This document shows positions 1 to 64,000 of a stretch of 64,000 nucleotides of DNA, piece after piece (the stretch's first letter is position 1; each line of letters starts with the position of its first letter). The position numbers and the translations under genes were made by a program. The stretch is from Promethearchaeati archaeon SRVP18_Atabeyarchaeia-1 (GTDB lineage: Archaea > Asgardarchaeota > Atabeyarchaeia > Atabeyarchaeales > Atabeyarchaeaceae), in assembly GCA_037308085.1 (NCBI GenBank), contig CP147779.1:1-64000 (forward strand), in the 5' to 3' direction. The notes under the pieces were generated by a model. That model had not been told where the DNA came from. It was given only the letters and a program-made list of their open reading frames with translations, and did not search any database.

Positions 1-35
1 TTATCTTGAGGAAGATACAGGTTTGGATGAATTGT

Positions 36-416
36 TCAGGATGGGTTTGGAGGTTTGGCTACTGCCTCTTGTATGTTATTGCCGCTGATCCTGGAATCAC
101 TGAGGTTCTCAATGTGCTCCAGAATTATGGGGCAGGTTAGTCCACTCGTGAAGCATTTTCCTTCACAGTCATCCCACATGACCCTGAATCTTGGCGCGAT
201 GGAGCATTGCTTCCCGCGCTCATCTGGCTTATAGAAACTGCATTCACCCTGTTTGGAAGTGTGGTCAATAATCAACGCGATTATGCGATGGTCCTTAACT
301 GTTGGGTCAAGAGTAAGTTCATAGCGCATTTCTTCGCCATCGAACTGAACGGTCTTGAGTGATTCCAATCGCGGATATTCTGCCTTCAACAAACCACCCT
401 TTCTCATCTTATTCAC
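36..416 (-). CDS. hypothetical protein
   Basis: 126-aa ORF, co-oriented and closely spaced with 426-641 and tfb; no recognisable motif. Confidence 0.5.
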   Translation of the reverse strand: MNKMRKGGLLKAEYPRLESLKTVQFDGEEMRYELTLDPTVKDHRIIALIIDHTSKQGECSFYKPDERGKQCSIAPRFRVMWDDCEGKCFTSGLTCPIILEHIENLSDSRISGNNIQEAVAKPPNPS

Positions 417-425
417 GCAAACTGC

Positions 426-641
426 TCAAGATAACATCAAATAAGAGACAACACAGCTGCGAAGCCGAGACTTGGTCAGTTCAATGGGACTCATCAAGCG
501 TCCCGGTTCAGCATTGATCTTCTTAATCAGCTCTGCAACCATATCGCGAGGATCAGTCATACCCAAGCTTCCAGACAACCTGATTCTACATTGTTTCTCT
601 TCTTCTCTTTTGCCGGGGTCGATCGCGACGAAAGTCACCAT
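426..641 (-). CDS. small hypothetical protein
   Basis: 71-aa ORF, ATG preceded by a GTGAAGTGAG RBS-like sequence, starting 23 nt after the tfb stop. Confidence 0.4.
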   Translation of the reverse strand: MVTFVAIDPGKREEEKQCRIRLSGSLGMTDPRDMVAELIKKINAEPGRLMSPIELTKSRLRSCVVSYLMLS

Positions 642-664
642 GCTCTCACTTCACTCCCCAGTTC

Positions 665-1783
665 CTAGGCGTAGATCGGATCGGAGCAACTATCCGGCAG
701 GCTTCTCATCTCAGCCCGTTGTCGTGACCGCAGCCCGAATCGGGCCTGTGAGGAGGATTCTGACCAAGGGGTTGCCTCCCTGTTCTTTGCGTCTCTAAGT
801 GATTCAGATTCGCTGACGAGGCCTTTCTGTATGCTTGCCGCTGCACACTTTGCAGCTTTGGCCACCTCGTTGATGATCTTCTTGTCGCCAATTGCAGCAC
901 CCATGCGATACAAAGCAATGGCGGCTACGACATGGGGTAACATTCCGAAGGTCTCTCCCGCCTTAGTCATTGTACGTACATATTTCGCGGCGAGTACCTG
1001 GGACTGTTGAGTGTAATTGCACAAGCTTGCTATCTTTGGGATCCACGCAACCGGATCCGGAGGAGGGACTGTGATCCCTGCTTCGGTCTTCATGATATTC
1101 ATGCAAGCATTGAACTCTGAAACGCTGACCTGCAGAATTGGGAGCAAGTCGCGGAGCATAAGAGGGAGCTTAGATCTCCTTATCGCAGCGTAGAGGGAGA
1201 CCGCGACGAATGAAGATATGCACCGACCCATTGTGAGACGCTTCTCGGCAACTTTGCGGTAGATTGCACAGGCTTCTTCGCGCACGTGGGTTGGAAGGCT
1301 GAGACGATCTGCGAGGTCGTTAAGGGCTGTGAGGGCTTTCGCTATGCTAAGATCTCTGGAATCTTTTGTCCTGGTACGGGAATGCCATTTCCTGAGCAGG
1401 ATTGCCCGGTAGCGAGCCTTTCCGCCGAGGGCATTTCCTTTTGCATCCCTGAAACCGCCCGCTATCTCACTTGATATTCCAAGGTCGTGAAAGGCGATGG
1501 TTGTCGGTGGCCCAGATTCGCACATCGCCGAAAGGTAGCTTCTTCCGGTGTGGCTTCCATCAGCAAAGTTTGACTCGAACTCTGGGCTGAAGACTTGGTG
1601 ATTTGGGACAGTTCCACATTCCTTGCACACGTATTGTCCTCTTTCAAGATCCATGATTAGTCTTCCGCCACAGACTTCACAGTTATCTAGGCTCTCAGTC
1701 TGTTTTGAGCTTGATTCTCCATGCCTTATTGATTCAAGCAATCGCGCTCTACCTCTCTTAGGATGAGACCCCCGTTGTGTCAC
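665..1783 (-). CDS. tfb: transcription initiation factor IIB (TFB) family protein, divergent paralog
   Basis: Zn ribbon CEVC...CKECG, the HDLGISSEI and LRKWHSR segments, two cyclin repeats (EEACAIYRK; PDPVAWIPKIAS). Confidence 0.9.
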   Translation of the reverse strand: MTQRGSHPKRGRARLLESIRHGESSSKQTESLDNCEVCGGRLIMDLERGQYVCKECGTVPNHQVFSPEFESNFADGSHTGRSYLSAMCESGPPTTIAFHDLGISSEIAGGFRDAKGNALGGKARYRAILLRKWHSRTRTKDSRDLSIAKALTALNDLADRLSLPTHVREEACAIYRKVAEKRLTMGRCISSFVAVSLYAAIRRSKLPLMLRDLLPILQVSVSEFNACMNIMKTEAGITVPPPDPVAWIPKIASLCNYTQQSQVLAAKYVRTMTKAGETFGMLPHVVAAIALYRMGAAIGDKKIINEVAKAAKCAAASIQKGLVSESESLRDAKNREATPWSESSSQARFGLRSRQRAEMRSLPDSCSDPIYA

Positions 1784-2074
1784 GCCAACTGAGGCTTCTG
1801 TAGGATCACTACGCGCCCACCTATATATGTTTATCTGTTGAACACATAAACACTTATCTGGGACGTGTTGGAGGATGAAAATGACTAGGGCGATATTGCG
1901 AGCCTATAGACGCCAACGGGGTCTGTGGCGCATCAGAGCTCAAGATCAGCCCACAAACTCCACTCTCACGAATTCGTAGAACGAAGACGCTCTTGACCTG
2001 AAATTCAAGCTGCAAACATTGAATAATCAAGAACTACTAATTCCTTAGTAGGCTTTACCAGATGGTGAATATTA

Positions 2075-2770
2075 GTGGTAAACAAACCCAGAATCACACA
2101 AGGAAACAGAAGCAAGAAAGCTGGACGCAACGGCGGTGACACGGTCAGGCACAGGGAGCGCGTGGCTGAACGTGTGAGGATTGCGTTAGAGAGTCTACTC
2201 GCGGAGGTGCGGAAATCAAATCCTGATGTTTTGTCCGCCGCTGTCGTTGATGAGGCTGGCGCACTACTGGCTTTCGCGGGTGAGGTCTTCGTTCTGACTG
2301 AAGGTGAGCAGTTCAGCCTGGGAACCATACTGATGTTTATTCACGGGATGGCGGAAGCCGGCTCAAAGTTTCTCGGCTCAGGACAGGTCAATTCTGTGCA
2401 TGTGAACTGTGAAGGGGGCAAGTGGTTCGTCATAAAGCTCGGTAGAAGCGAAGAGACTGGTGGCTTGCTTGGGATAAAGACAACATCGGAGGCCAATATG
2501 GGGGCCGTCATGCTCGACGCTCGGAAAGAGGCAGAGAAGATAACTGCATTGATGGCCGAGACGAGAGAAGAGAGGAAAGCATTCTTTGAGGCACCTAAGA
2601 GACTTTCGAAATTGACTGCGGAGGACATGGCCGCTTGGTGGGGACTGAGATTCAGAACACTAGAACGAAAAAAGCAGAGCGACGATCAAAGAGAAGAGAA
2701 TGCCGAAGAGACTTTCTCGATAAAAGACTACTGGGATGAAGCGCTGAAAAAGACGAAGAAGAAACCTTAG
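2075..2770 (+). CDS. Roadblock/LC7 (MglB-like) domain protein with N- and C-terminal extensions
   Basis: PDVLSAAVVDEAGALLA...LGSGQVNSVHVNCEGGKWFV...EANMGAVMLDARKEAEKI matches the Roadblock pattern. Confidence 0.8.
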   Translation: MVNKPRITQGNRSKKAGRNGGDTVRHRERVAERVRIALESLLAEVRKSNPDVLSAAVVDEAGALLAFAGEVFVLTEGEQFSLGTILMFIHGMAEAGSKFLGSGQVNSVHVNCEGGKWFVIKLGRSEETGGLLGIKTTSEANMGAVMLDARKEAEKITALMAETREERKAFFEAPKRLSKLTAEDMAAWWGLRFRTLERKKQSDDQREENAEETFSIKDYWDEALKKTKKKP

Positions 2771-2909
2771 TAATTCAATAATCGGTGGGCTAGCAACAGA
2801 AGATATTGTCGGTTGCACTTTCACAAATGTTTAAATTCCGTGCACGGAAGACTACTCTAGGAGGCCGATGCGGGAAAATCTCAGCGCTTATTGATTATTT
2901 GTCTCTGGA

Positions 2910-3707
2910 TTGGGGATTGTGATGGGTGAGATTATAACTATCCATAGTTTCAAAGGTGGCTCGGGGAAAACCGTAGTAGCCTCCAATCTGGCACTAGTGC
3001 TGGCTCGTCGCGGTCAGCGAGTAGCTTTGCTTGATTTTGACTTTAAGGCGCCCAGTCTCTTCACGGTTTTCCACCCAAATGGAAACTTCAGATTCTGGCT
3101 GAACAATTGGTCTGTGGGCGGCTGCTCCATAGATGAGGCGCTCGTTGATCTCTCAAGCCACTTCAACTTGCCTGAGAAGCTTCTCCAAGTGGGGTTTGCC
3201 GATCCTAGAGGCGAATCTATCAAGAAAAGCCTCCAGGAGCACCTGACTCCTGAAGGGCAGGCATCTTTCTACCAGCATATTGTAGAAGACCTGAACAGCC
3301 TCACAAAAGCCGGTGTAGATTACATCTTGCTTGATACTTCTCCAGGCTTCTCATACACTAGCCTGGCAGCGATCCTGTCCTGTGAGCGGCTGCTTCTTGT
3401 CACCAAGACCGATGAGCTTGATCTAAGTGGGACCAAGGAGCTCATCAAGAGCGTCTATGATGCCGTATTGAAGAAGAAGGTCTTGCTCATTGTGAACCAC
3501 GCGCCACCACAGATCCTCCTTAACCCTGGCGAAGGTGAGAAGCTTAGAGAAGAAATCACCGAGAAACTGAACCTGAAAATCACTGCTCTTATTCCGTGCT
3601 ACTGCGACCTTGTAGCAGCAAGAGGAAGGGGTCTTGTCGTCAACGACAAGCCAGATCACGGCTTCTCTAGGAACATCAACATGATAGCGGACAGACTGGC
3701 GCACTAG
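2910..3707 (+). CDS. MinD/ParA-family ATPase
   Basis: deviant Walker A SFKGGSGKT, LLDFDFKAPSL, YILLDTSPG; likely ATG at 2922. Confidence 0.9.
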   Translation: MGIVMGEIITIHSFKGGSGKTVVASNLALVLARRGQRVALLDFDFKAPSLFTVFHPNGNFRFWLNNWSVGGCSIDEALVDLSSHFNLPEKLLQVGFADPRGESIKKSLQEHLTPEGQASFYQHIVEDLNSLTKAGVDYILLDTSPGFSYTSLAAILSCERLLLVTKTDELDLSGTKELIKSVYDAVLKKKVLLIVNHAPPQILLNPGEGEKLREEITEKLNLKITALIPCYCDLVAARGRGLVVNDKPDHGFSRNINMIADRLAH

Positions 3708-3809
3708 AAGGGGAAGAGGATTGACGAGGCTCAAGCCGGCAGGGGTTGACTCTCGTCTTATAAGACATGGAGTCACAGATCTCTTCTGAGGACACACTGG
3801 TGATATGGT

Positions 3810-4793
3810 TTGATCGGCGCAGTTCTTCAGCTGTTCGGAGAGAATGCCGACAGAGCGGCCTATCTTGTTATTGAGCGGAAACCCTTCATCGTGTTGGGGG
3901 AAGCTCCAAGAGAAGCGGTGAATGGTTTGTCCGTCTTCTGCCCTAGTCGCGTTTTGCGGGAACTCGAGAGTGATGGTACCGTCTCTCCGTCTCTCGCTCT
4001 GCTAATGAACTTCGTCGACGCCGAGAGGAGTGATCCTTCTGCGAGCAGATTCTTCCTGACAGGCTATAACTTCTCCGCTGGGGGAATATCTAAACTCCGC
4101 TCAATTGTTCCGATGGGATGGGTGGTCGTCTCGCCTGATCCTTCGACTGAAACAGGGGTACCCGCTGATCTGCCCGTGTTTGATGTCTCTTCTTCGAGTT
4201 TCAGGAATTTTCCTTCAGTCTATGAGTTGGACTACGAGTTCTCATTGATTACGAAGGTAAGGTCTTTGCTCGATGAAGGCGATGAAGCTACGGCCGATGA
4301 GTTCACTCGTTTGAAGCAGAAAGACTTCTATGACAAAGCGGGGGCGTTCAGGACACTCATCACCGAAAGCTCTGAGGAGTCTTCCGACCAGTTCGCAGAA
4401 AGTCTACTCAATGGTTTGATCAAATTCGACGTGACTACTCTTCAGATAAGCAAGATATTTTCTCTCTTGAGGTGTGAGCGTTATGATAACATCCTGAGCA
4501 CCTTGGAGTCAAAGCTGGGTTCTTCATACAGGGAGAGAATTATGACAGATTTGTGGGAGCGGATGAGGAAACCCGTCCCGCTTGATCCAATATCGATAAT
4601 CTCACTTCCCAGCGAGCTGCTCCCTGTAGCCAAGGCAATGGTCAAGCTGGGAACAGCTTCGGTCGACGAGGTGGCCAAGGAAATAAGAAAAAGGAAGGGG
4701 ATTACCTTCAAGCTCCTGGATGAACTCAGGGAACGGGGTCACCTGACCTTGAAGACCATTGGGGGCAAGGTCACGTTCTCAATAAAGACATGA
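3810..4793 (+). CDS. hypothetical protein; N-terminal possible DENN-like region, C-terminal winged helix
   Basis: C-terminal ASVDEVAKEI...FKLLDELRERGHL is wHTH-like; N-terminal LFGEN...YLVIERKPFIVLG resembles the cDENN start (inference). Confidence 0.6.
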   Translation: MIGAVLQLFGENADRAAYLVIERKPFIVLGEAPREAVNGLSVFCPSRVLRELESDGTVSPSLALLMNFVDAERSDPSASRFFLTGYNFSAGGISKLRSIVPMGWVVVSPDPSTETGVPADLPVFDVSSSSFRNFPSVYELDYEFSLITKVRSLLDEGDEATADEFTRLKQKDFYDKAGAFRTLITESSEESSDQFAESLLNGLIKFDVTTLQISKIFSLLRCERYDNILSTLESKLGSSYRERIMTDLWERMRKPVPLDPISIISLPSELLPVAKAMVKLGTASVDEVAKEIRKRKGITFKLLDELRERGHLTLKTIGGKVTFSIKT

Positions 4794-5135
4794 TAATGTA
4801 CCGATCAGCAACTTCCTCGCCGTTCTCGAAGGCAATTCCTCATCTGAAATCTTGCGCATCTTCTTCTGAGCTCGATATGACCACGATGACTTGGTATTTT
4901 GGATTTACCGAAGATATCCTTGAAAGTCCGCTCAATACTTGCGGGGCGGGGGGAGGATCTCATTGCTGAATATGCTTCTTTGCGATACTCTCAACAGTCA
5001 CGGTCAATTTGGCATGAATATGGCTAGTCTTTTATGTGCTCGTGACATCCTTCTGATTATGGAGGTAAAGTTCCTGGGAGTGTCTGAGAATTGCTCAGAC
5101 ATAACACGAGGTTATAATATCAGGCTAGGCGGACC

Positions 5136-5666
5136 TTGCAAGGAATTGGATCAGCACATGTAGTGATTCTGATGGCATCAACCGCAAGTGACTCAATGAC
5201 TAAAAAGATACACTCTGTCCAGATCACAGTAGATGGAGTTTTGTGTTACTACGAAGACTTCGGTGGGTCTGAGGAGGGACACATGGCCGAGCCTCTGCTG
5301 GTTACGGGTCTGCTTAGCGCGATGGCAGCCTTGGTCAGGGAGATAACCAAGAAAGGAGTTCTGAGGAAGATAGAGTCGCCACCTGTCAAGTTTTTCGCAC
5401 TGCAAGCTATGGAGACTCCTCAGGTGATAATCTCCATGTTTACTGACATCGTCTTTCCCGACTATCTCTGCGACATTGTCTTGGGGGAAGTCTCTGAGTT
5501 CTTCTTGGAGAAATATGTAGGCACGCTGATCTCGTGGACAGGCGAGAACCTGACTATGGCGCTATCTCCGCACATTAAGAAGATCGTCACAGAGGGCGTT
5601 GATAAATATACGGCTAAGGAGATGGACGAGGGCGAACGACTGGAAGCGCAGAGCGCCCAGACGTAG
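5136..5666 (+). CDS. longin-like domain protein
   Basis: IHSVQITVDGVLCYY...LLVTGLLSAMAALVREI...LRKIE...LGEVSEFFLEKY fits the longin pattern; real start probably ATG 5172 or 5196. Confidence 0.7.
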   Translation: MQGIGSAHVVILMASTASDSMTKKIHSVQITVDGVLCYYEDFGGSEEGHMAEPLLVTGLLSAMAALVREITKKGVLRKIESPPVKFFALQAMETPQVIISMFTDIVFPDYLCDIVLGEVSEFFLEKYVGTLISWTGENLTMALSPHIKKIVTEGVDKYTAKEMDEGERLEAQSAQT

Positions 5667-5682
5667 GGCACACGACCAAGTT

Positions 5683-6468
5683 TCATGTTTGATTACGACG
5701 GAAGTAAGGTTCTAGCATCAGCTTCTCTCTTATTGTGTCTTCTATGCTTGGCAACTCGATTGTCCACCAGTTGACCGTGTTGAGGTTGCTAAGGTAGTTC
5801 AAGGCATCTCTGATCTCGTCTATTCTCGTAAAGGGGTGGTGCTTCCCTCCTTCTTCCTTGAGGTATATGTGAGCCCCGACAACTCTGCTAGCTACAACTT
5901 TTAGAAAGTCCTTGGAAGAACGATTCTCACTTAGCGCCCAATTGCATGAGTTGGCGTGGCCCAGATCGAATGCTATCTTGGAGCCACATACTTCCGCCAA
6001 TTCGCTTAGGTCGTACGGGTCCGACGACAGACCGAACCTTAGGTTCTCTATGCAGATCGTAATAGACTTCGTTTCAGAGATTTCGACGAGTCTCGTCAAG
6101 TCATCGGCGACGTTCTTTCTTGGGCATTCCTCGTCGTCTACGCCCGCATGCACAATGAGGTACTTGGCCTCTAACTCCTCGAGAAAATCCAGGTACATCT
6201 TCAGCGTGTTGAACGTGTTCTGCCTGATCTCTGGGTTCACTGAACCTATTGCCTGATCCAAGAAGGGTGAGTGATAGAACACTTTCAACTCATACTGGTT
6301 CATTGCTTCCTTGAGCTTCACGCGGCTTCTTCGAGTAGCGGGGATTGGTTTTTCATCACAGTCTAGTTCGACGGCCTCAAAGCCTAGGCTAACAGCGAAT
6401 TTCATCACGTCATCTAAGCTTTTTGAGACCCAAGATGATATTGCAAGTGCGGGGAGGTGGATTTGCAT
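5683..6468 (-). CDS. sugar phosphate isomerase/epimerase (AP endonuclease 2 TIM barrel)
   Basis: GFEAVEL, HSPF, IVHAG, CIENL, FDLGHA, H...HHP, IE metal ligands. Confidence 0.85.
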   Translation of the reverse strand: MQIHLPALAISSWVSKSLDDVMKFAVSLGFEAVELDCDEKPIPATRRSRVKLKEAMNQYELKVFYHSPFLDQAIGSVNPEIRQNTFNTLKMYLDFLEELEAKYLIVHAGVDDEECPRKNVADDLTRLVEISETKSITICIENLRFGLSSDPYDLSELAEVCGSKIAFDLGHANSCNWALSENRSSKDFLKVVASRVVGAHIYLKEEGGKHHPFTRIDEIRDALNYLSNLNTVNWWTIELPSIEDTIREKLMLEPYFRRNQT

Positions 6469-6541
6469 GCCAAAAATAGTCTCCTTGAACTAGAGTACTG
6501 CCAGATACGGTTTGTCTTCACGCTCTTTAGTCGTCCTCAAC

Positions 6542-7315
6542 TTACCCAAAGTATTCAGGTGATTTCTCTGGTTTGGCTGTTTTTGCTGGCCGCTTTGCGA
6601 GTTCCTGCTCTATCTTTCCGAGTTCCTTCTGCATTTTCCCTATTTTCTCGTCGAGGATTGACAGGTCCAATGGGATCTTGAGCACGTCGACTACGACTTC
6701 AAGAAGACATTTCGCGGCCGCTGGATCACGTGTGAGGAGGGGATACGTGTCTGCAAGCAGGCAGATTCCGTTTATATTGTACGCTATTTGGGCTATGACC
6801 GGAGCTAACCCATTCATGCCTGAGATTGTTGCGCCTCTAAAGATCTTGGTGGTTCGGTTCTTTGAGAAGTCATCTATTAGCTCCCTATTCGTTCCCGCAA
6901 TCCACACTTTGCGCTCCGTTGGTATGTATCCAAGGACGCTAGCCGCCAATGCGACCAGAAGTTGCACGTTATAGTGCTTACACGTTCGAGCTATGTAGTC
7001 AGAATACTCGTACTGCCCCATATTGCTCGAGGGCTGAAAATCGCCTGTGAAGACGAATGCATCGTTAGGGGAATCACTTCTATTTGAGAAGTAGGTTGAA
7101 CCTCGAGGTAGATGTGGGCGACCATCCTTCCTGACATATATGCTCGGTGGACTGTCTGTGCAGAATACCTCAGCACACTTCACGGACTCAAGGCTCCGGG
7201 CTATTGCTAGAGCCGCAGTCTTGCCGACGTTTGCCACCCCAGGCATGCCAACGAAGGCTATCGGCTTCCTGAGAGATGAAGGGTCTATCTCCACTAGTTC
7301 TCTGGCACGTATCAA
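6542..7315 (-). CDS. PAC2-family proteasome assembly chaperone
   Basis: GMPGVANVGK, FTGDFQP, ISGMNGL, GICLLADT, DPAAAK, C-terminal YFG. Confidence 0.85.
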   Translation of the reverse strand: MIRARELVEIDPSSLRKPIAFVGMPGVANVGKTAALAIARSLESVKCAEVFCTDSPPSIYVRKDGRPHLPRGSTYFSNRSDSPNDAFVFTGDFQPSSNMGQYEYSDYIARTCKHYNVQLLVALAASVLGYIPTERKVWIAGTNRELIDDFSKNRTTKIFRGATISGMNGLAPVIAQIAYNINGICLLADTYPLLTRDPAAAKCLLEVVVDVLKIPLDLSILDEKIGKMQKELGKIEQELAKRPAKTAKPEKSPEYFG

Positions 7316-7733
7316 CGCGATCCTTCGCCCTCTTCTATTCCGTTTGCTCCTTTATCCGCAAAAACCATGTCAGAGCAGCCCACGCCCAAATGTGTCCGCA
7401 CATATAGTCTCGTGCGCCGGCATCGGTTGTAATCGCGAATGGGTACCTACTATTTGAATCTTTGCCTAGCCACTGATACTTGCTTAACTAGAAGAGAGCA
7501 TGCAATGCGAAATCGGAGGTTGGAGTCGCCAGAAGCAAAGAAGCGCACCCAGATGCCATTAGGAAGATAGCGTTGAAATTCTGGCCGAGAAATTGTTTCG
7601 AATTGGGGAGCTGCAGAGCTGCCAGCAAACAGAGATATAGGCGGAAGAAGAGTCAGTCGGCAAGTTCGGCAATTGATGCCGCAAAATCGGTTCTTGAGAA
7701 GGTTAGAAGCCAGAGGCAACAGGCTGGGTAATT

Positions 7734-8522
7734 CTACACATCAGCGGCTTTGGGTTTCTTGGTAGCCGTAGCTTTCCCTTTTGACATTATCTGAATACCT
7801 GTTATCGCCCCATTCTTCGCGATTACCCTTATTTGCCCGTCCATCGTGAAAAGCCCGTCGACGTCATTCACCCTTTCGAGTCTGACTTGCTCCACTTCTT
7901 TCCCGAATACTTTTGTCTGAACTTGGACGTTTTTGTAGACGGCGTCCTTCAAGATGATTGCTTCAACTTCGTATCCCTGCGGAGTTTCGCCAAATTCTCT
8001 TGCCAGTGAGGTCACGTCACAGTCTGCCTCTGCACTCACTCTGTTTGAATAAGGTGCTTCTTTTTCTGGGGATGATGAGCTAGCTTCCGTTAGAGCATTA
8101 CTGGGTTCCGAACTTGGGCGTCTTGCTGCTTCGCCAGTCTTCTGGGTAGCAGATCTCAGAGGCAGAGGCGGAGGTGGTGGTCTATCTAATATTCTTGAGA
8201 CTGCTACACTTCCAGGGTTCGTCACGCTCTTGACAAAATCTCTGAATTCATTAGTCTCTTCTCCTTCGTCAATGGAGTTCACAGTATATGTAAGCCCAAG
8301 CTCGCCTCTTATTGGTCCGGCAGCCATTCTGGCTCCAATGAAACGCACTCTGATCCCCGATTCCCTGCCGTTGAAGTTGTAGATCTTCCTTCTCGTGTGG
8401 TCTATCAGGATCACGACGTTGCAAGGTACTAGCGCTTCATTGATCTTTTCCACAGGTACCTCGAGCTTACTTCCGTCCTCTTTGATTTGGTAGATTTCAT
8501 ACTCCATTTTTCTGTTGCACAC
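7734..8522 (-). CDS. gelsolin-like domain protein with Pro/Ser-rich linker and a second C-terminal domain
   Basis: VVILIDHTRRKIYNFNGRES...IDEGEETNEF matches the gelsolin repeat; PPPPP linker. Confidence 0.65.
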   Translation of the reverse strand: MCNRKMEYEIYQIKEDGSKLEVPVEKINEALVPCNVVILIDHTRRKIYNFNGRESGIRVRFIGARMAAGPIRGELGLTYTVNSIDEGEETNEFRDFVKSVTNPGSVAVSRILDRPPPPPLPLRSATQKTGEAARRPSSEPSNALTEASSSSPEKEAPYSNRVSAEADCDVTSLAREFGETPQGYEVEAIILKDAVYKNVQVQTKVFGKEVEQVRLERVNDVDGLFTMDGQIRVIAKNGAITGIQIMSKGKATATKKPKAADV

Positions 8523-8747
8523 CTAAGAATGGCGATGTTCGCAACTAGCTACCTTCCCTAACACTTGTGATCCAGACTTCGTGATATAAACCGTTCGAAT
8601 CGGTTGTAGACTTCGCAAAAACTGTCACTTGCCATTAGGGGGGAATAGCAGGGCAAGCATTCTGGTTAAGAAACGTGGACATCAGCTCAGGAAAGGCTTG
8701 AAAGTCCCAAAGCGCACAGCCGTCTCGGTTTAATACGGTGGAACGAC

Positions 8748-10700
8748 TTGTTAATTGCCCGCAGGATAGTTCGAGGAGTAATGTCTAAATCCTCCTCGCT
8801 CCCGCTTAGACTCAAGGAGTTGGTTAGGATCACCGTTATCAGCGTCGTCCGGGCGCCCGTTGATATTAGGCTGCTATACCCTCCGATCGGCATGGCCTAC
8901 GTCACCAGCTACCTGAAGAGCCGCGGGCACAGCGTCAAGCAGATGGATCTTGCTGCAGAGATGAGGCTCGACCTCAGGTCGAGGCTAGCATTAGCTGAGT
9001 GTTCAAGAACAAGTAGAGTTTTGCTGAAAATCATATTCAGGGAGAGATATCCTGTCTCAGCTGAAGAGGTACATAGGGATCTTATGACGCCTGAAGTTAG
9101 GCACGTGTCCATACTTCCATCAGACTATAGTATCGAAGACGCGGCTAGTACGATCCAGCACATATCGGATCTTGTTAAGGATTGTAGCAACAGGATTATG
9201 CGGACCAAAGCTGATGCCATCGGTTTTCATGTCACCTGGGATTCGACTCTGCTCAGCCTACTAGTGGCAAAGAATTTGAAGGATAGGGACAAGGATCTAC
9301 GCATCGTTTTTGGAGGCCCAGACTGTTCAAGACTATTTAGAGGCAAGTTGATATCGCACCTGGGCTACGTCGACGCTGTTGTCACAGGTGAGGGGGAGAA
9401 AACCACGGGTGACCTGTTAGACGCGTGGGATAAGGGGCATTCGGCTCCTAAGAGAATGAAGGGCTGTCTGACCAACATAGACGGGAGAGTGGTAGATAAC
9501 GGCGAGCCTGATTTGGCCTCTAACCTGGATGCACTGCCGTTTCCTGATTACTCAGACTTGCCACTTAGAAGCTATACTGCGTTCTATGCGCTTCCCCTAC
9601 TGACTTCAAGAGGTTGCAGGTACAATTGTACCTTCTGTGTCGATAGGTTGGCTGTGTGGAACGGCACCTATAGGGAAAGAAGCATTGACAACGTCGTGAA
9701 GGAGATCGTTCAGCTCCATCAGAGATACGAGGTAAGAACACTCTACTTCTGCGACAGTTCCTTGAATCCTACTCTCCAAAGGCTAACCGGCTTGTGCGAC
9801 GGCATAGCTGAGGCAGAGAGGATAACCGGAGACGAGATTCTCTGGGGCGGGGATATCAGAGCATCGCCCCTCACGCGAGCTGCCCTACAGAAGATGCACG
9901 ACGTCGGTTGCAGGTACCTAATGTTTGGAGCCGAATCGGCGAGCCCACAGATCCTGCGCAGCATGGGAAAGGGAGTCACCGCAGAAAGAATGGCTGAAGT
10001 CTTCAAGTGGGCTAGAGAAGCAGGAATCTGGGTCTTCACCTACTGGATTGTCGGCTACCCAGGCGAGAAGGGAGATGACCTGATGGAATCGATGAAGTTT
10101 CTAGTGGAGAACAGCGAGAACATTGATGAGGCCTGCGTTGCTCCGTGTGAAGTTGGATATGGATCAGAGCTGTACCGAAGGAGAGGAGAGTTCAAGGTCA
10201 AGTTCCTGAAAAGTGCCATCAACCTGAGAAAAGAGTTAATGGTTCTAGAGAAGCATTCGCGAGGCTACAAGGTCTGGGTTGACCAATCAGGAACGAATAC
10301 ACCGATAGATAGACTCTACCGGAGAACCATCTTCGAAGCGTTAGCTAGGTCCCTTGGATACCCGAGCAACTGGGCCGTGTGGCCACCAATGCCGCCCATC
10401 GGAAAACTCAACCCCAACGACGTACCCGTCGCCGATGAGTACATCGTCCACAGGATAGAGGGGAAGATGAGTGAAGAAGAGATCTATATCGAGTCGAAGT
10501 CAACAATGGAATCCATGAAAGCAAGCCTTCAGCAGCTGCAAATACTTGAACTATGTGATGGAACCAGAAGCATCGGGGAAATCTCTGGAGTGATCCACGG
10601 CAGGGGGAAGACTAAAATGTCTCTGAATGAAACCATCGAAGACTCCTCAAGGATTCTGGGTGAAATGGTTAGAAGAGAGATCATTAGGCTACGGACATAG
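8748..10700 (+). CDS. B12-binding radical SAM enzyme with C-terminal PqqD/RRE-like segment
   Basis: PPIGMAYV, IVFGGP, VVTGEGE, LPFPDY, TSRGCRYNCTFC, GAESAS; C-terminal ILELCDGTRSIGEI; likely ATG at 8781. Confidence 0.9.
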   Translation: MLIARRIVRGVMSKSSSLPLRLKELVRITVISVVRAPVDIRLLYPPIGMAYVTSYLKSRGHSVKQMDLAAEMRLDLRSRLALAECSRTSRVLLKIIFRERYPVSAEEVHRDLMTPEVRHVSILPSDYSIEDAASTIQHISDLVKDCSNRIMRTKADAIGFHVTWDSTLLSLLVAKNLKDRDKDLRIVFGGPDCSRLFRGKLISHLGYVDAVVTGEGEKTTGDLLDAWDKGHSAPKRMKGCLTNIDGRVVDNGEPDLASNLDALPFPDYSDLPLRSYTAFYALPLLTSRGCRYNCTFCVDRLAVWNGTYRERSIDNVVKEIVQLHQRYEVRTLYFCDSSLNPTLQRLTGLCDGIAEAERITGDEILWGGDIRASPLTRAALQKMHDVGCRYLMFGAESASPQILRSMGKGVTAERMAEVFKWAREAGIWVFTYWIVGYPGEKGDDLMESMKFLVENSENIDEACVAPCEVGYGSELYRRRGEFKVKFLKSAINLRKELMVLEKHSRGYKVWVDQSGTNTPIDRLYRRTIFEALARSLGYPSNWAVWPPMPPIGKLNPNDVPVADEYIVHRIEGKMSEEEIYIESKSTMESMKASLQQLQILELCDGTRSIGEISGVIHGRGKTKMSLNETIEDSSRILGEMVRREIIRLRT

Positions 10701-10850
10701 GAAAGAAAACAGAGACATGACATTCTATGACTACGTGTATCTTTGTGAGATACTCATATCAGATCATGAAGAAAAGATAAGTAGGGCCTGCATGTTCTAT
10801 GATTACTCAGTTGAGGGCGGGACTGCCACGTAGGGAATTATGTTTGGTTT

Positions 10851-11186
10851 ATGGAGGGACGTTGGATGGCGACTGAAGAGAAGCGGTTCTTAAAACTTGA
10901 GGACATCAGGAAACGTCCGTTTTGTGGAAGAGATCTTGTCGAGGGCTACATGATTCCGCACGGAGGTCTTTTTTGGGACACAAGGAAACATGTGGGGTTT
11001 ATGCATGGCGGTCCGGTCAAGTGGAGCCAGAGAAACATTCCTGCTCGACTTTGTACGGAATGTGACGTATACATGATCACTGGGCAACCACCATATCTAA
11101 AGACATGCCCCAAATGTGCATGTGAGATACCGATAGAAGAAAAGGAGTGCGAGTTCTGCGGAGCACGCCATCCGGCCAGAATGTAG
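10851..11186 (+). CDS. small zinc-ribbon protein
   Basis: xPFCG (first Cys is Arg), CTEC, CPKC, CEFCG. Confidence 0.7.
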   Translation: MEGRWMATEEKRFLKLEDIRKRPFCGRDLVEGYMIPHGGLFWDTRKHVGFMHGGPVKWSQRNIPARLCTECDVYMITGQPPYLKTCPKCACEIPIEEKECEFCGARHPARM

Positions 11187-11538
11187 TCGCTGGAACTGAA
11201 AACCAGACGGGCTTTGGTTTGTCTCGCTGAAAAGGCTCCGTCTCCTCTCAATAAGAAGCCGCAGTCTTGTTGCCTCCGAATGGACACGCAGGACGCATTG
11301 GCGCAGATTGCTCCAAGAAGACTTCGGGCGGTCCCGAAAGGCTCATACTCTTGCCGAGGAGAAAGTGCCCATGAAGTGGAGAAAAACAGATTCGGGGTGG
11401 CAAGGTCTTCCCCCGAATCAGAAGGACAGATAAATGCCTCTTATACCCCAGAGTAGAGTCATCCTATAGCAATAGTCCTTGGAGGTAACTCAAATCATCG
11501 GCGATCATGCTATGCGCGTCGATAGTATTTTAGTGTTG

Positions 11539-12441
11539 TTACGATTCTCCAGCAGGCAGCGTCTTGCTGAGCATGCTGATTAGCTCGAAGGTCAGCTTAG
11601 CCGCGGCGACAGAGGTGATTCCGCTGGGATCATTCGGCGGTGATACTTCGACCACGTCGAATCCTTTTACCCGCGGGCTGACTATGCCTTGTATTATGTT
11701 TATGAGTGCGGTTAGGCTTATTCCTTCAGGTTCAGGGTTCCCGACGCCTGGTGCAACTGATGGATCTAGGCAGTCGATGTCTATCGTCAGGTAGATCTTC
11801 GGAGAAGCCTGCAGGAGCTTCTTAATCTTCTCTGCGGGTTCCCTCCAGTTACTGTTGACAGTTTCTGAGGTGAGGAAGCTCAGCTTGTTCTCCTTGGCGA
11901 ACACGTATTCTTCTTTGCTTGGTGCCCGTGTGCCGACTTCGATGATGTGGGGTACTCCAACTTCTTCTGATATTCTCCTCATCACCGAGGCGTGAGACCA
12001 TTTTTCCCCCAAGTAGTCGTTTCGGAGGTCCATGTGAGCGTCGAATTGCACGACGGTTGTGTCTTTGCCGAGTGCCTTGACTGCGCCATATGTCACGGAG
12101 TGCTCACCACCAAGCATAATCGGGATTTTTCTGCTCTTGATTATCTCGCTTGTGAGTCGCTCCACGTTCTTGTTTGTCTCTTGGAGGTTTCCGTGTATGA
12201 CCCATAGGTCCCCTATGTCGCATATCTTTAGGTGTTCAATATCTTCCATGGTTCGCAGAGAGAATGTCTCGATATTGCACGAGGCTTCTCTTATTGCTGA
12301 TGGGCCAAACCTGGATCCAGGCTTGTAGGAGCTTGTGCCATCAAACGGAACGCCGAAGACTATGAACTGAGAATCCTCGTAGGGTGACACATAGCCCGAG
12401 AAGAAGTTTGGCGGCGTAGTTAGGAACTTAATCGTATCCAT
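11539..12441 (-). CDS. speB: agmatinase
   Basis: GSRFGP, GGEHS, FDAHMD, SHAS, IDIDCLDP ureohydrolase motifs. Confidence 0.95.
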   Translation of the reverse strand: MDTIKFLTTPPNFFSGYVSPYEDSQFIVFGVPFDGTSSYKPGSRFGPSAIREASCNIETFSLRTMEDIEHLKICDIGDLWVIHGNLQETNKNVERLTSEIIKSRKIPIMLGGEHSVTYGAVKALGKDTTVVQFDAHMDLRNDYLGEKWSHASVMRRISEEVGVPHIIEVGTRAPSKEEYVFAKENKLSFLTSETVNSNWREPAEKIKKLLQASPKIYLTIDIDCLDPSVAPGVGNPEPEGISLTALINIIQGIVSPRVKGFDVVEVSPPNDPSGITSVAAAKLTFELISMLSKTLPAGES

Positions 12442-12456
12442 TTATGAGCCCTGCCC

Positions 12457-13530
12457 TTATACTTGTTGGATTGATTTTAGTTCCATTTTATCCCAAGTGA
12501 ATTTCAATCTACGTCTCTTTGTGATGGAGTCGCTGCATTTCTGTATAAGCGCTGTTACAAGGATTGGGAGTCCGACGGTTGCGTCTATGTAAGCCGTTCC
12601 CATCTTTGCGTCTTTAGTTATCTTCCCCCATGATTGGGCTTCCTCGAATGTACAACCTGAGAGTCCTCCCCACTTGGCGTCGTCCGTCGTTAGTTGAATC
12701 GCATATTTATGCCCTATACTATCGAATCCAAGGACTTCAAGCACAACCTCGATCTGCTGAATGTAGTTCTTGGGGGTTCCCCCACCGACGTAGACCACTC
12801 CGGTTGAGCTTGATTTCAGCTTGATCTGCGCGATCTGCCAGTTGTCTGCTATTGGGTCTATTGTCACGGATTTCCGGTTTTCCTTCAGCGACTCGTACAG
12901 GTGCTTTGTGAGTGCTATCCCTATCGAGCTATCATTCAGAGCTGGACAGAAGACTGGTGTACCGTACTCCGCGGCTTTGCCCAGTATTGAGTCGGTACCC
13001 TTCACTGCCTGTCCGAGCTTCTCCAGGAACTCCCTCGACGAATAGGCACGGGGCTCCATCTTCTCGGCTATCTTCTTTATTGCATCATCACTTTCCCTGA
13101 ACTTCTCCTCATCTGCGAAAGTGTCATAGATCCTATCAATGAATAGTTCTCGGAGTTTGGTGTCGTTGACTTGGTGTGAGCCTAGATAATGCCTGTATCC
13201 CCGCGCTTCATGCCAGTCGTGGTAGAGATTTGCGCCAGTGCTAACCAAGACGTCAATCAGCCTGTTCTCGATCATTGAGATGACTACTTTCTTCATTCCA
13301 GCTGGAACCATCGCGCCGGCGAAACCTAGGAAGACTGTCGGTCGATCCGGGGCGGAAATCATGTTGCGGTAAGCATTGAAGCAACGAGCTAGGTTCCTGC
13401 TTTGATAGGAAGTGTGCTCGAAGGCCTCAACAAGATCACCAACCGTCATGTCCGCCCTAGGCTCTATCGGCTTTATTGGCTCCTTCAGGTATTCGGATTT
13501 GTCGCCCTTAACCATGGGAACTGCACACAC
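12457..13530 (-). CDS. dys: deoxyhypusine synthase
   Basis: STGANLYHD, RIYD, CPALNDSSIG, GGGTPKN, GGLSGCTFEEAQSWGK (active-site Lys); likely ATG at 13515. Confidence 0.9.
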   Translation of the reverse strand: MCAVPMVKGDKSEYLKEPIKPIEPRADMTVGDLVEAFEHTSYQSRNLARCFNAYRNMISAPDRPTVFLGFAGAMVPAGMKKVVISMIENRLIDVLVSTGANLYHDWHEARGYRHYLGSHQVNDTKLRELFIDRIYDTFADEEKFRESDDAIKKIAEKMEPRAYSSREFLEKLGQAVKGTDSILGKAAEYGTPVFCPALNDSSIGIALTKHLYESLKENRKSVTIDPIADNWQIAQIKLKSSSTGVVYVGGGTPKNYIQQIEVVLEVLGFDSIGHKYAIQLTTDDAKWGGLSGCTFEEAQSWGKITKDAKMGTAYIDATVGLPILVTALIQKCSDSITKRRRLKFTWDKMELKSIQQV

Positions 13531-13727
13531 CTTTCTAACTGTAGATTAGCATGCTCAATATGAGATTCTTAGTATCTGCCTTAAAAATCATGCCCATAGC
13601 CTGAGCCTTCGGCGCATTAAATGCCCATACGACCGACGGCTGATAAGGAAGAATGGCGCTCTGATCCAATAACTATCGGTTGCCCATTTGCCTGTGGCTA
13701 TACTTTCGCCTGGTCCAGGACTGGCAA

Positions 13728-14735
13728 CTACTGAGTTTGCCCGCCAGCCTTCAACGTTGTTATGGGTCGCGATTGTAGCACATATACTCTTCCGTCTTCT
13801 ATGGCCCATTCTATATCTTGAGGAAAATCGAGTTTGCCCTCCAGCCGGAGACCCAACTCCAAAAGTTCGCGCATTTGGCAGTCATTCAAAGAGCATCTGG
13901 CTCTAAGTTTGGGGTCCGTGTCTATAGTAATCGTGCCAATGTCTCGAGGGTTTCTGACTGAGGTTTTCTCTTTTTCGCCAATGACAGCCCTAAGGATCTT
14001 GAAGCGTTTCTTCTCAAGCACAATCATATCAGGTACTACGGAATTGTTGGCGATGGCCTCACCTAGCCCCCAGGTCGAATTTATCATCATTTGGTCCCTG
14101 TTATTGTTCATTACATTTGCGGTGAACATAACTCCAGAAACCTGTGAATCGATCATCTTCTGAATGACCACAGCCATATGCACATCTGACAGCGGGTACT
14201 TCTTTCCCACCCTTTCCATTTGAACGAAATAGGCTAGCGCTTGAAGTGAGAACAATGATGCCCAGCAATTTCTTACCGCGAGCAGGATCTGTCTGAGTGA
14301 ATTATTGTTCAGGTACGTTTCGTATTGCCCTGCGAATGAAAAGGTGCTCATGTCTTCAATTGTTGCGGAAGATCTTACGGCAAAGGAATCCTCATTTCCT
14401 GATTCCTTCCTCATTCTGTTGAGCGCGATTCTTACTTCTCTTGCCACACCTCTTGGAACCTCTGATTCGAGAACCAGCTTTCTTATGCTTCTTGAAAGGT
14501 TCACTACGTCTCGCGGTTGAGGGCTTTTTGAGAGCAATTCCCTGAGCTGGGTTCTGTACTTCGATTCCTCAAGAAACCTGTCGTAGGATGCTACAGTGAT
14601 TATGAATCCTGGTGGAACATTCGCTCCAATATTGACTAGTCTTACGATGTTCGAACCTTTGCCTCCTAATGAAGCGGGATCTGGGTTCGCCTCATTGAAG
14701 AAAACCACGTATCTCATTTCTTGGCATGCCTTCAA
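13728..14735 (-). CDS. stand-alone PEP synthase/PPDK N-terminal ATP-binding domain
   Basis: GGKG, VPPGF, AVRSSATIED, SFAGQYETYLN, SGVMFT, WGLGE, PQDIEWA, LQSRPIT, then stop. Confidence 0.9.
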   Translation of the reverse strand: MKACQEMRYVVFFNEANPDPASLGGKGSNIVRLVNIGANVPPGFIITVASYDRFLEESKYRTQLRELLSKSPQPRDVVNLSRSIRKLVLESEVPRGVAREVRIALNRMRKESGNEDSFAVRSSATIEDMSTFSFAGQYETYLNNNSLRQILLAVRNCWASLFSLQALAYFVQMERVGKKYPLSDVHMAVVIQKMIDSQVSGVMFTANVMNNNRDQMMINSTWGLGEAIANNSVVPDMIVLEKKRFKILRAVIGEKEKTSVRNPRDIGTITIDTDPKLRARCSLNDCQMRELLELGLRLEGKLDFPQDIEWAIEDGRVYVLQSRPITTLKAGGQTQ

Positions 14736-14757
14736 GCTCGGCTTTCGCCGCCATCAG

Positions 14758-15126
14758 TCATTCAATGGCGTATAGAACTCCCCTATCCTCGTCTTCTGTC
14801 ACGATTTTGGCTCTAGTTCCGCCTAGCGTAGTCAAGTTTTTCAGCTTGATCTTTATGCCCATGATGCAGGGGATATTGAACTCTCTGGAAACGATCGCGA
14901 GATGCGAGCCGGCTCCACCTGTTGTGCAGACGGTTCCAGCCAGTTCTGAAAGAATCGGTCCAAGGGTCGTCGTGCCAGCATCTTCAACGATGCATATTTT
15001 TCCTGAGGCTTTGTCAAATAGATCCATCACGTCTTCAACTGTCTTGATATACACTAGTTCTCCGGTAGCTTCGGATTTCGTTGAGCAGGAGAGCCCTTCA
15101 CCGATCTTCTTCATTTGCGTCATCAA
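14758..15126 (-). CDS. stand-alone PEP-utilising phospho-His swivel (mobile) domain
   Basis: TTGGAGSHLAIVSREFNIPCIMG signature. Confidence 0.9.
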   Translation of the reverse strand: MMTQMKKIGEGLSCSTKSEATGELVYIKTVEDVMDLFDKASGKICIVEDAGTTTLGPILSELAGTVCTTGGAGSHLAIVSREFNIPCIMGIKIKLKNLTTLGGTRAKIVTEDEDRGVLYAIE

Positions 15127-15208
15127 TCCGGTCGTGGTCGGTACCTTTTATGATTCGTTAATTCCTTCTGATATAAATAGGTTCGAGTCGCAATTTGGAA
15201 AGTCTTAT

Positions 15209-15440
15209 TGCAAACGCGGACCAGAAAGCCTACACCCTTTAGGAGTGGGATGAATGGATGGTTAAATAGGGGAACGCGCATCCGTCTGGGTAGTAGGTAC
15301 GGTGCGTGCCGAATCTACGCCTGCGGAGATCGAAGCCACTACCCTGGCGCCACCTGGGCACCTCAGCGGCTCCCAACGTGCCGAGGCAAGCTCGGTCTAT
15401 GAACCAGGAAGCCAAACCCCTTAAGGGGTTGGTAGCTCAC
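15209..15440 (+). mobile_element. non-autonomous IS200/IS605-type mini-element carrying a TnpB-type omegaRNA scaffold
   Basis: left hairpin after AAAG (CCTACACCCTTTAGGAGTGGG); right end GAAG-CCAAACCCCTTAAGGGGTTGG-TAGC-TCAC; internal TACGCCTGCGGAGAT typical of tnpB 3' ends; left boundary tentative. Confidence 0.75.
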
Positions 15441-15486
15441 TAAAGAGGATAGGTAATTTAGAAAAAAGGTTTATGAAGGGAGCCGC

Positions 15487-16656
15487 TTGCCTCCAAAGCC
15501 CCAACCAAGAGCAATTAACGAACTTATTACTCGTTTGTCGGAAGTCGTCGATTACCAGGTGACTAGCAGAGGTCTTCTCGAATCCAAGCTTTTTCCCGTC
15601 ACCGCCTACATCTGCGTATCCTTCTACAATAGCTATGACATGCTTTACCCCGTTTTGAAGAAGGTATCTGAGAAGACCACACCAGAACGAATGGGGAAAG
15701 AAAGTAGGAAGATTCTGTCAGAGCTTCACGCGCTGACGATATTCTACATCCCCTTGTATTACATGTCTGGTCGAATGGGGTACATATTCAGGAACAAGGG
15801 CGACCCAAGAAGCGAAAGCGAAGAGAAAAGGGAGCAGACCATGTTTATCCTCGGCTTCTGGAACCGCTTGAGCTCCTCATACTTCCCTGGAGGGAAGAAT
15901 ACTGTTTACGAATCAAACAAGATGAACATCGCGCTAAACCAACCTGACATAGACTGGGTTAGGGATCACATCAAGAGTGTGAAGAGCGAAGAGGTTGCCA
16001 AAGTCAAGAAAACAATGGCTAGCCTCGACTTGGTCACCTATCTGGACGAATGTGAAGCCAGGGCGAAACTCGGCGAACACGGTCCTTACAGAATCAACGA
16101 CGGAGAAACGATAGTTCTCCGAGAAATTCTCCACCTTTACGATGGAGGAAAACCCCACTTTCCCTGGTCCGCAACTCAAGCCAAGGCACCTCACTCTAAC
16201 ATAGCATTTGCGTTCCGCTTGAAAGACGTCGAATCCAGGTTCGATGATTTCTCCCAGATAACAACCAAGCCCGTCGATTTCACAAATAACATAACTGGAG
16301 TTGCCTTGTTTACTCGTGAGGGGAACACGGTTAAACCCCTTGATCTTGACGTTCTAGAAGGATTCGCTGATTATGCCGCTAAAGCTAACAAGGAACTATT
16401 CATGAAGTTCTCTAAGTGGGACAAACGTCAGAGGCTAATTGCAGGGGCCTTTGCGTATTGCTACGGCTATGCTAGATACACCAACTTCGTTGGCATCACT
16501 GACCAGATAAAATGGGATCTGACTGAAAACACGATGAATACGTACGTGCCGATTTTCATGAAGAGCGATTTTGACCCAGCCATACCTAGACTCATGAGGG
16601 GCAAGGCGCAGAAACAGAAGGAAGGACCTTCGCTCTACTTGCTCCCAGAGGACTGA
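15487..16656 (+). CDS. hypothetical protein, candidate substrate-binding partner of the split dikinase
   Basis: 389-aa ORF divergent from the His-swivel gene; DECEARAKLGEHGPY motif; function inferred from context only. Confidence 0.7.
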   Translation: MPPKPQPRAINELITRLSEVVDYQVTSRGLLESKLFPVTAYICVSFYNSYDMLYPVLKKVSEKTTPERMGKESRKILSELHALTIFYIPLYYMSGRMGYIFRNKGDPRSESEEKREQTMFILGFWNRLSSSYFPGGKNTVYESNKMNIALNQPDIDWVRDHIKSVKSEEVAKVKKTMASLDLVTYLDECEARAKLGEHGPYRINDGETIVLREILHLYDGGKPHFPWSATQAKAPHSNIAFAFRLKDVESRFDDFSQITTKPVDFTNNITGVALFTREGNTVKPLDLDVLEGFADYAAKANKELFMKFSKWDKRQRLIAGAFAYCYGYARYTNFVGITDQIKWDLTENTMNTYVPIFMKSDFDPAIPRLMRGKAQKQKEGPSLYLLPED

Positions 16657-16661
16657 ACCCA

Positions 16662-17588
16662 ATGAATACAAGTGAGAATGAGCCAAGCCTGGCTGAAGAG
16701 GACGAGTTGCTTCATCGCCCGACAAAGGAGTTGAAGTGGCGGGAATCGTACTACTTCAACTGGGTCGACCTTAAGAGAAGGGTTTCTGGCTTCTCGACGA
16801 TAGGCCTGGTGCCGAACGAAGGAAAGAGAGAGTTTGTCCTCGCCCTCTTCACTGCAAATCAAGTTGACGTTCACTACCAAGAACCCAAGCTAGACGCATA
16901 TTCAGGTGACATCAACTCGATGCTGCAAGACGGTAACCTGGCGTACAAGCTTGTCAGACCCTTCAAGGAGTGGAAAATAAACTATTCGAGTCCGAAGTTT
17001 AGGCTCGATCTGACTTTCAGGGCAAGGTTTTCGACATTCAACTTCCCCGCAGATTCATCTGGTTCATGGCAACACCATTTTGAGGCCCCGGGAACCATGT
17101 CAGGCTGGATCAAGTACAAGGACGGAGCCGTCAAGAACATTTCGGGATACGCTCAACGTGACAAAAGCTGGGGTCATAGAGACTGGTTCAAGTTCGACAA
17201 GTGGTTCGCCGGTCAATTCCAATTCAAGAGCTGGTCAGCCGCATTCCGAAAGGACTATCCAGGCAATAGAATTGACCTCTCAGGTTACATCACCAGCAAG
17301 GAGGGAAGTAGTCCCCTTACAAAGATGGATATTGAAACGGTAAGTGACACTGACCGGTTTGGAACCCCGCTCTCATCAAAATTCGACTTCGCTGATGCAA
17401 AAGGCAGACGGCATGCCATTAAATCCGAGCGCATCTCGAAGAACACCTATTTCCGGTTTGCCAGGCCCTTCCCCGGAGGTTACACTGAGCTTTACGAGCA
17501 GATGGTCATCATGAAGGACGTTGACACTGGTGAAATAGGTTCGGGAATGGCTGAGTATCTTCGGACGACGAAGGATCGACGTATTTGA
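16662..17588 (+). CDS. AttH/CrtC/tocopherol-cyclase-like beta-barrel protein
   Basis: WRESYYFNWVD, HFEAPG, GYAQRDKSWGHRDW, GSGMAEYL. Confidence 0.6.
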   Translation: MNTSENEPSLAEEDELLHRPTKELKWRESYYFNWVDLKRRVSGFSTIGLVPNEGKREFVLALFTANQVDVHYQEPKLDAYSGDINSMLQDGNLAYKLVRPFKEWKINYSSPKFRLDLTFRARFSTFNFPADSSGSWQHHFEAPGTMSGWIKYKDGAVKNISGYAQRDKSWGHRDWFKFDKWFAGQFQFKSWSAAFRKDYPGNRIDLSGYITSKEGSSPLTKMDIETVSDTDRFGTPLSSKFDFADAKGRRHAIKSERISKNTYFRFARPFPGGYTELYEQMVIMKDVDTGEIGSGMAEYLRTTKDRRI

Positions 17589-17716
17589 GGGCAAGGATGC
17601 GGAAATTGACGTAATGGGACGCTTTAAACTCTCTCAGATTAATATATACGGACAACTCAAGGTGTCGCTCAAGCATGATATCTACTTCAAGGTGATCGAG
17701 AAGCGAGGCGCTGAAC

Positions 17717-18586
17717 ATGTGCAAATGGTGTATGAAACACGGTGCTGGCGGAAAATGGTATATGAACGCCAGAAACTACTCCGACGAGCTTGCCAAAGAA
17801 ATGAACATGAAGGAATATCTGCAGGAACAGTGGATGGCCATGGAGAACCTGTTCATTAGAAGAATCAAGGGATTCTCTTCGATTGATCTGGGTCGCAAGC
17901 TGAAGATGCCTATCATAGGCAGAATACTTCGTCGCTCCGCAGAAGGCATGATCCATAGCGAGAAGAAGGGTAGAGTTGCTTTCAGGGCAGATGGTCACTT
18001 CGGTCAGACAATTCCTCTGGAGGATGCACAGTTAATCGTTTCCGAGTTGGCGGCAGAGCCCATAATTGAAAACTACTGTATGTGCCGTTGGATGCAGAGA
18101 GGCATAAAGGAATGCTGTTGCATCAACTTTGGCGCTTTGTCTGAAATCATAGAGAAGCTGCCACGGTATATTCCAGCTGACCATTCGGTGAGGATAACTC
18201 GGGAAACTGCAGTAAAAAGGCTGGAGGAGCACAACAAGAAGGGATACATTGCGTCTGTTTGGTTCCAGCCAGTTCCCTATATAAACGCCGTATGCTCATG
18301 TGAAAGCCCCGAATGCGGAGGGCTAAGACTGAGGACTAACTTCGATTTGCACTCCTTCTACAAGGCTGAATACATCATTCAGTTGGACGAGACAAAGTGT
18401 AAGGGTTGCAAGTCATGCGTTTCCATGTGCCAGTTTAGCGCGATCAGGTTCATTCCATCGCAGAAGAGAGTCATAATCGACTACGACAAGTGCTTTGGAT
18501 GTGGTGTTTGTCGCCACGCCTGTAAGAATGAGGCACTTAAGCTCATCCCAAGGGAGGAATATCCGGGATTCGACGGAGCATACTAG
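17717..18586 (+). CDS. 4Fe-4S dicluster protein with extra N-terminal and central Cys motifs (copy 1)
   Basis: MCKWCMKHG, CMC, CCC, CSCESPEC, CKGCKSCVSMC, CFGCGVCRHAC. Confidence 0.85.
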   Translation: MCKWCMKHGAGGKWYMNARNYSDELAKEMNMKEYLQEQWMAMENLFIRRIKGFSSIDLGRKLKMPIIGRILRRSAEGMIHSEKKGRVAFRADGHFGQTIPLEDAQLIVSELAAEPIIENYCMCRWMQRGIKECCCINFGALSEIIEKLPRYIPADHSVRITRETAVKRLEEHNKKGYIASVWFQPVPYINAVCSCESPECGGLRLRTNFDLHSFYKAEYIIQLDETKCKGCKSCVSMCQFSAIRFIPSQKRVIIDYDKCFGCGVCRHACKNEALKLIPREEYPGFDGAY

Positions 18587-18594
18587 GTGATCGC

Positions 18595-18795
18595 GTCAAG
18601 AACCCCGTCCTGAAGGGCGGGGCTTGGATGGTGGTAACAACGCGAGTCTTGACTAGAGGGCTCGAAGAGAGCAGAGGCGCCACGGGCTACAAGGACGGTG
18701 GAGTGTACCAGGCTCTTCAACCAGAGTACTTTCTACAGGCAGGAGACACCCCAGTTCCTGCCCTCCCTGAAGGGAGGGATTTCCTTGAGGGGGGC
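18595..18795 (+). mobile_element. non-autonomous IS200/IS605-type mini-element with IscB/HEARO-type omegaRNA 5' part
   Basis: starts GTCAAGAACCCCGTCCTGAAGGGCGGGGCTTG...CTTGACTAGAGGGC; ends with hairpin CCCTCCCTGAAGGGAGGG-ATTTCC followed by TTAA (18796-18799). Confidence 0.8.
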
Positions 18796-18823
18796 TTAAC
18801 ATGAGTTGGAGGTCGTACTAGAA

Positions 18824-19078
18824 ATGAGCAAGACTACGATCAAGATTGATTACGCGAAGTGTGGAGATAAGGGTGGAAGAGATCCCCGAAAATGTACTAC
18901 GTGCCTCAAGACGTGCGATCCTTCCGTTTTCCTTATGCACAGTGTGCTTAAGGCCAAGGAGAAAGACCCCTTTGATCCCCAAGTTTGGCGCATCACGCCG
19001 GTCTGGCCTTCCGTTTGTACACATTGCATGAAGTGCGTCGAGAAATGCCCCAAGAAGGCAATAACTGTGAAATGGTAG
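18824..19078 (+). CDS. small ferredoxin (copy 1)
   Basis: C-x10-CTTCLKTC and CTHCMKCVEKC; ATG at 18824 after GGAGGT. Confidence 0.85.
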   Translation: MSKTTIKIDYAKCGDKGGRDPRKCTTCLKTCDPSVFLMHSVLKAKEKDPFDPQVWRITPVWPSVCTHCMKCVEKCPKKAITVKW

Positions 19079-19240
19079 CTGGGGACAAGTCACAACTAGA
19101 ACGCTCTTCCGTCGCCTTGTTGCACCTTGCTGGTTACCTCGCAGACAGTATAATTGTGCCTTCTACGTTGAGCGTTTATCGCTTGCTGATCTGGGTTTGC
19201 CAGTTCATATGAAAGTCGATTGAGAAACGAGGTGTTATTC

Positions 19241-20080
19241 ATGTGTCAGTTTTGCACGAGGCATGGTGCTGGAAAGAAGTGGTATCTGAATGAGAGGAAT
19301 CTGTCCGTGAAACTAGCAAAGGAGCTAGGATACGAACCTTGGGAACTAGATCACTGGAAAACGCTTGACAAAGTCTACGGCGATGCATCGAAAATGCTAC
19401 AGGGCGTGCTAAGCGACCCGAAGATGCTTGAGCCCACAAAGAAGATGGTAGAAGGAATGATACAGAAGGATAAAGGTCCACGGAAATTCCCTGAGGGACA
19501 CCTGGGACAGGTAATCACGTTGGAGGAAGCAAAGAAGATCTGCGAAGTGTGCGGAGACATCTACAGATCGATGTGTCCTTGCCGGTACATGAACAGAAAC
19601 GAGAAAGTCTATACTTGTATGCCACTGGGACTGCATGGAGAGGCTCTCGAGGGGTGGGTGGACTGGGCCCCAAATGGAGTCGAGAAACTCTCAATCGATG
19701 AGGGAAAAGCACTCCTAGATGAATTTGACGAAAAAGGACTGGTTCACACGATAGCTGGAACGCCGCTGCCAATGGCATTCTCAATGTGCAACTGCCAGTA
19801 TCCAGAATGCATAGCTCTGAGACCTAGAATAGACTTCGATATACGCATCTTCCTGAAGGGGCATTACGTGGCAAATGTGAATATTGACAATTGCATAGGA
19901 TGCGGGAGCTGTGCGACACACTGCCAATTCGGAGCAATAAACATCCAGCCCACTCTGGGCAGAGCACATATCAACCAGTTCAAGTGCTTTGGATGTGGGT
20001 TATGCAGAGCCAAATGTGAACAGAACGCGATTACTCTAGTTCCAAGAGACGAGATACCCGCCTTGAGGGAGGAGTGGTAA
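19241..20080 (+). CDS. 4Fe-4S dicluster protein, paralog of 17717-18586 (copy 2)
   Basis: MCQFCTRHGAGKKWY, GHLGQVI, CPC, CNCQYPEC, two CxxCxxCxxxC motifs; ATG at 19241 after GAGGTG. Confidence 0.85.
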   Translation: MCQFCTRHGAGKKWYLNERNLSVKLAKELGYEPWELDHWKTLDKVYGDASKMLQGVLSDPKMLEPTKKMVEGMIQKDKGPRKFPEGHLGQVITLEEAKKICEVCGDIYRSMCPCRYMNRNEKVYTCMPLGLHGEALEGWVDWAPNGVEKLSIDEGKALLDEFDEKGLVHTIAGTPLPMAFSMCNCQYPECIALRPRIDFDIRIFLKGHYVANVNIDNCIGCGSCATHCQFGAINIQPTLGRAHINQFKCFGCGLCRAKCEQNAITLVPRDEIPALREEW

Positions 20081-20317
20081 ATGCCGGCTAAAATCACTGT
20101 TGAGTGGCTCAGAGACAAGTGCCCCAAACCACAGGATTGCGGGAAATGCTTGGAGGTCTGCCCAAATGCAGTCTTCGTTATGTATGCTACCAACAGGGAG
20201 CGCTACAAGAAAGCAGAGCAATATGTGATTGTCCCGTCATTTATGAACTTCTGTGTTACATGCAACAGGTGTACAGAGGTCTGCCCCAAAGGTGCAATCA
20301 GGATAGAGGCAAAGTAG
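20081..20317 (+). CDS. small ferredoxin (copy 2)
   Basis: CPKPQDCGKCLEVC and CVTCNRCTEVC. Confidence 0.85.
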   Translation: MPAKITVEWLRDKCPKPQDCGKCLEVCPNAVFVMYATNRERYKKAEQYVIVPSFMNFCVTCNRCTEVCPKGAIRIEAK

Positions 20318-20346
20318 ATTAAGAGGGTCTGCACGTGATCTGGGTC

Positions 20347-21099
20347 TCACTGCTTTTCAACTGAGGCGAAGAAACTCCCCTCGCCAGCCTTCTTACTAGA
20401 CTTGGATATTCTGACAGCCTTCAAACCGGATTCCGAAAGTAGTTTCCCAAGTTCCCTCTTGCTGAAGAGATGGTAGAAACGGGAAATCGACGTGGCGCCA
20501 TGACCGCTTCTCCAAGGGATCTGAATGTCACCCAGCTCTCCGTGAGCTTTGTCTCCGAGTGGATGTCGCAGGTGTCTCCTTAAGAAGTGCAGACCGAATC
20601 TTCTTTGCCATTTTCTCCATACCGTCACAACCGCTCGTCCCCGATCATTGATGATCCTTGAGACTTCCCGCATTGACTTGAGGCGTTCGGAGCCTGTTGG
20701 CAGGTGATGGATCGCCGCAACATATAGCACCCCGTTGACTGACTCGGTGCGGAGTGGTATATTTGATGCATCCCCGTTGATGACGGCCACCATTCTTTCC
20801 AGCCTCGAAGTATTGACTCGGTACCTTGCATGCCTCAGAAGTTGGAGGGAGAAGTCAATGGCTACGCATCTAAGCTGATGTTTGCCCGCGATGTAGATTG
20901 CATGTCTCGCATTTCCGCAAGCAAGATCCAAGACGACGTCATCTTTGTTCAGTTCGGGTGAGAATAGATGCTCCTCAGTGAATTCAGTTAAGTCCTCCCA
21001 GATGCGACTGCGAAGCTTATCATAGTCGTCGGATATGAAGTCGAAGGTCGACCGCACTTCTCTCTTGATCTCGCTTTCCCTGCTGGAATTGACTGGCAT
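20347..21099 (-). CDS. Trm9/ALKBH8-like SAM-dependent tRNA methyltransferase
   Basis: FDFISDDYDKLR..W, LDLACGNARH, AAIHHL..ER, VTVW, DIQIPW, RFYHLF..EL follow the Trm9 pattern. Confidence 0.75.
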   Translation of the reverse strand: MPVNSSRESEIKREVRSTFDFISDDYDKLRSRIWEDLTEFTEEHLFSPELNKDDVVLDLACGNARHAIYIAGKHQLRCVAIDFSLQLLRHARYRVNTSRLERMVAVINGDASNIPLRTESVNGVLYVAAIHHLPTGSERLKSMREVSRIINDRGRAVVTVWRKWQRRFGLHFLRRHLRHPLGDKAHGELGDIQIPWRSGHGATSISRFYHLFSKRELGKLLSESGLKAVRISKSSKKAGEGSFFASVEKQ

Positions 21100-21352
21100 G
21101 GAAACCTCATTCTCTATAGAATGAGTTATCGGAGCGGAAGATAAGCATTTATGGAAGATCTCTGCGCATGATTGGGTTCAATCTGGAATCAAATTGCGAT
21201 AAGCGCATGAAACCAAGAAGAGGAGAAGGCTTGCGAGTGCATAGACAACAAAACTCTTTAGCGTCTCGTCACCACTGATGTACGGTACTTGGATGAAGGA
21301 TTTCATGTGTCGCGTTCCTTATCTGACGCTGGATCGATCCGTTTGAATATCG

Positions 21353-22387
21353 ATGGGGGTTCCAGAGATTTTGAGGATCCTTGTGAAATCTGTAGATGGC
21401 CTCGAAGAGACTGTCGTTCAAGAGATCAATGAGAAACTCCGAGCAAGAGAGCTAGTTCTTTCGCCGTACGGTTCACGCAGCTGGATTAGATGCGAGGTAG
21501 AAAGAGGATCTCTTACAGATGTCCAGAGACTAAGATCTATCACAGAAGCGTATGTGGTTATCCTCGAGGAGGAATATGGTGAAAGCTTTTCGATAGATCG
21601 CTTTGCTGACAAAGCTGTGGAATCGATTCCCGCATATGCGGGCAAAGCTCGCAGGATTTCTGTCTCAGCATACTCTGTCCGAGGGAGACCGAGTCAGAGG
21701 CAGATACAGGGAGCTTTCTCGAAGAGAATCGTTGGAAGGCTGAATGCGGAATGCAACTTCAGGGAGTATGATATTGCACTGCGTGTAACTCTTCTAAAAA
21801 GGACAGCGATTGCCGCGGTCAATCTCGAGATACTGCCAGGCAACATGCCGAAGGGGATTCTAACCCATCCCACACCCTTGCTTCCCCCGATAGCTTACTT
21901 CATGGTGAGGCTATCTTCTCCGCAGGAGGGGGAGCGTCTGCTTGATCCTATGTGCGGCTGTGGAACAATACCACTAATGGCTGCACTAGAGTGGAAGCGC
22001 CTCAAGATCACAGGAGCAGATGTGGATGAAGAGTACGTATCCTGTGCGGGAAGAAACGCCAAGACGCTGGGCGTCGAAGACAAGATAAACCTGCTTGTCA
22101 GCGACGTGGCCGGTTTGTCAAAAAGGGGTCTTGAAGCCGACATGATAGTGGTAAATCCTCCGTACGGGATGTCTGTGCCTGCCAAAAGTGACTTGGAGAA
22201 GCTTTGCAGGATTCTCTTTGAAGAGGCTTTCATAATTCTGTCAAGCAGAGGGAGGATGGCTATAGTGACACCTTATCCTGCAATCGTGGAGAGAGAAGCT
22301 TCCAGACAGATGTTCAAGGTCGACTCGACTCATAGGATACGAGAGGGAGAGTTGCCACGCACAATTCAGCTTATCAAGAAAGCATAA
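21353..22387 (+). CDS. THUMP-type RNA m2G methyltransferase (Trm14/TrmN-like)
   Basis: GLEETVVQEI, LLDPMCGCGTIP, VNPPYG. Confidence 0.75.
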   Translation: MGVPEILRILVKSVDGLEETVVQEINEKLRARELVLSPYGSRSWIRCEVERGSLTDVQRLRSITEAYVVILEEEYGESFSIDRFADKAVESIPAYAGKARRISVSAYSVRGRPSQRQIQGAFSKRIVGRLNAECNFREYDIALRVTLLKRTAIAAVNLEILPGNMPKGILTHPTPLLPPIAYFMVRLSSPQEGERLLDPMCGCGTIPLMAALEWKRLKITGADVDEEYVSCAGRNAKTLGVEDKINLLVSDVAGLSKRGLEADMIVVNPPYGMSVPAKSDLEKLCRILFEEAFIILSSRGRMAIVTPYPAIVEREASRQMFKVDSTHRIREGELPRTIQLIKKA

Positions 22388-22425
22388 TGAAATAAAAGAA
22401 GGGAGGGAGCTATCGGCTTAGCCTT

Positions 22426-23622
22426 TCAAGTCAATATCTCATGAAGCAGGTTATTCTCAATTGCACGTCGCAGTTCCAGGGCTGTCCTTCTGCCAGATGA
22501 CATTCTCTGACGCCAGAGCAGGTTACCATAGTTGTGTCCAACCCATCCGTGAACGTTAGTTCCCCCGCCGATTCTGAACGCAACATCGTATACGACTGGT
22601 TTCATTTCTGGCGTGATTATGGTCTGCAAGCAGTACGCTCCGATCATCCCTGGGGCCATGAACTGCTGCGTTGCTTTCTGGAATTTCTCTCCCATTTCGA
22701 AAACGAATCTGAGGATTGACTCCCTTACTGTGCAAGAGTTGTGCCCAACCACTACGTAGAGCGGGTCTCTCATTTTCTCGTTTATTTCGAGTTGCTGTGC
22801 TGCTGGCAATCTGACCAAGCCGTCGAGATTGCTCTCGAACCTCCAGTCTATACCAAGCAGTTCAAGCGGCTCTTCTCCGAGTTTCGCGCTGACCGGGCTA
22901 TAGAAGAAGTCGAAATTCATCACAGGCCCGAGAATATACTGCTCGATTCTCGCCTTATCGAGATCCTCTTTTGTTATTATGTCTCTTGATAGTAGTCGAT
23001 TAGCCTTCTCGTCGAATTCCTTTCTGGAGGATGCAGTGAAGAATCCCCTTTCAAGATGCATGTGCTTGTGTTTGAGCTTGACCATGACGAGCCCGATATT
23101 GTCAATTTGATCTGGGTTATCCAGTTTCTTGGGTGTGGCGACTCCCGCAGCCTCGCAAAGCGAGTAATAGTCTGAAATCTTTCCCTCTTCTGTCTCTCCT
23201 CTCTTGCCTCGTTCTTCAATTCTCAGCATGTTTCTGCTTCCGATGAGTGGGATCTTGAACTGTTCCTCGATCTCTGTCTCCCCGACATAGACTGTGAAAG
23301 CCCTATTCGGCACGATGATGATGCTATTCTGGCTCATGTAGTCTTGTTGCTGAAGCATCTGGTTGAACTTGTCCAGGACGATGGTGTTGTCCACACACCC
23401 TTTGACGTGTTTTCCGTGGATGTATTGGCTCTTGAAGAACCTTGTATATGGTTCTTCTCTTCCCTTCTCGCACCATGCGTAGGTTGAGAAGCCTTCATCC
23501 TTTGCACCATCCAAGATGTCAAGTGCACTGTGCGAGCCGATGCTTCCGACAGCAATCTTCTTTTTGTTGTACTTGTCAGCGATGCGCCAAATCTCTTCTC
23601 TATCTATCATAGTAGAATACAA
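22426..23622 (-). CDS. purP: formate:AICAR ligase, PurP family
   Basis: GSHSALDILDGAKDEGF, VPNRAF, ERGFF, ESNLDG, RIGGGTN; likely ATG at 23610. Confidence 0.9.
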   Translation of the reverse strand: MYSTMIDREEIWRIADKYNKKKIAVGSIGSHSALDILDGAKDEGFSTYAWCEKGREEPYTRFFKSQYIHGKHVKGCVDNTIVLDKFNQMLQQQDYMSQNSIIIVPNRAFTVYVGETEIEEQFKIPLIGSRNMLRIEERGKRGETEEGKISDYYSLCEAAGVATPKKLDNPDQIDNIGLVMVKLKHKHMHLERGFFTASSRKEFDEKANRLLSRDIITKEDLDKARIEQYILGPVMNFDFFYSPVSAKLGEEPLELLGIDWRFESNLDGLVRLPAAQQLEINEKMRDPLYVVVGHNSCTVRESILRFVFEMGEKFQKATQQFMAPGMIGAYCLQTIITPEMKPVVYDVAFRIGGGTNVHGWVGHNYGNLLWRQRMSSGRRTALELRRAIENNLLHEILT

Positions 23623-23765
23623 ACCCCTTTCTTTTTGGATTATCCAGCTAAACAGATAGTTAGACTACTAGATTCTGTAATATAAAATCTTCCGAGAATG
23701 CTGGGAATCAACGGCGACCAAGGAGCAAACGGACCTCTAAGAGAATTTACTGCCAAGTGGAATCG

Positions 23766-24911
23766 CTAGTACTTCAGCGACGTGCCTCGCGGCGTCTTAA
23801 CTGTTATTGACTCCTCTTTCACAACTTCGCCCACTGGAAAGGCGCTTGTTCCGTGTCTGCCGGCTATTGCCAAAACCGTCTCAACTTGTCTCTTGGGTAC
23901 GATTATGCAGAATCCTATGCCCATGTTGTACGTCTTGTACATCTCTTCTTCCGTTATGCGACCAAGCTTTGATATCGACTCAAAGATCTGCGGGGCTTTG
24001 GGCATCTGGTTCAGCTTGAAACCGACATGAGCATAGCGACCGATTCTTCTAAGTTTCGTGAAGGCGCCGCCGGTTATGTGCGCAAGCCCATGCGCCTCGA
24101 CTTCTCTGGTTATTTCGTATACTTCCGGGGAGTAAATCTTCGTGGGAGTAAGAAGTTCTTCACCGATCTTCAAATCTGTTCCGGGCAGATTGTCGTTGAC
24201 ATCTAGCTTAGGCGCCTCCAGTAGAACCTTTCTCGCTAAAGTGAGACCATTGCTGTGGATCCCGTTGCTTGCGAGTCCCACGACGGCGTCTCCTGGTTTC
24301 ATCTTCTCGCCAGTTATCAATGAATTCCTGTCAAGTAATCCGATGCTTGTTCCGGCAAGGTCGAATCCCATGTCAGTGCGCGCACCATGGATGATGTCTG
24401 GAACTGAAGCTGTCTCCCCGCCGACGATGGCAATACTTGCCCTCTTTGCACCCTCGACGATGCCTTTCACAATCTCTCTTATCAGATCTGGATTATATTT
24501 CTCCACAGCCAAGTAGTCAAGTAGTGCAATTGGTTCTGCGCCGACGCACACCAGATCGTTGACGTTCATTGCAACGAGGTCTATGCCAACGGTGTCATAC
24601 TTGCCGAGGAGTTGGGCTACAAGCACTTTTGTACCGACATTGTCAGCGTGGACTGCGAGTAGCCTGTCTCCAGCCCCTATGTCGATTAGCCCCGCGAAGT
24701 GTCCTCGAAGGTCTAGAGGTTGCCCATTCTTTGACCTTCGGAATCTGAAGGTCGTGCTGATGAGCTTCCATATCTCTGAAATAGTCTTGTCTCCGCCTTC
24801 CAAGCTTACTCCAGCCTTTGAGTACGTCCACTCTTCTTCTTCACTTATGCCCTCCTCATCCTCGCCAAGAACCCTGCCATCTTTATCTACCGTATCCCCT
24901 TCTGCATCCAC
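23766..24911 (-). CDS. purM: phosphoribosylformylglycinamidine cyclo-ligase (AIR synthetase)
   Basis: YSKAGV, DNVGTK, AMNVND, GGETA, SNGIHSNG, AHITGG, YNMGIG. Confidence 0.95.
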   Translation of the reverse strand: MDAEGDTVDKDGRVLGEDEEGISEEEEWTYSKAGVSLEGGDKTISEIWKLISTTFRFRRSKNGQPLDLRGHFAGLIDIGAGDRLLAVHADNVGTKVLVAQLLGKYDTVGIDLVAMNVNDLVCVGAEPIALLDYLAVEKYNPDLIREIVKGIVEGAKRASIAIVGGETASVPDIIHGARTDMGFDLAGTSIGLLDRNSLITGEKMKPGDAVVGLASNGIHSNGLTLARKVLLEAPKLDVNDNLPGTDLKIGEELLTPTKIYSPEVYEITREVEAHGLAHITGGAFTKLRRIGRYAHVGFKLNQMPKAPQIFESISKLGRITEEEMYKTYNMGIGFCIIVPKRQVETVLAIAGRHGTSAFPVGEVVKEESITVKTPRGTSLKY

Positions 24912-25009
24912 GAATATGGCGCCTCCTGGGATCCTTCCCGAAAACTCTCAAAAGCATAAACCTGAATAAATGCTTGTGGGATCAACCTTTCCTGTTAGGA
25001 GAGCTTGAA

Positions 25010-26404
25010 CTAAGCGACCTTCTCTTTCTTTAGAATGCTGTTCGCAACTACGAGTCCGGTTGCCGCTGCGCTCACTATCCCTCTTGACACGCCGACTCCA
25101 TCTCCGGCCACGAATAGGTTGGGTATCTCAGTCTCCAGTCCCTTTTTTGTCAAGACCCGCTTGGCACTGTATTTTATTTCCGGAGCGTATAGAAGTGTCG
25201 TATCGCTTGCGACTCCAGGAATCAGTTTGTCCAGTTTTTCGAGGCCTTCGATTACGTCGGTAACGATTCTATGTGGCATTGCCATAGCGATATCTCCAGG
25301 CGTCACGTCTCTGAGGGTTGGGCGGACAGGGCTTCTCGTTATTCTCTCCCACGTTGATCTTCTTCCAGCCCTGAGATCTCCTAGCCTCTGGAGCAGTGGC
25401 TTCCCTCCGCCCAGAAGCGTGGTTTGTTTGCCTATCGATCTGCCATAAGCGGTTGTGTCCTCAAACGGCTCCGTGAGAATCATTCGAACCAAGAAGGCGA
25501 AGTTCGTTGCCTCTGATTTGTCCGAGAGTGACGAGTGCCCGTTGACGCAAACGTGATCTTCATAGACTTCCTGTACTACGTGACCTTCATGGTTGACGCA
25601 GAAGGTTCTAATGAAGTCGTCGTAAGTGGGCGTATAGATGTGGACCTTTGGGTCCCTCTGGATACTGCAGATCGGATCCATTATCGTTGAAGGTACTTCA
25701 ACCCGGACTCCTATGTCCAGAGGCTCAAAGCGAGTTTTCACTTTCAGCTTCTCCATCTGCTCCGCGACCCATTCCATGCCCCATCTTCCAGGGGCGAGAA
25801 GTATGTAGTGAGCGACTATCTCATCCCCTTGCCTTAGCGTCAAGGTTGAGTCGTTGACCTCAGCTACTTTAGATTTTAGCCTGAATTTCACGCCTCTCTT
25901 TTCTAGCGTATTCTTGATGTTTGTTATGACTCTGGGCGCATTATCTGTTCCGATTAGCCGCTGGGTTGTCGGAATGAATCGAAGTCCTGCGGATGCCGCT
26001 TTCCGGCTGAGTTCAGTTGTGCTTTCCCGGTCTGGAGCATAGATCTGGTTTGGAGCACCGTTCTCCTTGAACACGTCGTCAACCCTTTTGACAAGGTTCC
26101 ATGCTTCGACCTCATTATCTGTGAACTCCGTCAGGTCGCCGCCAATGAAAGGGCTTAAGTTTAGCAATCCGCTCGAGAAAGTTCCTGCGCCGCCTACCCC
26201 ACACAGTATGTTGCACGGCCTGCATTTCATGCATATTGTGAATTCCCGGGCAGGGCAGTCCCTTTTCTCGACGTCATTACCTTCTTCTATTATGATTATC
26301 TTCAAATCACTTTTCTCTGATATCTCGTAAGCTGCAAGTAGACCAGCAGCGCCTGCGCCTACGATGGCGACGTCGAAGTCAGGGCTCGTCGGCAAGACCC
26401 CCAT
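25010..26404 (-). CDS. NAD(P)/FAD-dependent oxidoreductase with Cys-rich N-terminal insert
   Basis: IVGAGAAG, C..C..C..C..GVGGAG, DIGVRVE, YAPEIK, AGDGVGVSRG. Confidence 0.85.
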   Translation of the reverse strand: MGVLPTSPDFDVAIVGAGAAGLLAAYEISEKSDLKIIIIEEGNDVEKRDCPAREFTICMKCRPCNILCGVGGAGTFSSGLLNLSPFIGGDLTEFTDNEVEAWNLVKRVDDVFKENGAPNQIYAPDRESTTELSRKAASAGLRFIPTTQRLIGTDNAPRVITNIKNTLEKRGVKFRLKSKVAEVNDSTLTLRQGDEIVAHYILLAPGRWGMEWVAEQMEKLKVKTRFEPLDIGVRVEVPSTIMDPICSIQRDPKVHIYTPTYDDFIRTFCVNHEGHVVQEVYEDHVCVNGHSSLSDKSEATNFAFLVRMILTEPFEDTTAYGRSIGKQTTLLGGGKPLLQRLGDLRAGRRSTWERITRSPVRPTLRDVTPGDIAMAMPHRIVTDVIEGLEKLDKLIPGVASDTTLLYAPEIKYSAKRVLTKKGLETEIPNLFVAGDGVGVSRGIVSAAATGLVVANSILKKEKVA

Positions 26405-26609
26405 TGCATACGCGCATCAGAAAAACGGGTAGAGCAGCAGAGTTCCGAGTCTCTAAAGATTCCACCGACTAATTAGCGGTAAGGTTGCTCTTAAATCTTG
26501 CCTACCCGCGCCCTAATCATTTTTATGCTGTCAGTGAGTGACCATTTAGTGGGACAAAGAAGAATCAGCTCTATTATCCGAGAATGTATTGTCTTGGAGA
26601 TGTTTTGGA

Positions 26610-27050
26610 ATGCCTCAGCAGCCTAGGGTCGCGGTTGTAATAGGTTCGAAATCTGATGAAGAAGTCACGAGGAATGCCCTGAAGATATTTGAGGAATTTG
26701 GTCTTGCCTACGACTTCAAGGTCCTTTCAGCTCACAGAAATCCTGAAGCCCTTAAAGAATACGTCGAGAAATCGGACTGCGAGGTCTTCATAGCGGTGGC
26801 GGGATTGGCAGCTCATTTACCGGGCGCTATTGCGGCCAGGACTACAAGACCTGTAATCGGAGTTCCTGTTTCGGGCAAGTTGGGGGGGCTGGATGCTCTT
26901 CTATCTATAGTTCAGATGCCTAGGGGTGTTCCAGTGGCTTGCGTTGCCATTGATGGAACTCAGAATGCTGCGCTTTTGGCTCTGGAAATACTCGCCCTGA
27001 AGGATAGGCAGATCGGCGATAAGTTGAAGGATTATCGGGCGAGACTATGA
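26610..27050 (+). CDS. purE: N5-CAIR mutase
   Basis: [38 protein letters not shown]. Confidence 0.95.
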
Positions 27051-27128
27051 ATGGATTTCCCGCGAAATCCAGATTGCCTAGCAACTCTAGACCGTAGGCT
27101 TTCAGGAACTATTGGAGGTGCAGAAGCG

Positions 27129-28304
27129 TTATTGGGAATAGAGTTTCTTGACGTAGTCTTTGCAGATTCGATTTGTCCGTATGACTGCGTCAATATTGCG
27201 GTCTATTTCCCCTGTCATAAATACTCTGACCGGCGGGGCTGCCTCCGTCCCTGCAGCAGTCTCAACATCGATCTTCCACTGGAGGGAGACGGTCGGCTCT
27301 GCTAAGGATTGTCCGTTAGAGATTATGTGCTCTATTATCGGTACCAGGGATTTCATCGTAGGGGTCGCTATGTTGATTTTCGAGGATGTGAGGGCTTGCC
27401 TATTTGTGCAGTTGATTGAGATTCCATTTCCAGCGTATGCTATGGGGTCAGCATCTACAATGCTGTCGCCAGTATAGATCAAGTTCTCTTTCTTTGTCCT
27501 CTCCAGCTTTTCTATTGACATGAGCACCCGCTTCTTTCTGTGCGCGCCCATGATTCCGTCTTCAGAGTATAGAAGATGTCGGAGGTCGTCTGCGAGAGCC
27601 TTATCTTTTCCGCGTATCTCTTCGAGAAGTCTTAGCTGTTTTTCCCTGGAGGATCTGACGACTTCTTCATCGGTTCTCCCGCTAGCATATGACTTGTTCA
27701 TTTCAACGCAAAGTTCCAGGTACCTGCTTAAGAAATCTTGAAGATTCTGGGAATTGAGGTATTTCTCATAGGGGAATCTTTCCGCAATTTCCTTTTGCAT
27801 CGTCTCCTCGCCATTTCCAACTTTCTCGATTCTTTGTCTGTCGTAAGTGGCAGTTTTTTCGTGAGCAAGTTGATTGCCGCTGCAAAAGACGTGCGATGAG
27901 AGAATTCCCGATTGATAGGCTATTGGCAGTATTGCAGCTGGATGAGCGCTTGAGATGAAGTAGGGTTGGATTCGCTTCTCATCCTTGAGCCATCCCAGCA
28001 GCTCGCCTGCTCCAGGGGTCAGCTTCAAATGCTGTTTTGCGAGCCTCAGAAAATCCTCATTTCTGGCGCCGTAAGCTATTGCCAAGAGAGCAGTGATTAT
28101 TGGCGTTGAGCCTGTGGAGTGCCCTTCTATCCCTCTCTCGTGTAGCCATCTGTTGTCATCGTACTCATCGAAGATCTTCACTTTCTCAGATAACTGCTTC
28201 AGATCCTTCACTTTGACCAAGTTCTCTAGAACAAGCCATGCGAAGTCAAAGCCAGGGTTTATTATCGGACCCTCGACATCAAAGCCTACTACAAACTTGC
28301 CCAA
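27129..28304 (-). CDS. HAD-like putative phosphohydrolase (EhaR/COG4030-like)
   Basis: FDVEGPI, FDEYDD, LTPGA, YTGDSIVD, GISIN. Confidence 0.6.
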   Translation of the reverse strand: MGKFVVGFDVEGPIINPGFDFAWLVLENLVKVKDLKQLSEKVKIFDEYDDNRWLHERGIEGHSTGSTPIITALLAIAYGARNEDFLRLAKQHLKLTPGAGELLGWLKDEKRIQPYFISSAHPAAILPIAYQSGILSSHVFCSGNQLAHEKTATYDRQRIEKVGNGEETMQKEIAERFPYEKYLNSQNLQDFLSRYLELCVEMNKSYASGRTDEEVVRSSREKQLRLLEEIRGKDKALADDLRHLLYSEDGIMGAHRKKRVLMSIEKLERTKKENLIYTGDSIVDADPIAYAGNGISINCTNRQALTSSKINIATPTMKSLVPIIEHIISNGQSLAEPTVSLQWKIDVETAAGTEAAPPVRVFMTGEIDRNIDAVIRTNRICKDYVKKLYSQ

Positions 28305-28346
28305 GTTTAGTTCACTTCCAGAGATTATCCTTTGGCTGGTTTGCTT

Positions 28347-29276
28347 TCAAGTCTGCGCGCGCTGCTTTGAGAGAAATTGTTCAACTTCCCTCCGTGTTGG
28401 AAGAGCTCGAGCTCCGATCTTAGCTATCTTGAGTGCAGCCACAGCACTTGCGAATCTTGCTGCCTCGATCAGCCCCTTTCCTTCAACCAGCATTGTAATA
28501 AGCCCCGCACAGAATGCGTCGCCTGCTCCTGTTGTGTCGGCGACCTCTGTTTTGAAGGCAGGGATCCTGTGGAGTCTCTCCAATGAATCTCCAACTATAC
28601 ATCCTTCACTTCCGAGGGTTATTACCACTATCTCGGGCCCAGACTTCAAGATTTTTCTGATCGCATATTCAAGATTCTCAGTGCGGTATATTTGGTTTAT
28701 CTCGCTCCTTGAGGAGATAAAGATGTCTACATTCGATAGGAGATCCTTGATCTGGTCGTATCCTTGGACGGCTATTAGCTCTCCTGGATTCAGAGACACC
28801 TTGGTTTCCGAATCCTGCGCTTTCTTGGCGGCTGCAGCCAAAGGCTCAATGTTCCTCAGGTCTGCAATATGGAGGAACTGGGATGATGCTATGTACTTAA
28901 TATCGATGTCTTTCTCGCTTAAAGCATTGGCAGCACCGCTGAACGCGAACATCATCCGCTTTCCTTCCCTATCCAATGCTATGAAGACCTGACCAGTAGG
29001 ATGCAACTTTGTGTTGACCAGACCAACGGTATCTACGCCCTCCTTTCTTAGGTCTTCACGTAAGAAATCACCTTCAGAGTCCTCCCCCACGGTGCCAATG
29101 AAGCCCGATTTCAAGCCCAGCCTTGAGCACCCAACGGCGAAGTTTGCAGCAGATCCGCCGGGTCTAACGTCTACGGATTCAACAAACGTTTCTCCATCTA
29201 CCTCTGGAAAGTAATCCACCGACGCTATCCTGTCAACCAGCAAGGCGCCCATGGCTATGACATCAATGTTTCGCAT
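28347..29276 (-). CDS. PfkB/ribokinase-family carbohydrate kinase
   Basis: PGGSAANFA, ITLGSEG, DTTGAGDAF. Confidence 0.92.
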   Translation of the reverse strand: MRNIDVIAMGALLVDRIASVDYFPEVDGETFVESVDVRPGGSAANFAVGCSRLGLKSGFIGTVGEDSEGDFLREDLRKEGVDTVGLVNTKLHPTGQVFIALDREGKRMMFAFSGAANALSEKDIDIKYIASSQFLHIADLRNIEPLAAAAKKAQDSETKVSLNPGELIAVQGYDQIKDLLSNVDIFISSRSEINQIYRTENLEYAIRKILKSGPEIVVITLGSEGCIVGDSLERLHRIPAFKTEVADTTGAGDAFCAGLITMLVEGKGLIEAARFASAVAALKIAKIGARALPTRREVEQFLSKQRAQT

Positions 29277-29319
29277 ATTGAATCAACCCAATCCAGTTCA
29301 GCATTATTAGCAGGTCAAC

Positions 29320-30303
29320 CTAGACTAGATATGAGTCCAATCCCCTAATCAACCGGTATATGAATTCCAGGCGAGGCGTATCAACGTTAAACTTCTTGGC
29401 TAGTAATAGTGGGTACCCGAGGAGTTCTTCCACTTCGGTCTTCTTCCCTTTCTCAACATCTTGAAGTGCCGATATCTTAACGTGAGTCATGCCTGATTCC
29501 TCAATCCGCTTGCCACTCTGCACGGTCGTCTTGACCGCGTCTTCTAGTGGCAATTCCGTGAGAGACTTGACAGGCATTTGAGGATAGTCTTTGAGTTCAA
29601 CTGAATCTGCCTTCGCGATTTCGGCTAGTTCTTTCATAAGTTGAATGTAGCACCATGAGATGTCGAAGTTCTTCAGTATCTTGTGGTACTCGAGTCTCGT
29701 TAGTATGGATAGGGCTGCTCCGGATGCCATTCGGAGTAGCTTTCCCCATTCGGCTGACCTGATATCGTCGACGACTTCCGCCCTGAGTCCAGCGTTGTTG
29801 AAGAGGCTCTTCATTTTCTCGGAACTCTCGATACCGCCATCGTGGGGTTCGCTGCCCAAGGTGCCGAAGAAGGTTACTCCAGTTATGGTATGCTCAATCT
29901 CGCCATAGCTAAGCAGTGTTGCGCCTTCCGTGGTTGTAGCCCCTATCACTTTTGCCGGTCCAAACCTCTCGAGCAAGATTTCGTTCTTAGTTAACCCATT
30001 CTGCAACGAGAAGCAAAGCTTCAGCGACGATGTCAGATGGGAAATGTCGCTTAGCGCGTCAGCGCTGTCCTTTGTCTTTGTTGTCAGGACTAGCACATCC
30101 GCGCCTCTGATGCTGGTCGGGTCGTCGGTCGCCTTCACTTCAACAGTGCGCGTCCCTCTGGGTCCTCTAATAATAAGCCCCCTTTCTTTCAACGCTTCAA
30201 CATGCTTGGGTCTGCCAATTAGAGTGACATCGACTCCTGATTCAGCGAGTCGCCCTCCGATTAGAGAGCCCAGCGCTCCGGCACCTAAGACAATGATTTT
30301 GAT
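29320..30303 (-). CDS. panE: ketopantoate reductase family (PanE/ApbA); extended upstream of the ORF-track start to a probable ATC start
   Basis: in-frame KIIVLGAGALG upstream of 30192, SLQNG, WGKL, SALQD..KGKKTEVE. Confidence 0.8.
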   Translation of the reverse strand: MKIIVLGAGALGSLIGGRLAESGVDVTLIGRPKHVEALKERGLIIRGPRGTRTVEVKATDDPTSIRGADVLVLTTKTKDSADALSDISHLTSSLKLCFSLQNGLTKNEILLERFGPAKVIGATTTEGATLLSYGEIEHTITGVTFFGTLGSEPHDGGIESSEKMKSLFNNAGLRAEVVDDIRSAEWGKLLRMASGAALSILTRLEYHKILKNFDISWCYIQLMKELAEIAKADSVELKDYPQMPVKSLTELPLEDAVKTTVQSGKRIEESGMTHVKISALQDVEKGKKTEVEELLGYPLLLAKKFNVDTPRLEFIYRLIRGLDSYLV

Positions 30304-30411
30304 TGCTCCTCCGCCTCCAATAACCTGTCGAAATGCTGGTCAGCCAGTTTCACGTTTCAGGACAGAGATAATGGCTTTTCGTTTAAGTGAAAGTAATGTC
30401 TGTATCGGATA

Positions 30412-30936
30412 CTAATCATCATCTGGAGCAGACGATGATCCCTCTATTCTGCTCAATCCCTCAGATATCACTGTTATGAGCTTCCGAATACGTTCTTCCC
30501 TGTCGACGAGGAGGTTGTAGTATTCCTTTGATTCGGAGTCGTTCTCTTCTCTGACAGCGAGTCTGAACTGGGAGCAGGCATCGAGGACTCCTTCGATAGC
30601 CTCCTTGGTCTCCCGTGTCGCTCTAATTATGCCCTCCGCTATCTCAACCACGGTGTCCCCATAATCTGTTGTTCCAATTCCGCTCCTGAAGTCTTCAAGG
30701 GCAGAAGCGAATCTGTCACATTTGGCGAGTCGGTCAGGTAGATGCTGCTCCTCCATCTCCCTGAGCCACTTCTGGTAGGCGTCTCGCGTTAGCGTTCGAG
30801 CCTCATCGAGAGAGAAGTAGGCAGTTTGGGGATAGTATTCGGTCGCTTCGAAATCGCGCCATTCACGGAAGGTGTTCTCTACCCTTGACCACGATGGGCT
30901 TGTAATTCGAGGAATCTTGCAACACCTGCCAAACAT
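30412..30936 (-). CDS. hypothetical alpha-helical protein
   Basis: 174-aa charged helical ORF, co-oriented with its neighbours. Confidence 0.6.
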   Translation of the reverse strand: MFGRCCKIPRITSPSWSRVENTFREWRDFEATEYYPQTAYFSLDEARTLTRDAYQKWLREMEEQHLPDRLAKCDRFASALEDFRSGIGTTDYGDTVVEIAEGIIRATRETKEAIEGVLDACSQFRLAVREENDSESKEYYNLLVDREERIRKLITVISEGLSRIEGSSSAPDDD

Positions 30937-31021
30937 CGCATGATAATGCTACTAGATATTCGGGCGATAATATGATTGTATCGACTTTGCATAATGAACA
31001 TAGCGGAATACTGATTGCGTT

Positions 31022-32641
31022 CTACGCTGACCCAAGTCTTTTTGAAACGTATGGTCCATCGCTTGAGTAGCCAAATCTCTTGTAGTATTCTCTTACGCCG
31101 ATTCCGCTCGTTACGAGTATCTTTCTCGTATCATATTCCTCTTGGGCGAACTCCTCAGCTTTCTCTAAGAGAACAGACCCGATTCCCCGGTGCTGCCACT
31201 CTCTCTCTCCTGGAGAATATCCTAGTTTCACAGCCGGTCCGTACACGTGGAGTTCTCTTACGATCGCCGAGGACACCTGCTTGATCTCTGGTCTATACGC
31301 GTGTTCCGATGGTATCCTTAGCCTTAGGAAACCAAGCAGGATATCTTGATGTACATCCTCGCAACTTATGAAGAACTCATCTCCTTCAGACGCCTCGTAG
31401 AGATGAAGTTTGATGTGAACGTCAAACGGATCAGGTTCGAATCCCAGAGTCTCGAATACATGCCCGACTTCCCGGCACCTTATACAGGGGCATCGCTTAC
31501 CCCTTTTCGTCAACTCTTTCTGAACAAGGTCATGAAGGTCACTTCGTTTAGGCCCTGCCTCGATGAGTTTTGCTGGAATGTCTCTCTGCATTCTCTGAAC
31601 ACGAATCCACGGGGGAATCATTGTCGAGACTTCAGTGAGCAGTTTCACGCATCGATCCGTATCATATGGCTCATATCCGCCTGATTTCCATAGGTCATAC
31701 AGTTTGGTTCCCTTCACAACCAGCGTCGGATATATCTTTAGCATGTCTGGCTTGAATCCTGAATCAGTGAAGATTGACTTGAAGGTCTCCAAGTCCCTTT
31801 CATAATCGCTTCCCGGAAGGCCGGGCATAACGTGGTACACGATCTTCAGCCCGGAGTCTTTGAGGATCTGTGTTGCTGCAACTACATCCTCTATAGTGTG
31901 CCCTCTGTTGATGAGTTTATAGATATCGTTGTATACAGTCTGGACGCCCAGCTCTACCCTTGTCACACCCATTTTCAGCATCTGTTCAACCTGCTCGCGC
32001 CGAGCGAAGTCGGGTCTGGTCTCCACAGTGATTCCTGTATTTCGTCTGGTGGAGGTTTCCGCAAATGACTGCGCTTCCGCGAGGCTTGACGACTCCTCCC
32101 CTGTTATTCCATCGAGGCATTTCTGGGTGAACCACTCCTGGTATTCTACAGGCATCGCTGGGAATGTTCCACCCATGATTATCAGTTCAACCTTGTCTGT
32201 ATTGTGACCAAGTGTGTTGATCTGGTTAAGTCTGTTGACGACTTGGCTCTTGGGATCGAAGTTATTCTGAATTGCCCTCATTGTCGCTGGCTCGTGACCT
32301 GTGTAGCTCTGAGGAGTGTCACCAAATGGTGATCCTATTCCCCCTGGGCAATAGATGCACGGAGAGGCTTTTGGACACGGATAAGGCTTCGCCATGACCG
32401 CCACGATTGCTATCCCAGAGTAGGTCCGCGAAGGCTTTGTCCTCAGCAGACCGAGAAGCGCTTCCCTTTCCTCCGGAGATGCAGCTGAGAGAATGTCAGC
32501 GTTCTTGGGCATTGAGTTCAGCGAGTACTCGCTACAGACTTCTGTCTTCAGTTTGTCCAATTCCTTCCTGTCCCTGGCCTTCCCTGCCAGAACTTCCTTG
32601 ATTATAGCCCTGTATGCTTCCGTGTTTGGGTCGTACGACAT
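31022..32641 (-). CDS. elp3: tRNA U34 5-carboxymethylation radical SAM/GNAT enzyme Elp3
   Basis: KPSRTYSG, CP....CIYCPGG, QSYTGHEP, MGGTF, ETRPD, KIYPT, VRELHVYG, QHRGIG, SGIGVREYY. Confidence 0.95.
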   Translation of the reverse strand: MSYDPNTEAYRAIIKEVLAGKARDRKELDKLKTEVCSEYSLNSMPKNADILSAASPEEREALLGLLRTKPSRTYSGIAIVAVMAKPYPCPKASPCIYCPGGIGSPFGDTPQSYTGHEPATMRAIQNNFDPKSQVVNRLNQINTLGHNTDKVELIIMGGTFPAMPVEYQEWFTQKCLDGITGEESSSLAEAQSFAETSTRRNTGITVETRPDFARREQVEQMLKMGVTRVELGVQTVYNDIYKLINRGHTIEDVVAATQILKDSGLKIVYHVMPGLPGSDYERDLETFKSIFTDSGFKPDMLKIYPTLVVKGTKLYDLWKSGGYEPYDTDRCVKLLTEVSTMIPPWIRVQRMQRDIPAKLIEAGPKRSDLHDLVQKELTKRGKRCPCIRCREVGHVFETLGFEPDPFDVHIKLHLYEASEGDEFFISCEDVHQDILLGFLRLRIPSEHAYRPEIKQVSSAIVRELHVYGPAVKLGYSPGEREWQHRGIGSVLLEKAEEFAQEEYDTRKILVTSGIGVREYYKRFGYSSDGPYVSKRLGSA

Positions 32642-32875
32642 AAGCCAAGATCACCAAGTAAGTGCGCATCCAACGATATGCTCCGCCAAGTAATAAGCAA
32701 ATTGATATTCTTAGCGAAAAGAGCTAGAAATAAATGTCTTTTTGAACTGAGCGGCGATCAGCCGCCGTTATCTCTGAGGCGTTCCGCATAAGACTTATAT
32801 CTCGGTCGAGAGAGAATATTAAGCGCACATCCGTTTTCGTGCAACCCCTAGTTTACTTAGGGGGAGGACTCAAAA

Positions 32876-33016
32876 ATGGCGACAGTGAAATGCACAGAGT
32901 GCAATGACAAAATGACTCTTCGCAGTCGCAAGTACAATGGCTATGCCTTAATAGAGACGTGGCGATGCAGTAAGTGCGGATGCAAGTCTAGAAAAGTATA
33001 CTTCATATCTCTATAG
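32876..33016 (+). CDS. 46-aa zinc-finger microprotein (absent from ORF track)
   Basis: MATVKCTECNDK...WRCSKCGCKSRKVYFISL; GGGGAGG RBS upstream; T-rich tract downstream. Confidence 0.75.
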   Translation: MATVKCTECNDKMTLRSRKYNGYALIETWRCSKCGCKSRKVYFISL

Positions 33017-33046
33017 AACGAGCGAAGTCCTATAGTCCTATGAGTC

Positions 33047-33063
33047 CTTTTTTGTTCTTTTCT
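33047..33063 (+). terminator. oligo-T archaeal terminator candidate
   Basis: CTTTTTTGTTCTTTTCT downstream of the microprotein. Confidence 0.45.
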
Positions 33064-33123
33064 GCGCAGTGGAAACCTTCAAGACTTGTGGACAGTGGAT
33101 TTTAGCGCTCTCTACTCTAGGCC

Positions 33124-33411
33124 ATGAGATTACGACTGAGATTTGGGTAGAAGTACAGGTGTGAACCAGACTTCTTGCTCGAAGGTCGCAAGGTCGAAGT
33201 CTGTGGAGTCCGATTTCGAGGATACTGGGAACGTTACCGAGGAAAAACAGTGATTTACATCAGGAACGGTTACATAGCGTATGTCATAGTGCCTACGCAT
33301 CTTCTCAAGACTGCTCAGGGCTATCTTCCGAAGCACAGAAAGGTTATCATAATAACGTTCAGAGCCTTTAAGGGGCACATCAGTGAATACGCAAGAATCC
33401 TGAGGAGATAA
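33124..33411 (+). pseudogene. possible PD-(D/E)XK-like nuclease fragment interrupted by TAG
   Basis: ATG 33124 is in frame with TAG 33148-33150, then YRCEPDFLLEGRKVEVCG...YWERYRGK...Y. Confidence 0.3.
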
Positions 33412-33731
33412 TCTCTACGACCCAAGAAAGGTGCCATGAAATAGTTCTGCCTTGCTTGACTCATAAGCGAGGGAAAGAAGTCAATTGTGACGACGAGAGA
33501 GTTGATCAAAACTGAAATATGATAGGCATACTTCGAGATCATGAAAAAAGAGAGTTGACTCGCACCCATGAGGCAAGCGGATCTCAGATGCTTGGACGTA
33601 TTGGGAATCCGATCTGGGTGCCGAAACTCCTGTGGCTGGGAATGCTTATCCAAAAGTCTTAAGACATCAAGCCCAGTCTTCTCAACGAGATCAAGTACTA
33701 CTCGCAACAACCTGAATCGCAGATCGCCTTC

Positions 33732-36700
33732 TTGCGGAACAAGAAATGCATTCGCAGAAGAGGCGATCCGATCAGGATAAGACATCATTCAGGAGTGAAA
33801 ACAAGCGTGATAGTCAAGGAACTTCCAAAGCAGCTCTTACTAAGAGAACTTGAGCAGAAGATCTTGGAAGAGTGGAAGCTCAACGGCACGTACGAGAAAG
33901 TGAAGCGACGACTAAAGGGCAAGCCCGTGTTTCGGTTTCAGGACGGACCGCCCTACACGACAGGTTCCATTCATTTGGGGACTGCTTGGAACAAGGTAAT
34001 GAAGGACATTGTTCTCCGTTATCGGAGAATGAGGGGGCTAAATGTGAATGATACGCCGGGCTACGACATGCATGGCCTGCCAATAGAGGTCAGGGTAGAG
34101 CAGGAGCTCAATATCAAGAGCAAGAAGGAGATAGAGGCGAATGTGGTCGGGTTTGTGGAGAGGTGCAGGGAGTTTGCGCTCACAAACTTGGAGAATATGA
34201 GCAGGCAGTTTGGCGAACTCGGGGTCTGGATGGACTGGAAGAAGCCGTACATGACTTTGAGTGACTCCTACATTGAGGGGATATGGCGAACAATCAAGCT
34301 GGCGTACGATAGAGGCTACGTGTATAGGGGAGTCAAAGTTCTTGAGGTCTGCCCTCGATGCGAGACTGCCCTCGCTAGGCACGAGCATGAGTACAAGACT
34401 GTGGAAGATGTCTCCATTTTCGTCAAGTTCAAGGTCAAAGACAAAGCCAATGAGTACATTCTGGTCTGGACCACCACTCCTTGGACTTTGCCGGCCAACT
34501 TGGCAGTTATGGTTCACCCAGATTATGATTATGTTAGAGTTAAGGTTGGAAATGAAGTCTGGATAGTCGCAGAAGCCCTGGCCACAGTCCTGATTCAGGG
34601 AACGTTTGAGAAAGACTTCAAGGTCATTGGTAAAGTCAAGGGTAGGGACCTTGAGGGGCTCCGATACGAGCACCCACTCGCCGAGGAGGTACCTGTTCAA
34701 GCCGAGTTTGACAAGAAGCTCAAGAAGGCGCACACGATCATTCTGAGCCCCGAGTACGTTACCCTTGAGCAGGGAACGGGGCTCGTCCACACTGCTCCCG
34801 GGCATGGACCTGAAGACTTCGAAGTCGGATCCAGAAATGGACTTCCTCCCTTCTCACCGGTAGATTACGCCAAGTTCACTTCAGATGCTGGCAAATATGC
34901 AGGGATGTTTCCGAAGAAAGCTGACCCGATCATAATTGAAGACTTGGAACGCAAAGGGTTGTTGTTATACAAGGGAACCATACAGCATGAGTACGCTCAC
35001 TGCTGGAGATGCCACAGCCCTCTCCTTTTCCAAGCTACTAACCAATGGTTCATCAAGGTGGCAACCCTGAAAGAGGAATTCGAGAGGAACAACGAGAAGA
35101 CTTACTGGGTTCCAGACTGGGCTGGGCATCAGTGGTTCAAGAACTGGATTGAGGGATTGCAGGACTGGTGCATATCTCGCCAGAGATACTGGGGAGCGCC
35201 ACTACCGATCTGGGTCTGCGACAAGTGTGGGGACGTGGAGGTTCTTGGCTCAAAAGACGAGCTTCTAAAGAGATCCGGAAGGGAGCCGAAGGAACTCCAC
35301 AGACCTTGGGTTGACGAGTTGACTTGGAAATGCAGGAAATGCCAAGGCAAGGGAACGAAGCGCAGAATACCTGACATACTCGACGTGTGGCTCGATAGCG
35401 GGTCATGCATCTGGGCCACAATGCCGGTCACAGCTGGATCAAAAGACTATGACAAGTGGGAAGAGCTAGACTTCATAATCGAAGGCAAGGAGCAAATACG
35501 GGGGTGGTTCAACTCCCTCATGTGCTCCAGTATGGTGGCGTACAATAGGTGGCCCTACAAGTCCGTCTACATGCACGGATTCATGTGTGACGAAAAGGGC
35601 AGAGAGATGCACAAGTCTCTGGGCAACTATATTGAGCCAGTGGAGGTCTTCTCAAAGCACGGGGTTGAGGCTTTCAGGTTCTACGTTGCCAAAGGAGCGC
35701 CACCTGGGGAGGATATCAGCTACAACTGGAAGGACGTTGCCGACACTGAGAGATTTCTCAACATAACCTGGAACGTCTACGTCTTCGCGTCGACTTTCAT
35801 GGCTGAGGCCAAGTTCGATCCCACGGAATCGAAGCTGGATGAAGGCAAACTTCAGCCTGAGGACCGCTGGATACTGTCTCGTGTAAATTTGGTGACTAAA
35901 CAAGTATCAGAGGCGCTCGAGAAGTACGTAATACCCGCGGTTCCAAGGCTACTGCAGGACCTCATAGTAAAAGATCTCAGCAGATGGTATGTGAAGCTTG
36001 TAAGAGGCAGGACGTGGGTCTCAACTTCAGGTCCGAGCAAGACCGCGGCTCTCAGCACACTATTCAACGTACTAGAGAGGCTCGCGTATCTGCTTGCCCC
36101 GATAACGCCTATTCTAGCAGAAGGACTCTATCAGTCCCTAATCAGGCCCGCCATGCCGAGAGCACAAGAGAGCATACACCTCTGCGACTGGCCGAAATAT
36201 GAAGAAGAGCAGATAAACCAAGAACTAGAGAGTAAAATGGATCGCGCCAGAGAGATAGTCGAAACAGCGCTCGCAATACGGCAAGAAGAAAAAGTGAAGC
36301 TCAGATGGCCCTGCCGCAGACTCCTGATAGTCCCCAAAGACAAAGAGCAAGTTGACGTATCGGAACTCTTAGACATAATCAGAGACCAAGCCAGCGTCAA
36401 GGAAGTACAGGTACTAAGAGAACTCCCAGAAAAAGACAAAACTGAGAACCTCAAGGAAAAGGAAATCCCATCAGCAACCATCTACCTCGACATGTCAACC
36501 TCAGAGGAACTTGAATCAGAACGACTAGCAAAGGACTTCACCCGACAAGTCCAAGCACTCCGCAAAAAGTACGGATACCACGTAAGCGAGAAAATAGAAC
36601 TAATAGTCGCAGCAGAAGACAAGCAAATAAGAGAACAACTAGAGACACAAGAGGAACCGATCAAGAACAAGATCGGAGCAGCAGAAATAAGGAAACTCCA

Positions 36701-36797
36701 GAAAATGCCAACAAACCTCCAAGACTACGACGCACAAGGCGAATTCACCTACCAAGGCACAAAAATAATAGTCGCCTTCAAACGAAAGAAAACTTAA
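33732..36797 (+). CDS. ileS: isoleucine--tRNA ligase (archaeal type)
   Basis: DGPPYTTG.IHLG, GYDMHGLPIE, WTTTPWTLPAN, GTGLVHTAPGHG, DWCISRQRYWG, EMHKS; real start likely GTG 33795 or 33807. Confidence 0.97.
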   Translation: MRNKKCIRRRGDPIRIRHHSGVKTSVIVKELPKQLLLRELEQKILEEWKLNGTYEKVKRRLKGKPVFRFQDGPPYTTGSIHLGTAWNKVMKDIVLRYRRMRGLNVNDTPGYDMHGLPIEVRVEQELNIKSKKEIEANVVGFVERCREFALTNLENMSRQFGELGVWMDWKKPYMTLSDSYIEGIWRTIKLAYDRGYVYRGVKVLEVCPRCETALARHEHEYKTVEDVSIFVKFKVKDKANEYILVWTTTPWTLPANLAVMVHPDYDYVRVKVGNEVWIVAEALATVLIQGTFEKDFKVIGKVKGRDLEGLRYEHPLAEEVPVQAEFDKKLKKAHTIILSPEYVTLEQGTGLVHTAPGHGPEDFEVGSRNGLPPFSPVDYAKFTSDAGKYAGMFPKKADPIIIEDLERKGLLLYKGTIQHEYAHCWRCHSPLLFQATNQWFIKVATLKEEFERNNEKTYWVPDWAGHQWFKNWIEGLQDWCISRQRYWGAPLPIWVCDKCGDVEVLGSKDELLKRSGREPKELHRPWVDELTWKCRKCQGKGTKRRIPDILDVWLDSGSCIWATMPVTAGSKDYDKWEELDFIIEGKEQIRGWFNSLMCSSMVAYNRWPYKSVYMHGFMCDEKGREMHKSLGNYIEPVEVFSKHGVEAFRFYVAKGAPPGEDISYNWKDVADTERFLNITWNVYVFASTFMAEAKFDPTESKLDEGKLQPEDRWILSRVNLVTKQVSEALEKYVIPAVPRLLQDLIVKDLSRWYVKLVRGRTWVSTSGPSKTAALSTLFNVLERLAYLLAPITPILAEGLYQSLIRPAMPRAQESIHLCDWPKYEEEQINQELESKMDRAREIVETALAIRQEEKVKLRWPCRRLLIVPKDKEQVDVSELLDIIRDQASVKEVQVLRELPEKDKTENLKEKEIPSATIYLDMSTSEELESERLAKDFTRQVQALRKKYGYHVSEKIELIVAAEDKQIREQLETQEEPIKNKIGAAEIRKLQKMPTNLQDYDAQGEFTYQGTKIIVAFKRKKT

Positions 36798-36839
36798 TAA
36801 CAAGAACAACGCAAAAAGACAAACAGAAAGCAATTCCCT

Positions 36840-37086
36840 GGGAGCGTAGCTTAGCCAAAGTATCACTGAGGGTTCGGTGATTCTCTAAACTGGCTTACTT
36901 TGGATACATCACAACTGATGTCTCCTTTAGTCCAGACGGAGCGCCGGACGAGTTCGCCAGTCGAACTCGGGTGAGCCTTATAAGGCAACGCTTCGTACAG
37001 CGGCTTTAGACAGCCGGAAGAACTAATGCGGGGAAAGAACCGCTGGTCCGGCAGAGCCGTGGGTTCAAATCCCATCGCTCCCACCA
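36840..37086 (+). tRNA. tRNA-Ile(UAU) with five BHB-type introns and encoded CCA
   Basis: exons 36840-36856, 36891-36895, 36938-36947, 36976-36982, 37012-37018 and 37055-37086 join into a complete 78-nt cloverleaf; anticodon TAT at 36979-36981. Confidence 0.88.
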
Positions 37087-37301
37087 TTTTCATCTGGCTT
37101 CTCGTTTATGCTCTCTGGCGCACAGGCGCGGGCTTCGGCACCTTAGCGCTCAAATCGCTCCAAGCTAGAGCTAGGAGTCCAGAACCTCCACCTAGCTTAT
37201 GGGTTTGTAGTATTCAAGCACAGCATAGTGCAAGCGCGTTCGTCGCTGGCATTTCCCATCTCATCCAAAAAAAAGGGGGAGGTGTGTATTTCTTTCTAGA
37301 A

Positions 37302-39362
37302 CTAGCAGCCCTTCCAGAAGGAGCCAATAGGTGTAGCGCTGAACTCGTAGTCTGCCCAGCCCGAAGACATCGTTGGCGTGATTATCATGATAGTGTAGAT
37401 TGGCTTGTTGGCGAATCCGAGTGATGCACCTTTCTGCGTCATCTCGCACAGCCACATATCCACGGGGACATAGACCGTGCCGCAGCAAGTCGGTATCACG
37501 GAGACCAATGTGACCTGCCATTTCACCGCAGGAGTCACTGGCGTCAGCTTGAATGAGTTGTCGCTCACACTTGCACTTTTGATGAACCATCCCTCATATT
37601 CAGCCGCCCAGTCGGTCATATAACGGAATCCGATCATCACTTTTTGTCCAGCGTAGGCAGAAAGGTCAAATGTCATTGTAGTCCATTCTGGCCACTCAGG
37701 GTTGTAGTCTGTTAGTCCTGGTAGATTCGCGATTATGTCAGGGTGCGCAGATGGATCGTAGTCGGAGGTCGTATAGGCATTTGACAGCGATGTCCATGTC
37801 TTACCTTTGTCCGTTGAGACCTGCACGAAGCCGAAGTCCCAGTAGGATTCTATTCCCCAACTCGTCACTAGTGTCAGGTATGGCTTTGATGGATTCACAT
37901 ACGCGCTTCCTTGTAGCAACGCGTTGTAGAGATCGGACGCTCCCGACCACCAGTAGCCCGCAGAACTATCATAGGTCCACCCAGCGATCCTGTCTCCACT
38001 AAAAGAGACTAGCCCTAGCTTATTCCAATTCTGGAACATGACGTAGTCGGTGCCGTAAGGTGCGATCTTTGATACACCAGTGTCGTAACCCAAGATGGTA
38101 TTTGTCGTCCCAAAGTCAGTGCCCTTCGTCATCGGAATCGGCAAGCCTGAGGTTTCATAGATTCTCACAGGGATGAAAGCAGGATCATTCAGGTTGATCG
38201 TCTTGTAGTTGTACTTTCCATTGCACGGGAAGTCTGACCGAACAAGGTTCGCTATTCTCATATCATGGTAGACCTGGTCGAAAGTCACTTTGTATCCGAA
38301 ATGCGCCAGAGCGCTGTTTACGCCGTCCATCCCCGGGATGCCTGTCTCAACGAAGTAACTTATGAAGGCAGCTCCGCCGTAGTGATCACTTAGGTAGATG
38401 GTCCACAAAGCAGCTATACCGTAGTCAGCCAAGATGTTTATGCCTCCCTGGTCGCCCCATTGCGTCAGCGAGTTGTCGGGCGTATAGAAGTAGCTGTTGA
38501 TGTCGCTGACAGGTGCTCCGTATCCACAGAGAACTTGGGCGTACATGCTGCACCCCTCGTTCATGTACAGATCGTCGGCAGGTTGCCAGTCGTTGTGTAT
38601 CAGGTGCTGGTATTCATGTGCGAGTGTGCCCTCGTAGTCGAAAGCATGATTGGCAGGAACTGCAACCCCCTGTATCCACTCGGTGCCAGTGGGTCCCAGT
38701 CGCCTTTCCCATTGATAGCAGTCTATTGTTACAGTGTTCCTGTCAAAGTAGTAGTCGTATGCACTGGTGAACACACCGGCCACGTAGTATGGGTAGGTTG
38801 GATCGTAGTAGTTCTGGTCTCTGATATTCGCGACCAGTACCACGCTCCTGCCGGATGGATCAGCATAATAGTCAGCTGGCAGGCCGAGAATCCCCGGCAA
38901 GGCTGCGTTGGAACCGTCTCTGAAAGCTGGGTCGCCGAAGTACTTCGTGTCAGTGGGGTAGATATTGTTCTCAAATTGCCCAAAGAGGTACGCTATCTCC
39001 GTGTCGAGTACCTGTGGGGTAGGTCTGGTGTCACCTGCTCGCCATGCTAGGCTTACTTGTACCCAGATCTCACACACGTTGCCTAACGCAACTAGCGTAA
39101 AGGGTGCAAGCCTAACGCTGTTGTAGTAGTCGTCGAGTACCAGCCAGTACGCTATGTCTCCCACGTTGAAGTATGAGTGGTGGCTCGGTCCCTGAATAGG
39201 CTCTTCGACGCTGCAAGGATATAGTGGGGCATTTGCGATGTCTATCGCCTTGTAGTCTTGAGAGTCAACTGGTTGGGCCTTTACGGCCGGCACGACAGGC
39301 GCAAAAGCGAACGCTGAGATCAACATCGTAGCCATTATCAGAAATACAACTGCTCTTCTCAT
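37302..39362 (-). CDS. secreted zinc metallopeptidase (immune inhibitor A/M6/M30-like)
   Basis: signal peptide, TLAHEYQHLIH, MNEG, C-terminal WDFGFVQVSTD...FRYMTD beta domain. Confidence 0.85.
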   Translation of the reverse strand: MRRAVVFLIMATMLISAFAFAPVVPAVKAQPVDSQDYKAIDIANAPLYPCSVEEPIQGPSHHSYFNVGDIAYWLVLDDYYNSVRLAPFTLVALGNVCEIWVQVSLAWRAGDTRPTPQVLDTEIAYLFGQFENNIYPTDTKYFGDPAFRDGSNAALPGILGLPADYYADPSGRSVVLVANIRDQNYYDPTYPYYVAGVFTSAYDYYFDRNTVTIDCYQWERRLGPTGTEWIQGVAVPANHAFDYEGTLAHEYQHLIHNDWQPADDLYMNEGCSMYAQVLCGYGAPVSDINSYFYTPDNSLTQWGDQGGINILADYGIAALWTIYLSDHYGGAAFISYFVETGIPGMDGVNSALAHFGYKVTFDQVYHDMRIANLVRSDFPCNGKYNYKTINLNDPAFIPVRIYETSGLPIPMTKGTDFGTTNTILGYDTGVSKIAPYGTDYVMFQNWNKLGLVSFSGDRIAGWTYDSSAGYWWSGASDLYNALLQGSAYVNPSKPYLTLVTSWGIESYWDFGFVQVSTDKGKTWTSLSNAYTTSDYDPSAHPDIIANLPGLTDYNPEWPEWTTMTFDLSAYAGQKVMIGFRYMTDWAAEYEGWFIKSASVSDNSFKLTPVTPAVKWQVTLVSVIPTCCGTVYVPVDMWLCEMTQKGASLGFANKPIYTIMIITPTMSSGWADYEFSATPIGSFWKGC

Positions 39363-39745
39363 TTGTCGATTTTCCCTCTTCCAATTCTTAACTCTGTGGG
39401 GGGGGTCACCTTCGTTGCTGCTTTTCAGCTTTGCGGTGAAGAGCCTGAATTAGATACTTCTCGAAATCTCGCGTCGATTCAATGCCTAGAAGCGAGAAAA
39501 AGTCAACGGTAGTCATCCTAGTCCGGAGCTTATCCTCAATAATCGTCTTCGAACTAGATCTCCGCTTTGACCTATCAGAAGTTGGGCGGACTTTCAATGA
39601 CCCTACGCTGGACTGGGCGCTCAATAGCTTTGGAAAGCACGGGAAAAAAAGACAAGCGCCCTCATTCCTCTGCAAGTCATAAAGAGAGGCAAAGGGAGCC
39701 GATTCTTGATCAAGCTAACAATCAATAGGGAAAGTAGAACCGCTA

Positions 39746-40198
39746 CTAGCCCATTATCTGCTTCTCAAGTTTGTCGGCTAGGTCAAAGACTATGTCCTGG
39801 AAGCTTAGCCTGACCACGGGGCCGTGTATTCCTTCCAAGAAGTCGTTGAGGCCTCTAATTGCGTGTAGTAGGTCCAGGTCGCTTTTCGCCATGTTTACGT
39901 TGAAGAGGACGGTTGTGAGCTCCTCACCCGCTTCTCTGATTAGGACCTCTTCGAGGGAGAGCTTGATTTTCTGAGCCAGGCTCGATTCGCAGAGGGAGAA
40001 CTCTGTTCCCTGCTGGTTCTTCTTCACGACATCCGCTTTCTGGAGCTGAGCCAAGATATCCTTTACTTTTGCCTGGTTATAGCCCGTCAGATCAGCGATC
40101 TTTTTCGGTGATATTTTCTCGAAAGCCACTATGACTTTCGTCACCTGCGTAGATTCTGGCGTGGACAATAACCGCTCTATGGAACTCATGGTCAGCAT
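39746..40198 (-). CDS. winged-helix transcriptional regulator
   Basis: ISPKKIADLTGYNQAKVKDILAQLQKADVV. Confidence 0.6.
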   Translation of the reverse strand: MLTMSSIERLLSTPESTQVTKVIVAFEKISPKKIADLTGYNQAKVKDILAQLQKADVVKKNQQGTEFSLCESSLAQKIKLSLEEVLIREAGEELTTVLFNVNMAKSDLDLLHAIRGLNDFLEGIHGPVVRLSFQDIVFDLADKLEKQIMG

Positions 40199-40373
40199 CT
40201 CTGATCATTAACGCGTCAAACTTCTATATGAAGCATTTCGTTCAGATCTGGATCAAAGGGATTACCGTGTTGCGAACTTCACCGTTCTCGGCGCCTGATC
40301 GCAGACGTGATCACGGGGACGATATCGCGCATTGGTTATACTCAGTTGTAAGAACTCAGTAGCAGGGAACTTC

Positions 40374-40907
40374 TCACACAAAGGAAATTGCGCCGTATTT
40401 GCAGTAGATCTCGCAGTCTCTGCATATCGAGCTGGTTACGCTACTTCTCCGGCATTTTGCTAGGTCGACAATTACCACTTTCCCGTTCTTGATTGCCAGC
40501 ACTAGTTTGCTTCTGTCAGCGGGCTCTCTGCCATAGGATGTGACTGGTTCCTCAGCTTGGTTGACCGGGCAGATCTCGACGCAGACCCCGCAGCCCGTGC
40601 ATTTGTTCTCATCAATCACAATTCCAGTTTTGGAGGCTTTTTCGAGAGGTGCAAGCACGTGCCTGAGTTCCTCGAGCTGCTTTGAGAAGCGAGGCTCCAT
40701 TAGCGGCGGGCAAGCTTCCGCTTTCATCTCGCCCTTCTGCAACCTGTATACGAAGGCCATACAGCTTGCTTCGCCACATTTCCCGCAATTGAGTTTCGGA
40801 AGAAGTTTATACAGTTGTAGGGGGCTTATACTTGCCATAAGTTCAAGCTCCATCCCGCAAGACTCTGCATTTGTGAGAACACGTCGAACTCCCTTCGGGA
40901 AGTTCAA
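40374..40907 (-). CDS. FeS-domain plus 4Fe-4S ferredoxin protein
   Basis: YKLLPKLNCGKCGEASCMAF...CPPL, CTGCGVCVEIC, C...CRDCEIYC; likely ATG at 40853 or 40838. Confidence 0.8.
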   Translation of the reverse strand: MNFPKGVRRVLTNAESCGMELELMASISPLQLYKLLPKLNCGKCGEASCMAFVYRLQKGEMKAEACPPLMEPRFSKQLEELRHVLAPLEKASKTGIVIDENKCTGCGVCVEICPVNQAEEPVTSYGREPADRSKLVLAIKNGKVVIVDLAKCRRSSVTSSICRDCEIYCKYGAISFV

Positions 40908-41509
40908 GCGCTTTTGGGCTGTCGTACTCGTTTGCGTCTTTCGCGCTTGGCCTTACTATCAGTTCTTCTCACAGCGGGTGTGATACTGATTCTGTATTGA
41001 TTTAACGTTTTGTCTAGCACAGTTGAGAAGGAAAGGGTTTCAAGAACCGCATCGAGTTTGTCGGCAAACCACAAAACCAGAGATATTCCGGATGAGGGAG
41101 GGAAACGTGGATTCAATGGAAACATGTGAGAGTAGATCGCCTTGGAGACCTCATAGGACTCGCCTAGCCTATGTGATATCAAGGCGCCTCTTGAGGCGTG
41201 TCTCAGTATTTGGACTATGCGAGGCTCGCTGGATCTTGGATCAAGGCCACAGTCATGCAGGAGGCCTGCTCTTGCCGAGATTCCTCTGTCAAGGCCGAGG
41301 ATGCCAGCGACCGTGTAGCAAATGTACGCGACTCTTAGACAGTGGTTTAGTCGAATCTTCTTCGCGAAGGTAGCACCATTTTCCCCTTTCATTAATGAGC
41401 GATGGTGAACTCGGTGTCCTGGGTAATACGCCATGCGACTGACTTCTTTCGTCTTTAGCAGATCTGCAATCCTGCTCATGAAGTCTCTTAGCATTCGAGT
41501 CGCCAGCAT
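40904..41509 (-). CDS. HD-domain phosphohydrolase
   Basis: HCLRVA, GLLHD, HASRG, SHMFP, ADKLDA. Confidence 0.75.
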   Translation of the reverse strand: MLATRMLRDFMSRIADLLKTKEVSRMAYYPGHRVHHRSLMKGENGATFAKKIRLNHCLRVAYICYTVAGILGLDRGISARAGLLHDCGLDPRSSEPRIVQILRHASRGALISHRLGESYEVSKAIYSHMFPLNPRFPPSSGISLVLWFADKLDAVLETLSFSTVLDKTLNQYRISITPAVRRTDSKAKRERRKRVRQPKSA

Positions 41510-41572
41510 TCAATTCGAAGAAAATGGATTGAGTCGCAGATCAGAGGCGCCTCGTGGTGCTTCCTGCCTGAC

Positions 41573-42040
41573 CTATTCAACCTTGACTTCCACAGATATC
41601 CCTTTTCTAACCGCCTCTGTCACTATGCAGTAGTCCTGGAATATCTGGTAGCACCTATCACCCTTCTTAGCGTCGTCAGGCGATTTGAATTCTGGATGCA
41701 TTCCGACTTTTAGTTGTTTTACTCTCAGACGTCCTGCTTCGTTTCTCGCTATTACTGCCTCAACGTCTGTCTTGAGACTCTTTAGTTCAATCTTACTTCT
41801 CTTCAGGCAGAATGCCAAGCTAGCGCTGAGGCAGTTGCCTATTGCTGCTGCCAACAACCTTGATGCGTTAGGCCCCTCGCCACCACCGCCAACTTCAGGC
41901 GGTTCATCAGTCTTCACGGGAGGTACCTTGGGGAGGTCAAAACTCACTAGGAAAGCCAGATCATGTTGGAGGGTTACAGTGACCTTGGCAGTCGTCTCCT
42001 GTATTCTTGCATCTTTCTTCTGTTCCTTACTTTCACTCAA
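41573..42040 (-). CDS. OsmC-family protein
   Basis: DEPPEVGGG.GPN..LLAAAIGNC, DYCIVTEAVR. Confidence 0.9.
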   Translation of the reverse strand: MSESKEQKKDARIQETTAKVTVTLQHDLAFLVSFDLPKVPPVKTDEPPEVGGGGEGPNASRLLAAAIGNCLSASLAFCLKRSKIELKSLKTDVEAVIARNEAGRLRVKQLKVGMHPEFKSPDDAKKGDRCYQIFQDYCIVTEAVRKGISVEVKVE

Positions 42041-42096
42041 AATCCATTCTCACCTAGTTCCTTCTCTGTCTCATGATACCCTCTAATTGGTGGTCA

Positions 42097-42303
42097 TTAT
42101 TTAGCTTTGCTTGCTCTCCGAAAGACCAGGGATCCATTGGGGCAGGCTTGAATGCAGAGCAAGCATTCTCCTCTCTTCAGGCATCTCTCGAAGTCTATGT
42201 GGAATGAGTCTCCTTCGTATTCGATCGCCTCTACGGGGCATGTGGTTACGCATATCCGGCAATGCTTGCAGCGATCTGCGTGTTCCAGCTTGGGATAGTA
42301 CAA
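42097..42303 (-). CDS. small 2[4Fe-4S] ferredoxin
   Basis: CKHCRICVTTC and CLKRGECLLCIQAC. Confidence 0.8.
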   Translation of the reverse strand: MYYPKLEHADRCKHCRICVTTCPVEAIEYEGDSFHIDFERCLKRGECLLCIQACPNGSLVFRRASKAK

Positions 42304-42509
42304 TGTTCGGCTCCCCTATCGATACATCAAGTCGATGAAGCTTGTATGTACTGTTTCTCCGTGGACTAAAGTGCTTTTGAGCGTTCTAATCAGGATATTC
42401 GTGCATCTCCTTAATTCTAGACCAGGGGGTTTTTGGCGATAGGCTTATCAACCAGTAAACTTGATCGATCGGCAGTGGGGCATGAAAGAAGGAGAAGGAA
42501 ACAAGAATA

Positions 42510-43178
42510 TTGGGGATGCTTTCAGACAAGGAGAAGCAACATCTGCAAGAAGTCTTCGACAAGTCACTCGACGGCGAAGTCAAGATGGTAATGTTCACCC
42601 AGGAGTTCGAGTGCGAGACATGTAAAGATACGAAGGAGATGCTGCTGGAACTGGAACAGACCTCACCTAGGCTCAAAGCAGAAGTGTACGACTTTGTGAA
42701 GGACAAGGAGAAAGTAAAGGAATTCAACATCGACAAGATACCAGCCATTGCCCTGGTCGACAAGAAAAAGAACTACCTCAGATTCTACGGCGCACCCGCA
42801 GGGTATGAATTCACGACGTTGGTTGAAGATATCATTGACGTTTCCACCGGAAAGACTGGGCTCTTGCCCGAAACCAAGGAGAAGTTGCAGAAGATCAGTA
42901 AACCCATCCATATACAGGTTTTCTCAACTCCCACATGCCCGTATTGCCCGCAAGCTGTGAGGTTGGCGCACCAGTCTGCAATTGAGAACGATTCCATTAG
43001 AGCAGACATGGTTGATGTGGTTGAGTTCCCCTTTTTGTCCCAGAGATATGCTGTCATGAGTGTTCCGAAAACCGTGATAAATGAGGCAATCAGCTTCGTT
43101 GGGGCGCTTCCTGAAGAACGGTTCCTTGAGTACGTTCTCGCGGCGCAGAGCAAGGCTGACAGCACCATGTTCATATAG
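42510..43178 (+). CDS. archaeal protein disulfide oxidoreductase (two thioredoxin folds)
   Basis: CETC and CPYC, FYGAPAGYEF, SVPKTVIN. Confidence 0.92.
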   Translation: MGMLSDKEKQHLQEVFDKSLDGEVKMVMFTQEFECETCKDTKEMLLELEQTSPRLKAEVYDFVKDKEKVKEFNIDKIPAIALVDKKKNYLRFYGAPAGYEFTTLVEDIIDVSTGKTGLLPETKEKLQKISKPIHIQVFSTPTCPYCPQAVRLAHQSAIENDSIRADMVDVVEFPFLSQRYAVMSVPKTVINEAISFVGALPEERFLEYVLAAQSKADSTMFI

Positions 43179-43467
43179 CGAGGATTCCTGGCTGAGAAAG
43201 CTAATGACGTATCTGCCCCAGAAGTGTCAAGACGCTCTATTTTAGAGTATTCTGTCGGTAGATTCGATCTCAATGCGTGGGCTGGACGTACGGTCACAAA
43301 ATGAGTTTGGGACTCGGTTTGCTCTCTGCTTGCGTTAGGCACAACCTGTTGATGGATTTGGATCCTAGAATTCATCAGATAATGCTTTTATATCAGCAGT
43401 TGGAGAAGGATAACCATTTCACAGACATGAATTATAGTGAACTCTGGACTTTCTTTAGTGGCAAAAG

Positions 43468-45810
43468 GTGAGGAACAGCTTGGATTTCAATCAGACAGAG
43501 ACCATCTTCCTTGGCATGATAATCAGTATAGCCATAGCTGGTTTGATCTATGCAGTGGTACTTTCACGTCAGACTCTGAGACATCCGACTGGAACGAAGG
43601 AAATGAACAAGATTTCCTTGGCTATTAGGATCGGCGCTAACTCATACCTGAAAAAGCAACTTACTTCAATAGCGGCTGTGCTTGTTCTTCTAGCGCTACT
43701 TCTATTCCTAACTGCTGCACCGCCCCCGCTTTATCCTGTTGACTATCCATCAGTTCAGTTGGGTCGCACGCTGGCATTTGTCATGGGCGCCATATTCTCT
43801 GCCTCCGTTGGATTCGTTGGAATGAATATTGCGACTAGGGCGAACGTGAGAGTTGCGGCCGCCGCAGGCAGGAGTTTCGCGGATGCCCTCAAGATAGCGT
43901 ACAGAGGTGGGACAGTAACCGGCATGTTGACTGATGGCCTGGGACTGCTCGGGGGTGCACTTATATTCGTTTTCTACCGCGAATATGCCTACCAAGCTTT
44001 ACTGGGTTTTGGATTCGGTGGCACGCTCATAGCTCTATTCTACAGAGTCGGCGGGGGAATATACACCAAAGCGGCGGACGTGGGAGCGGACCTAGTTGGC
44101 AAGGTCGAGAAAGGGATCCCTGAAGATGACCCACGAAACGCAGCAGTCATAGCTGACCTAGTTGGTGATAATGTCGGAGACTGTGCAGGCATGGCTGCCG
44201 ACATCTTCGAGTCCTACGAAGTCACCATGGTCGCAGCAATGATACTAGGTATCTTAGCATTCCCACCCTACGATCCTATTACTCACGTGGCAACTGGTTT
44301 CGGTTTCAAAGGTGTTCTGTTCCCATTGATGGTTCGTTCCATCGGCGTTCTGAGCTCGATAATTGGAACCTATGCGGTTAGAGTTCGCGGCGAAAGGCAT
44401 AATGCGATGAGGGCAATATTCCGTGGATACACTCTTGCTGCAATAATCTCGATAGCGGGCTTCATCTTCCTGAGCTTCACCTATATGCAGGGACTAACCG
44501 ACCCAGTGAGCGGTTTGCCGATTGAGTGGTGGAAGTTCCCAATAGCATTGGGCGCGGGGATCGCGCTTGCCGTCTCGACTAATCGACTGACTGAACACTT
44601 CACCTCGACGGAGCGGGCACCCGTCAAGGGCATGGCAAGATCCTGCCAGACTGGCGCTGCGACAAACATCCTGTCAGGTATCGCCGTTGGATACGAATCG
44701 AGTGTCTGGGCCATATTAGCCATAGGCGTGGCAATCTTTGTGTCGGTTGTCGTCTTTAGCACACTGGGCATAGTTGCGTTCTATGGAGTTGCGCTTTGCG
44801 GCATCGGGCAGTTGACACTCACTGGAAACAATGTTGCGATGGACAGCTTCGGACCAATCTCAGATAATGCGAATGGAATTGCCGAGATGGCTAAGGGTGA
44901 GCCGCTGAGCACCGGAGCAAGGCAAGTCTTGGCTGACCTTGATGCGGTGGGAAACACAACTAAGGCAGTGACAAAATCAATAGCCATAGCTTCGGCAGTA
45001 ATCGCAGCGGTCTCTCTCTTTAAGTCCTATACAACTGATGTCCCACACGAGATAAGTTTGCCGCCCATGAGCCTAGACATAGCAATGCCACTGGTCTTCA
45101 TAGGGTTACTCATCGGAGGAGCAATACCATTCCTATTCAGTTCAATTGCAGTCAGGGCAGTCGGCAGAGCGGCATCTATGATGGTAGGCGAAGTGAGAAG
45201 GCAGTTCACAGAGATCAAGGGACTTTGGGAAGGAAAGGCTGAACCAGACTACGCCAGATGCGTAGGAATCTCGACCAGGGCCGCCCAGAAAGAGCTACTT
45301 GTTTTGGGGGTGCTGGCGATAGCTTCGCCCCTACTTGTGGGACTTCTTCTAAGCGGCGCGGCGCTAGGTGGATTCCTCGCAGGAGCCATCCTTGCAAGCC
45401 AACTGCTAGCAGTGTTCATGGCCACTTCGGGCGGGGCGTGGGATAACGCGAAAAAGAGCATAGAGGATGGACTATATGGCGGCAAAGGCTCGGAAGCGCA
45501 CAAGGCATCAGTTATCGGAGACACGGTGGGCGATCCTCTAAAGGACACAGCTGGACCGGCATTGAATCCGATGATGAAGGTAATAAACTTGATTTCAATA
45601 CTTATGGGCTCTTTGATAATGAAGAATTCATTGATAACCAGTGATCTTGTGCTGAACCCATCAGTTCTCATAGCCGTTGTTGTGGCTCTACTGGCTGCAG
45701 CCATCGCATTTGCGCTCTGGTACAGCAAGAGGGAGATGGAAGTCATAGGAGAGGGACGGAAGGAAACGGGCGAGAAAGGCAAGCCGCAGAAGAATCGCGT
45801 CAAGAAATAG
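43468..45810 (+). CDS. hppA: membrane-bound ion-translocating pyrophosphatase with K+-independent signature
   Basis: GGGIYTKAADVGADLVGKVE, DDPRN, GDNVGD, GNTTKA, GDTVGDPLKDTAGP; likely TTG at 43480 after GGTGAGG. Confidence 0.95.
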   Translation: MRNSLDFNQTETIFLGMIISIAIAGLIYAVVLSRQTLRHPTGTKEMNKISLAIRIGANSYLKKQLTSIAAVLVLLALLLFLTAAPPPLYPVDYPSVQLGRTLAFVMGAIFSASVGFVGMNIATRANVRVAAAAGRSFADALKIAYRGGTVTGMLTDGLGLLGGALIFVFYREYAYQALLGFGFGGTLIALFYRVGGGIYTKAADVGADLVGKVEKGIPEDDPRNAAVIADLVGDNVGDCAGMAADIFESYEVTMVAAMILGILAFPPYDPITHVATGFGFKGVLFPLMVRSIGVLSSIIGTYAVRVRGERHNAMRAIFRGYTLAAIISIAGFIFLSFTYMQGLTDPVSGLPIEWWKFPIALGAGIALAVSTNRLTEHFTSTERAPVKGMARSCQTGAATNILSGIAVGYESSVWAILAIGVAIFVSVVVFSTLGIVAFYGVALCGIGQLTLTGNNVAMDSFGPISDNANGIAEMAKGEPLSTGARQVLADLDAVGNTTKAVTKSIAIASAVIAAVSLFKSYTTDVPHEISLPPMSLDIAMPLVFIGLLIGGAIPFLFSSIAVRAVGRAASMMVGEVRRQFTEIKGLWEGKAEPDYARCVGISTRAAQKELLVLGVLAIASPLLVGLLLSGAALGGFLAGAILASQLLAVFMATSGGAWDNAKKSIEDGLYGGKGSEAHKASVIGDTVGDPLKDTAGPALNPMMKVINLISILMGSLIMKNSLITSDLVLNPSVLIAVVVALLAAAIAFALWYSKREMEVIGEGRKETGEKGKPQKNRVKK

Positions 45811-45832
45811 ATGACAACTCGCCACTCCTCTG

Positions 45833-45842
45833 TTTTTTTTTT
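45833..45842 (+). terminator. oligo-T terminator
   Basis: T10 run about 22 nt after the hppA stop. Confidence 0.55.
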
Positions 45843-46207
45843 GGACCTGCCAGTAGCCTTTGGTTTTTGCGAATTCGTTCTCACGGATAGCGTGTAAGTC
45901 GAGTATGCCGTGGCAAGGTTTCACGGGCTCGGACGCTAGGTCATCGATTATCCCGTCAGTGATCTCTTGAGAAATACTGGCGGAAGCCCACGACAAGGAA
46001 GGTAAAGCCAATTGAGCTTCTCTCCAACTCTCCAGAGCTCCTGGTCTTTAGGCCAACCCGTCATAAGGGACTTCGATGAAGGCGCCCGCCGAACGCGATG
46101 AGTCTTGTCAATTGTTCTCGGTATGGTCATGCGACCGTTGCGTGTGCACTGAGGAAGGAATCCAAAAAAATCATTCGAAGATCTGCCACACCTCACTGGG
46201 TGCGTGC

Positions 46208-48667
46208 TCACTTTCTCCTTTGCTTCCCAATTAGGTAGGCAATGGCAGGAACTAGGACGAGTACTGCAATGATCCCCAGTATGATGATGATTGAATTGGA
46301 GGGTTCAATTGTTGGAATCTGGGTTGGTTGTCGTGGCAAGTCATATATGGAGGTGGAGCTCGTCGAGATCCGGTGCCTGGAGTCGCAGGCTTGAACCTTT
46401 ATGCTCAGCAGTGTGGTCGAGCCGACAAGTGGGGCTTCGTAGTCTGCCTGGTAGAGCTTAGCCGTACTGTTCCAAATGGCTTGAAGTTGCGTAACATTGC
46501 CTGTGTCACCAACGTAGATGGTGATTGTGAGGTTTCCTTGGAATTGCAGTTCTGGGTGGTTAAGGTAGGACGCATTCACTGAGATTCGGAGAAGTTGCAT
46601 TGAGACCAAGTTTGAGGGCGGGTTCAGCGCAATGCTTGGATCGCCTAACGTAATGTCGCTGACAGTCGCCGCCCCGATCCACCTAGTCGCCAAATGGCCA
46701 ATCGAGTCTCTTGAGATGAACTTGATACCGTATATTCCTTCGCCGGTGACGTTGCAGCTGAATCTGTATTGTCCTCCCAACAGAGTTAGGACGGTGTTGT
46801 TGAGGAGCAATCCAGTTGGGCTCGTTATTGTGATGTTAACTTGGCTCAATCCATCCAAATCAATCAGTGGAGTCGTGTTCTGCACCCTGATGGTGGCTCT
46901 CGGACTCGTGTCCGGTAGATGCCCAATCACGCTCACCGAAGCGCTGGCAGTGAAGTTGTTGAGTACCGATACCGTACAATTCAAAGTCGAGCCGTCGATC
47001 AATGTGAATTGGGGAAGATACGCAAAAGCCTGCCTGAAGACACCGAGGCTGAGAAACGAGTTGCTATATGTCCAGCTACTAGTGCCCACGGCCTCGCTAT
47101 TCACGTAGACATCGTCTATCTGATTGGCGATCGGGACAATGATGACTGCGCCTTCAGACAGCGTCACGTTATAATCTGAACCGGTTGGGTGGACATAGTC
47201 GAAAGTCAGAACTAGCGAGTACGACCCTCCATACGTTAAGCCATCGACCTCCCTCGTTAGCTGTGCCCATGCTGTCACGCTCACCCTTCCTCCTATCTGG
47301 ACGCTACTCCCGTTGAACAGTTTCAAACTGAGGTTCAGGGTTCCCGTGGTCCTGTTCATTACACCTTGCCTTAGTAGATCGGATTTCTCAAGGATAACTC
47401 TCATGAAGGCGAAGTTGACGTACGATTCCGAAGCTGCAGTGCTGTTGCCGTTGACTACTATATGATACCCACTCGGGAACAGATTGCCATATCCATAGCT
47501 GTAATACCAGATCGTATACGTGAAGTTGAGAATGGCTATAGGATAGTTACTTGTTACAGTGAAGCTGTACGGGGGTACGGCGTTCCACACGGTCTGATTC
47601 CATATGGAATTGTCAGCTACGGGGATGCCATTGATTCTAAGGTTTAAGCCAGTCATGCTCGCCGGCGAGGATTGTGCGTGGACTCTCAGCTCAAAACCAT
47701 TGAAGTAGTATGAGCTACCAGCGATCGCCACATGATTCGTCCAGTTGACGCCCCTATTGGAAGTCAGCCACCCTGACGGAGGACTAGTCGGCTGTTTGCT
47801 GAGAGTCGTACCTGCCGCATAGCCACCTCCCGAGCTTACCCATTCAGTCGTATGGAGGACCAAGTAGTAGTATCCGGCCGTCAGGTTGACATGTGGAATG
47901 CTAATTGGGATCCAATTTGCTCCAAGGCTTACGAAAGTAGAAGGCAACGACACTGACTTCACGAATTCGCCAGCTTCATTGCTATATGTTGACCGCCTGA
48001 CTTCAGCAGTTAGGTTTCCAACTGTACCGTCAAATCTAAATAAATTGACTTGGACTGATAGGTTCTCTGTGTATGTAGACAAGAAGAAACGCTGCGCAAG
48101 ACCAAGGTTTCCGTCAATCACGGGATAACTTGAGTTTGATCCCCCATTGGGAATTACGTAGAAGTTGTTGTCCCCTTTTAGCATTCCATTGATGCTGAAC
48201 ATTGCCTGGTAGATAGTTGAGTTTTTGGGAACCTTCAGGTTGCTGATAAGTCCTTGGTAAAAGCCCTCAAACTGGCTTGCTACCAGCTGAACAACCGAGG
48301 TACTAACTGTAGTCGTATTTACATACTTCGCGCTTAGGAGTGTCCCATTGTAGAAGTTGAGACCAAGCCTGGTCACGTTCCAATTCGGTGGGAAGTCTAG
48401 GGTGAAGTTTTGACCAGTTGAGGGGATATACCAGTTTCTGGCATCGTAGAGGTGATTCCCATAAATGAATGCGCTGGGATCAGGGGAAACTCCAGTGGTG
48501 GCACCGTTGCCAAGTGGGGGAGCCGCCATAGTGGCTTGGAGAGGCATCTGTGTTCCCTGGGCGGTTGCTGACGTCAGCAACAAGGTTGTAATTATGCAGA
48601 GGACGAGAATGCTATTGAATCGCCCCTTTGCATCCGACGCAGCGATACTATTCCTGATCATTGGCAT
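46208..48667 (-). CDS. large cell-surface glycoprotein with C-terminal membrane anchor
   Basis: signal peptide, S/T/N-rich beta domains with many N-x-S/T sites, C-terminal TM helix plus KQRRK. Confidence 0.8.
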   Translation of the reverse strand: MPMIRNSIAASDAKGRFNSILVLCIITTLLLTSATAQGTQMPLQATMAAPPLGNGATTGVSPDPSAFIYGNHLYDARNWYIPSTGQNFTLDFPPNWNVTRLGLNFYNGTLLSAKYVNTTTVSTSVVQLVASQFEGFYQGLISNLKVPKNSTIYQAMFSINGMLKGDNNFYVIPNGGSNSSYPVIDGNLGLAQRFFLSTYTENLSVQVNLFRFDGTVGNLTAEVRRSTYSNEAGEFVKSVSLPSTFVSLGANWIPISIPHVNLTAGYYYLVLHTTEWVSSGGGYAAGTTLSKQPTSPPSGWLTSNRGVNWTNHVAIAGSSYYFNGFELRVHAQSSPASMTGLNLRINGIPVADNSIWNQTVWNAVPPYSFTVTSNYPIAILNFTYTIWYYSYGYGNLFPSGYHIVVNGNSTAASESYVNFAFMRVILEKSDLLRQGVMNRTTGTLNLSLKLFNGSSVQIGGRVSVTAWAQLTREVDGLTYGGSYSLVLTFDYVHPTGSDYNVTLSEGAVIIVPIANQIDDVYVNSEAVGTSSWTYSNSFLSLGVFRQAFAYLPQFTLIDGSTLNCTVSVLNNFTASASVSVIGHLPDTSPRATIRVQNTTPLIDLDGLSQVNITITSPTGLLLNNTVLTLLGGQYRFSCNVTGEGIYGIKFISRDSIGHLATRWIGAATVSDITLGDPSIALNPPSNLVSMQLLRISVNASYLNHPELQFQGNLTITIYVGDTGNVTQLQAIWNSTAKLYQADYEAPLVGSTTLLSIKVQACDSRHRISTSSTSIYDLPRQPTQIPTIEPSNSIIIILGIIAVLVLVPAIAYLIGKQRRK

Positions 48668-48885
48668 CGCAGCCTATCACCGCAGGAGAATCAATCGAAA
48701 CACCATATTTCTCCGTGAGACCAGTCTCATTAGTGTATATGGATTCTGAATATAACAGTTATGGAAGCGATAAATTCCTACGTTATCCTTGGCGATTTAT
48801 GTATTGCGGATGCCTGAACTCGGCACATTGCCATTGCTCGCTGGCGTTGTCATTCTGGGCTTACTTTCATGAGCTTTCGCTGGTT

Positions 48886-50463
48886 CTAGGGCTGCAAGGC
48901 TGATAGTTCTGGGAATATTTTTTCTTTTGAGAGTGCCTGATATGTTCTCTCGTAGATATCGAAGAGCTTGGAATATAGTGTAGAGTTCTCCTTGTCTGGA
49001 GTATACCTTTCGGTTATTCTAACCATCAAATCTGCCGCTTCGACCACTCCTTTGTAGATGCCCACGCCTACGCCTGCGAGGATGGCCGCACCGACCGCTG
49101 TTGCTTCTTCCAAGGGGCCTTTAAGTACCGGGAGATTGGTGACGTCTGATTGGATCTGATTCCAGATTGAGCTGCGAGTTGCTCCTCCTGTGACTCTAAT
49201 CTCACGAATGTCGGTGCCGATTTCTTTCATTACTGAGATGTTTTCTCTGATTTCGAAGGCTGTTCCTTCCATGATCGCCCTAACTATGCATCCCTTCTCG
49301 TGACCTATTGTGAAACCGAACATCACTCCTCTATCGTATGGGTTCCAGTGTGGTGCGCCTGAACCCATGCAATGTGGAATCAACATCACGCCCCTTGAGC
49401 CAGCTGGGACCCGCGCCGCTTGATCATTCAGGAGGTCGTATGGGTCCTTTCCGGATCTTTCGGCCTCTATTTTCTCCGCTTGGGCAAACTGGTCCCTAAA
49501 CCACCTGTAAACGGCTCCAGTTGTGAATATGCTTGCCTCGTTCACCCACTTTCCGGGAACTGCATGGCAACTGCAGAGAACTCTCCGCTTCGAGTCGTAT
49601 TTTGGCTCGTTAAGAAAAGCGAGTATGAAGGTTCCTGTTCCCGTTGTTGCCTTGACCCGGCCTGTCTCCGTTACGCCCACGCCCAAGGCTGCTGCTTGCT
49701 GGTCTCCAGCGCCTGTTATTACTGGGGTGTGCGCCGCGAAGCCGGTTTCCCCAGAGGCTCTCTTAGTGACTTCGCCTATGCGTTTCCCCGGCGGGTACAA
49801 AGTCGGCATCTTTTCTTTCTGAATCTCCAGTTCTCCGCAGATGGTGTCTGACCAATCCATTTTCCTAATATCGAAGAGCATTGTGCGCGAGGCATTGCTG
49901 TGCTCCGTGACGAATTGGTCGCTAAGCTTCATTGTAATGTAATCGTGTACAAGGAGGAACTTGTATGTCTTGGAGAAGAGTTCGCTTTGGTTCCTCTTAA
50001 TCCAGAGGATCTTGGGCGCTGAGAAGTAGGGATCTACTGTCAAACCTGTCGCAGAGTAGATCTTCTCTGCACCTATCTTTGCAGTGATTTGACTACACTC
50101 GTCTACTGTTCTTCGATCCTGCCACACAATCGCCGTCCTCAGGGGTTCTCCCAATGCATTTACTGGGACTATTGTCTCCCTTTGGTTGGTTACGCTGATC
50201 CCCCGTATTTCGTCTGGCTTGATCTTTGCTTTCTTCATGGCCACTTTGGATGTGCTGCACACGGCCCTCCACCAGTCTCTAGCATTCTGTTCAACCCAAG
50301 ATGGAGAGGGGTAGGCACTTGGGTGCTCTTCGTAGGCTTGAGAAACGAGTCCACCATCGATACTGAATATGATCGTTCTGCAACCTGTAGTACCAGCATC
50401 AATTGCAGCCAAGAACTCTCTCGGCAATGGTTCAGATTCCTCCAATCTCTTGGTCCAGTCCAA
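48886..50463 (-). CDS. FGGY-family carbohydrate kinase (xylulokinase/glycerol kinase-like)
   Basis: IDAGTTG, TNQRET, AIVWQDRR, SNASRT, GAGDQQAA, TGTG, GGA. Confidence 0.92.
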   Translation of the reverse strand: MDWTKRLEESEPLPREFLAAIDAGTTGCRTIIFSIDGGLVSQAYEEHPSAYPSPSWVEQNARDWWRAVCSTSKVAMKKAKIKPDEIRGISVTNQRETIVPVNALGEPLRTAIVWQDRRTVDECSQITAKIGAEKIYSATGLTVDPYFSAPKILWIKRNQSELFSKTYKFLLVHDYITMKLSDQFVTEHSNASRTMLFDIRKMDWSDTICGELEIQKEKMPTLYPPGKRIGEVTKRASGETGFAAHTPVITGAGDQQAAALGVGVTETGRVKATTGTGTFILAFLNEPKYDSKRRVLCSCHAVPGKWVNEASIFTTGAVYRWFRDQFAQAEKIEAERSGKDPYDLLNDQAARVPAGSRGVMLIPHCMGSGAPHWNPYDRGVMFGFTIGHEKGCIVRAIMEGTAFEIRENISVMKEIGTDIREIRVTGGATRSSIWNQIQSDVTNLPVLKGPLEEATAVGAAILAGVGVGIYKGVVEAADLMVRITERYTPDKENSTLYSKLFDIYERTYQALSKEKIFPELSALQP

Positions 50464-50729
50464 CTGCCTTATCTGGGAAGGACAGTCTGACCATCCTTGG
50501 AAATATAGCTTTGCTTGTAGATTCTCACGGACTCCTATTGAACACTCTTAGCCATCATGGCTTTCGGCGAAAGCCTTGGTTTGTTCGCCCCAGCAACCGA
50601 TTTCTCTACGAGTCCCGTGTTGAGATTTCCGTTGCGAAAGCTACAATGCTCACGGATTCCTCTGTTGGATTCAAGTTAGTTCTTAAATATGGACGTCCAC
50701 ACTTCTCATAATTAGGAGGATAAACAAAC

Positions 50730-50864
50730 ATGGTCTGCAGTAGCTTCGATACGAAGAACCAGAAATGCAAAGAAACAGGGATGAAGATATATCAGGGAAT
50801 GGATGTTCCCTGCGAGGTTGTCAAGTCCCCAGATAAGTGTAAGGTTGTTGCGATGAGAAAGTAG
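50730..50864 (+). CDS. 44-aa four-Cys microprotein (absent from ORF track)
   Basis: MVCSSFDTKNQKCKETGMKIYQGMDVPCEVVKSPDKCKVVAMRK; AGGAGG RBS upstream. Confidence 0.6.
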   Translation: MVCSSFDTKNQKCKETGMKIYQGMDVPCEVVKSPDKCKVVAMRK

Positions 50865-50922
50865 GAACACGGATAGAAAGTAGAGAGGTTGAGAGCCTAC
50901 GGTAATTGAGGCTGCAATCTTC

Positions 50923-52008
50923 TTAGAAGAGCACTCTACGAAGTTCCTCTTCTATTCTTTCAAGCTCCTCGTGCGGAACCCCCAGATTCTTGATCATGTC
51001 TTCGTTCGGCATTTCTACGCCGCTTTCGCTGGCAGCTATCTTAGCTGCGACAACGAAATCCACCGTGGTCAGTTTTCCACTCACTGAGGGGTTTCTCAGC
51101 CGCTCCTTCTTAAGCTCGTTAAGGAGCTTGGCCATCGTGCAGATTATGTTGAAGTTTAGGTTGCTTTCCTTTGCGACTGAGATAAGTTGGAAGATCTCCT
51201 CACTGGTCAGCATGGAGTAGAATGTCCTTATGTATCCCATCATATTCTGCTCGTTTAGCTCGCACTCAACTCTTCCCCACTCATTTATGGAGAACAGTTT
51301 GCGCCGGTAGATGGACTGAAAGTCTATGCCCATGCTCTGAAGGAGTTTCACCACTGTATCAGTGAGTTCGTTAACGGTCACCAGAATGTAGTGCTGGAGA
51401 CCATATGCGATGTGCTGCTCCATGGCGTAGATCGACTTCTGGGACATGCTAGCCAGTAACTTTGCTCTAACGGAGCGCACATCACTCAGAGACCTGTTCA
51501 GCGACGCTTCAAAAAAAACTAGGTTCGCTTCTTTCATATCATAGTTTCTCACCGTGAATCCGACCACGGAGTCTTTATGCGCGCCAACAAACTCTTCCAA
51601 TCCGTGCACGGTCGGGCTTATTCCCAACTCTCTAAGGTCTTTCTCATCGAGTGTCACGTAGTCATTCAAACTTCTACCATAGCAGAGGCGAACTGAATCG
51701 ATGTTGAGCCCATAGTCCTTTCCGAGCGCGCTTTTCAGGGCGTAGTCAATCTGAAAAACCTCACTGAATATATCCGGAGAGGCAACAACTTGTTCCCATG
51801 GCTGTGGCTCGACACCCGGCATGAAGTTAACCACGGGTGCCTCTGAGGCGGTTACATGTATCTTGTACTTAGTGAGTTCCTTCTTCACGGTGTAAACGAT
51901 GTCGCGCGCCCTGTGCGAGGCTATGACTGAAGTGGTATCATTGACCACGGCTCTGAATTCTTTCTGGCTTCGGATAACCGGCTCGAAGCGCTTCCAGTTT
52001 ATCTCCAA
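50923..52008 (-). CDS. hypothetical protein
   Basis: 361-aa ORF with AGGAG RBS; no recognised motif. Confidence 0.75.
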   Translation of the reverse strand: MEINWKRFEPVIRSQKEFRAVVNDTTSVIASHRARDIVYTVKKELTKYKIHVTASEAPVVNFMPGVEPQPWEQVVASPDIFSEVFQIDYALKSALGKDYGLNIDSVRLCYGRSLNDYVTLDEKDLRELGISPTVHGLEEFVGAHKDSVVGFTVRNYDMKEANLVFFEASLNRSLSDVRSVRAKLLASMSQKSIYAMEQHIAYGLQHYILVTVNELTDTVVKLLQSMGIDFQSIYRRKLFSINEWGRVECELNEQNMMGYIRTFYSMLTSEEIFQLISVAKESNLNFNIICTMAKLLNELKKERLRNPSVSGKLTTVDFVVAAKIAASESGVEMPNEDMIKNLGVPHEELERIEEELRRVLF

Positions 52009-52132
52009 GTGAATCTCCTCATGCCACTTGTGCTTGATGAATCTGACGGAAGAGTACTTTGAGTTTGCTTGAACTAGTATATTGTCTTACTAGGGTTAAT
52101 AATGTTTGCACAAAGATTAAGAACTGACTTCA

Positions 52133-52993
52133 ATGTATATGCGATATTGGCAAGGCTACCTTGGCGGAACTTGTTCGACGGAGACGCAGAAAGAGTTCCA
52201 CAGGGCAAGCTCCTACTCCCCATTTCTCTTCTCATCGCGAGGGTGCCTATCGATGGCTAAAGTCTTCTCTTCTGGCGACTTAAGTGAGCTCTCTAATTCT
52301 GTTATGGACTTAGTGGGCAAGAAGGTGGGGAGAAGACCCGGCGAGAAGCCACCCCTCAGTCTTGCTGATGTCCAGGACCAGATCAGGGCGGCAACGGAAT
52401 ATATGCGCCTTTCTGACTTGTGTAAGGAGAAGAGCGACAACTGGTTTGCACTGGCCTATCTCGTGGAGAACTTGAAGTACTACAGCTCGGTTACTGACAT
52501 GGGCAAGTGCGGTCACCTTCTTCTTGAAATGGCGGACTGCCTATTTTTGTGCAAGGAAACTACCCTATCAAGCAGATTCTGCCGTGAAGCAACAACTCTT
52601 CTAGTCGGAAGCAAGGGCCAGTACGAATGGGCAGTTGGAATGGCGGCAATAGGAGAGCTTCTCCTCACGGCTGTGCTCCTGAGTACAGAGAACTACAAGG
52701 AAGCATCGGAGACCCTGCGAGAGTTCAGAGCGATACTGACGCCCAAGGAGAAAAGACTGATTGCAAGCGAGGATGCGCACAGAGTTGCCCGCAGGCTCCT
52801 CGCTGCCTATAGGAAAAGAAACCTTAAGCCAGTTCAGGAACTTGAAGAGATACCACCTCGCAGAAAGAGAACTGAGGAAAACAACCTTCACTGCCTCCTC
52901 AACGAATGGATGGGGCGTTACGGCTCTGTGAAGGCAGCTGTAGAAAGAATAACGGTCTTGTGTTCCGAGAATCTCAAGAAGCCTGAGCATTAG
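52133..52993 (+). CDS. hypothetical alpha-helical repeat (TPR/SNAP-like) protein
   Basis: helical-repeat spacing of small and hydrophobic residues; likely ATG at 52253. Confidence 0.6.
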   Translation: MYMRYWQGYLGGTCSTETQKEFHRASSYSPFLFSSRGCLSMAKVFSSGDLSELSNSVMDLVGKKVGRRPGEKPPLSLADVQDQIRAATEYMRLSDLCKEKSDNWFALAYLVENLKYYSSVTDMGKCGHLLLEMADCLFLCKETTLSSRFCREATTLLVGSKGQYEWAVGMAAIGELLLTAVLLSTENYKEASETLREFRAILTPKEKRLIASEDAHRVARRLLAAYRKRNLKPVQELEEIPPRRKRTEENNLHCLLNEWMGRYGSVKAAVERITVLCSENLKKPEH

Positions 52994-53157
52994 TTTCTCG
53001 CGGTTCAATGCAGAACTAGCAATAGAGCAAGCATGAGTGGCGACTCGTCTTTGGCTCTTCCTATGATCATCCGAACGCCCAATCGTCACACGGGGATAAA
53101 GTCGTCATCGTCGCCATCCTAGGCTAGGTCAAGCCGCAATATTAAATCTAGCCCTAA

Positions 53158-53991
53158 TCAATGCCCAGCTCTCTGTTTCCATTCACTGATCTTGTATCTC
53201 AGATCTTGCAGATTTCCGAATCCTCTTTTCCATTGCTGAACTTCCTTTCCAATTTCGAAGACCAGTGTCCCTCCGCCCTTGGCCCTCTGCTCTACAAGTT
53301 CTTTGAGGGCTTGGATGGCCTGGGAAACGAGTTCGGGAGTCCTGACTAGGCTGATGTAGTGCTCAACTTCGTCGAATATCTTGTCGGTGGGCAGGGCTCG
53401 CCAAGCCTCTATGTCAGGCATTTTGAGGGCGCCTGGAATTGCCAAGAGCGAGCCGCGAATCTGTACCGCCCCTTCCCGCAACAGGATTTCAATTGCCTTG
53501 TTTATCGTGATCAGGTCGAGCCCTGCAAGTCTTGCCAACTCGTTTACGTCCATGCTTCCTCTCTCTGTGAGGATGAGCAGAGCCCTATGTTTTATTGAGC
53601 CGTTTCTTAGAATGAATTCTCTAGCTTTGTCACCGACGCCAGGCTCCGCGGCTAACAGCCTGAACAACAAGCTCTCAACTTCATCGTAGCTTCTTGAGAG
53701 AGATTCAACTTCCTGCTCAAGAAACTTCAGTCTGGTCGTGGTTGCTTCCCCAAAGCTCGGGTTCAGCTCAATATCTTTTATGCGCCTGAGAGACAACTCC
53801 AGTTCGGCTTTTCCTTTCTTGCAGTCCGCCAAGGCTTCTCCGAGAGAAGACATCTCAGCAAGGATTCTGTTCCTCTCTTGCAGAAGTGAATTGTAGTTGT
53901 ACTCGAGCTGCCGCAACTCCGAAGCTGGATCTGGTTTTGACCGATCATCATCTGGCGAAGGCAAAGAATTCCCCCTAAGAAAATGTGTCAC
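53158..53991 (-). CDS. coiled-coil plus winged-helix hypothetical protein
   Basis: N-terminal heptads; MDVNELARLAGLDLITINKAIEILLREGAV. Confidence 0.7.
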   Translation of the reverse strand: MTHFLRGNSLPSPDDDRSKPDPASELRQLEYNYNSLLQERNRILAEMSSLGEALADCKKGKAELELSLRRIKDIELNPSFGEATTTRLKFLEQEVESLSRSYDEVESLLFRLLAAEPGVGDKAREFILRNGSIKHRALLILTERGSMDVNELARLAGLDLITINKAIEILLREGAVQIRGSLLAIPGALKMPDIEAWRALPTDKIFDEVEHYISLVRTPELVSQAIQALKELVEQRAKGGGTLVFEIGKEVQQWKRGFGNLQDLRYKISEWKQRAGH

Positions 53992-54025
53992 CGCGATAAG
54001 TAGTGCTAAAATCTTTAAAGTGTTT

Positions 54026-54047
54026 GGTGCTGTTACCTCTTCGGTTG
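54026..54047 (+). repeat. left terminal inverted repeat GGTGCTGTTACCTCTTCGGTTG
   Basis: reverse complement of 55295-55316 with one mismatch. Confidence 0.92.
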
Positions 54048-54082
54048 GTGAGCTTAAATAGGGCTACGGGTCACCTAGTTTC

Positions 54083-55309
54083 ATGCAGGCATTTAAGGCG
54101 GTGCAGATACCATATGAGCCCACAGGCGATGTTCTCAGCCTCCTCGAAGCCTTCAAAACCATGGTCAACCACTGTATCCACGCCGGTATAGAGAAGAACG
54201 TGACGTCAAGACTCGGACTACAACATGAGGTATACCACCAGCTAGGCGGCTTCGGCCTCCACACTTGGTATAGCCTCTCAGCCATCGAGACTGCCACCGC
54301 CATTTTGAAGAACTACCGGAAAGCGAAGAGAAAGCGGCAGGACATTAGGGTGCCGAGAGCCACGAAGCTTATGGCTAAACTGGGAAACCAAGCCTACAAG
54401 GTTGTCGACGGCAAGCTGAGAATTCCGATCAAGCCCAGAGAGTACTACTATGTCCCCCTGCATAGGAGGGCGGCGCAGTTCCTATCGGACGCCGCACTCA
54501 AGTTAGGCTCAATAACCTTGGCACCTTGCACGGTTTCAGTGGCTTTCTCCAAGACCGCTGAGATTACCGAACCAGGGAGATACGTGGCGTATGACACGAA
54601 CGAACGCTCAATAGATGGAGCCTACATGAGAGGGTGCGGAGAACTGGCCGTTAAAAGCCACGACTTGTCAAGGGTTTCAGAGGCTAGGCACGGCTACTTT
54701 GAGCGGGTGCGGCGAGTCCAAGCTAAGTACGCCAAGGACAGGCGAGTAGCATGGAAAATCGAGAGGAAGTGGTTCGCCAACCAGAACAAAAAGGTTAGCA
54801 CGGTTCTACACCAAACGAGTTCAGCCATAGTCAAGCAAGCGAAGAACAATAAGCAGGGAATCATCCTCGAAGACCTTAAACATATCCGTAGTGCAGTTAA
54901 TCTGAAGGTTTTAGCCGTCAACAACTTCAATGGAAGAACCCAGTTGGTGGGCAGGCACTCCAAGAAATTGAGGCGGAGGCTCAACTCGTGGGGCTTCAGA
55001 AAGCTGCAGGGCTTCATCGAGTATAAGGCTCTCTGGGAAGGAGTCAAAGCCCTCAAAGTAAACCCTCGGAACACTTCTAGGGTGTGCGCGGTGTGTGGGT
55101 GCGTCATGCAAGACCCGAAAGCGAAGGCCCTGGGCTGTTGTGGGGTAGACCGCCACGTGAATGCTGGCCTGAATATGCTTAGAATCCAGGATGAAGGCCT
55201 GTGGTTCAGGCTGGATCGCTCCGCACGTGTAGCCGTGATTAGCCCCCTAAGAAGGGCTATGAGCCAGAGCGGAGAAGCTATCCCAAACGGTAATCAACCG
55301 AAGAGGTAA
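54083..55309 (+). CDS. tnpB: TnpB-family RNA-guided nuclease
   Basis: LRIP, YVAYDTN (RuvC-I), ILEDL (RuvC-II), FIEYKA, VNPRNTSRVCAVCG, DRHVNAGLN (RuvC-III variant). Confidence 0.92.
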   Translation: MQAFKAVQIPYEPTGDVLSLLEAFKTMVNHCIHAGIEKNVTSRLGLQHEVYHQLGGFGLHTWYSLSAIETATAILKNYRKAKRKRQDIRVPRATKLMAKLGNQAYKVVDGKLRIPIKPREYYYVPLHRRAAQFLSDAALKLGSITLAPCTVSVAFSKTAEITEPGRYVAYDTNERSIDGAYMRGCGELAVKSHDLSRVSEARHGYFERVRRVQAKYAKDRRVAWKIERKWFANQNKKVSTVLHQTSSAIVKQAKNNKQGIILEDLKHIRSAVNLKVLAVNNFNGRTQLVGRHSKKLRRRLNSWGFRKLQGFIEYKALWEGVKALKVNPRNTSRVCAVCGCVMQDPKAKALGCCGVDRHVNAGLNMLRIQDEGLWFRLDRSARVAVISPLRRAMSQSGEAIPNGNQPKR

Positions 55310-55336
55310 CAGAACCAAGTGTTTTGATCACTATCT
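55190..55336 (+). ncRNA. putative omegaRNA overlapping the tnpB 3' end, with guide extending past the right TIR
   Basis: hairpins GCCTG/CAGGC, CTCCGC/GCGGAG, TAGCCC/GGGCTA in the post-RuvC tail; boundaries inferred. Confidence 0.5.
55295..55316 (-). repeat. right terminal inverted repeat (reads GGTTCTGTTACCTCTTCGGTTG on the minus strand)
   Basis: matches the left TIR; contains the tnpB stop codon. Confidence 0.92.
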
Positions 55337-55404
55337 AGTTGTGCAGGTCTTCTCACAGTTGAGTTTATCTTTTGGAGAATAGAAAGTGGCTTGGATGAGG
55401 AAGA

Positions 55405-56553
55405 ATGGGCTTGCATGCTGGACGACTATCACTCAGTGACTTGGCTACCTATTTTTGGTCCGTTCAGGCGGCCGAATACATCAGAGAAAAGGAAGTCGAC
55501 GTCAGGGCGCTTGATGGGTATGAGGATGTTATCTCCGAGTCGGAGTCGTGGATCAACGCAACGCTGGAAAAGGGGCTTCTATCTCCAAATCCCAGTGGAA
55601 AACCCGAGACTACCATGCTTGCATACCCAACTGCCAGGATGTTTATCTCCATTCTCGGAAACGAGTATGTTCTGAGGAGATTCGCGAACGCCGTCTCTAA
55701 GTATGCTGGAGCCATGCTGGACAAGGAAGATGATGAGAAGGTCCTCTTGCTAGCAACCACTCCCGGCAACATTGCAGAAAGACCTTGGCAACTGGTGTTT
55801 CAGAAAGCAACACCCACAAGGAAAGACCATATCGCCGGCATGATTTATGAATGGAAGTTGTTCTTCACCGATTACGTTAGCGTCGCACAGAACTTCCACG
55901 ACGATAAATGGAAGTTGGTCAATAGACGCATGAAAGCGGGCTGGGTTTATCTCCTAAAATCTGACATAGCCCGACTAATGGAAGAATCTCTGAAGGCGAG
56001 AATAAGCAAAGGAGGTCTTAAGTCCGCCAGAGAGCTCCCGTCCCCAGAAGACTTGCCACCCAATCTGAAGATGGTTTTTGAGAGAATATCTGGCAAGGTC
56101 AAGAAATGGTCAAGCGAATTCCAAACCTATGATCTCCAGGCATCGGGCGCTGGCGAAATAGCCTACCCAGGCTGCATAAAACAGATCCTCGACAAACTTG
56201 GCAAAGGGATGGGCGTGAGCCACAACGAGAGGCTGGCCCTTGTCTTCTTCCTTTCAAACATAGGCAAAGACGTCGACGAAATCCTGCAGGTCTTCTCCAA
56301 GACTCCCGACTTCGATGCTCAGCGATCCAGATACTACGTTGAGCACGCAATGGGCTTTAGGGGTGGAGGTACAAAGTACAAGCCCTATGGCTGCCCAAAG
56401 CTAAAAACATATGGGATATGCAACCCCCAAGATGACTGGTGTAGAAACGGAAGGATAGGCTCCCGCATCCTCAGAGGACCTATCGGCTACTATAAGACCA
56501 AGAGCTGGCAGCTATCTGGAAAGAACGAGGAAGAAAAAGCAGAAAAAAGCTGA
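55405..56553 (+). CDS. priL: DNA primase large subunit
   Basis: WKLVNR, YPGCI, HNERL, PDFD...YYVEH, YKPYGC..L...GIC Fe-S domain. Confidence 0.9.
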   Translation: MGLHAGRLSLSDLATYFWSVQAAEYIREKEVDVRALDGYEDVISESESWINATLEKGLLSPNPSGKPETTMLAYPTARMFISILGNEYVLRRFANAVSKYAGAMLDKEDDEKVLLLATTPGNIAERPWQLVFQKATPTRKDHIAGMIYEWKLFFTDYVSVAQNFHDDKWKLVNRRMKAGWVYLLKSDIARLMEESLKARISKGGLKSARELPSPEDLPPNLKMVFERISGKVKKWSSEFQTYDLQASGAGEIAYPGCIKQILDKLGKGMGVSHNERLALVFFLSNIGKDVDEILQVFSKTPDFDAQRSRYYVEHAMGFRGGGTKYKPYGCPKLKTYGICNPQDDWCRNGRIGSRILRGPIGYYKTKSWQLSGKNEEEKAEKS

Positions 56554-56572
56554 TAGCAGGAACGACTTTAAC

Positions 56573-57817
56573 ATGAACGCGGAAACAGCGGTCTACCTGA
56601 ATTCGATGTTCATGGAGTACTATGAGACAAGAGGTTCTTCGATGGTGGTAGCCCCGAAGGATCTAATTGAGAGGGAATTTGCGTTTACATACTTTGGAAG
56701 GGAGGGAATGTTCAGGCACCTGGGGTTCAGGGGTCCTGAGGAGCTCCTATCGAGCCTGAGAGTAAATGGTCCGTCACACTCCTATTTCAGCGCAGCTCAC
56801 TACGTGGATCCAGACGCGGGCACCATGGGGCAGAAGGGGTGGAAGGGTACGGATCTGATATTCGATATCGACGCAGATCATCTAGATGTGACGTGTAAAG
56901 ACAAGCATGATAGGTGGTTATGCAAAGATTGTGGGAATGCTGGTCTGGGAGCGAGACCAGAGAAGTGCCCTGCTTGTCAGTCTCAGAAGATCGATGATGA
57001 GATGTGGCTGTGCGACAACTGCATCGGGCAGGCGAAACTCGAGACGCTGAAGTTGATTGAGATCCTTTGCAACGATTTTGGCTTCTCAAGGAAGGACGTT
57101 GAGGTCACTTATACTGGGCATAGAGGATATCACACTAAGGTTACCTCACCAAGCATCTACTTTCTGACTGCAAGCGAGAGAAGAGAGATCGTGGACTACA
57201 TCACCGCAAGAGGAATCGATCTTCAGGCATATGGACTCATGGGGAAAGATCCCCACAGTAGGAGGAATCTTACAGGCCCCGGAAAAGATGACATAGGGTG
57301 GGGTTCAAGAATATACAGATCTGTCGTTGAGATGATCGAGAAAGGAGAAGCACCTTTTCAGGAGCTGGAGAACAAGGACATGGTACTGCGAGAAATGGCG
57401 GCAGCCCGATGGGACCAAGTGAATAGAGTCGCTCTGAAGAAGTGGAACAAACTCGTGATGAAAGCCATAGATCGGGACGGTATCGCACACATTGATGAGC
57501 CAGTGACGACCGACATTCACAGGCTGATCAGGTTGCAGGGAAGCCTCCACGGTAAGACTGGCTTCATTGTCACCAAGGTCGATGATTTGGAGTCGTTCGA
57601 GCCATTTCGAGATGCCATAGCTTTCGGATCAAGTGAGACGGTCACAGTCCACATAGATAAGAGCAAAGCGGCTCACTCATTTCGTATAGGAGATCAGACG
57701 TACGGACCATTCGTGGAGGAGAAATGCCAGCTGCCAATGGAGTTCGCCATTTTCTTCATGTGTAAGGGGGTCGCAGAAATCGAACGAGAAGGCGAGGCAC
57801 CCGCCTACCGAGGCTGA
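56573..57817 (+). CDS. priS: DNA primase small (catalytic) subunit with Zn-binding insert
   Basis: REFAF, DLIFDIDADH, TGHRGYH, IDEPVTTDIHRLIRL.GSLHGKTG. Confidence 0.95.
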   Translation: MNAETAVYLNSMFMEYYETRGSSMVVAPKDLIEREFAFTYFGREGMFRHLGFRGPEELLSSLRVNGPSHSYFSAAHYVDPDAGTMGQKGWKGTDLIFDIDADHLDVTCKDKHDRWLCKDCGNAGLGARPEKCPACQSQKIDDEMWLCDNCIGQAKLETLKLIEILCNDFGFSRKDVEVTYTGHRGYHTKVTSPSIYFLTASERREIVDYITARGIDLQAYGLMGKDPHSRRNLTGPGKDDIGWGSRIYRSVVEMIEKGEAPFQELENKDMVLREMAAARWDQVNRVALKKWNKLVMKAIDRDGIAHIDEPVTTDIHRLIRLQGSLHGKTGFIVTKVDDLESFEPFRDAIAFGSSETVTVHIDKSKAAHSFRIGDQTYGPFVEEKCQLPMEFAIFFMCKGVAEIEREGEAPAYRG

Positions 57818-57823
57818 AACGGA

Positions 57824-58240
57824 GTGAGGAGACAGGCCATGAGGAAGGGTCCAGCCCTGACAGTCGACATATTGATTCAAAGTCATGGTGGATCGGTTGT
57901 CCTAGTTAAGCGACGAAATCCTCCCTTCAAAGGCGAATGGGCGATTCCTGGCGGCTTCGTGGAATACGGCGAAACAGTTGAGGCGGCAGCCAAGCGCGAG
58001 GCGAAAGAAGAGACCGGCTTGGAGGTCGAACTCATCAAGATTATAGGCGTCTATTCTGACCCGAACAGGGATCCCAGGGGTCACACGGTCACAATATGCT
58101 TCCTTGCGCGCCAAGTGGGAGGCGAGCTTCGAGCGGACTCTGACGCAGAGAGTGTCAGAACTTTCCAGTCATCGTCGCTGCCAGCCAGACTCGCCTTCGA
58201 CCACGATCGCATTCTAGCTGATGCTGGCATCAAAAGATGA
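57824..58240 (+). CDS. NUDIX hydrolase (ADP-ribose pyrophosphatase-like)
   Basis: GGFVEYGETVEAAAKREAKEETGL, RDPRGH, LAFDH. Confidence 0.92.
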   Translation: MRRQAMRKGPALTVDILIQSHGGSVVLVKRRNPPFKGEWAIPGGFVEYGETVEAAAKREAKEETGLEVELIKIIGVYSDPNRDPRGHTVTICFLARQVGGELRADSDAESVRTFQSSSLPARLAFDHDRILADAGIKR

Positions 58241-58464
58241 GTAACTCTTTTCCGCAGCGTATCCAGCTAGGAAAAACCCTTATGTGGCGATCGGGGAAGG
58301 ACGGGTTCATGATGCGTCTCTGGTGACCTCTTTCTCAAGCCAAAGTGCCATCTTCCTCTTGCAACATGTCAAAGATTTAATATAGGTATTAGTGATATAG
58401 AGGAATCTCGAGTTTGAAGGTATAATATCATCATCTGAAATAGAGTGATCTAGAATAGAATAGT

Positions 58465-61047
58465 GTGGCTGATTATCAAATGAGCGCCAAGAAAATAGAG
58501 ATAGAAATGGAGACTCTTGGAAATGAGCGCAAGAAGATCTTTGGATTCATTGAGCAAAAGGACTTCATATTGATACTGCTGGCATTCCTTATTCCATTTT
58601 TCTCTTGGGGAACAGTCATGCTTCGTGGAATGTCTCACGTCATAAATCCCGGTGACCCGACCTACACATTCATGCTACTCTTACCCATAATACTCTTCGT
58701 ATTGGCGGCGTGGTCCGGAAGTTTGACTACCAGTATTCTAATCTCACTGGTAGCATCGGCTGGCTTCCTGATCGTGGGAATGCCCTACTATTGGAACCCA
58801 GCGGGATGGACGCCTGGCACTTACCCACCCGACCCCGTTTCACTGTTCTCCGACTGCAGCAAGCTGTTGCTCAACCTGCTCGCGCCCGGCATGCTCGGAG
58901 GCATCCTTTCCCAATTCGGGGTAATATCCGCAGCGAAAAACGATCTAAAAGAGCTTCTTCATAGACCTCTCGCAATGTTAATACTGATCGGGGCACTACT
59001 CGGCTCAGTTCTGCTCTATGGCAGAGCAAGCGCTTCCACTCTGACTGCAACCAACCCGGTAACTTTTGCCTTCCTTCTCCTGGGCGCGATGGCGATAGTC
59101 ATAGTAGTTGCCTACGCCGCTGGAACAGCCTACGGAGGACTCACTGTAGGCTTCTTAGTCGCACTCGTGTACTACTCAGCTGCAGCCGCAAAGGATCCCG
59201 CTGCTGAAATCCTAGGCGTCTTCTCAATTGGAATCGCTAACTGGGTCCTAGGAGCTGGACTCGACTTGAACTTGCAGTCCTTTTACCTTGCATACGGTTT
59301 GGGATTCCTGATCGCGGCACTTTGGGGTTCAATCTGGGGTGTCTTGGGCAAATACATGGTATATGTGACGCCGGCAAAGAAGTCAGAGGAAACAATCAAA
59401 GTGGCACACGTTTTCAGAGACTTGTGGTCGAACTACTTCATCTTCGGCAAGAATACGAGACCGGAATTCAGGCTTAAACAGGCGGCAGGATCGACTGTAC
59501 AGGAAGGCGCCACGCTGACGGGCATACTAGGAACTCCAGGGGCGAAGGCTGAATACGTGACATACAGATACTTGGATAGAAAGAAGCGATTCGAGACAGT
59601 GGAGGCATCAGTCGGTGGTATACTAGTTGAACCCAGTGAAAAGGGAATGGCAAAAGTGTACCATAGGGATTACAAGGCACGTGGAGTGGAAGAAAAGAAG
59701 ATGGTCGGAGAATTCTACGATCCAAAACCGCTATTCGACAAGTATACACCAATGTGGAGCCCATTCGCCCTATCAGTAAGGGAGTACCTCTCCAAGGTGC
59801 TGAACCCACTCGTACTCATACCAATAATAGTCGGCGCGATCTTCTTCGCTCCATTGATATTGGAAGCGTACAAGTACATTTTCAGTGGAACCGCGCCACC
59901 AGCAGCAGCATGGGTATTAATAGCACAGGTAGCGATAGTAATCCTCCTACTTGGATACCTGTTCCTCTGGAGGCGCAAGATACCTACCGCCCTCAAAGCT
60001 CACCCTGAAGGAGCATTGGCCTTTGTCTTTGCTGTCCTAGTGATCGGAGTGCTATTCATCTTCTCGTTCCAATTCCTCAGCGGATTGATTCTCCTCATTC
60101 AGAGCGAGTCAATTGATCTATCCCTTACTCTCGCGACAAACGCTGTACTGTTCCTTCTGATTGTAAGCATCTTTACATCGCTGTCAACAGTCCAGATGCT
60201 TGGAGCTGACAATTTTAACGTGTACTTCTATGACGATAAGGACAAGGATCTCAATCCGTACAAGAATGACTATGACAAACCTCAGTGGCTCAAAGGTTCA
60301 CACTACTGGATATTTAGGCACATGTACTTCTGGCCTTTCGAGGCTACCCCAAGCCTCAAGGGATTCGCGCACGAGGACTTTGAGAGAGTTGAAGTCTGGG
60401 TCAATGCCGACACAGGCAAGCCTGAGTGGTCCTTGTCCGATTACCATTGGAGAGAGCTATGGTACAAGATTCCAGAGTTAGACGAAGATATTGCGATACA
60501 GGCAAGCTTCAACAAGAACTTCCACACCCCATCGGTGTCAGTGATCAGAAGAAGCCATTTGAAAGAAGTGAAGTACGCAGGTGAATCATGGTTCGGTTCG
60601 CTTGAAATGATGTTCCACTACTTGCGTGTAAGCAGAGAGCTGAAAAAGGAAATGCTGGTACCGCCCAAGGTGTCAAAGAAGAGGGCGGAAACACTTCAGA
60701 ATTTCTTCGTGGATCTTCCGCCAGCAATAAGACTTGCTGCCGCAGGAACCATGGCGGGTTTTGCATGGAACTTCTTCAGGTACCCTCAAGGCGTATCAAC
60801 AGTGGCTAAGGTAGATGGAACTGAGAAGTACGTATACAGGGAAAAGGACTACAGACCACCATACGTTGAGAAAGTCGTAGGCGGCAACCCTTTAGCAGAG
60901 CCGAACGATGGACTGGGTGCGCCGGCTGTCCTAGACGACAAAGCTCCTCAACTCTGTCCCAAATGCGGAAAAGCATTACCGACAAGCCTAGTATGCAGTA
61001 ACTGCAAGACAGACGCCAAAGTGGAATCGTTCCTAAACATAATGTGA
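58465..61047 (+). CDS. large polytopic membrane protein with soluble C-terminal domain and zinc ribbon
   Basis: many TM segments in two blocks; HEDFERVEVWV; terminal CPKC...CSNC. Confidence 0.8.
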   Translation: MADYQMSAKKIEIEMETLGNERKKIFGFIEQKDFILILLAFLIPFFSWGTVMLRGMSHVINPGDPTYTFMLLLPIILFVLAAWSGSLTTSILISLVASAGFLIVGMPYYWNPAGWTPGTYPPDPVSLFSDCSKLLLNLLAPGMLGGILSQFGVISAAKNDLKELLHRPLAMLILIGALLGSVLLYGRASASTLTATNPVTFAFLLLGAMAIVIVVAYAAGTAYGGLTVGFLVALVYYSAAAAKDPAAEILGVFSIGIANWVLGAGLDLNLQSFYLAYGLGFLIAALWGSIWGVLGKYMVYVTPAKKSEETIKVAHVFRDLWSNYFIFGKNTRPEFRLKQAAGSTVQEGATLTGILGTPGAKAEYVTYRYLDRKKRFETVEASVGGILVEPSEKGMAKVYHRDYKARGVEEKKMVGEFYDPKPLFDKYTPMWSPFALSVREYLSKVLNPLVLIPIIVGAIFFAPLILEAYKYIFSGTAPPAAAWVLIAQVAIVILLLGYLFLWRRKIPTALKAHPEGALAFVFAVLVIGVLFIFSFQFLSGLILLIQSESIDLSLTLATNAVLFLLIVSIFTSLSTVQMLGADNFNVYFYDDKDKDLNPYKNDYDKPQWLKGSHYWIFRHMYFWPFEATPSLKGFAHEDFERVEVWVNADTGKPEWSLSDYHWRELWYKIPELDEDIAIQASFNKNFHTPSVSVIRRSHLKEVKYAGESWFGSLEMMFHYLRVSRELKKEMLVPPKVSKKRAETLQNFFVDLPPAIRLAAAGTMAGFAWNFFRYPQGVSTVAKVDGTEKYVYREKDYRPPYVEKVVGGNPLAEPNDGLGAPAVLDDKAPQLCPKCGKALPTSLVCSNCKTDAKVESFLNIM

Positions 61048-61149
61048 ACGCGCTAAGCAAACGTGCAGGGATCTCGCAGAACAAATGGGAATCGCAGATG
61101 ACGGGGAAGGACGAAACAGTTGTTCTTCCCGTTCGTCCTCTTTTTCTGG

Positions 61150-61884
61150 TTACTGATCTTTGGGTTTTCTGGAATAATTTGCTTGCTTGACATCATATTC
61201 TTTTCTCGTCATATGGGTTCTAGAGGGGCATCCTTTCACTACTGTATTTGCCGGAACGTCTCTTGTGACTATAGAGCCACTTGCCACAACTGCGCGTTCG
61301 CCCACTGTTATTCCCGCTATCAGGATGCTCCCCGCGCCTATTGCCGCCTCCTTCTCTATGGTCACGCCTGAGATCTCGGGAGATGGAGGGTATAAGTCGT
61401 TTGTGACCACAACATAAGGGCCTAGGAAAACTCCCTCTTTGATGATTGTTCCTGGTGGAATATAGACGCCGGATTGGATGTTGACGTTCGCGCCTATTTC
61501 GGCCGAGCCGTCGATGACGCTGTTTGTACCGATGCGTGAATGTTCCCCGATATTGCAGTTTTCTCTTATGAGGACATGGTGCCCTGTCTCAGCGTCATCA
61601 CCAATTGCCGTGTTCTCATAGATTATGGTGCCCGCGCGGATTATTACATTGGAGCCGATAATCGTGCCGCTACTCTTCCCGCTGAGCAGCTTCAGATCAA
61701 CCTTCTTCAGGTCTAGGTCTGACAGAATAGCCTTGACAGTTTTCCGTATTGGGTGACCTATTATGCACCCTTCTCCAATCAGGGTCCTTGATCCGATAAT
61801 GGATTTGCCAAGGATTATCGCGTCTCCCTCGATTTCTCCTTCCACCCTTGATTCTGTCGAAATGAATCTCAATGCTAGTTCCAC
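61150..61884 (-). CDS. hexapeptide-repeat (left-handed beta-helix) acyltransferase
   Basis: repeated IG/IIG hexads, FLGPYVVVTND, VTRDVP...GCP. Confidence 0.88.
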   Translation of the reverse strand: MELALRFISTESRVEGEIEGDAIILGKSIIGSRTLIGEGCIIGHPIRKTVKAILSDLDLKKVDLKLLSGKSSGTIIGSNVIIRAGTIIYENTAIGDDAETGHHVLIRENCNIGEHSRIGTNSVIDGSAEIGANVNIQSGVYIPPGTIIKEGVFLGPYVVVTNDLYPPSPEISGVTIEKEAAIGAGSILIAGITVGERAVVASGSIVTRDVPANTVVKGCPSRTHMTRKEYDVKQANYSRKPKDQ

Positions 61885-62088
61885 ACCTCAGGTTTTCAGA
61901 TCAGGCATGAACGCGAAGGAAATGTTTAATTTCTGTCAATACATAACCCTTATTTAATCTTGCTCCGACGATAATCACTGACACTTGCAAGAAAAAGGTT
62001 TCTTCGGGAGGGGCATCCCCCAGCAAATGACATTTATTGATTGATTGCCGGGTGCTTTCCGTAGCCTGCGGTTGAGGAGACTTCAGAG

Positions 62089-63912
62089 ATGTGCGGCATA
62101 ATTGGCGTTGCATCTAAGACCAATGAAGTCGCAGGCACCATTATCAGCTCCCTGAAGAGACTTGAGTATCGAGGGTACGATTCCTCGGGGATAGCGATCG
62201 AAGGAACCCATGGTCTTGCAATCGTTAAGGACAAGGGGTCAGTAGACCGCATTGCCAAGGAAATCGACCCTGCAAAAACAAGCGGGCATGTCGGGATCGG
62301 GCATACGAGGTGGGCTACCCACGGTCCTCCGTCGAGACTCAACGCGCATCCTCACACGGACTGCAGCGGGAGAATAGCGGTCGCACACAACGGTATAATT
62401 GAGAACTTCATGGAGCTTAGAAAATATCTGGAAGAGAGAGGGCATGAATTCGTCTCTGAAACAGATACCGAAATCATACCTCACCTTATTGAGGAATTCA
62501 GCAAGAAGGGAATCCCACTAAGAGATGCGTTCAGAGAAGCATTGATGATGCTGAAAGGGTCTTATGGTCTCGTCATGATATCAGCTGATGACCGTGGCAA
62601 GATATTCTGCGCAAGGAAAGAAAGCCCTATCTTGATAGGCATAGGAAAGCATGAGGTCTACTGCGCTTCTGACATAACTGCTTTCCTTCCGTTCACCAAT
62701 AGGGTCATCTTACTCCGAGACGGGGAGATGGCCACGCTCGAACCAGATAGCATCTTAATAGAGAAGATCGACGACGCGACTGTTGTTCCGCCAAGGATAA
62801 CCACGGTAGATTGGAGCCCTCAGATGGCTCAGAAGTCTGGATACCGGCATTTCATGCTAAAGGAGATCCATGAACAACCCTATGCTCTGAGAAACACCCT
62901 GAGAATAGACGATCACCTTATCGAGCCTTTTGCAAAGATAGTGAATGATTCCGGCAGAGTCATTTTAACAGCAGCTGGAACATCCAACCATGCGTGCATT
63001 ATTGGGAAATACATGTTTACACACTTGGCCCAGCTGTACTGCCAGTCTGTGATCTCCTCCGAGTTCAGCGAAGTGGCCCTGAATACAATAGGCAAGGGAG
63101 ACACTGTGATAGCCTTGAGTCAATCAGGGGAAACCATGGACACACTTGACGCCGCGAAGAAGGCCAAGGAGAAGGGCGCAAGCATTCTATCCATAACCAA
63201 CGTCGTCGGGAGCTCCATAACGCACATCTCGGATCAGACAATATACACCCAGGCTGGACCGGAAATCGGGGTCGCAGCAACGAAGACTTTTATAGTTGAG
63301 GTAGCATCGCTGGCACTGCTCTCACTCGAACTTTCAAGGCTCAGAGGAACCCTGGACTACACTGAGGCACAAAGCAGAAAGAGAGGGTTACTTGACTCAC
63401 CTCGACTGATTGAAGACATCATAAAGAACATGGACGGCCTTACGACTAGGGTGGCAGATAAGTACTACAAGGCGCCAAGTTTTCTCTTCTTGGGCAGAGG
63501 CATAAGCACAGCGACGGCCATGGAGGGGGCCCTGAAACTTAAGGAGATATCATATACCCATGCTGAGGGATACCCTGCGGGCGAGAGCAAGCATGGACCA
63601 ATATCACTCGTTGAACCTGGCTTTCCTGTCGTGTTCATAGCTCCGCCAGATCAGACGTACGATAGACTCATCGGCAACATTATGGAAATGAAGGCGCGCG
63701 AGGCAAGAATACTAACGGTCGCCGCCCAAGGCGACGACAAAGTTGGGCGACTGTCCGACGCGATCTTCGGGATTCCTGGCAACACGCCCGCCGAGTTCTC
63801 TCCGATTCCCTACATTGTTCCCCTGCAGTTACTGGCATACCATATCGCCGTCAAGAGGGGACTGAACCCAGACAAGCCCAGAAACCTTGCAAAGTCCGTG
63901 ACGGTCAGATAG
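62089..63912 (+). CDS. glmS: glutamine--fructose-6-phosphate transaminase (isomerizing)
   Basis: MCGIIG, LEYRGYDSSG, GHTRWATHG, SQSGET, GVAATK, LKLKEISY, KHGP, PRNLAKSVT. Confidence 0.98.
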   Translation: MCGIIGVASKTNEVAGTIISSLKRLEYRGYDSSGIAIEGTHGLAIVKDKGSVDRIAKEIDPAKTSGHVGIGHTRWATHGPPSRLNAHPHTDCSGRIAVAHNGIIENFMELRKYLEERGHEFVSETDTEIIPHLIEEFSKKGIPLRDAFREALMMLKGSYGLVMISADDRGKIFCARKESPILIGIGKHEVYCASDITAFLPFTNRVILLRDGEMATLEPDSILIEKIDDATVVPPRITTVDWSPQMAQKSGYRHFMLKEIHEQPYALRNTLRIDDHLIEPFAKIVNDSGRVILTAAGTSNHACIIGKYMFTHLAQLYCQSVISSEFSEVALNTIGKGDTVIALSQSGETMDTLDAAKKAKEKGASILSITNVVGSSITHISDQTIYTQAGPEIGVAATKTFIVEVASLALLSLELSRLRGTLDYTEAQSRKRGLLDSPRLIEDIIKNMDGLTTRVADKYYKAPSFLFLGRGISTATAMEGALKLKEISYTHAEGYPAGESKHGPISLVEPGFPVVFIAPPDQTYDRLIGNIMEMKAREARILTVAAQGDDKVGRLSDAIFGIPGNTPAEFSPIPYIVPLQLLAYHIAVKRGLNPDKPRNLAKSVTVR

Positions 63913-64000
63913 AGAAACTCGGGAACCCATATTCCGTTAGTCTCAATAACATTTAAAACCATAATCAACCAAACCATACCTTAATGAATGCTGGTCAGTT

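Follow-up and report, generated by a model that had tools for sequence, protein, structure and literature searches.

A tnpB element with IS6-like inverted ends and an 8-bp target-site duplication in an Asgard archaeon

Introduction

IS605 and IS607, elements with scarless excision, are the only ones for which TnpB homing has been worked out. Closest in layout to the locus described here are the solo tnpB elements of the IS1341 group (ISDra2-type). As in that group, tnpB stands alone, an omegaRNA-like scaffold lies over the 3' end of the gene, the guide is expected to come from the flank, and a landing motif on the 5' side may act as a TAM. IS1341-group elements lack inverted ends and a duplication and move by Y1 single-strand transposition with scarless excision, whereas the element here has DDE-type ends.

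TnpBs are also known from DDE transposons. Altae-Tran et al. 2023 described DDE-associated TnpB branches (DDE-1 to DDE-6), linked to IS630 in the text of that paper (PMC10691335), and the same text reports prokaryotic TnpBs that lie within DDE transposons with inverted repeats, as well as solo TnpBs whose mobilisation occurs in trans. A review lists ISL2, IS630 and IS1031 as DDE partners (PMC13565253). An earlier note on this DNA had contrasted the locus with canonical prokaryotic tnpB hosts (IS200/IS605 and IS607), said to have neither inverted repeats nor duplications; given the DDE/inverted-repeat TnpBs in the text of PMC10691335, that contrast was overstated. DDE-linked TnpBs with inverted ends are thus already published, and the IS6-like pairing is a variant of them, one whose IS6/IS240-like partner is not named in the main text of PMC10691335 or PMC13565253. 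In common with DDE-1 to DDE-6, TnpB here lies inside inverted repeats with the 3' end of its gene within 250 bp of the transposon end, and the ends of solo TnpB elements resemble transposase-bearing ends, implying mobilisation in trans. The differences are the IS6/IS240-like partner, the fact that tnpB and the DDE gene were never seen in one element (at least some members described in PMC10691335 have both inside one pair of inverted repeats), landing close to promoters, mini-elements that retain only the guide RNA, and an 8-bp duplication that would form the first 8 nt of the guide. What a DDE transposon that leaves duplications gains from an RNA-guided nuclease is a question raised in the 2026 review PMC13565253.

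The IS6/IS26 family (IS26, IS257, IS6100 and archaeal members) has ends beginning GGTTCTGTT, an 8-bp duplication and a DDE_Tnp_IS240 domain, as does the group described here. IS6-type ends (GG..CTGTT) with an 8-bp duplication are found in both the window element and its transposase-bearing relatives. The compact self-encoding IS format (about 0.8-1.5 kb) is absent: the window element has no transposase, and the transposase-bearing relatives are cargo transposons of 2.1-8 kb. These relatives also differ from classical members in an N-terminal zinc-binding extension, in scores just under the NCBI IS6 cut-off and in a one-sided landing motif beside promoters.

Two further systems invite comparison. 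PATEs, the gene-less omegaRNA mini-elements of IS200/IS605, keep ends, TATA box and scaffold but not tnpB; the mini-elements here are alike in this but have IS6-type inverted ends and 8-bp duplications. Fanzor1 and Fanzor2 likewise place a TnpB-type nuclease on a DDE transposon with inverted ends and a duplication beside the guide/TAM region. However, Foldseek gave TM scores of 0.30 for the Fanzor1 SpuFz and 0.61 for a mimivirus Fanzor2, against 0.65-0.68 for Cas12f, and the earlier hint of a Fanzor connection was not upheld, since PDB sequence and fold comparisons revealed no special similarity to Fanzor1. Fanzors are eukaryotic or giant-virus proteins with Fanzor-specific extensions, whereas the protein here has an archaeal host, 408 aa and a fold closest to Cas12f/TnpB. 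With no special Fanzor affinity, the family bears only loosely on Fanzor origins.

Results

The window is the whole stretch of DNA analysed, 64,000 nucleotides long. The Asgard host suggested earlier was borne out, the nearest named relatives being Ca. Atabeyarchaeum and Ca. Njordarchaeum. Within the window, tnpB is the sole gene of a 1,291-bp element (54026-55316) with the following features.

54018-54025, no strand: left copy of the 8-bp target-site duplication, AAGTGTTT; a single octamer in the empty sites of relatives
54026-54047, plus strand: left terminal inverted repeat of IS6 type, beginning GGTGCTGTTACC; other copies stop at 54026
54054-54060, plus strand: TATA-like box TTAAATA (TTTAAATA in sister copies), 22 nt before the ATG
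54083-55309, plus strand: tnpB, 408 aa, the only long ORF; D171 (RuvC-I), E263 (RuvC-II), His358 at RuvC-III, C4 zinc ribbon
55295-55316, minus strand: right terminal inverted repeat, holding the tnpB stop codon; other copies stop at 55316
55317-55324, no strand: right copy of the 8-bp duplication, AAGTGTTT, an exact match to the left copy

The inverted repeats match at 21 of 22 positions, and the tnpB stop codon TAA (55307-55309) falls within the right one. Sister copies break off exactly at 54026 and 55316, as the loose ends of other copies show, and no transposase gene lies inside 54026-55316. An 18-nt core of the repeat, with up to 3 mismatches, has 42 matches in the 2.81-Mb genome and its reversed control has 5, so the repeat is far above chance. 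The TATA-like box is kept at the same position in all 11 copies of the family to which the window element belongs (family 1) and is probably the element's own promoter. The positions, inverted repeats and exact 8-bp duplication given in the earlier note all hold in the window sequence, as does its TTAAATA box, at 54054-54060 ahead of the ATG. The element belongs, as a non-autonomous member, to a group of archaeal IS6-like transposons whose inverted ends are 22-25 bp long and of GGTTCTG type.

Its insertion site could be reconstructed from the neighbouring genes.

53158-53991, minus strand: divergent host gene with weak winged-helix matches; start 26 nt from the left duplication
54009-54017, plus strand: target-derived landing motif AAATCTTTA, a candidate TAM (TTTA), directly 5' of the left duplication
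55405-56553, plus strand: DNA primase large subunit, the downstream host gene; its orthologues in G001 and G002 served to find the empty site

The orthologous intergenic region is uninterrupted in G001, of the same genus (..CCTTTAAAGTGTTA..), and in G002, of the same family (..CCTTTAAAGTATTG..), with the octamer present once in each; the AAGTGTTT duplication is therefore a true target-site duplication, and the empty allele that the earlier note had hoped for exists in two relatives. A single insertion, which duplicated 8 bp through a staggered cut, placed the element beside the divergent host gene. Since that gene starts 26 nt from the left duplication, the element lies just upstream of its TATA region. 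The landing motif overlaps the TTTAAA box of the gene, and the empty sites of both G001 and G002 contain it as well. More generally, a divergent ORF lies within 200 nt at 19 of 24 tnpB insertion sites. In four metagenome runs, contigs span both filled junctions and none bridges the empty site. A joint in metagenome contigs that skips from 54047 to 55291 joins the two inverted repeats and is uninformative.

How widespread is this element? The genome holds 11 copies of family 1, four of a second tnpB family (family 2) and about eight gene-less mini-elements. The 15 tnpB copies mostly have 7/8 or 8/8 duplications, so the further copies with inverted repeats and 8-bp duplications that the earlier note had proposed to search for are present in the same genome. 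They are 77-88% identical (12-23% diverged), with no sign of recent movement in the genome, and six of the 11 family-1 copies have stops, frameshifts or deletions. The mini-elements, of about 257-268 bp, retain both ends, the TATA box and exactly the RNA module of the tnpB 3' end, with tnpB absent. Among 72 metagenomic relatives of tnpB, 38 have GGTTCTG ends and 14 have perfect duplications, and one Bathyarchaeia contig carries a tnpB element (duplication TGGTTCAG) together with an IS6-like transposon. Mismatches in 7/8 duplications appeared to favour central positions in the genome (6 of 9), a pattern that was gone once metagenomic sites were added.

The insertions adjoin a one-sided AA-NN-YTTN motif on the tnpB 5' side. 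Across 34 independent insertions, T stands at -3 in 32 and at -2 in 31, Y at -4 in 28, and A at -8 and -7 in 24 and 23, all of these confined to the tnpB 5' side. At -1, family 1 mostly has A, and family 2 and the mini-elements have G. TT at -3/-2 is restricted to the tnpB 5' side at 26 sites and to the opposite side at none, against a sidedness of 17:13 in transposons without tnpB (binomial p 3e-8, Fisher p 7e-5). The same motif flanks IS6-like transposons with neither tnpB nor RNA hairpin, and it therefore reflects, at least in part, a landing preference of the transposition machinery or promoter DNA. Orienting these tnpB-less transposons by end identity, an underpowered comparison, placed one cluster of three the same way and one close pair (L198/L215) in opposite orientations, with one further pair ambiguous. 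The orientation bias of the tnpB elements could come from selection against tnpB transcription reading into the neighbouring host gene.

Two cargo transposons in the same genome encode IS6/IS240-like DDE transposases and have ends in common with the tnpB elements, in agreement with the earlier prediction of such an enzyme with the same ends.

549276-555829: 6.5-kb transposase-bearing element, perfect TGGAGAAC duplication
614149-618567: 4.4-kb transposase-bearing element, 7/8 duplication
L034:3897-5048 and L033:2355-3110: candidate IS6-like transposase genes

The first 24 nt of the ends of the 4.4-kb element are identical to several family-1 right ends, and a second, subterminal copy of the end motif occurs in both the transposase-bearing element and family-1 copies. 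Both transposases match PF13610 (63.7 and 65.4 bits, cut-off 27; matches of 64-68 bits within the two elements) and, over the full length of the model, NCBIfam NF033587 at 120.7 and 116.1 bits, under its cut-off of 125. The enzyme occurs in a 383-aa and a 251-aa form, and the 383-aa form has an additional N-terminal zinc domain of SWIM/IS1 type. In other archaea, 50 of 79 transposase relatives lie between GGTTCTG ends with perfect 8-bp duplications. None of 58 delimited transposase-bearing elements contains tnpB, the single tnpB match among the 79 transposase loci being a fragment at L143, a locus whose element borders could not be set, and the surroundings of 80 metagenomic tnpB loci, out to 3 kb, hold no IS6-type gene. 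Because tnpB and the transposase were never found together in one element, the link between them rests on shared ends and duplications. These, together with the presence of the transposases in the same genome, support the earlier reading of a non-autonomous, DDE-mobilised element, and it is very probable that the same-genome IS6-like transposases move the tnpB elements and gene-less mini-elements in trans.

The protein has a RuvC-like fold with a zinc-ribbon (TNB) insertion, as judged by Pfam (PF07282, Cas12f1-like_TNB, 3e-12), TIGR01766 (60.6 bits, cut-off 32), a PDB profile search (TnpB match, 9e-17) and the fold itself; its NCBIfam guided_TnpB score is 78 bits, under the cut-off of 100. The AlphaFold model has a pLDDT of 82.6, with a tail (aa 374-408) predicted to be disordered, and in Foldseek it matches Cas12f at TM 0.65-0.68 and ISDra2 TnpB at about 0.5. 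D171 and E263 are invariant, whereas nearly all relatives have His358 in place of the RuvC-III Asp, so that the triad departs from the canonical D/E/D. The plain TnpB label of the earlier note thus needs qualifying: domain and fold make the protein TnpB-like, yet it has His at the RuvC-III Asp position. An invariant Asp378 follows His358, in the low-confidence tail of the model. Among intact copies dN/dS is 0.14-0.20, which indicates purifying selection on the protein. The window TnpB may cleave DNA and use a guide.

The last ~130 nt of tnpB and of the element form a conserved structure of the kind expected of an omegaRNA scaffold at a tnpB 3' end beside a transposon end, here predicted from aligned sequences.

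55190-55316, plus strand: candidate omegaRNA scaffold, from the consensus fold of 19 related 3' ends
55190-92/55215-17: closing helix
55196-55212: hairpin with conserved loop UGYGGUUC
55219-55224/55269-55274: long-range helix
55232-33/55263-64 and 55240-45/55255-59: inner helices
55317-55336, plus strand: predicted guide segment (duplication plus downstream flank), from element geometry only, if the RNA reads out as in other TnpBs

In the alignment of the 19 3' ends, 97.7% of cells are paired and 10 pairs have compensatory changes; none of 500 shuffles reaches the observed values, and slid controls pair at 21-45%. Covariation statistics for family 2 and the mini-elements indicate the same module. 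The 3' tail of the scaffold takes in the right inverted repeat. dS is lower in the overlap of gene and scaffold in 9 of 10 copy pairs, and the protein tail encoded there is the part predicted to be disordered. An Rfam search returned only a chance sub-threshold match, and no RNA hairpin was found near the ends of the transposase-bearing transposons. The guide and TAM proposed in the earlier note fit this covarying scaffold, with YTTN standing where the TAM had been placed, but the motif alone is no proof of a TAM.

Discussion

Our preferred explanation, to which we assign a probability of about 0.65, is that this is a tnpB element mobilised by IS6-like transposases and capable of omegaRNA homing. 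For one part of it we put the odds at about even, namely that the structured RNA is an omegaRNA reading through the right end, with the duplication and downstream flank as guide, and that homing takes place on empty alleles. If the RNA did read through the right end, its guide would be the duplication followed by the downstream flank. An empty allele, 5'-YTTN-[octamer]-[flank], would then present a TAM and the full target, and in an occupied allele both junctions would be protected. Empty alleles would be cut or bound by TnpB, and the element would be regained there, or would spread, through recombination with an occupied copy. The landing motif of the transposon would double as the TAM, giving IS605 logic with a DDE partner and with the duplication built into the guide. 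Against this explanation stand His358 throughout the family and the location of Asp378 in a low-confidence tail. Since transposition of classical IS6 elements is replicative, the idea of repair after excision may not hold here. A stronger version is tentative, and its chance falls somewhat short of even: the IS6-like DDE group and the His-variant TnpB may be coupled in the manner of IS605 TnpA and TnpB, with landing at a fixed offset from the promoter-side AA-NN-YTTN motif, that motif as TAM, the duplication and flank as guide, and conversion of empty alleles by TnpB along with the free-standing mini-elements borrowing it. If so, Asgard and other archaea would harbour a replicative DDE transposon equipped with an RNA-guided drive.

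Could the element be something simpler? Besides many further tnpB homologues, the genome contains three genes for Y1 transposases, as might be expected if this were an ordinary IS200/IS605 or IS607 element with its true borders elsewhere. The borders, however, are set by the unoccupied site of two relatives and by copies ending at 54026 and 55316, which rule this out and leave it practically no probability. Those families have no inverted ends, no duplication, subterminal hairpins or GG ends and a Y1 or serine TnpA partner, whereas inverted ends and a duplication are present here. The Y1 genes, at 478 kb, 1,573 kb and 1,955 kb, are far from the family-1 and family-2 copies, two of the three adjoin distant, unrelated tnpB homologues, and no Y1 or serine transposase adjoins any copy of the tnpB element in the genome. 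A different enzyme, or TnpB itself, might be the mover if the likeness to IS6-like ends were incidental; the lack of any element with both tnpB and a DDE gene fits this, as does one Bathyarchaeia genome in which the tnpB element and the nearest IS6-like transposon share no more than the first 9-10 nt of their ends. We hold it to be extremely improbable in view of the 24-nt end identity between the 4.4-kb element and family-1 copies, the subterminal motif copy in both, and the 8-bp duplications and landing beside the same motif in both classes. We also know of no ability of TnpB to transpose DNA. Slightly less remote, and still very improbable, is that the window copy is a decaying relic without current function, from a family extinct in this genome, which looks organised only because it is young here. 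The 12-23% divergence of the copies, the six broken copies among the 11 of family 1 and the lack of an insertion-free allele in metagenome contigs all point that way. In contrast, the window ORF is intact, dN/dS is low among intact copies, and the RNA helices stay paired through compensatory changes. Moreover, the duplication in the window is perfect, yet copies differ at dS 0.5-0.9, and so they diverged as functional elements before landing.

The most serious alternative, which we consider unlikely but well above the others, accepts the IS6-like transposases as movers and denies that TnpB and its RNA drive homing; the His-variant would be a non-cutting, regulator-like RNA-guided DNA binder or have some other role. 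The same estimate covers its account of the one-sided motif, as the result of a promoter-proximal landing preference and selection against read-through. Replacement of the RuvC-III Asp by His is consistent with such a role, nuclease-dead TnpB repressors are known (PMC10705468), and the landing motif is common to tnpB-less transposons. With a divergent host ORF beside the motif at 19 of 24 tnpB sites, orientation could follow transcriptional compatibility. However, tnpB-less relatives insert both ways, L198/L215 included, and RNA-bearing elements are split 26:0, and position -1 differs between two TnpB families in one host. RuvC-I and RuvC-II keep their residues without exception, and purifying selection acts on the protein even though its gene sits in a multicopy mobile element. 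A TnpB branch with a conserved Asp-to-His change is, in the text of PMC10691335, argued probably to keep activity.

The family is a compact prokaryotic test case, with defined ends, same-genome candidate transposases, a covarying guide-RNA scaffold, natural empty sites, gene-less guide-RNA derivatives and predictions for both TAM and guide. The analysis also brings to light a widespread archaeal group of IS6-like cargo transposons with landing sites immediately upstream of promoters. The activity of the small, 408-aa His-variant TnpB could be assayed. By its features, rather than by phylogeny, this protein can be likened to the RuvC-III rearranged Asp-to-His branch (RIIIr-4 / MazE) of PMC10691335, which is likewise His-bearing and largely archaeal and is partly linked to RHH/MazE-like genes; the text on that branch gives no IS6-type ends or duplications. 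Here an RHH/VapB-like micro-ORF is a trait of the longer relatives (1.4-1.5 kb), where it encodes 44-48 aa and lies upstream of tnpB.

An insertion event and its empty site

The tnpB gene of the window lies in a 1,291-bp element (54026-55316), and the duplication, inverted repeats, ORF and TTAAATA box that an earlier note had described are all present in the window sequence:

54018-54025 and 55317-55324: 8-bp duplication AAGTGTTT, an exact repeat
54026-54047 and 55295-55316: 22-nt terminal inverted repeat, one mismatch
54083-55309: tnpB, 408 aa, the single ORF of the element, with its stop codon within the right repeat
22 nt 5' of the tnpB ATG: TTAAATA box

Both a same-genus relative (G001) and a same-family relative (G002) have the two flanking genes, which encode a winged-helix protein and the primase large subunit, and their intergenic regions are about 1.3 kb shorter than that of the window. 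In alignment these sites are ..CCTTTAAAGTGTTA.. and ..CCTTTAAAGTATTG..; the octamer occurs once in each, and the element is absent. This locus is the empty allele that the earlier note had proposed to look for, and the 8-bp repeat is therefore a target-site duplication. Both filled junctions are covered by contigs of four metagenome runs from two studies, and other copies of the element part from the window sequence at precisely 54026 and 55316. The insertion edge cuts a palindromic TTTAAA box (54013-54020), 22-29 nt upstream of the start codon of the divergent gene. The element replaced all sequence upstream of the TATA region of this divergent promoter, and the TATA region stays joined to the gene.

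Two element families and gene-less relatives

Further copies of the inverted repeat, which the earlier note had proposed to search for, are abundant: matches to its 18-nt core (≤3 mismatches) number 42 in the 2.81-Mb single-contig genome, versus 5 for a reversed control. The window copy belongs to family 1, whose 11 copies share 77-88% DNA identity; nine are 1.29 kb long, two shorter ones (1,228 and 733 bp) are internal deletions, and the ORF is intact in five. Family 2 has four copies, whose TnpB shares about 40% identity with the window protein. The ORF of every tnpB copy begins just inside one end and runs into the opposite end. Duplications match at 8/8 or 7/8 positions in most copies, and the octamers differ between copies. 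Family-1 copies differ from one another by dS 0.5-0.9, yet their duplications are kept at 7/8-8/8; the copies therefore diverged before landing. This pattern suggests that elements arrived repeatedly from a diverse external pool instead of multiplying inside this genome.

About eight gene-less mini-elements of 257-381 bp have ends in common with the tnpB elements and consist of two ends, a TTTATAT box and an RNA module:

L123-L129 (e.g. 868840-869096 of the genome): seven elements, 257-268 bp, with IS6-type ends, TTTATAT box and a covarying RNA of about 200 nt
763237 of the genome: eighth element, 381 bp

The last 135 nt of the RNA in the first seven match the family-2 tnpB 3' end. The mini-elements are candidate mobile guide-RNA cassettes, which would need TnpB in trans.

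IS6-like transposases with the same ends

The earlier note had sought an IS6 (DDE_Tnp_IS240) transposase with matching ends. The genome has two DDE_Tnp_IS240 genes, 78% identical over their core, each within an element that shares ends with the tnpB families:

614149-618567 (L033:1001-5419): 4,419-bp element with a 251-aa transposase gene; duplication 7/8
549276-555829 (L034:3277-9830): 6,554-bp element with a 383-aa transposase gene, which has an added SWIM/IS1-type zinc domain; duplication TGGAGAAC, perfect

Over their first 24 nt, the ends of the 4,419-bp element are identical to several family-1 right ends, and the ends of the 6,554-bp element are family-2-like. Both transposons, like the tnpB elements, carry the end motif twice at each end, the second copy being subterminal. 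We call the transposases IS6-like because they match the NCBI IS6 model over its full length but score 116-121 bits, below its cut-off of 125. The absence of a Y1 partner at the element was also borne out, as the genome has three Y1 (IS200/IS605) transposase genes, all far from every family-1 and family-2 copy:

478195-478557: Y1 transposase
1573364-1573714: Y1 transposase
1955413-1955769: Y1 transposase

The latter two adjoin tnpB homologues distantly related to the window protein, and thus classical and IS6-type tnpB carriers coexist in this genome.

The nearest named proteins are from Ca. Atabeyarchaeum deiterrae, Ca. Njordarchaeum and Bathyarchaeota, in support of the proposed Asgard host. 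GGTTCTG-type inverted ends were found in 38 of the 72 metagenomic tnpB relatives analysed, with fourteen perfect duplications, seven at 7/8 and one at 6/8; no IS6-type gene lay within 3 kb of these relatives. The 383-aa transposase has relatives in Bathyarchaeia, Nitrososphaerota, Methanoperedens, Methanoregula and Asgard genomes. Of 79 such loci, 50 have both GGTTCTG ends and perfect 8-bp duplications (elements of 2.1-8 kb), and none of these 50 elements contains tnpB. One Bathyarchaeia contig carries a tnpB element with duplication TGGTTCAG about 10 kb from an IS6-like transposon. We consider it probable (roughly 85%) that the IS6-like transposases mobilise the tnpB elements in trans.

The TnpB protein and a predicted omegaRNA scaffold

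Domain, profile and fold searches group the window protein with TnpB and Cas12f. RuvC-I Asp171 and RuvC-II Glu263 are invariant, the position of the RuvC-III Asp is histidine (His358) in nearly all relatives, and dN/dS among intact copies is 0.14-0.20. PMC10691335 describes Asp-to-His TnpB branches, largely archaeal and partly linked to RHH/MazE-like genes, and its authors argue that these may retain activity. In longer metagenomic relatives, of 1.4-1.5 kb, an RHH/VapB-like micro-ORF of 44-48 aa separates tnpB from the left end (L065:2137-2283 and L076:2879-3013), possibly a link to that branch.

An alignment of 19 family-1-type elements over their last 220 nt yields a consensus structure of 25 pairs, with 97.7% of cells paired and compensatory double changes in ten pairs. 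None of 500 shuffles reached these values, and slid controls were 21-45% paired. A homologous module occurs in family-2 3' ends and mini-elements: the conserved hairpin loop is the same, nine pairs are compensatory, and G-U pairs are frequent on the sense strand. In 9 of 10 comparisons the last 62 codons show less synonymous divergence, and the RNA region coincides with the part of the protein model predicted to be disordered (residues 374-408). We read this structured 3' region as a predicted omegaRNA scaffold.

A one-sided landing motif

In 34 independent tnpB insertions, validated by their duplications and read in the tnpB sense, a motif lies 5' of the left duplication: T at -3 (32/34) and -2 (31/34), pyrimidine at -4 (28/34), and A at -8 (24/34) and -7 (23/34). 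The duplication and right flank hold almost no information. TT is restricted to the tnpB 5' side at 26 sites and to the other side at none; mini-elements obey the same rule, and the motif is already present in empty sites. At 19 of 24 sites the start of a divergent host ORF is no more than 200 nt away (mostly 20-120 nt), so the motif looks like an upstream promoter edge.

The motif also adjoins 33 of 49 tnpB-less IS6-like transposons (background 7.7%). There it lies on either side with respect to the transposase gene (17 versus 13), and two close relatives are inserted in opposite orientations. The landing preference is thus a trait of the transposon group. Only elements with the RNA module show strict orientation, the outcome expected of a TAM requirement; the bias could equally come from selection against read-through into the adjacent gene. 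In the proposed mechanism, the guide RNA would read through the right end and comprise the duplication plus flank, YTTN would serve as the TAM, and empty alleles would be converted. We give this combination about even odds. The filled locus would be immune, as the earlier note argued: only 8 nt of its left junction would match the guide, and the element end, not YTTN, would precede the right junction.

Relation to known TnpBs and transposons

PMC10691335 has already described six TnpB branches that are DDE-associated and have inverted terminal repeats, together with solo TnpBs whose ends match those of transposase-bearing elements. The DDE partners named in a review are ISL2, IS630 and IS1031 (PMC13565253). 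We found no paper linking TnpB to the IS6 family in the literature searched, which included the main text of PMC10691335. Because DDE-linked TnpBs with inverted repeats are published, the novelty relative to these texts is limited to the IS6-like partner, the predicted duplication-in-guide geometry, the promoter-side landing motif with its orientation bias, and the candidate guide-RNA-only derivatives.

Both transposase-bearing elements carry cargo, including an Eco57I-like methylase/restriction protein. Next to its transposase, the 6,554-bp element encodes an Eco57I/MmeI-like methylase-restriction protein of 995 aa along with unknown ORFs, and it looks like a mobile defence cassette. In the 4,419-bp element, the cargo includes a DUF4325 (STAS-like) gene that is paired with an ORF of 272 aa without a Pfam match, a retropepsin-like and DUF5678 gene pair, and an HxlR-type regulator. 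This element lies just upstream of the gene for the V-type ATPase A subunit, a protein that seems to include an intein. IS6-like transposons with varied cargo, 2.1-8 kb in length (L143-L221), are widespread in Bathyarchaeia, Nitrososphaerota and methanogens, and often nest next to each other. Two thirds of them have an ATAAA-NN-TTN motif on one side, which suggests promoter-proximal targeting by this DDE transposon group.
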